In this document: positions 1 through 64,000 of the stretch, in pieces
Numbering within the stretch: position 1 is the first letter of the stretch
Layout of the letters: each line of letters begins with the position of its first letter
From: Anolis carolinensis
Taxonomy: Eukaryota
Reading direction: 5' to 3'
NCBI RefSeq assembly: GCF_035594765.1
Contig: NC_085843.1
Coordinates: 119,885,971-119,949,970 of the forward strand
DNA: 64,000 nt
The notes under the pieces: model-generated
What the model saw: only the letters and a program-made list of their open reading frames with translations
Database searches by the model: none
What the model was told of the DNA's origin: nothing
Program-made: the position numbers and the translations under genes

Positions 1-3
1 GGT

Positions 4-36
4 GTCAGTCCCGGTTAGCACTTGGATGGGAGACCA
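4..36 (+). mobile_element. 5S rRNA-derived fragment (5S-type SINE head or 5S pseudogene piece)
   Basis: gtcagtcccggttagcacttggatgggagacc resembles the 5S rRNA internal segment (ctggttagtacttggatgggagacc); only a fragment is present. Confidence 0.6.
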
Positions 37-75
37 TCCGTTTCAGAAGACACCATCTGGCTAAACCATCTCAGA

Positions 76-430
76 GTGCAGACAGTCCCAGGTTGCGAAT
101 GAGATAGGTTCTGTAGGTTCAATGTGTATGTAAGTCGGAACAGGTGCACTTTGCAAAGTCTAACTCCAGCCATTTCTATTTTCGTTTTGGACAGCTTTGA
201 GAAGGGTCACTGGCCCTATAACGTTTGTTTTGCTGCCTGTTCAGAAGATTTCCTGTTCAGAAGATTTCGCCTCATCTTCTATCCCTGTGACTTTGAAAAT
301 TTTGGGTTGTCGTGGAAACAAGGATCGTGATAAAGCTTCAGTGGAATCACCGTTTCCCTCACTTTCAGGAGTGAATTTCCTTTCTAAGGGGTACATTTCC
401 TCTCACTTCCGGTTGTCTCACAAATACCCC
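76..430. mobile_element. Degenerate Tc1/mariner (pogo/Tigger-like) non-autonomous element
   Basis: Starts cagacagtcccaggttgcgaatgagataggttctgtagg...gtaagtcggaacagg, a Tigger-like terminus; other end not resolved. Confidence 0.45.
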
Positions 431-529
431 CCCCCCCTTGTTTGTGATGGTCTGTGTTCCTCACCCAAGGAATGCGTGGGTCTCCCCCAGTGGACAGGGA
501 ACGTACACATAGATGTTTTGTTCTGGGAC

Positions 530-660
530 AACCCCACTTGTCTAATTTCCAACAGATTTCACAACCTCTGAGGATGCCTGCCATAGATGTAGGCGAAACG
601 TCAGGAGAGAATGCTTCTGGAACATGGCCATACAGCCCGGAAAACTCACAGCAACCCAGT
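530..660 (+). mobile_element. Penelope-like element terminal repeat (pLTR) fragment
   Basis: Near-identical to the termini flanking the GIY-YIG ORF at 4697-5597. Confidence 0.85.
565..605 (+). ncRNA. Minimal type I hammerhead ribozyme motif, intact core
   Basis: cct-CTGAGGA-t-GCCTGC-catagat-GTAGGC-GAAA-cg-TC-agg: stem I cct/agg, stem II 6 bp, predicted cleavage after GUC at 602. Confidence 0.8.
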
Positions 661-1032
661 TATTGTTATTATAGAAGCTCCGTTAGTAAGCATTGTCCAT
701 CACACCACAGCTATGGACACCTGTTTTGTTCCTTGAGGGACTAATTTCTTAATTTTGGGGTTTTTTTTTGGGGGGGGGGCAAAATATGCTCCTTTCTCTC
801 CAAAGGAGTAACCAACAGAGGAAGCGGTACAGGCGTCAAATGAACGGTGCGAGGCCTACATAAGGCTTCGGGTGCATCGATATTGTGCTCAATCCTATGG
901 AATCATGGGAGTAGTAGTTCTACAGGGTCTTTCGCCTCCTTTACTAAAGAGTGTTGGTGTCCTACCAAACCCACAAGCCCTGGAGTTCCATAGCTTTTGG
1001 CCATGACAGTTCAAGTAGTGAATTAATTAGAT

Positions 1033-1161
1033 CAGTGGTTCCCAACCTTTGGGCCTCCAGGTGTTTTGGACTTCCAGAAATCCCAGCCAGTTTACCAGCT
1101 GTAAGGAACTGTGGGAGCTGATGTCCAAAACACCTGGAGGCCCAAAGGTTGGGAACCACTG
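1033..1161. mobile_element. hAT (Charlie-like) palindromic MITE
   Basis: TIRs cagtggttcccaacctttgggcc / gggcccaaaggttgggaaccactg; internal arms also inverted; TSD not conserved. Confidence 0.8.
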
Positions 1162-1379
1162 ACTGCAGCCTTGCTTAGGGCCGGGTTATTTACACGACCA
1201 CAAACAGAATCCTTGGAGGTCTCCGACTTCCTCACATGTGGCTTACATTTTCCAAGCTCAGGCAGGGAAAAAAGAAAAGAAATGGATGGCATTGCAGCGA
1301 TCGTTTCCCAGCGCTGCAAATATTTGAATGGTGCATCTCTCTCTCTCACACACACACTTTCTCTGTTTCTCTCTCTCTC

Positions 1380-1860
1380 CCCCCATTCCCGGCTGCCTCT
1401 CATTCTGCAAAGCGGAGCAGCTGTCAGTCAGCTGGCTTTGACAACCTGCCACAATTTTTGTCACTTAATAGTGGGTGTTAGGCTAAGTGCAAAACACTCT
1501 GGCAAACAGATGTCAAACCGACATCTCATACAAACGTGGGTTGTGAAATTGAGTTTTAGCCCACACGCTTTTCCCGCTCAGCCTTCCCCCCCCCCAACAC
1601 ATTTTCCCCCTCCCCCCCTTCTTTTTTCCCAGCGTGTAAACTGTGTACAAACCCGAGAGACGAGCCTCGCAGTCTCCGGCCGGCTGGGCTTGTTATTTGA
1701 AAAGGAGGCGTCTTTGGAAACCTAACCCCCAAATTACCGGCGCTGTCTCTCTTCTTTCGCTGAGAAAAGGGAAAGCGGAGAGAAACCGGGCCCTGGAGGG
1801 AGGTCTGCGCTCCCAGGACAAAGGCCGCAGACCCCAGGGGACGGCGGTCCAGATAGCCAC
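1380..1860. promoter_or_regulatory. Candidate enhancer/promoter block with small CpG-rich island
   Basis: Repeat-free; paired CAGCTG E-boxes and TGTCA motifs at ~1418-1465; CpG-dense at 1660-1850. Confidence 0.4.
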
Positions 1861-1869
1861 AAACAGCAC

Positions 1870-1881
1870 CATTATTATTAT

Positions 1882-1913
<32 letters not shown>

Positions 1914-1995
1914 TTCAGGGGAAGGCAGTCGAGATATTAGGAAAAAACATTATTATTATTACTATTATTATCATGGTAGTTATGTTATTAAGAAA

Positions 1996-2035
<40 letters not shown>

Positions 2036-2130
2036 CAGGGGATAGTAGTCGAGGTACTAAGAAATATCACCATCAACATTATTATTACTATTCAGGGGAT
2101 GATAGTCGAGATATTAAGAAGCTTCACTGA

Positions 2131-2176
<46 letters not shown>

Positions 2177-2706
2177 CAGGCAATAGTAGTCGATATATTA
2201 GGAAAAGCATTTTATTATTATTATTCGGGGTGGTAGTTGAGTTTTAAAGAAACATCACTGATATTATTCAGGGGATAGCAGCTAAGATATTGAGAAACAT
2301 TATTACTATTCAGAGAATAGCAGTCGAAATATTAAGAAATATCAGTATCATTATTATTATTAATTATTAAGCAGGGTATAGTAGTCGAGATGTTAAGAAA
2401 CATCACTATTATTAAACATCATTAATAATAATTACCAATTATTATTATTATTATTATTGAGGAAACATAGAAAGACACATCACTGCTACTACTATTGTTA
2501 TTAATAATAATCAATAGTGGGTGGTAGTCGAGATATTAAGAAAAACTGATATTATTATTCAGGGGATAGCAGTCGAGACTAAGGGGAGAGCAGTCGAGAT
2601 ATTAAGAAATGTCAATAATAATAATAATAATAATAATAAATCAGGGTATGGTAGTCGAGATATTAAGACACATCACTATTATTAAACATTATTATTGTTA
2701 ATTACC

Positions 2707-2749
<43 letters not shown>

Positions 2750-3200
2750 GGAATAGCAGTCGAGGTATTAAGAAACACCACTGCTAATATTATTGTTAAG
2801 GAGTCCCGGTGGCGAAGTGCGTTAAAGCTCTGAGCTGCTGAACTTGCAGATCGAAAGGTCCCAGGTTCAAATCCCGGGAGCGGCTTGAGCGCCCGCTGTT
2901 AGCTCCAGCTCCTGCCAACCTAGCAGTTCGAAAACATGCCAATGTGAGTAGATCAATAGGTACCGCTTCGGCGGGAAGGTAACGGCGCTCCATGCAGTCA
3001 TGCCGGCCACATGACCTTGGAGGTGTCTACGGACAACGCCGGCTCTTCGGCTTAGAAATGGAGATGAGCACCAACCCCCAGAATCAGACATGACTAGACT
3101 TAGTCGAGATATTAAAGACATCACTGCTTTATTATTATTATTAGTGATCAATAGTGGATGGCAGTCATTAAGAAATATCAGTATTATTATTACTAATCAT
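1870..3200. repeat. Compound minisatellite: ~40-bp core (cagggatagtagtcgagatattaagaaacatcact) separated by variable (ATT)n/(AAT)n tracts
   Basis: More than a dozen degenerate cores visible; interrupted by a SINE at 2800-3102. Confidence 0.9.
2800..3102 (+). mobile_element. Sauria SINE, 3' tail missing
   Basis: tRNA-like head with A/B boxes (ggtggcgaagtgcg...ggttcaaatccc); body matches the copies at 21788 and 31101. Confidence 0.9.
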
Positions 3201-4057
3201 CGTCATCGGACTGAATTTGGTTGCTAAAATGTGTTGTTGTCACGTTTCCGACTTACGGAGACCCTTCTTGACTTCTCGAGGAAGGCCTTTGCCTTCCTCT
3301 GAGGCCGAGAGAGTGTGACTTGCTCAAGGTCACTCAATGGGATTCCATCCATGGTCTCCCGGTGCTGGCCCCCAGGCTCAAACTTGCCCTTTTCTTCTCC
3401 AGTAGATCCAATTGATCTATGTTGCCTCGCCACCCAACAATCTTTGAAGGGAGCTGCTGTAGTCGGGAGGATCCCAGTCATTATTATGACAATCGGCCCT
3501 CCGAATCCACGGATTCTTCACCCACGGATTCAAGCATCCGCGGCTTGGAAAAACTCTCCAAAGACTAAATTTTGATTTTCCCTTCGGAAATAAATGGATC
3601 CCTGCGATGTTTCCACTGTCCCTTTCCCGCTTAAACCCCTTGATGCGATGACGAAGAAGGAAGGGGAATATGTTGAATAAATACCCCGGAATGAAAGGAA
3701 AGGATCGGAAATAAGCTTTTAGGGCGACCTTTCAAAAAAGTAAAATAATTGAAAATATATATCTTTATGGACTACTGTTTGATCCTATCTCTTTAGGGTA
3801 GGATCCAGCCTAACCTTGTTACCCAAAGTGATCCTGAAGCAGGCCTGGAGACCGCGTGTATCATTCTCTGTAGTTTTTAGACGGAGAAAATAATTCCCTC
3901 ACTTTCCGCTTCAGTGTGAAATTGGAGACATTGATAAAGGAATGGCCCCTCCCGGGTCTTCGGGTGTCTCTTGTGTTCTGTCGGGACCTTCGATGGCAAG
4001 CTTTTTAATGTATTACCTTCTGCTTTTGTGTAAGAGATTCTGACATGTTCTTTCATC

Positions 4058-4481
4058 CGGAATCACTGGGTTGCTGTGAGTTTTCCGGGCTGAATGGCCA
4101 TGTTCCAGAATCACTCTCTCCTGACGTTTCGCCCACATCTATGGCAGGCATCCTCAGAGGTTGTGAGGTTTGTTGGAAAATTATGCAAGTGGAGTTTATT
4201 ATATATCTGTAAAATATACAGGGTGGGAAAAAGAACTCAAGTGTGAATGTTGCAATTAATCGCCTTGATTAGCAGTGAAAAGCTTTGCAGCTTCAAAGCC
4301 TAGCTGCTTCCTGCTTGGGGGGAATCCTTTGTTGGGAGGTGTTAGCTGTCCCTGATTGATTCCTGTCTGAAGTTCTCCTGTTTTCAGAGTGTTGTTCTTT
4401 ATTTACTGTTTTTTAATACTGGTAGCCAGATTTTGTTCGTTTTCATGGTTTTCTCTGTGCAGACATGAAACAATCAGGGCC
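4058..4481 (-). mobile_element. Penelope-like element 3' fragment with pLTR
   Basis: Colinear with 4697-5090; short inverted piece at ~4460-4481. Confidence 0.85.
4120..4160 (-). ncRNA. Minimal type I hammerhead ribozyme motif, intact core
   Basis: Reverse complement reads cct-CTGAGGA-tgcctgccatagatgtgggc-GAAA-cg-TC-agg. Confidence 0.8.
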
Positions 4482-4696
4482 GCGGTGCTAAATCATTCCT
4501 TGCTTTAGAAACGTCCTACACGTTTGGATTATAATGATGGCATTCATTTCTATTCCCCTCTTTTCCTGAATGGAAGGCGGCTTGCAAAAGTAAAAACAGA
4601 CAGAAGTTAAAATGTAACCCCTTCATTAATTAAAAAATATAATTAAATTCTCAATAAAATTGAAAGCCGTTAAAAGCGCAAAAAGAAGAACAAGGC

Positions 4697-5597
4697 GGGT
4701 TGCTGTGAGTTTTCCGGGCAGTATGACCATGTCTCAGAAGCCTTCTCTCCTGAAGTTTCGTCCACATCTATGGCAGGCATTCCCAGATGTTGTGAGGTCT
4801 GTTGCAAATTAGACAAGTGGGGTTTCCCACTGCAGGGTGAGAGAATGAACTCTTGTCTTTTTGAGGCAAGTGTAAATGTTGCAATTGGCCAGCTTGATTA
4901 GCATTGAATAGCCTTTCAGCTTCAAAGCCTGGCTGCCCCGCCTGGGGGATCCTTTGTTGAAAAGTGTTGGCCCTGATTATTTCTTGTCTGGAATTACTCT
5001 GTTTTCTGAGTGTTGTTCTTTATTTACTTTCCTGATTTTAGAGTTTTTTTTAATACTAGTAGGCAGAATTTGTTCATTTTCATGGTTTCCTCCTTTCTGT
5101 TAAAATTGTCCACCTGCTTATGGATTTCAGTGGCTTTTCTGTGTAGTCTGTGGAGTGGTCCAGCATTTCTGTGTTTTCAGGTAATATACTGTGTCCAGGA
5201 TGGTTCATCAAGTCTTCTGCTATGGCTGACTTCTCTGGTGGAGTTAGTCTGCAGTGCCTTTCATGTTCCTTGATTGGTGTTTGGGCAATGCTGTGTTTGG
5301 TGGTCCCTATGTAGACTTGTCCACAGCTGCACGATATAGGGTAGACTCCTGCAGAGGTGAGGCCATTTGAAATATTCACACCTGCCTCAGGCAACAAGAG
5401 TTCATTCGCCCACCCTGGACATTCCACAGATATATAAATCTCACTTACTTAGTTTCCAACAGACCTCACAACCTCTGAGGATGCCTGCTATAGATGTGGG
5501 TGAAACATCAGGAGAGAATGCTTCTGGAACATGGCCATACAGCTCTGAAAACTTGCAGCAACCCAGTGATTCCAGCCATGAAAGCCTTCAACAACAC
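4697..5597 (-). mobile_element. Truncated Penelope-like element with inverted pLTRs
   Basis: Minus-strand body 4697-~5365 joined to plus-strand pLTR ~5366-5597; flanked by aagaacaaggc (4686-4696) / aagaataaggc (5598-5608), a 10/11 TSD. Confidence 0.9.
5110..5365 (-). pseudogene. Penelope GIY-YIG endonuclease remnant
   Basis: Translation SAGVYPISCSCGQVYIGTTKHSIAQTPIKEHERH has the GVY...CxC...YIG pattern and conserved His residues of Penelope endonucleases. Confidence 0.9.
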
Positions 5598-5953
5598 AAG
5601 AATAAGGCAATTTTCACTCATCAAGGTCTTCACTAGTCCACAAAAGGATAGCAGATTTGACACCACTTTAACTGCCTTGGCTCAATGCTATCCTGGGATT
5701 TCTAGAGAAGACTAAAGACCTTGCCAAACTACAACTCCCATGCTTCCTCCAAGGCCAGTGGAAACAGATCATCAGCTACACAGGAAAGGGTAGCAAAATA
5801 CCCTTTCCAGGCTAATCTGTTTAGGAAGGGAATTCTAGAGCAACCCATTTGAAGATCTGCAGTTTTTAAGAAGAAAAGGAGTATGTACTTCTCCACCATT
5901 CTTCTGGAAGTGGACTTTTAGAAGCTCTGGAGTTGATAGAAAGGTCCCAGCTG

Positions 5954-6082
5954 AGCCCCCATCTACAGTGCCATATAAAATCCACATGATCTGCTTTGAA
6001 TTGAATCATATAAGTCTACACTGCAATATAATCCAGTTCAAAGCAGATAATCTGGATTTTATATAACAGTGTAGAAAGAGCC
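5954..6082. mobile_element. Palindromic MITE, probably PIF/Harbinger-like (relatives at ~24678-24827, 33680-33890, 56820-56947)
   Basis: Inverted termini (g)cccc-atctaca...tgtaga-ggggcc with internal aaagcagataat repeats. Confidence 0.6.
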
Positions 6083-7555
6083 TAAGTTAATGTTAAAGTA
6101 CTGCTGAGGGTGTGTATTTACACTATATAATACTACTTTAACCACCGTAAATCAATGCTATGGGGTCCTGGGAATGTAGTTTCAGAATGCATTTAGCCTT
6201 CTCTGCAAAAGAGATTTGGTGCCTCACCAACAAACACATCAGCTTTGAGGGTTTTCTGGTAAGATTTGTTTGGAAGGAGTTTGCCTTCTTCTGAAGTCAG
6301 GAGACGGTGACTTTCTCCAGGTCACCCAGTGGGAGTTTCCATGGCTGAGTGGGATTCCAACCAGTTTCTTCAAAGTCCTAGTCCAACACTATACCACACT
6401 GGGTCAATATAGGATCTAACTTCAGCCTGATCTGTAAACAATGACTTCCACCGCAACCCTGAACACACTTCAGAGTTGATGCTATTGAGCACCTTGTAAA
6501 TGCATATAGGCCTTTAAAATACACAAAACAACTCAATCCTGTAATTTTACAAATAGGCACACAGGCAAGATATTTTATGGAGCATCATCTTGTTTCATAT
6601 TTTAATTTAAAACATTGGAAATAAATGGGGCTTTCTTCCAAGACAAGAGGATCAGATATAAAGTCACAATTGATCATTGAAAGTGGATTTGCAGTCACTG
6701 AGGATTTCGTGCATTTTGTGCACTTTGACACACATTTACAAATGCACATAGCTTATTACACTGTGGATCTTTATAGCAGTACACCTAGAAATCAAAGATG
6801 TGAAGTAGCTTGTAAAATCTTATTTTATTGGGACTTTATTTCCAGTGGGTCCATTTTGTAATTGAACATCCCCCCCCCCCCACACACAGACTCAATTGGG
6901 TATACCTTACCCTGTTAGCCCTAGTAAGTCAACATTCCTATAAAAGATTAGTACTCATATATAGGATATTTGTGGACAGATTGAAATGTTTTCTCATGTG
7001 CCTGGCTCCCTTTTCTTTCAGTAAAATGGAATTAAGTTGTTCTTCTAATCAAAACTGAAATGGATTTTGTCAGAGCTATGCAATTTTGATCAACCTTGGC
7101 AGTTTTATGAAGTGTAGCAATGAAGTCCACTGGCAGCCTGACTCCCTTAACATTGCTCCAGAGTCTTTAACTGCACTGTCATCAGAATCGTATTTATGGT
7201 TGGTTGGGGGTTAGTTGATGGACAGACAGACAGACAGATGGATAGACAGATAGAGGGAATTGTTTACTATGGGTAACCCTGAAAACAAGACATCAAAGAT
7301 TGTGTGTGTAAATTACTCTGACACACTTTCCACTTTCCACTTGCCTGCTATAGCAGCCCATAAATATTTCAAAGGGTTTTCTTAGGCAAGGAATACTCAG
7401 ATAGTTTTGCCCATTCCTTCCTCTGAAATGGTATTTGTAGATGGTCTCCCACACTGATAAAATAAAACCAAAACAGTCTGTTGAGGACTTGGTGATTTAA
7501 GGGAAGGTTTCATGGTTCTGACCATAAATATTTATCCAGATCTCAACATTGTTTC

Positions 7556-8171
7556 TGTTGGGAATGGATGGGCCTTTAAGCTCTAATCACCCTCTTTATG
7601 AGGTAAATTCCCATTAAAATAGCAGAGTAAAAATTGCAGCAGCAGTGAGACTTAGGCGGTGTGAGTTTGGAAGGCCTCTGTGTTATCGGGAAGGCAAAGG
7701 GATGCAAAGTTAGCTTTAAAGTTTAAAAGCATTTATTGAGGTAAAAAGAAATCCATTGATGGATAGAAAAGGTTCGGACATAACTAGCTAATCTATCCTG
7801 TTGTAATACACATAGATGGATTAAAATAACAAAGCTCTAGATAGCTACATCTTGACTAATAGAGGACAGAGGTGCATCCTCTCTGGAACAAAGCAGGAAG
7901 CTGGAATGGCGACCAAGCCTCGTGGGACTGTTCTTCTCTAGGGCCATAAACATTCCAAAGGCCAAATTGGGGAAGTTATGTCAAAGCCCTAGGAGAGATC
8001 ACATTTCTAGAAACATCAAAGGGTGGGCTGACCTAAATAGGACAGTAAGCAGGAAACAATGGTGAATCTTATCTAGGCATGCTTTGGAAACGGGGAAAGG
8101 ATTCCCTCAATCTAACTCTATCATCTATCTGACTACATTTAGACTTGAGTAGTCCAGGATGATTCCCAACA
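7556..8171 (-). mobile_element. Solo LTR (616 bp)
   Basis: TG...CA ends with perfect 10-bp inverted termini tgttgggaat/attcccaaca; flanks gtttc/gtttt (4/5 TSD); AATAAA on the minus strand at ~7732. Confidence 0.7.
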
Positions 8172-9606
8172 GTTTTAAACCCTGATTTACACATGAAAAA
8201 AAGGATGTACTCCAGATAATTTCACTGGAGAAAAGGTAAGAAGAGCAAATTAGATCAACTTACTTGCCCCTAATTCACCCTAGTTAGTTATGAAGCTTCA
8301 GATCTAAACTGGGTGACACATGCATCTACAGTCTGATGAAACAGCTAACCTAAGATTTCAATTATTTTCAGTATTTTGATGCCCTACTCCTAGCAGGTGG
8401 AACTATGCTTAAAAAACCCCCTATTTTTACTACCATGAGGACTAGAAAAAAAGCTGAATATTGAACTTCTCAAAAATTGAAATCTATATAATTCTTGGGT
8501 TTGTTGTTGTTACCAAGGAATGATACCATACAAATGAGGATACCATACAAAACTCACCACTAGGTATTCTCTAGGGTGGACAACTTTGTTTACTGTTAAA
8601 ACCTAATGCTCCCCACCTGATGTGTTGGACTAGAAATTCCATTGTCCCTCCTAAGTATAGCAATGGTTATGCAGACTTGGCATGACAGCAATTGTAACCC
8701 AGCATATCTAGAAGTATGGAAATGCAGTTGTTCTCATATTTTCCAGACATTTCAGAAGCTCCATGAAACATGGAGAATGGCCCAGGAATTTTGGAACTGA
8801 AGTCTAAGACATCTGGAAGACCAAAGATTGAAACCCACTGAGATGACATATTAAGGAGACAAACCACACAGCTTGCTTGTTATATCATTTTGCTATTGCT
8901 TCTTAACTGTATATTTAAAAAATTACTAAGTCACCAGCACCACCTCAAACCTTATCAGCTATTCTATGAGTAATTTATTTTAAAAGTGACATGTTTACTG
9001 TATAAAACCATGCTGGTATTTTCTGTGCCCCCTTAAGTCTCAATTTACTAATAGATATCCTTGAACTTTGGATATGAGCATATGTAGTTTTCTGTTACAT
9101 TGGCATCGCCTCTAATGAATGAAATAATAATTTTGCTTGGACTACTGTGTTCTGCTTCCATCAATGTTCCTGATCAACCCAAAGTTACAGCCTGTTTATG
9201 TTATACTAGGTCTATAAATCCACAAATGTATCTATTCGAACCAAGTTCCTTGGATAACTTACTGCAGTTTGAAGAAGCAATAACTTAGAATTCAATAAAT
9301 AGTTTCAGAACCTTGTGCATTCAGGTAAGCCATGCACATTTTAATTCATGTACATTTATGTTTTGACCTAACCTAGTGAAATAGGTGTGAAACCCTGAGC
9401 ACATCCTATATTAATGTCTCAAATGATAAAAGCAGAGGGAATGCCCCCCCCCCCCCCACAAGAGTCTGCACAAATTCTTTTGAAAGAGCAGAAATGAGTT
9501 GCTTTACATGAATGCCTGGCCTATCGTTAGGGAAGAGGGGGAGGCAGCCATCCAAGCAGCAGATATTTATATATCATGAGAGAGCAATACACAGATAGCT
9601 ATTTAT

Positions 9607-9822
9607 GGGTGCATCTACACTATAGAATTAATGCAGTTTGACACCACTTCAACTGCTATAGCTCAATGCTACAGAACCCAGGAATCTAGTTTTACAAGGT
9701 CTTTGGCCTTCTCTCCCAAAGGACAATGTTGTTTCATCAAACTACAACTCCCAGGGTTTCATAGCATTGAGCCATGTCAGGTGAAGTGGTGTAAAAACTG
9801 CATAAATACTATAGTATAAATA
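9607..9822. mobile_element. Harbinger-like MITE (gggtgcatctacact family; remnants at ~30140, 42520-42900, 44580-44830, 45805, 46545)
   Basis: Inverted arms gaattaatgcagtttgacaccact / gtggtgtaaaaactgcataaat. Confidence 0.6.
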
Positions 9823-11147
9823 CATAATCTCAGCACTCAATCATTCCTCATTTTTCATCTCATTTCTTTCTCAAACGTAAGAAATATGCCACAAGCCTGC
9901 CTTACTTGATTTAAAGTGCGATGCAAATTTGTCAGAATGCCTGAAAACCGCACCCCACCCCACTCAAGGAGGGAAACTCTAAAACAAAATATTTGCTTTG
10001 TTTTAAAAAATATTTTTAAAAGTCAGTAATTGTGAATGCTTACTGTTGTTGCACTAAGCAAGCAGATAACATGATGAAAACTGCCCTTGTGTGAACACAG
10101 GCTCTTATTTTATGAAGAACCAAGAGTACAGTTTATACAGACATGGAATAAGACCTCTTTTGAATAAAACAATCTGCATAAATGCTTAAAGAAAGCCTAT
10201 AATTATGATAAAAATGTTGCTCAAAGTTAAAATTATGAAGCAATCAAGATTTATAAACACTCTCTCATCAACTTTTAATCACACTTTCAGTTTTTCATAT
10301 ATGAATTGTATATGGAACAAGCATAACAATATGTTCCTTGGGATGGATCCACACATTTGTTTAGCATGCCAAATCCAGTGGATTTCTCTGGTCATGTTAT
10401 CTCTGCCCTACCACATTTCGAGGCATTTCTCATCATACATATATAGACAATGCCTTGTCATTCAAATGCAGTCCCACATGCGGAGGAATAATGAACAACT
10501 TTGGATTTTGGATGCATTTGCAAATCTACCCTTAATCTGAGGCTCTATCCAAAGAAAGGTATTAAAACAAAAGGATAATGTGACTGGGAAACATACATTT
10601 TAAAGACTACATTCTATACTACAGTGTTTAAAATGCATGGACCAGTTTGACCAGAACTATCATTCTAGTATTTATAGTCCAATAAAGCAATTATTTCAAA
10701 TTCTGCACAGTTATAACCTAGTACATATTTTTGTTAAGACACCAGTAGTAATAGTAGGTGTTTTCTGCTAGCTAGTCTGTTGAAAGAACATTAAGCCCAC
10801 GTTGCTTCAAGGGAGATTGTTTATTTTACATGCTATCAAATAGAAAATATCTAAAGCAGTGTGGGCAAAGAATGGGCTACAGAGCACATATGTACGTTCG
10901 CCTAATGTATTTGCAGCCCCAGCCTCCTAGTGATTCCCAGATGCCCCCTCAAAAGGATACTGACATTGTAATTTGCCACCAAAATTTGCTTTATGGTCAG
11001 TGGAGAAAGAAATAATGTTAACTGGGACTAAAGTCAAGAGGATGGCCATTACAATATTGTATTATGCAATCAATATCATATTAAAGTCAACCAAAATACA
11101 TCTAAGGTTCATTTACATGTAAATATACAATGAAAAATAATTAAATA

Positions 11148-11487
11148 CAGTAAAATCTCACTTATCCAACACTCGCTTATCCAGCGTTCTGGATTATCTA
11201 ATGCAGTCTGCCTTTTAGTAGTCAATGTTTTTGTAGTCAATCTTTTCAATACATTGTGATGTTTTGGTGCTAAATTCGTAAATAATTACTACATAACATT
11301 GCTGTGTATTGAACTGCTTTTTCTGTCTAATTTTTTGTAAAACATGATGTTTTGGTGCTTACTTTGTAAAATCATAATGTAATTTGATGTTTAATAGGCT
11401 TTTCCTTAATCCCTCCTTATTATCCAACATATTTGCTTATCCAACGTTCTGCCGGCCCATTTATGTTGGACAAGTGAGACTCTACTG
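11148..11487. mobile_element. Tc1/mariner MITE
   Basis: TIRs cagtaaaatctcacttatccaac / gttggacaagtgagactctactg, TA on both sides. Confidence 0.9.
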
Positions 11488-11899
11488 TACATACAATTGG
11501 GGGATTTTATTTGTTCATAGTGGGTGAATAATGCCTATAAAATATGTGTTGTGTAGGATCTTCTGGAACTTCTGTGCTGGGGAAAAGAAGGCAGGATATA
11601 CATTAAATGCGTGCATGTGCACATTAGTTATTCCTACCCAAAAAGTGGTGTTGAGTGATTGCTGCTCAACTCCTCAGCCACTGGACTGTGGGATCCTCTG
11701 GTTTCTCTTCTGTCCTCCATGCTATTTAATATAAACATGAAACTACTGGGAGAGGTTGCCTGGTGTTTCAGTTTTAGCTACCACCAGCATGCTGAAAACC
11801 ATCAACTCTATCTCTCCTTTCCATTCAACTCCAATGAAGCTGCTACCAGGCAAACACACCACCTGGTATCAGTAATGAGTAGAAGGGAGGAAATAAATT

Positions 11900-12720
11900 G
11901 AAGCTTAATCTAGATGAGACAGACATGCTCTTGATCATTTGAAAAGCAGCTATGGAACAGGGTTAGAGCCTGTGCTGGATGGAGTCACACTCTTCCTGAA
12001 GAGGTGGGTTCAGGAGTTTGGTGTATTCATGGATTCAGTCCTGAGCCTACAGGCCCAATTTCAGGAGAGGTGGCCTTCAGTGTGTTTGCTGCTGTAGTTA
12101 GCCTACTAACTGCCCCTGCTTCTGGAAATGTTTGATTTAGACACAGTGACATTTGTCTTAGTTACATCCTATTGGGATTACTATGACACATCATGCAGGA
12201 GCTGTCTTTGAAAAATGCTCAGAAAATTCCTCTGGCCCAAATAGCTATAGCCAGACAGTTAACCAAGATTGACTAATAATAGCACCGGATTATCTTCTTA
12301 AAATAGCACCACTAGTCTGTTTCTGAACAAAATTCAAACTGCTGATTATTCTCTATAAGCCTCTTTGTGAGCACATTTCTTGAAGCTAACGTCTTCACAG
12401 GCACATCTGGTGGGAACCCAAGACAAAGCCTTCTCAGTGGTTGCTCCCTCCCTAACAAAGCTAAGATTTTTTTTTCTTGTTATCTCCTCATCAGAAAGTG
12501 AAAAATGCCCTTTTTGACACATTTTTGGGAAATGAGTGTAAGGGCCTTAATTGTGTATTGTTTCATTGCTATTTAATCTTTCAACTTTTTAATTGATTTT
12601 TAAAAATGGTTCTGAGCTTATGGATCATTTACTTTCACATTAATTAGATTAAAAAATTGGTGCCTTTATCTGTATTTTAAAAAAATAAAAAAACAAAGTC
12701 CCAAGCTGGGGAAAAGCTGG
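11900..12720 (+). mobile_element. Old degraded L2 LINE 3' fragment
   Basis: Patchy similarity to the L2 at 34340 (ctggatggagtcacactc, gccttctcagtggttgctccc). Confidence 0.55.
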
Positions 12721-12790
12721 GATAGACATTAAACGTTAATAATAATGAATTAAATAATAGACATTACATAATAATATGAATTTTAAAAAT

Positions 12791-13034
12791 CGTGTCAGAA
12801 GTTGCTTCTGGTGTGAGAGAATTGGCTGTCTCCAGAGACGTTGCCCAGGGGACATCAGGATGTGTTACCATCCCGGTGGGAGGCTTCTCTCATGATCCCG
12901 CTAACTAGAGCAGACAGGTGGGAGCTCACCCTGTCTCACGGATTCGAACCAGCAACCTTCAGGTCAGCAACCCAACCTTCAGGTCAGAAGTTCAGTCAGC
13001 ACAAGGGTTTAACCCACTGCACCATCATGGCTCC
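12791..13034 (-). mobile_element. tRNA-derived Anolis-type SINE
   Basis: B box (ggttcgaatcc) on the minus strand; homologous to 55817-56048 (+) and 27629-27740. Confidence 0.8.
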
Positions 13035-15059
13035 CTATAATAATATGAATAATAATGAGGAAACAGAAGATGTGTATAGAAAGAAAATGACTAATTACCT
13101 TGGCACTTGAAAAAAACACATCGCAATATGACCAGTATATTAAAAACATAGAAGGAAACCTGAGGAGGGGAACATCTGTAAATGGTGATAAAATGAACAT
13201 AGAAACTAAATGCCTCGTTTTTGTGTGGAATAGGTGCTTCAAATAAATAGTATCAAGGCAAATACTGAAAAAATAGATATTGTTGGTAAAGCTCATCTAT
13301 GTAAAGAAAAAATATGAAAATATTGACTGCCTTATTAACATGATAGAGTTGATACAATATTCATTGGTATCTATATCAAAATATGATCTGTCATCCTAAA
13401 AAAAATGGTGGAAACCTATGCCTGAAAATGCTGACATAAAATCCCATAGGTCTCTAAGACAGACAAATAAGAACTTAACATCCCTGATAAAACTGTTTAG
13501 AAAGGAGGAAAGCTTGAATTTTAGTTGTGGTAATTCAAAGACAAAGAGAATAAAGATTATGAACGATTGAGACAGAAATACGGAGATTCTGGGAAAAGAA
13601 AACAAAAAAATCACATGGCTCCACTAGTGATATTTTTCTGGGATCAGATCCAAATGAATTGAAAACCCCCATCTGAATGAATTCACCATAGATAGGATCA
13701 AAATAAGATAATAACAAAATGTGACACTGTTTGTAATGTGCCACATCATCTGACAATATTTTACTGCTAGAACCCAAATCATTGACGGTCCAATATTCCA
13801 GTAAGTACTACCTGATATATTGTGAGACCAATAGTGGTGATTTCAAGAAATAAGTATAAATTCTTCTGAGCATGGAAACCAATAATCCTCCTATTTGGAA
13901 TATATTGACACAAAGAGTTCTATGAAGGAACTCTAGAACACTCCTGACTCCTGTACATGAACCTTGCTTGCTGTGATTTAGATTAGATGCAAAAATATAA
14001 CTCTTCTGTTCCCTCCCACACGAAATGACTTATTGCAGTTCCCATAAGCCTTACCTGCAGAGTCCATGGTGAGTGAAGATATGTGTTACATTCTAACATC
14101 TGGGCTGTGCAAACACTAGTCTATACTCTTTATACCATTACAGGACAGAATGTGGCTCCTTTAACTTTATTCTTTGAAATGATGGCAATTGAGATTATCT
14201 TTCCAATTCCAGCTGTGTGGTTAAACGATGTGCTTTTGCATGGAAAGAAACACATAAATGAAACACATCGTATGTATATATACTCAGATGAAGGTGGAAA
14301 CTGAGACACAAGCTGTAATGCCAAGCAAAACCCTTTTCATTCAGGTGTGGGCTGAGTTTATTATTATTATTATTATTATTATTTTGACATGGAGAGATGG
14401 AAACCAAACCAGCACAACTGTACTGAAACATATGACTCATTCTTACACAAATAGATGTATCTTTCTAAACATTTTCATATGATCAGTGCTCACAGTTAAT
14501 ACTAACACTATTGCAACAGAATTTCCTCAATTGGTCTATTGTCTTGGTACTGTTCAGTTTGTATTAATTTAACCTGCACTTCTGTATATTTTTTCAGCTT
14601 TGTACATTTGTTTTTATCCCTTCCTCAGACTACCAATGGAACGGAGAACATCTTCTGTTGAAAATGTGAACACTTGACAGACTTGCGACGTATTACAAAT
14701 AGAGAAGAAAAAATGTGACTAAATTTTATTGTTTGTCTCAGCTGGAGTTGGGACATTAAATCAATTAGATTTACTTAAGTGTTGATTCATCATTTAGCAA
14801 TTAATTCAATTAGTTGGGACTAATCAACATGGTTCCAACCTAAGTGAACAGCTACATAAACAAGTAAAAAAAAGATGGAAAATTAAAAAAGACATCTGAG
14901 AACAAAATTCCTACCTTTTTCACATTACTAATTTACAGTAAATAAACTGGTTTGTTCCTACAGTCCATCCTCCTTCAGCACAGTTCCTTCAATATATTTT
15001 GTTTTGCAAGTTCCCTATTACTCCAAGTAAGCATGGCTAATTATGGTGTGTATATGATT

Positions 15060-15250
15060 GTTTGTTCATGCCTTCAAGTTGGCTGTTGACTTAGGGCCAC
15101 CCCATAAATTTCACATGGTTTTCTTTGGCAAGAAATACGCAGAGGTGGTTTTGCCAATTCCTTTCTCTGAAATGTAGCCTACAACACCTGGTATTCATTG
15201 GCCAACCAGGACTGACCCTGCTTAGCTTCCATAATGGGAACTGGTGCCTT
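15060..15250 (-). mobile_element. 5S-derived SINE remnant
   Basis: gcctacaacacctggtattc...ccctgcttagcttcc is reverse-complement 5S-like sequence. Confidence 0.55.
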
Positions 15251-17951
15251 TGTTAGTTTAATGGAAAAATAAATCATTTGGTTGTTCATCAAGAGTGGAA
15301 ATACTGCTTTAGTCAACAGAGGGAAATCTATGGATGAAAGCAATGGCTAAATATGTTTTAAAAAGGACATTTGGTGAGGTCTAATATCATCCAACTCCTT
15401 TTATTCTTGGAATAAGCTCTTGCTCAGAGTCTAATTCTAGTCTCCACACCCAGCGCTGATGATAGCTTGAAAGAAAGCATCTTAAAAACAACAGAAAAGA
15501 AATGTAATGTATCTGTACTCCACATTCTTATTACAAGCATTATAACAAAGTTAGGCTTAAAGGTAACTCAAATGAAAAGTTCTGAAGCCTAGAAAATCCA
15601 TGAATGGTTTGGCCTTAAACAGTACCTTTGAACCTTACAGTTCAATGGAACAGTAATTTTATAGCTTAGGTGAAGCAATTCACATTACAATGTTAATGAT
15701 ATTTCTGCATCTTCTCTTTGGCAGATTTCAAAGAGAATGAGCCCTGTTATAGAACCTAGACAGAAAAGGCTGGCTTGGACTAATAGGCAAAATTTTTAGA
15801 AGATTTAGGACATATCTGCTGTTGTTAGTCAATCCCCAGCCAACATACATTAGAGAGAGAGAGAGAGAAAAAAAACATTGCTGAGGATGTGGCTGATCCA
15901 AATATTTGCTTTTGAGAGATGCAGTAAGCTGCAATTTCACATAAAAGAGTCACTGCCTATTTTAAGAATGGATGAGTTAACTGCAAAGCGATGGATGTTA
16001 CTCTTAGATATTTTCCTGTATTGCTTTGGACTGTCTCAATAGGAAATCCATACCCCTTGAAAGGTTGTCTCAAATTCAATTTCAAATATGTTTCCCTCAC
16101 ATCAAAATAGATTCATTTAGTTTCCCAATTTTCCAGCAAAATAAATGCAACCGTCTTGTAAAAAAATTATAAAATAGTAATGTCTTCCCAAGCAGAAACA
16201 AAGATCTAAACTTATTTAGAATGTAATTTGAAAAATTGAAAAAGAACAAACACAGGAATTGGCAATGAACAGTGTAATCTGAAACATATGTAATCAGCTA
16301 TAAAAGCTGTCATGGTTGTAATCGGAATCACACCAATTAAAGTTTGTAACCCTCTTGAATACATATTGAAGGTAAGTGGGAAGGATTTGGATAGAGTGAT
16401 GTGGCCCAACATTCACATCTCCATCTACTGAAGTTAAAGATATTTTCACATCCCTGGACAGAGGAAGTATAAGGCAATTTCTAGAGGCAATAATATTTCC
16501 AACTCTACCTACCTTTTGCTTGAGTATTGCTCTGGAATTTCACACAATATACTTACTATACAAATTCTTTGTTCCTTTTATCCATTGTTAAGCTAAGCCA
16601 CACACAGACATTTACTTTGGAAATTATTCCTTTGAGTCCCCTTTTCTTGTGCTATAGGTCTTTTTAGTTACTTTCCTTTCCACTGCTCTGAATAGTGTGG
16701 GTTTAGTTACATTTGTCTGACAATAAAGGCCAGATTGTAACCTTGCTCACTTGTCCATAGGAAGGGGCAGTGCCTAACTGTTCTGCATGAAACACAAAGA
16801 AGGGACTCTGCTACAAATGAGAGTAATGAGCAGGCCTTCCTTCCCTTTCCCACCTTCCTTCTGTAGGCAATGCCATACTGAACCCTGGCAAAGCTTAGTT
16901 CACTGCAGGATGCAAGCCTGTATTGTGCCTAACGCTAGCTCTGATCCCACACAGTAACGTCAAGGGAGTTATTCTTCCATTTGTTTCTGCCTCTACTAGT
17001 TGCGGGCAATGAGATGAATGCCAACAAGGCTGGGGGGAATGATTCAAAGTCCTCCCCTCTGTGCAAAATAAAGCAACCAGGGCTCAGGATGACAGGGATA
17101 GTTGTGCCGAATAAAGGGCTTTCAGCAAATGCAGATTTTTCCAGTCCAGCATCACAAGCTGCCCAATAATTATAAGGATCCCAAAGTCAAATAGGACCAA
17201 CCAAATTGTGTCAAAAGTATGTCCATTTTTGCACTTTTGAGACAATTCCACAAAAGAGGCTGGTGGCTCTGGGGTCAGTGGCATGTAGCATTCACTCCAG
17301 AATTTAGTGTAAATGTCAGAAAATGCTGAATATACACTTTTTTTTAGATACAGGGTTCAGTAGTTTGTATGTCTTCTTTCAAGTCTGGACCAAAACCTAG
17401 TATGGATTCACTACCTTACTGACATCGAAGTCACCAGGCTCTTCTGAATTTTGATTAGTCCAAAAAAAGGTATAACTTGCCTCTGATTTTTTTCTCTCTC
17501 ATGGATGACACACTTCAATGTTAGTGGAAATGATACAAGACCCTTGGCTATTTCTTCATCTTTGGGGCACACGAGATATGGTTCATTATGTTATGCAATA
17601 TTTGAGATCAAGATCATATTCAATTTCCAAAAAATCTAGAATTCTTCAGACTGTAGCTGAGGGCCTGATATTAAATTTTGCGAGACACATACCTAATTTT
17701 GAGTTTTAAAAAGGATAATAACAAGACCTTAATGAATTGTTGGAGTTGTTTTGTCTATCATGTTTTTCATCATGTATTAGAGTCTCATAGATGAATATAT
17801 GTATGTGTAGAATTAGTTTTTTGATATTACCTAGTTTGCTGCCTTGAAACTCCAGATATGTGGCAAAAGTATCTTTAATTAATTTGTAATTTCTTTACAG
17901 TAAGAATAATATGGGAGTGGAATGAACTACCTAGGTATTTTGGAGGGGCTT

Positions 17952-18493
17952 TGTTAGTGATTCCTCTTCTTCAGAAGAGGAAGGGGAGCAGGAAAGTGTT
18001 CATGAGTCAGAGAGGGAGTTGGAATCTGAGGAGGAGATTTTGCAAATACCCACATTTCAGGAAAGGCGAAAGGAAACAGAGCAGAGATGTCGTTCAGCTA
18101 GAATAGCTGCCTGAAATGCAGCTGAGTAATTGGGAACCGCCCTAGCAGCTGTGGGGGAATTCAGGGCTATAAATCAGAAGCAGGTGCAGTCAGCTTTTGC
18201 TGGTAACAAACTGACTCTAATGCCTAAGCCTTTGCTCCCTTTGTGCCTGCTTTGAGTCTGCATCTGGGAAACTGCTCCTAATGATTTATTGCTGTTTCTT
18301 TGTCAGAAGTAAGACTGCTACTTGATTTGGGAATTTATCAGAAACTTAAGAACTGTGTTTGCCCTAAGACTTCCTTGCTTTCTTTTGCATCATACCACTG
18401 AGTGTGCTGTTCTTTATGTTTTACTGAAGTAAAGCAGTTTTCATTTACTCACCACACTGTTTTAAGGCTGTTCTTGAAAGACAAAACAGGACA
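17952..18493 (+). mobile_element. Solo LTR (542 bp), probably Gypsy-like
   Basis: TGTT...GACA ends; perfect 5-bp TSD ggctt (17947-17951, 18494-18498); TATAAA at ~18168; AGTAAA poly(A)-like signal at ~18428. Confidence 0.85.
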
Positions 18494-18824
18494 GGCTTTT
18501 CCTTAGTGGCAATATTCAATCAGAAACTGGACATCCATGTGCTGGCCATATTTTTGCTCTGGATCTCATGCACAGAGGTAGTGGTAGTACTACATAGCCC
18601 ACAAGATCCTTTCCAACTTGATAATATTCCAAAAGAAAATATTTCTTCCACCCTTGACATTGGGGAAGAGTAACTGCAATATCTGGGCTCCAGAAAAGAG
18701 TAGGAAGAGGTACTAGGACATAGGCCTGAATCCAACTACAATAGATCTATCAGCTCAACAGAACTTGCATTCGTTGTTGATTTACTACATTAGCACATTA
18801 GATTTGGCCCTGGGGTTGCATTAG

Positions 18825-19010
18825 GACTGCAGGAGACCAGACTTCAAATCCCCATTCAGGCATGAAAACCCACTGGGTGATATTCGGCAAATGTCACTCT
18901 CTCTCAGTCATACAGGAAGGCAATAACAAACCACCTCTGAGTAAATCTTGCAAATAAAACTCTAGGATAGGGTTTGGATGAGTCCAGATTGACATGAAGG
19001 CACACCTTAA
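18825..19010 (+). mobile_element. Old MIR-like tRNA SINE (relatives at ~25570-25740, 55275-55460, 6245-6400 minus)
   Basis: ggagaccag..ttcaaatccc...catgaaaacccactgggtga core recurs in the window. Confidence 0.55.
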
Positions 19011-19509
19011 CAACATTTTTTTTGCCGGGGGGGGGGGGGGGGGATAATCCTGGTGCCCAGAATTTACCATACATTGCCCACAATAGTTGTGCATTGAATC
19101 AAAATAGCAGTAGTGCTGGTGGGTATTGCAGTCATTTGTGCCAGCAGTATTGCCATTCCTTCAAAGGACTGGCACAGGTCCTGCATGCCTCCTTTGCTCT
19201 ATGTCACCAAAGGCAGATATTGAAAGACTTGAAAGAAGACTTAGGATACCAAACCACACAGATTGTCTATTATCAGGTTGAGGCTGCTTGAACATGAAGT
19301 GCCAATAATCTGCTAATATATTTTCTTGACTGCTTTTTAAAACCACGGTGCCAGCATTGATCTGGGTAAACAATATAGGTGCAGCAGCTGTTTGCATATG
19401 GAATGGTTAGGAAAACCTGGTGTTTTCTATATAGAAATTCATCACAAAAAAGCAAGACATAAAGTAAAATATTTTGAAACATTATTCTGGAATGTAGGGT
19501 TTTATAGTT

Positions 19510-19510
<1 letters not shown>

Positions 19511-19558
<48 letters not shown>
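19511..19558. repeat. (AAT)n microsatellite
   Basis: Directly visible. Confidence 0.95.
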
Positions 19559-19560
<2 letters not shown>

Positions 19561-21787
19561 TAATTTGTTACCCACCTCTACTTTTGATAGCCACAAATCC
19601 AAACCCACTTGTTCGATACATGGCATGATCTAATGCTGTGTGTAGCACACACAACAAGAAAGTGGTCATCCCTGGGCTATTGGAAGTATAATTAAATGTT
19701 AAAGCCCCCGAGGGCTTTTAAAAAGGCCTTTCAAACTGTTGTTTAAACCTAAGCAAATAAACTTGATTTTGACTTGACATTTACACAGGGACCCGAAGAT
19801 CCCCCAGGAGAACAATCTCTGTCAATTTCTGTTTCATGTTTCTTTTTGGGACCCTGAAGTCAATCCTGATTCTATTGACCCTTCTCTCGGGTCATTCATT
19901 TCCACTTGGCTTCGATGAGTGGGGATTTCTCAGGTTCCTGTGGGGTGTCTTTCAGCCTAACTGAGGCAACCTTTGAGGAGGCACCCAGGGAAGAGCCTTT
20001 TATCATCTGGATCTAAGATGTGGGGAGCGGTTTAGTAAAGTGGACCGATTCCAAATGTCATTTTTTCTTTGCCTGAGATGCAACCCTCTGTTCTTAGGTA
20101 CAGCTTCGGCTCAGTCTAACGGCAGGGAAATGGCACAGACTGCATGCACAGGGAAGCTCAACTCTGCTGGATAATTATCTGTGTTCTACCAAATGATGTT
20201 AGAAAGGAAGGAAGAAAGAAAGAAAGAATGCAATCATCTGAATTTTACAGAGCCTTTTCACCCCCCACACAGGTAATGTATTCTCCAAATGTATTCATTA
20301 GGTTAAGAATGACATTTTTTCTGGTGAATGTAAGATGATAAGAATACTTAGCATTTATATAGCATTTTTAAATGTTCAAAGCAATTCACAGAGATAAGCA
20401 TTTTCTTGTGCTTAATTGTGAGCCTAATGAACACATTGGGAGAATACTTTGTAGGTGAAATTACTCAGAAATGTATTTTTGTACAGGAGGGTTATGTAGT
20501 CTAAGGGCCACTTCAAATGTTATGTTTTCCTACATGGGGTGCACTTCTATTGAAGAAAGAAGCATACAAATTAAGTATAAATCACCAATGCTTCGAATCG
20601 TTTGCCTGAAGGAACATGTTATTCCTCTGGCTGGTGGATTTGGGGGAATTCTAGTGTGAAAAGTAACCTTTCCAGGCATTGTGACACCCCCACCTTCCCT
20701 TACAAATGACTTGCAGTATATAGGAGGAAAAACATAAAAATGTATATGACATGATTTTTTATTGACAGTATATACTATTAAAGTGAATTGAGTCACTTAG
20801 AAATGATTGCATTAGCTTTTGTTGTCAACAAATGCAAGGCATAGCACAAATAAATAATGTCTGGAACTGTCAACCAATTCAAAGAATCCCCTGTCTTTTT
20901 TCATTCATCATTCATTTTGTCATAGATTAATTCGTGGTCGAGATCCTACACTAAGGCTACATAGTATATAACACCAAATGTGGAGTTACACAACCTTTTG
21001 TGTTAAACAGCAGAGTTGCCAAGTAAACACACACTCAGATGTGCAACTGAATTCACAACCAAATGTATTCATGCGCACCTGCGTGAGCAATTGCCAAGCA
21101 TTCACAGCTCTGGTTTCATAGCCTTGAACTGAAAGCTGACATTCCACATTGTACACAAATGTCCAACCACTTCTTTTGGAGAATGACAGAACAACAGAGT
21201 TCTAGTTCACAAGGGTTAATTCACTGGGATACTATTCCCTCCAATGAAGTGCATTTTTGAAATACTGAAGGAGGTGTAAGATAGCTTATGCTTTTTTAAA
21301 CATTCTTCGTAATCTCATTGCTAGAAAAAAACCCCTATCTTTAATATTTGCTGGTTCATTTCTTTTTGCAATAACTCACAGTGTGAAAAAATGAATGAAT
21401 ATGCTCTTAATCCATAGTCCACAGATCACAATCTCTCATAATTAAGTGAAAGTTTTATTTGATTAACTTGCTGATTAAACCAATATACAGACACTCAGGT
21501 ATACTTTAACCAGTTATTATGTTTGATAAGGCTGCCCCCATGGGTATACAAGAGATCCACTTAATTGAGAGTGGAATTGACCCTCCAAAAGTTGGACTAC
21601 AATTCCCATTGCATTCTGATATTGCCATGCTGGCAAAGTCTCATGGGAGCTGCACCCAACAATCTGGAGGGGAGCATAAATTCCTCAACCCTGTCCTAGA
21701 AGTTAAAGGATATTACTATTTTTAGGAACACTGATTGGCTGTTCTGCTGTCTAAGACATCCAAGGTATTTCTCCATGTTCTACTATA

Positions 21788-22095
21788 AAGGTAAAGGTAA
21801 AGGTGTTCCTTTGACATTAAGTCTAGTCATGTCCGACTCTGGGGGTTGGTGCTCATTTCCATTTCTAAGTCCGTAGACACTTGCAAGGTCATGTGGCCGG
21901 CATGACTGCATGGAGCACTGTTACCTTCCCATTAAAACGGTACCTATTGATCAACTCACATTTGCATGGTTTCAAACTGCTAGGTTGGCAGAAGCTGGGG
22001 CTAACAGCAGGAGCTTATGGATTCGAACCTCCGACATTTTGGTCAACAAGTTCAGCAGCTCAGACCGTTTAACCCACTGCACCACTGGGGGCTCC
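21788..22095 (-). mobile_element. Sauria SINE, both ends present, small internal deletions
   Basis: (ACCTTT)n tail on the minus strand; 8-bp TSD ctactata (21780-21787, 22096-22103). Confidence 0.9.
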
Positions 22096-23948
22096 CTACT
22101 ATAGCCCTTCAAAAAAAAGCTCACTGGATACACCATCTTAGATATGAACAAGATAGCAGAGCATCAACAGCTTCCATTTTCATTTTAGCTGTTTTCTTTC
22201 TCAAGAGATTGTCCATGTCTACACCTAAAGGGTGCTTCATCAGTTTTTGTGTGTGTATGAACAGACTTAAGGAAGACTACAGCAGAAGGTTTAGTAGATT
22301 GTAACCTGCTTCATTACTGGTCAGATAAAAAAAAAAACACATTGTAGATTCCTATGTCTCATATATGTGTGTGTTTGTGTATATATGCTGATTTACTCAG
22401 AGAGAAATAGTAAAACAGATGTCATGAAGAATTTTACATATAATGAGGAGGAAGCCAAATGTGGATGCCTCAAGAAAACTCAGGTAACAAAATTGTGACA
22501 AAGAACAAATTGATTTCCATATCATATTGGAAGAGAGAAAAGTACAGGGGATTATATAACTTGCACTAAAGCATATAAAAGCAAGTGAAATCCTCCATTG
22601 GACTAAGTCTGTGGGAAATATAGAACATTCACAAACAATTGCATTAGGCATTCGATTTTATCCTGAAAAATCATTAATTAAGCATAAAAGCATTTTCTTC
22701 AGCATATACTCAGATTGCATACTTCTAATACTCCAGTTGTTATACATGGAAATTGAATGGCACAACATTGATATAGAAGTAGGACACTTCATATCGGCTA
22801 GCTATAGGTTTGGGCTTTGGTTCTGATCTTTGAATGCATTCTGGTTTTTAATCTGAATTGTAATGGAGATAGCCAGGATGTTTAATTGTATTTCCCAAAT
22901 AGGCTTAATACCAGAGTTAAAACCCAGAGTGCAGCACTGGCCCAAAACTTCTAGAATGCCTCAGTTGCCTATTTTCATTATGGATTTTGCATGTTGGCCT
23001 GTCAATTTGAGCTGCTTGCCAAATTCCAGCTGCAGGCTTCAATACATCTAGTCACTAGTGTGCTGAAAAACATAACAACATGACATGAGCACAACCCATG
23101 GGAGCATTTGGGTTGCACAGCTATTGCAAAACGTCTAAAACAGAGTAGACACACTTTCAATCTGTCACTTAGAGAAGCCTTATCAGTTCAGCTTATTCTT
23201 GCCATATGTTGATATGTATGGAAAATCTTACAGTCCCTCTCAACTTGGCAGCTTACGAAGGACTTGGCATACCCACTACCTTAACTCCCTTCATATACCT
23301 GATAGCACACATTTGCTGAACAATATACATCTTAACATGCCTTCATTTATGTCACTGGTGATTTTGGCCAAGAGGCATCCCAGAGAGCTATTCAGGGCAG
23401 GTGTGAATACAATTCTTAGATTTGTCTTAATACAAAGAAATTACATAGTACTGTCAATGCTGCTGCTGAGGTACTGCATAAATGTCTGAAGCAAATAACT
23501 ATACTTATTATGATGAATTCCAGTCTTTGACCTTAATAGCTACCTTTTTGCAGCTAATAAAGTTGTGAAGCTTTTATGCAGAAAATATAAACCAGGCATC
23601 CTAACATTTACACATGAATAAATGGATGTTGGTGAGTTCAGTACTCTTGCTTAAGGCTCAGAAATTCAACACACAGATGCATGGTCAAGGTACAACATCA
23701 AGCTGGAAAATCATATTGAGAGATATAAACTGGGCAATGACTAAGACTTCTACCCTCATCTATAGCATGTGTGGACTGTCTCGTCTTTTATTCTGGGAGA
23801 AAAGGATATACATTAAATCAATCGATCACATGTTATTGTCATGTAAAGACTTAGGATGGAACTGAATCTGTTCTTGCAATCACCAGTCTTTCAGGGAAAA
23901 GGTATAGGTGTTTGAGAAGCTGCAATACTTGTGGCTCACATGCTAGTG

Positions 23949-24082
23949 CAGGCCTGGGCAAACTTAGGCCCTCCAGGTGTTTTGGACTTCAACTCCTACA
24001 ATTCCTAACAGCTGATAGGCTGTTAGGAATTGTGGGAGTTGAAGTCCAAAACACCTGGAGGGTCCAAGTTTGCACAGGCCTG
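23949..24082. mobile_element. hAT palindromic MITE
   Basis: Almost fully self-complementary; TIR caggcctg; perfect 8-bp TSD tgctagtg. Confidence 0.92.
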
Positions 24083-27000
24083 TGCTAGTGGGACAGTGAA
24101 TCAGATCCAGTTTTAAAGTAAATTTGAAGGGAACTATTTAAAGTGTTCAGTGATATCCCCCAAAAGGTTCAAAACCTTGGATAGTTTTTAAAGTAGCTAA
24201 TTCTTTTAGTAGCTGGATTAAAAAAAACTGTTAAAGGACTTGAAAATCAGAATAGTAACATATCCAAGAGTTACATTGGCTCTTACAAGGCGGTACAGCC
24301 TCAGCTTTTCTCCTCTCTCCTTCCCTGCATTCATTTTCTACTTCATTGCCAGCCATTCATGAATATGGGGCAATTTAGTGTGAGTGGATTATAGCTGGCA
24401 ATGAAGTAGAAAATGAATATGAAAACCCAGAACCTGATGATTTGGATCCAGATTTGGACAGTGTTCTCATCCAACTCTATGACTCTATATAAAACCCTTC
24501 CTGTTTAATGCAGGCTTTGAGAATGTAATATTGCTTGTTTCGAAATCCAACTCCTGATTGTTGTTAATTTCTTTTGTTAGATTTTAATCCACCTGTTATG
24601 TTGGCTGATATTTTTGATATTTTGAGTATGATATTCTGTTTAAATTGTTTCAAGTATCTGTCTAATGTGAACAAATGGGGCCCCTTACACACAGGTGAAT
24701 AAAATCCCACATTTTCTACTTTGAACTGGAATATACGGCAGTGTGGACTCAGATAACCCAGTTCAAAGCTTATATTGTGGGTTATTCTGCCTTGATACTC
24801 TGGATTATGTGGCTGTGTGGAAGAGCCGTTGTAAAGTTACTTTAAAAGTTGCTAGTTTTATGAAGCCACAGTGAGATCCTGTATCTTCAACTATCAAAAG
24901 AATTAGATTACAGTTATTGTACTTTTCAAAAGCGGTGAAGTTATCCCTTGCTAAATTACAAAATACTAAATATTTTGTTACTGGAAAAATAGTATTTGGC
25001 TATTTTTAACTAATTACTCCTAGTGCAGTTTCTGTTGTTTTTATTGTCTACTATCTGGTCTACAGATAATTTCTGGAAATAGGGAGGGAGGGAAAGATAG
25101 TGGTGGTAATTTCATAGCCTCTGCAGATTTTGTGTAGAAGCCTGGCAGTGCAAAAGCTAGATTTGATGCACCTGCTTTACCAAAGACAAAATACTGACTC
25201 AGAAATTACTTGCAGATTTTTGTGCTAATTGTTTCAGCACGAAAACAAATATGTAGATCTAATCTCAATGACAAATCATACCTAGATCGACCCATTACAT
25301 CTATGGAATGATGGTAAATTCCATTGATTCAGTGAATTTACTTTAACTGGCGCAAACAATAGGATTATGTTTATAATTTACCAAATAAATTAGAAGGCCT
25401 TAACAGTATCGCCATAGAGCGAGGTTGACTTGAAGGCAGCTAACAACAACAAAAACAACAAATTATTTATTTCCTTTCATATTTCCTTTCACCTCAAATT
25501 TAGCAGCTAATTCAAATGCAATATATGAAAGACCAAACATATATTAGCAGTTGCTCTAAGAAAAAAGAGGAGCCAACCTGACATAGTGGTTTGACTGGAG
25601 ACCAGGGCTCAAATCCTCTATCAGCCATGAAAACCCACTTGGTGATCTTGAGCAAGTCCGATACTCTTAGCCTCAGAAAACACCATGATAGTTTCACCTT
25701 AGGGTCACCATAAGTGAGAAACAACTTGAGGGAACACAACAACCACAACTACCTGGGGAAAAACTATTCATTATTAGTGTAAAATTTGAAAGATTACTTT
25801 CTTTAGTTGTCAGTGGTCACTTATGTCATTGGTTTAAAAACCTAGTTAATCAATCTGAATTTTTAAAAATGAAAACAACCCCCCCTCCACTACATACTCA
25901 TAAAAATATTCCGGCAAAAAGAGAAAGTGGACTGCTTGCCTAAAATTAGATGACATCAGAAATGATGATAGCACATTTTCCTTTTATATTTATAGATTTG
26001 GCTGTTTTCCAAGCTCTGATTTCAAAGGGCCTGATTTTCCTTTATCCTGATTTTCCTCTATGTTATTCTGGTAATGTAAAGAGGGCACAAAAAACGGACA
26101 CAAATTATAATTATAATCACTTCAGGACCCATTTACATCATCCTGGCAGAGATTTTGTTTGGAATTTCCAGACCCACTTTAAAAGAAAAGAGGGAAAATT
26201 GATAGTTTTGAGCATGAGTTTGGATTTCAGTGCAAAGGGAGAGAGAGAGGTTATTGCTTGTTCCCACTACATTTTTAAAAGCAAGGGAATTTGTGCTCTT
26301 GGCACACCTAACTATTAAAAAAGTTCATTTTATTGCTTATTCAAAGAATAATATGCAGAACCACTGATTTGACTAGGAATACAGAAACTCCTGAATCATC
26401 ATTATTATCATCATCACACATCTGTATTTGCAAAATCCATGATTCCCAATCCAATAAATGATTTGCATTTGCATCTCCATTTTGGAACTGAGATTTTGTC
26501 TAGGATTCAACTTGAATAGTGTTTAGATTTTGATTAAAATTATCCTTGTTATTCGTTAATTCTTCTTGTTTGTCATTATATCCATGCAGATTTTAATTAT
26601 ATCGACTTTTTAAACAGTTACTTCATACAATCAATGTTTTCTTTAAAAGTATTTTGAAATATTAATAGGGAAGAATTTAATTCCATACTGTGTGGCTGGG
26701 TGAACTGTAGTCCCTCAGATGTTCTAAAACTGGAACTACCATAATCTCTCAGCACTGTCTGATAGGAACTGGAGGAACTGGAGGGACATAATTTTAATAC
26801 CATTTTAATGTTTTTACTTACCTGTTACTTCACACAAAAATATGCACACACTATACATACTTTCTACATGACCATAGTTTGCAATAATGTAAAGTTACAG
26901 AGTAGGTTACAAAATATTCTTAACTGTTTACTTTCTTTCCAGGTTCAGCTCAGGGGGCATAGATAGCTCTTAGGCCTGGTGTAGTCTTGCAGCTCAGCTA

Positions 27001-27272
27001 TAATCTATTGGAAGCATTGTGAAAAAGGACATGGTTCAATTACTGTCCTTTTGTTTTGTTTCTAACTTCATTCACTTTATACAACCAAAGGTCGTGATCC
27101 TACATCTGAGTTGTGTACTGTAGATTTCTACGTGTTCATGGCACTACACTGAACACAGAACTCTCCTTCCATGAACTGGAAATGAATGCTGATGTTGCCT
27201 TTCAGGGGAAAAAGTACAGTCCTAACATAAGGGAACTTGGGCATGTATAAGACATAGGAGTTTAACCAAAGC

Positions 27273-27410
27273 NNNNNNNNNNNNNNNNNNNNNNNNNNNN
27301 NNNNNNNNNNNNNNNNNNNNNNNNNNNNNNNNNNNNNNNNNNNNNNNNNNNNNNNNNNNNNNNNNNNNNNNNNNNNNNNNNNNNNNNNNNNNNNNNNNNN
27401 NNNNNNNNNN
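27273..27410. other. Assembly gap
   Basis: N run. Confidence 1.
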
Positions 27411-27505
27411 NACCATCTCCCAGAGGGACTCAGGGTGGCTCACAAAACACTCAAGGTATGACACAAAATACAACAAGTGCAAAACAAAACAGGCAATAAA
27501 CAGTC

Positions 27506-27506
<1 letters not shown>

Positions 27507-27547
<41 letters not shown>
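27507..27547. repeat. (CAT)n microsatellite between L2-like 3' ends (minus strand)
   Basis: Directly visible; adjacent tttatttatatactgcccc...gactcggcgtagcttaca is L2 3'-end-like. Confidence 0.85.
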
Positions 27548-27548
<1 letters not shown>

Positions 27549-29169
27549 TAATCATCATCTTTATTTATATACTGCCCCCTCTCCAAACAGGACTCGGCGT
27601 AGCTTACAAAGAATAAAACACAGTTTTTTCGTGTCAGGAACGACTTGAGAAACTTTAAGTCTGCAAGGATGTTGCCCAGGGGACACCTGGATGTTTTTTT
27701 GGTGTTTTTACGATCCTTGTGGGAGGCTTCTCTTAATGTCATAAAACACAGAATAAAACATGATACATAAAAGATAGTATCAAAACCTAACAGAAAACAA
27801 AATACCATACAAGACCAAGGCAAAAATAAAAACATAATATATAACGACAATATCAAAAACCCAACAGACAGTATAACAACAGCACAATAGAAAATTAGCA
27901 CCAAAAAAAAAACTTTTTTGCTGGATTTAAACATTTTGTCCACCAGAGACAAAACCAGTTCAAGCCAGTTGGCATTAGTGCAGCTATAAACTGCATTCAT
28001 CTGCCTCAGCACAAGTTCTGTAATAACGCAGGGTGCATTTGCAACAGTCCTGGTATTATTTTATCTCTGGTTAAATACTTCCAGCAAAAGATACCCCACC
28101 ACCTCCTCCCTAGCCTCCCAAGGTTACATCCCCATAACCACACATTCTCTCACTACTACTATTCCTTAATTTTTAATTTTTGAACACTTTTGCATTTTAG
28201 CTTCTGAAAATCAATCAGAAAAGAGGCAAACATAACTATATACCAAAAAGAGGTGATGGAAACATTGAAGGATTAGGAACTATTGATGGGTTTCACCTGT
28301 CAATAGCTAAGAATGGGAGAATTAGGGAGAGAAGACACACAGTATCATGTAATAGGATCATCACGAAACGTGATGGTCCAGCTAAAATACTGATTTGCTG
28401 CCTCATGTAATAATCCTTAACCCTGTTTAAATGAAAAGGTCTTTGCCTGTCAGCAAAAGGAAATCAGGGAGTGGGCAATGGCCAACCATGGAAGGGAGGA
28501 GACACGGACAATGCTCTCTCATGTGTTCCCACCAAAGAAGCCTGCAATAGTGGCTGGACCAAGAGAAAGCCTTCCCCTGTAGATCCTAGAGCCCTGGTAG
28601 GTTTATATGAGGGAAAACAGCCTTTTAGATGGTCTGAAACCATATAGGGTTTTATAGGTTATGACCAGCACTTTGCTTTGTGCCTGGAAATGAAATGATA
28701 GCTAGCGTTTTAACAAGGGTGTTAAATGCCCCCCATGACTGGCTCCAGTCAGTCTATTGTAGCAACTGTACTCTGTACTTCTACTGTAGGAATGTCTGGT
28801 GGTACATAACATGTAGATAAATGTCAGACATAACTCACACTTGCATCATTGGCCTTCAGAGGAATGCTTTCTCCACCTTCATTAGTCCACAAATGTTAAA
28901 TCCAGCCCACGTCCAGGCATGTAAATGTAGATAAATGTGCTATATGCATTTGAACTATTTATGCTGATACATAAACATGGATAAATATATTATGAACAGA
29001 ATTACTTTTAGTGCTGTTCTATATACAGTTAAAGGTTTAAAAAGAGCTTTAAATGACATAATGACATTACTGTAGCTGATTTTCTGTGAAAATAGTACTT
29101 AGAAGTGTTGCACAGTAGTCACTATACATTAATTCTCACTCCCATCACTTAATTGTATCACCCTTTAAG

Positions 29170-29317
29170 NNNNNNNNNNNNNNNNNNNNNNNNNNNNNNN
29201 NNNNNNNNNNNNNNNNNNNNNNNNNNNNNNNNNNNNNNNNNNNNNNNNNNNNNNNNNNNNNNNNNNNNNNNNNNNNNNNNNNNNNNNNNNNNNNNNNNNN
29301 NNNNNNNNNNNNNNNNN
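29170..29317. other. Assembly gap
   Basis: N run. Confidence 1.
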
Positions 29318-31100
29318 ATTGAGGTAACAGTTTCTAACACTAATGGGTATTAGAGGGCTTATACAAGACATGTTTTGATGTTCTCATCCAGTTGCTTAGG
29401 CTAGAAAGGAGCTATTTGTCCTTAGAAACATAGTGGTTGCTATGTGGTGACCCAGGAAGAGGCATCCTTACCAGCTACTCTAATACTGCCAGTACTGCTG
29501 CTGTTTTCATGGACTGTATAAAATGCATTCACCAAACACTGCTCATGAAATGCAAATGTGGCCCCTATGGCTGAAATTCAGTGAACTTAAATTGCTGCAA
29601 ATAACAGTGCAAACCCAGATGTCAAACCTGGCTGGCATTGAAAGAAATCAATAGGAAAGCCCCCCTCCCTTCATTAAAATGTAACATTACATCTTGACAC
29701 GTATTAATAAAAAGGTGAGGATTTTTAAGATTTAGCATAAAAATTTGTCCTAAACTTGTTTCATTGTTTTGAATCAGGAGGGGGGATGATGGAGTACGGC
29801 CTGCCTTTAAAAGAATCGACGCATGGTTCCAAAGCAATGGGGTTCACTGTTTTTTTTTTCCCTACTCTTTTGGTTGGAATAGGGGAGGGAGCTGTGGGGG
29901 GAAGTAGCAGTAGATTTTCTTAGTTCTGCATGATTTCTAAGTAAACAGTTTCTCATAGCAAAGCTATACAAGTCCAGTTAAAGCCATGAAAAGCCTGAGG
30001 ATAATGTTCTTGCTATTGTTGCTTGACATAAAGTCAGATTCAACTTAAGGGAACCACTATAAATGAAAGACCTCTAAGAGCCCTAGTCACCAACAGACAA
30101 GCCATAGCCAGAAAAAATGGGGGGGGGGGAGGATATATAGCATTGAGCCATGACAGTTAAAGTGGTGTCAAACCACATTAATTCTACAGTGTAGATGTGT
30201 CCTGAATCCTGTTTTCTCATGATACAGTCAAAGTACAATAGCTCAAGTGTAGTTATTTTGTCTTCTTGGGTGAGTTCAGCACTGATTTCTTCTCAAACAA
30301 TTTTTTGGTCATTTTGGTGATCTGTGAGAACCACAGAACTGTCTTCCAGTACCAAATTTCAAATGAGTTGATCTTCATCTTATAATGGCCTCTTGCCCTT
30401 GTACTTCGGCGAAGTAACTTTGGGGAATCCCTTCTCTGTATTGATCTTTATCTTGTCAGCTTTCCACAACGAGATTCTTAGATCCACGGCAAAACAGTCA
30501 GAACCAGTCTATCGGATACTTCCTTCAGAGCCACTTCTTTTCACTATTCTTCCCTCTCCCACATTCAGCCATGCCCTCAAAGTCTGCTACAGTGGCCTTC
30601 TCTACCCCTTTGAAGCAGGTTTTTAGTGAGTCCTCTACAGGGGACTGCAGGGGAACAATTGAACTTAATCCACTCATACATATGTTTTATTGATTAGCCC
30701 ATTGGCCGTATCAAAACATTTAACAATCACATTTAACGTATACACATAAAGCATACAACCCACATTACAATCAAAGTTAAAATAAGCAAGCTGTTAACAA
30801 GGGATCGAGATTCTGATCCAGATCAACTATCTGCATCACCCCTACAATTTATCCCAATCAACTCCAAATATGCAATTCTCAACTGAGTTGCTTTAAATAG
30901 AAAAAGGGCCATTTTGTATGTTATTTTAGTATTCTGGCCAGCCAATAAAAATGTACTCCACTCATGGGTTCCATTCTGTGGGTAGATGGAAACAACTGGA
31001 TTTCATCCAATGCCATTTTATAGAGGGACTAGCTGTGCCCGGCCACGCGTTGCTGTGGCGAAGTATGGTGGCATGGGAAATAAAGGAATTGGTGGTAGTT

Positions 31101-31427
31101 AAGGTAAAGGGTAAACGTTTTCCCCTGACGTTAAGTCCAGTCATGTCTGACTCAGGGGGTTGGTGCTCATTTCCATTTCTAAGCCGAAAAGCCGGCGTTG
31201 TCCGTAGACTCCTCCAAGGTCATGTGGGATGACTGCATGGAGCGGCGTTACCTTCCCGCCAGAGCAGTACCTATTGATGCACTCACATTTGCATGTTTTT
31301 GAACCTCTGGGTTGGCAGAAGCTGGGGCTAACAGTGGGGGCTCTCTCCGCTCCCCCAATTCAAACCTGCGGCCTTTCAGTCCAGAAGTTCAGCAGCTCAG
31401 CGCTTTAACACGCTGCGCCATCAGGGG
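31101..31427 (-). mobile_element. Sauria SINE inside the outer Helitron
   Basis: Homologous to 2800-3102 and 21788-22095. Confidence 0.9.
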
Positions 31428-31430
31428 ATA

Positions 31431-32593
31431 TCTATATATATAAAATGATAAAGTTGTTTGCGCAGTGACTATAACAACAAAACTAAACATCCCAGAAATA
31501 CGAAACTTGGCAACACAATGCAAAAGCCTTGCCTCCCGGTTGTAACAACACAACCACACCACAAAACCACAATCCAGACCCACAAAACTCACAACAGTGC
31601 ATCGTGACTATAATAACACAACTAAACGCCCCAGAAATACAAAACTTGGCACACAACTAAACGCCCCAGAAATACAAAACTTGGCAACACAATGCAAAAG
31701 CCTTGCCTCCCAGTTGTAACAACACAACCACACCACAAAACCACACAGGACCCACAAAACTCACAACAACGCATCATGCGATAACAACACAACTAAACAC
31801 CCCAGAAATACGAAACTTGGCAACACAATGCAACAGCCTTGCCTCCCGGTTGTAACAACACAACCACACCACAAAACCACAATCCAGACCCACAAAACTC
31901 ACAACAGTGCATCGTGACTATAATAACACAACTAAACGCCCCAGAAATACAAAACTTGACAACACAACACAAAAGCCTTGCCTCCCGGTTGTAACAACAC
32001 AACTACACCACAAAACCACAATCCGGACCCACAAAACTCACAACAACGCATTGTGACTATAACAAATACAAAATTTGACAACACAACTCATCCACCTCCC
32101 CAATCCCTACATTCACACTTGGCCTCCAAAAAAACAATTACAATAATAACAATGACAACAACAACAACAATAAGAATCAACACCATCACAGGCAAGAAAC
32201 AGCCAGGCACTGAGGCTGAGAGGCCAGTCAGTGCTACAGTGGGTCTCCAATAAACAATACAGTAGCATCTAACTTATCCAACCTTCATAATCACTACAAC
32301 AACAATAATAATAAACACCTACACAGGCAAAACAAAAAAAGGACTATTGTACCACAATAAAAATATAAACCGTACTCAGCAGAATCAGACATTACAACTA
32401 ACAACAAACCAAAGACAACAGGGATCTCAACCAATTATCAATCAACACAAAAATTGAAGAAGGTAACAGACTTCAAATACTACTACTAATGTGAATATAA
32501 AGAAGGTGGAGGTCACAGCATCAATACAACCTAATGCAGACTGACCAACACCACCAGACTAAGCCACAGCAACGCGTGGCCGGGCACAGCTAG
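31431..32593 (+). mobile_element. Non-autonomous Helitron (inner, 1163 bp)
   Basis: A|TCtatatatataaaa...gccacagcaacgcgtggccgggcacagCTAG|T; internal ~120-bp tandem repeats at ~31465-32080. Confidence 0.9.
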
Positions 32594-32619
32594 TTATTTC
32601 CTAAAGATTGTGAATATAC

Positions 32620-32965
32620 AATATTTCTGATTGGTTTTTTTGTCTGTTGGAGGCAAGTATGAATGCTGCAATTAGGAAAAATGATTAGGATGTAATGGCC
32701 TTGCAGCTTTAAAGCCTGGCCTTTTCCTCCCTGAGTGATTTTTTTGTTGGGAGGTGTTAGCTGGCCCTGATTGTTTCCTGTCTGGAATTCCCTTGTTTTC
32801 AGAGTGGTGTTGTTTGCGATATTTTATGTGCTTCTACTGTCTGTGGCCCTGAGAAAACAGAGGATTTGCCAGACTTTGATGATGGGAATACTTTGTTGGG
32901 AGGTGTTAGCTGGCCCTGATTGTTTTCTGTGTGGAATTCCCGTTTATTTATTGTCCTGGTTTTAG
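32620..32965 (-). mobile_element. Two Penelope fragments inside the outer Helitron
   Basis: ttgttgggaggtgttagctggccctgattgttt occurs twice and matches 4330-4400. Confidence 0.75.
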
Positions 32966-33012
32966 AGATTATATTGTTCTGCATTATTCTATCCCATAAT
33001 TATTTCATATTA

Positions 33013-33661
33013 AAGTAGAATCTCACTTATCCAACATTTGCTTATACAATGTTCTGGATTATCCAACGCAGTCTGCCTTTTCATAATCTATGTTTTTGTA
33101 TTCATTGTGATATTTTAGTGGTAAATTTGTAAATACAGTACAGTAGAGTCTCACTTATCCAACATAAACGGGCCGGCCGAACGTTGGATAAGCAAATATG
33201 TTGGATAATAAGGAGGGATTAAGGATAAGCCTATTAAACATCAAATTAAGTTATGATTTTACAAATTAAGCACCAAAACATCATGTTAGACAACAAATTT
33301 GGCAGAAAAAGTAGTTCAGTACACAGTAATTCTATGTAGAAATTACTGTATTTATGAATTTAGCACCAAAATATCACAATATATTGAAAGCATTAACTAC
33401 AAAAATGCGTTGGATAATCCAGAAAGTTGGATAAGCGAGTGTTGGATAAGTGAGACTCTACTGTAATTACTACATAGCATTACTGCGCATGGAACTACTT
33501 TTTCTGTCAAATTTGTTGTATAATATGATGTTTTGGTGCTTAATTTGTATAACGATCACCTAATTTGATGTTTAATCGGCTTTTCCTGAATTCCTTCTTA
33601 TTATCCAACATATTCACTTATCCTGCCGGCCTGTTTATGTTGGATAAGTGAGAGTCTACTG
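33013..33661. mobile_element. Tc1/mariner MITE with a same-family copy nested at 33141-33463 in the opposite orientation
   Basis: Both have cagtagagtctcacttatccaac-type TIRs and TA flanks; same family as 11148-11487. Confidence 0.9.
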
Positions 33662-34339
33662 TATATTGATAATCTTATATTCTCTGCTTAGAACTGGATT
33701 ATATGAGGCCCCTTCTTCACAGCTATATAAAATGCACACTGAAGTGGATGATATGGTAGTGTGGAGTCAAGATAATCCAGTGCAAAGCAGATAATATAAG
33801 ATTATAAATGGGTTATATAGCTGTGTGGAAGGGCCTTGAGTCTACACTGCCATATAATCCAGTGAAAATTAGATAATCTGTGGAAGAAGCCTAAGTAAGG
33901 CCTAAATCTGCCTGTCCCCTAACTGAACCCTGGCTGTCCCTTGGTTGCTAGGAGACGAAGTGGGCAGAGATTAGCCCTCTAAACTGGCAGCAATTGGATA
34001 AAAAAAATTATTGCTCTCTCTCTAATTAGGACTTTATTTTTCTTTTCTTTTTGTTGTATCAACCTTGAGGCGTGGATGATGGGTTGTGTTGTCAAATTTC
34101 GAGGTTGGGGGGCCTGTACTTTTGTTGTTTTGTGAGTCGCCGTGATGCCATCACTCTTTTATATATATAGATTGGCTGTGCTAAGTAACTGGGAGAGCAA
34201 GTTGATTGTAGATCATTACGGACAAAGAAGCAAAATCCGACTGTTGTTAGCTGCCTTCAAGTCAACTTTGATTTATGGTGACCTTATGAACAAGAGACCT
34301 TCAAGTCAATCTTAGTATCATTAAGAAGGACTGTGTTTG

Positions 34340-35151
34340 CAGCTTGTGAGTGCTCCTGGATCCCTCTCTAAATGTCAACCCAGGTAAATGCAGCGGTCAG
34401 GAGTGCTTACTACCAGCTCCAACTGATATATCAGCTGAGCCCCTTCCTTGATTTGGAGGATCTGAAGGTGGTAGTACATACACTGGTAACCTCAAGATAG
34501 GACTTTGACAATGTGCTCTACATTGGGATACCCTTGTACCAAGTTTGGAAGCTCCAGCTTGTTCAAAATACAGCAGCCAGATTGGCTACATGGACATTTA
34601 AGGAGTGAGCATATTACATCTATCCTAAAGTCACTCCACTGGCTGTCAATCAGTTTCTGGGCAAAATACAAGGTATTGGTTTTGATCTTTAAAGCTCTAC
34701 ATGGTTTAGGTCCAAGTTACCTACAGGATCACCTTCTCCCATACAATCCACCCCACACACTTAGGTCCTCTGGGGGGGCAATTACTCCAATCAGCCAGAA
34801 CCTGACTGGCAACAGTCATCCAGAGGACCTTTTGATCGACCACCCCAAACCATGGAACGACCTGCCCAAAGAACTCTGACAGCTAGATTAGCTGTCAGAA
34901 TTTAAAAACCATTTAAAAACCTATGTTTTCTGACAGGCCTACCCAGACAGTTGAAAGTATGAATTTTAAACTCGTGTCCTGTGTTTTTGTCTCTGTCCTG
35001 TGTAATTAATATATATTTTATAGAAATGCTTCATATGTATATTTTATGAAACTATGTTTTAATATGTGTGTTTGTAGAATTTGTATAGTATTTATTTGTT
35101 TCTTTTATTGTGCTGTGACCCACCTCAAGCCATGGGGAGAGGCAGGTAAGA
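34340..35151 (+). mobile_element. L2 LINE 3' portion (ORF2 C-terminus and 3' UTR) with (AAT)n tail
   Basis: EHITSILKSLHWL...YKVLVLIFKALHGLGPSYLQDHLLPYNPPHTLRSS is the typical L2 ORF2 C-terminal signature. Confidence 0.9.

Positions 35152-35239
<88 letters not shown>
35152..35239. repeat. (AAT)n immediately followed by (ATT)n, a palindromic microsatellite
   Basis: Directly visible. Confidence 0.95.
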
Positions 35240-36974
35240 GAGTAGTAGCTTCTTGTACTTTCTTTTTCATTTCTGTTCAGTACAGTTGGGATGGAAGTAA
35301 GGATTAATAATAAATTGCTCCAGACAATTTCCTTTCTCCATAGGACTGGAAGATAGTTGCTGTATTCCATTCATCATTTTAATAAGCTAGTTAATTTTCT
35401 AAGTGAAGTGGCAAAAGAGAAAAAAAATTAAAAGAAAACCAAAAATTAAAGTGACATTGTCACCCCCTGCAGGCAACAGGATCTAACTAGTTAAGGGAAA
35501 ACTCATCACAAATCATTTAGCCATACAGATTAGGAAGCAATAGGAGGATCAGGATCTACTATTCATGATTCAAAATATGCTGAAGAATTGTTTTTAAAAA
35601 ATAACCTTGGGTCATCATTCTCTATACAAATAGATATTCTAGAGATAAGACAATGTTTTGTACTGGGTTGATAACTTTCTTACGGAACAACTGCCCATAT
35701 TGGCTATTCTTTTCTCTCATGAAGTGGCAGCAGCTGGATGGTTTGGGTGGGATAAGAGGTATCTATCTTCTTACTTGGCATCCCAGAGTTCAACTCTGAA
35801 CTCATTCATCTATGCTAGCTCTCATGCATTGGTTTGCTTCAGTCAAGCATCTCTCTCTTTACTTCTATCCATTTGCAGAAAGTGAATTAATCCTTCCAGA
35901 ATAGTTGTAAGGACAAAATTGTATAAACGCAATCTGTATGTTTGTGATTGTCGTTGTTGTTGTTGTTATTGGTAATAGTATGAGGGACAATAGTAATTTC
36001 AAGCAATTAACACACTTTGTAGAAAATAAATCTTTTCTATATGACAGAGATAAAAAGTTGCTTTTAAAAAACAATGAGCCAGGACCTTATCACATTTGGA
36101 TACTCTGTTTATATCAGTATGCATCTCATATTTTAAAGAACTGGATGTATATGAATTCAGATGGGATGCATATTGACCCTTCCACACCTAATTCTTACGT
36201 TTTGAAAATACTGTACTTTGACTCATCACACCATGGAAGGCTGGCTCCTCCCAATTCATTCGAATGCCTCCCTATATCACTTTTTATTTTTGTTCCTAAT
36301 ATTGCACAGTGATGTAGCCTGGAAATCTCAAACTACCATTCTCATATGATTTTAGCTGATGGAATGCATATTGATTTAACAATCACATGTAAAAACGGTA
36401 CCTCAGAAACATTAAATCAAAAAACATGATTAGAATTACCCTATAAACTCGAGTATAAGCCGACCCAAATATAAGCCAAGGAACCTAATTTTATCACAAA
36501 AAACTGGAGAAACTTATTGACTCAAATATAAGCTGAGGGTGAGAAATGTAGCAGCTCAAAATAAAAATTGATAAAAACACTTTATTTCTGTCCATTTCTG
36601 AGACTTCCATAAATTATACAGAAATTTCTGAATGAACAAATAGACAACAGGTATTAAAGCCTACTAATACAACCTTTTTGTGCTCTCTGGACAACTTCAT
36701 GGTTATATCGCGTGGTTTTTACATAAAATGTTATTAATTTTCTTAAGTTGCCTAGGAAAAAAGTTCCCTGGTTGCCCTTTCCTTCACTGGGCATTTATGT
36801 GCTGGTAGTAAACTATTTGGATCCATAGTTGTTTGCATGAACAATGTTATGGGCTAGTATTTTGTAGCTGATTGATTATCTCTGCGTAGTGCCTACTAAC
36901 CAATTGTTTGTATTTAAATATTATTTAAATATTATTTAATTATTTAATATTAATATTTAAATATAAAATATTAT

Positions 36975-37260
36975 TTATTTATTCATTATTTACATAATTT
37001 CTATTCCGCCTTTCTCACCCAAAGGGACTCAAGGCGGCTTACAGATCTGGTAAAAATTCAATGCTGATAAAAACAGCAATACAATAAAAACATAAAACAG
37101 TTAAGAAACAATTTACATTAAGCATTAATACACATGGAACAATATACAAAACTTAAAACATATAAAGTGAATAGTTCCATTCATCCAAAAACCTTGCGCA
37201 TAATCCTTAATCAATTTTCATGATCAAATTTGAAGCAGTTAGCTTGTTCAGATTCCAAAG
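36975..37260 (-). mobile_element. L2-like 3' end
   Basis: ttctattccgcctttctcacccaaagggactcaaggcggcttaca is the reverse complement of an L2-type terminal stem-loop. Confidence 0.65.
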
Positions 37261-63130: not shown

Positions 63131-64000
63131 ATTTACTAACAAATAAAATTTAAAAATTAAAAGATAAAGAGGAAGGAGGTTTGCAGACCTTTTTTTGTTC
63201 TCACGGCCCATAGGTTGGTAACCACTGGTGTAGAGAGAGAGTGGCTTTGGGGCTATTAGGATAATGCATGGATGTCAACATTTATCATTACACTATGAAC
63301 TCTTTGTTTCCTCTTGTTATTTGTTGTCAAGCCATCTTTGATTTAATGCAACCCTGTGCATTAAAAAAAAGACATTCCAGAGACCCTGCTATTAATAATC
63401 CCACCCAGGTCATCTAAACCTAGGTTTCTGGCTTCTTTGATTGAGTTTATAGATCTTCTTTTTCAACTGCTTTTAACTTCACTAAGTATTATCATTTTTT
63501 TAAGTGAGTCATGTCATCTCATGATTTTTTCCAAGTGTGATAGCCCAAGTATGGGAAGGCAGTGTTAAGAGAATATGTGGAGCTACAACAACAGGATCAT
63601 GAATAAGTGAATTACATGAATGGAGAGAAGTGCAATGATGAGGACACCACTGCCAGTTTGTATTGGTGATCACACAACTACCATGGAATAGTGGCTTGTG
63701 CAATAAAGTCTAATGTTTTCATTGTTGGCTTCTAGGGATAGTTCATATTTGATTGGATAAAAATAAATACAATAATATATTTATTATAATATTATTATAT
63801 AAATTCCATTAAGTTCAATGTGGTTTATTTTTAGATAAGTAGGAATAGGATTAACTGTCATAGGGTAGCATATTGTGTTGAAAGGCAACTTTCACCATAC
63901 CAAAACAAGCATGGACAGTCTGCTGGAAATTGTTTATGGAGAGGGCAAAGAATGTGTAGATAAAATGAATTCTCAGATAAGAACTGTATTGTGTGCAAAG

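Follow-up and report, generated by a model that had tools for sequence, protein, structure and literature searches.

In Anolis carolinensis, an integrase tail encoded by the LTR of a chromovirus and ending in a motif of the HMGN/Dot5 type is real and under selection, and it is apparently undescribed. The tail is likely an anchor for the nucleosome acidic patch that works with the chromodomain and holds the integration complex on nucleosomes, a reading to which our analysis gives a probability of about 0.65. The case starts from a solo LTR of a Gypsy element with a chromodomain, whose pol frame runs on into the 3' LTR and whose motif is conserved as protein. The original prediction, made from this LTR, was of an integrase tail carrying a nucleosome-tethering arginine anchor; this interpretation is partly supported.

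The window, that is, the whole 64,000-nt stretch of DNA analysed, contains one 542-bp copy of the LTR (Table 1). Its TG..CA ends, a single target duplication (GGCTT on both sides of 17952-18493) and the lack of internal sequence identify it as a solo LTR, as had been claimed, and the translation given for 17953-18114 from LTR base 2 was reproduced exactly. Loose ends of public sequencing runs accumulate at 17952 and 18493-18495; contigs from these runs over the LTR inform on repeat depth and boundaries only. The frame 5' of the LTR is closed by several stops, so there is no integrase there to extend, and the word R-R-S-x-R-hydrophobic is not intact, with Cys at position 1. The window copy is a dead, ordinary solo LTR, a relic unable to make integrase protein. 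At its left edge (17945-17957), the flank/LTR junction has a stretch of pyrimidines and then AG, and could be a splice acceptor. Elsewhere in the window, four head-to-tail units of ~143 bp with ATT microsatellite tails (43124-43835) are probably a tandemly amplified short repeat, and in a degenerate array (1877-3200) ATT/AAT microsatellites stand between units that have a core in common.

Table 1. Features of the solo LTR, in window coordinates
Feature	Position	Strand	Remarks
Solo LTR, 542 bp, family C of a Tf1/Sushi-type Gypsy chromovirus	17952..18493	+	TG..CA ends, TGTTAG..AGGACA
Left target-site duplication GGCTT	17947..17951	+	5 bp, the family length
Right target-site duplication GGCTT	18494..18498	+	repeat of left GGCTT
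Acidic linker, codons 1-45 of the LTR-encoded integrase tail	17953..18087	+	translation; in frame with the chromodomain where internal sequence is kept
HMGN/Dot5-like motif, codons 46-54	18088..18114	+	decayed here: Cys at first position, stop at ninth
TAA ending the pol frame in family C	18127..18129	+	stop position in 52/54 other copies
TATAAA, likely U3 promoter box	18168..18173	+	spacing similar to the self-priming target in family B
Likely self-priming site, start of R, 11 nt	18199..18209	+	complementary to the leader directly behind the 5' LTR of copy L281

A search of its own genome gave 2132 candidates for the family of this LTR (family C) at first look, the 39 best other copies being 93-94% identical to the window LTR. 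The last 18 LTR bases had 933 exact genome matches against 1 for the reversed control, and the family therefore has at least 933 copies; the median pairwise identity of 56 of them was 91%. When the window copy and its 29 best relatives were compared, the 5-bp duplication was exact in 17/30 and had at most one mismatch in 26/30, whereas a length of 4 bp fitted 1/30 and one of 6 bp 0/30 of the same loci. As the first 30 loci have no common flanks and mostly show 5-bp duplications, they are solo LTRs.

The reading frame of the LTR is more than chance, as it stops at codon 59 in 52 of the 54 other copies compared, five codons beyond the TGA of the window copy. The first codon of the motif (18088-18090), TGT in the window and supposed to be a deaminated CGT, reads CGT in 14, TGT in 24 and CAT in 12 of these copies, a spread that agrees with that origin and looks like CpG decay on two strands. 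The window TGA (18112-18114) had likewise been derived from CGA. The residue of the family at this position is indeed Arg, but the codon in the 54 other copies is AGA (49), AAA (3) or GGA (2) and never CGA, so that CpG deamination of CGA is ruled out and the window stop is a private change. The proposed ancestral word, RRRSARIAAR, is borne out by natural copies, which read RRRSARIAAR or RRRSARLAAR (RRRSARIAARNA.E in L008 and L049; RRRSARLAARNAAE in L157), and the motif is not missing from the family consensus. Because both CGT codons decay, RRSxR[IL] is intact in only 6 of the 56 family-C LTR copies. The linker of L157 consists of 38% D+E and has a net charge of -13.

Ten family-C copies retain internal sequence beside the 3' LTR; a pattern search turned up copies of this type, all preceded by a common purine tract, and a protein search gave more. 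In eight of the ten, the last pol codons continue over the polypurine tract (PPT) in frame with LTR base 2, the two exceptions being one copy with a one-base shift about seven codons upstream and another with a deletion across the tract. Two copies, L156 and L157, are open from the chromodomain through the motif to the family stop. The predicted entry of the integrase tail into the 3' LTR was thus recovered, and as a rule the upstream ORF neither stops before the LTR nor lies out of frame with it. A point missing from the prediction is that the chromodomain sits directly before the LTR-encoded tail.

SH3_Tf2-1 and Chromo scored in family-C frames in Pfam searches, PF00385 was above the cut-off in P0003 and P0004, and the sister element P0002 has the Pfam order PR-RT-RH-IN-SH3-Chromo. 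By tblastn, pol was collinear on the family-C copies L279-L281, of which L281 has both LTRs, a target duplication and sequence resembling gag and pol; a long open pol frame of family C was not seen among the 10 best matches (longest 300 codons). RT-RNase H lies before the integrase and the 3' LTR directly after the chromodomain, as in Ty3/Gypsy elements, and the chromodomain at the integrase C-terminus is that of a chromovirus. The closest solved relatives of this chromodomain are HP1/CBX, and its F, W and Y, which align with HP1 Y, W and F, are presumably the three aromatic cage residues. Three such residues define the type I chromodomain (PMC3059260, partial text), to which the chromodomain of the element would belong by its aromatics.

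In L281, 11 nt of the leader can pair with an LTR stretch that lies 31 nt after the start of the TATA box, and an equivalent 10-nt complement was found in one family-B copy. This appears to be the self-priming arrangement of the Tf1/Sushi group, where self-priming has been described and where the leader complementary to the LTR likewise takes the place of a tRNA site (PMC6317226, partial text). A search with a tRNA-type (TGG-type) PBS found no full-length copies or internal sequence. The LTR start TGTYAGG fits the Sushi motif TGTYANR (PMC3601003, partial text), and the order PR-RT-RH-IN-chromodomain is the same as in Sushi-ichi and the Tf1/Sushi V-clade of Ty3/Gypsy; the Tf1/Sushi assignment is made on domain order, LTR start and self-priming site. 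In contrast to Tf1/Sushi, pol of the element extends 58 to ~100 codons into U3, with a conserved Arg motif at its end.

Related families of the same genome carry the tail as well. Family B is younger, with open frames of >1200 codons, and its frame also continues into the LTR, where the tail ends in RRS[AL]RIAA[KR] after a linker about twice as long as that of family C. Outside the motif, the tails of C and B do not align. Families D and E each have such a word too, placed behind a linker of their own, and the motif has persisted in three related families between which the LTR DNA can no longer be aligned. The word R-R-S-x-R-hydrophobic is thus present in family C and its sisters, and the closest named protein matches of a sister family come from Anolis carolinensis. 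A back-translated motif pattern gave 17,464 genome matches and its reversed control 22; the matches represent copies and should not be counted as separate events, and the first 30 were all LTR-type tails. A tree of the SH3-chromodomain region, with 30 rows and without P0209 and P0069, which the pattern did not catch, grouped C, E, D and B (support 93/82, below the starred mark) and placed family A outside. As the four group together while their LTR DNA differs, the motif was probably passed down within a single lizard clade during turnover of the LTR DNA.

In family E (L217:1210-1950, L040, L269), an acidic frame starts at LTR base 2, spans ~100 codons and ends in R[RH]S[IL]RIA. L269 links this frame to a chromodomain before the PPT; the sole family-E junction seen is out of frame, within a decayed G run. 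On the minus strand of L113 (2252-8431), a young family-B element with LTRs 99.8% identical and a 1362-codon pol frame is nested in a decayed family-C copy. The Anolis 'cation-transporting ATPase' model P0008 ends in a family-B LTR tail that includes the motif, either an annotation artefact or an exonisation.

In family A, pol ends at the PPT and the motif was found in 0/17, yet long open frames are present; the tail is therefore not needed by every chromovirus. Pol of this family (L127, L133, L144-L154) stops in a G-rich tract just before the LTR, which makes it a natural tail-less control, and its tract-length variants read ~20 codons further. Many fish elements, like family A and unlike the tailed families, stop at or soon after the PPT.

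Outside this genome, the strict motif was found in 1/150 library representatives (P0044, about eight residues past the tract), many of the 150 being gene models that leave the element at the PPT. Among 90 proteins compared, the tails from outside Anolis end or start in looser words, such as RQSSRL in Salvator, RYSLR, RRSSRV, RRSLR and RPVSLRPKR. Other squamates have other Arg-rich words at the tail end, and PRGRP is present in many fish elements. In P0050, P0188, P0214, P0236 and others, which are fish chromoviruses, PRGRP comes directly after the chromodomain; we take these words to be AT-hook-like.

Selection was quantified in 32 family-B lineages of <97% identity. The pN/pS ratio was 0.12 for the chromodomain, 0.14 (0.03-0.31) for the nine motif codons, 0.47 (0.37-0.60) for the LTR linker, 1.10 for the four codons after the motif and 0.75 (0.56-1.02) for the non-coding LTR past the stop, where three 'phases' were identical and count as one control; pairwise values depend on one another, and only codons were resampled for the intervals. 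Off-frame ratios were 0.87-1.61 overall and 1.35-1.61 for the motif itself, and within the motif pS was 0.73 and pN 0.10. The frameshifted copies L143 and L171 were dropped from the final 0.14, which becomes 0.21 when they are included, and a value of 0.03 for five chosen motif codons was post hoc and set aside. The motif is therefore under protein-level purifying selection, with Arg kept as Arg in family B, whereas the linker is weakly constrained (0.47 vs 0.75). In family C, synonymous changes make up about half of the shared variants once the three decaying Arg codons are set aside, which gives only soft support.

In 68 copies chosen by their chromodomain and not by the motif, R1 was kept in 67, R2 in 67, S3 in 66 and R5 in 65; nine of the 68 have a stop elsewhere, and these entered the length and residue counts but not the pN/pS set. 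Lys never occurs at R1, R2 or R5, whereas position 9 is Lys in 40 and Arg in 28; Ser3 is never Thr, and position 4 alternates between A and L. From chromodomain to stop, 61/68 copies have a length divisible by 3, over at least eight length classes, while beyond the stop the lengths fall into all three phases.

The motif resembles known binders of the acidic patch. RRSARIA of the tail is identical in 7/8 residues to RRSARIAT of yeast Dot5, which needs R6, R7, R10 and the acidic patch (PMC13347269, partial text), and the tail has the same R-R-S-x-R-hydrophobic as HMGN RRSARLSA, tardigrade Dsup RRSSRLTS and Dot5. By cryo-EM, HMGN2 RRSAR and Dsup RRSSR sit on the acidic patch, HMGN2 R23 and R26 are the anchors, and phosphorylation of S24 is predicted to block binding (PMC12487698, partial text). 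The invariant positions of the element motif are the arginines used by these three proteins. From the match to Dot5 together with the invariance at those arginines, the tail is read as a likely acidic-patch anchor. HMGN, Dsup and Dot5 are, however, host proteins, and in the element the word is C-terminal, stands after an acidic linker and has A or L at position 4.

Some results limit this reading. Homology to the HMGN family over the whole nucleosome-binding domain was not found: P0001 matched 0 Pfam families, HMGN included, and the tail profile gave 0 PDB matches at E up to 10. A complex prediction of H2A and H2B (L193) with the 30-residue tail scored 0.00, the alignment not being used, and speaks neither for nor against an anchor; AlphaFold 3 models of HMGN2 on the nucleosome are low-confidence too (PMC12487698, partial text). 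The acidic linker beside the motif could repel the patch, which counts against an anchor, as does the reach of the selection data, which come from family B, CpG decay being dominant in family C. The tail-less family A, the single strict motif among the 150 representatives and the differing tail ends of other squamates also weigh against it.

The selection data show constraint on the protein motif and not its partner, and a real protein tail might also serve as a nuclear-import signal or as a docking site for a host enzyme or factor (a kinase, 14-3-3 or another). RRxS-like words are common kinase sites, and retrotransposon integrases frequently bear C-terminal import signals. We consider this unlikely, as classical importin-alpha signals need Lys, which never replaces R1, R2 or R5 while position 9 swaps K and R, Ser3 is never Thr, and the whole word RRSARIA matches a tested acidic-patch binder, Dot5. 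A basic helix that binds the target DNA, or the cDNA or RNA of the element itself, with the acidic linker as a DNA-mimic brake, seems less likely still. The PRGRP words of fish chromoviruses stand at a comparable place, the residues before the motif are also rich in Arg and Lys, and Dot5 mutants retain some DNA binding (PMC13347269, partial text). Basic residues that bind DNA, however, usually allow exchange of R and K, which here only position 9 does, and the Arg/Lys-rich residues upstream of the motif vary between lineages. That the frame is incidental, a purine-rich U3 giving Glu-rich text and the motif being a DNA element such as a factor site near the promoter, is nearly excluded, since, although the best match between C and B LTR DNA covers the motif and its stop (33 nt, 79%, E 0.001) and the linker is weakly constrained, the motif ratio is low in frame and >1 off frame, Ser uses two disjoint codon sets (TCA in family C, AGY in family B, with CGN and AGR for Arg) and indels preserve the frame before the stop and not after it.

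If the tail is an acidic-patch anchor, it may act as follows. The pol frame crosses the PPT into the 3' LTR, where U3 encodes the acidic linker and RRSxR[IL]AA[RK], and the tail would remain on the mature integrase. The chromodomain, with its three cage aromatics, may read a methylated H3 tail, while the arginines at motif positions 2 and 5 would insert into H2A-H2B pockets like HMGN2 R23 and R26. The acidic linker may serve as a flexible spacer and keep non-specific DNA binding low, and the invariant Ser is a possible phosphorylation switch, as proposed for HMGN2 S24. The predicted outcome is a two-point tethering to chromatin before strand transfer.

Parts of this arrangement have precedents. 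In group A of the plant CRM elements, the integrase frame also enters the 3' LTR, a CR motif stands in place of the chromodomain, and its partner is not identified in the available text (PMC3059260); the Anolis element, in contrast, keeps a type I chromodomain, to which the LTR adds a second module, and so lacks the replacement that marks group A. A frame in Sushi LTRs is not mentioned in the available part of PMC3601003. Viral arginine-anchor tethers are known from foamy virus Gag, KSHV LANA and CMV IE1 (PMC9040877, partial text), and there too a mobile element holds its genome on nucleosomes through the acidic patch by a short peptide, as is predicted for the element. The viral anchors sit on Gag or nuclear antigens and have other sequences, whereas that of the element would be on the integrase tail. 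Retrotransposons are mentioned 0 times in the available text of this review of acidic-patch tethers (PMC9040877). In the open literature, with subscription papers, Repbase, Dfam and supplements outside the scope, no description of a retrotransposon integrase with a nucleosome arginine anchor was found.

Taken further, the chances are about even that a lizard chromovirus clade uses U3 as the last coding stretch of its integrase, carrying there a true HMGN-type anchor beside a methyl-lysine-reading chromodomain, and that the tails elsewhere form an exchangeable kit. If so, no earlier retrotransposon integrase would be known to have an acidic-patch tether of its own, as the acidic-patch tethers of mobile DNA in the literature covered are viral Gag or nuclear antigens and not retrotransposon integrases, and the host genome would hold ~17,000 coding copies of the motif. 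The tails with RQSSRL in Salvator, with RYSLR and with PRGRP in fish would then be exchangeable chromatin-gripping peptides that steer integration. As the nine-residue motif is nearly identical to a tested binder, the question of an anchor is directly testable with peptides and mutant nucleosomes, and the large set of natural variants defines which positions of an HMGN-like motif can change. Part of the LTR is under codon-level selection, which matters for the dating and annotation of these LTRs.
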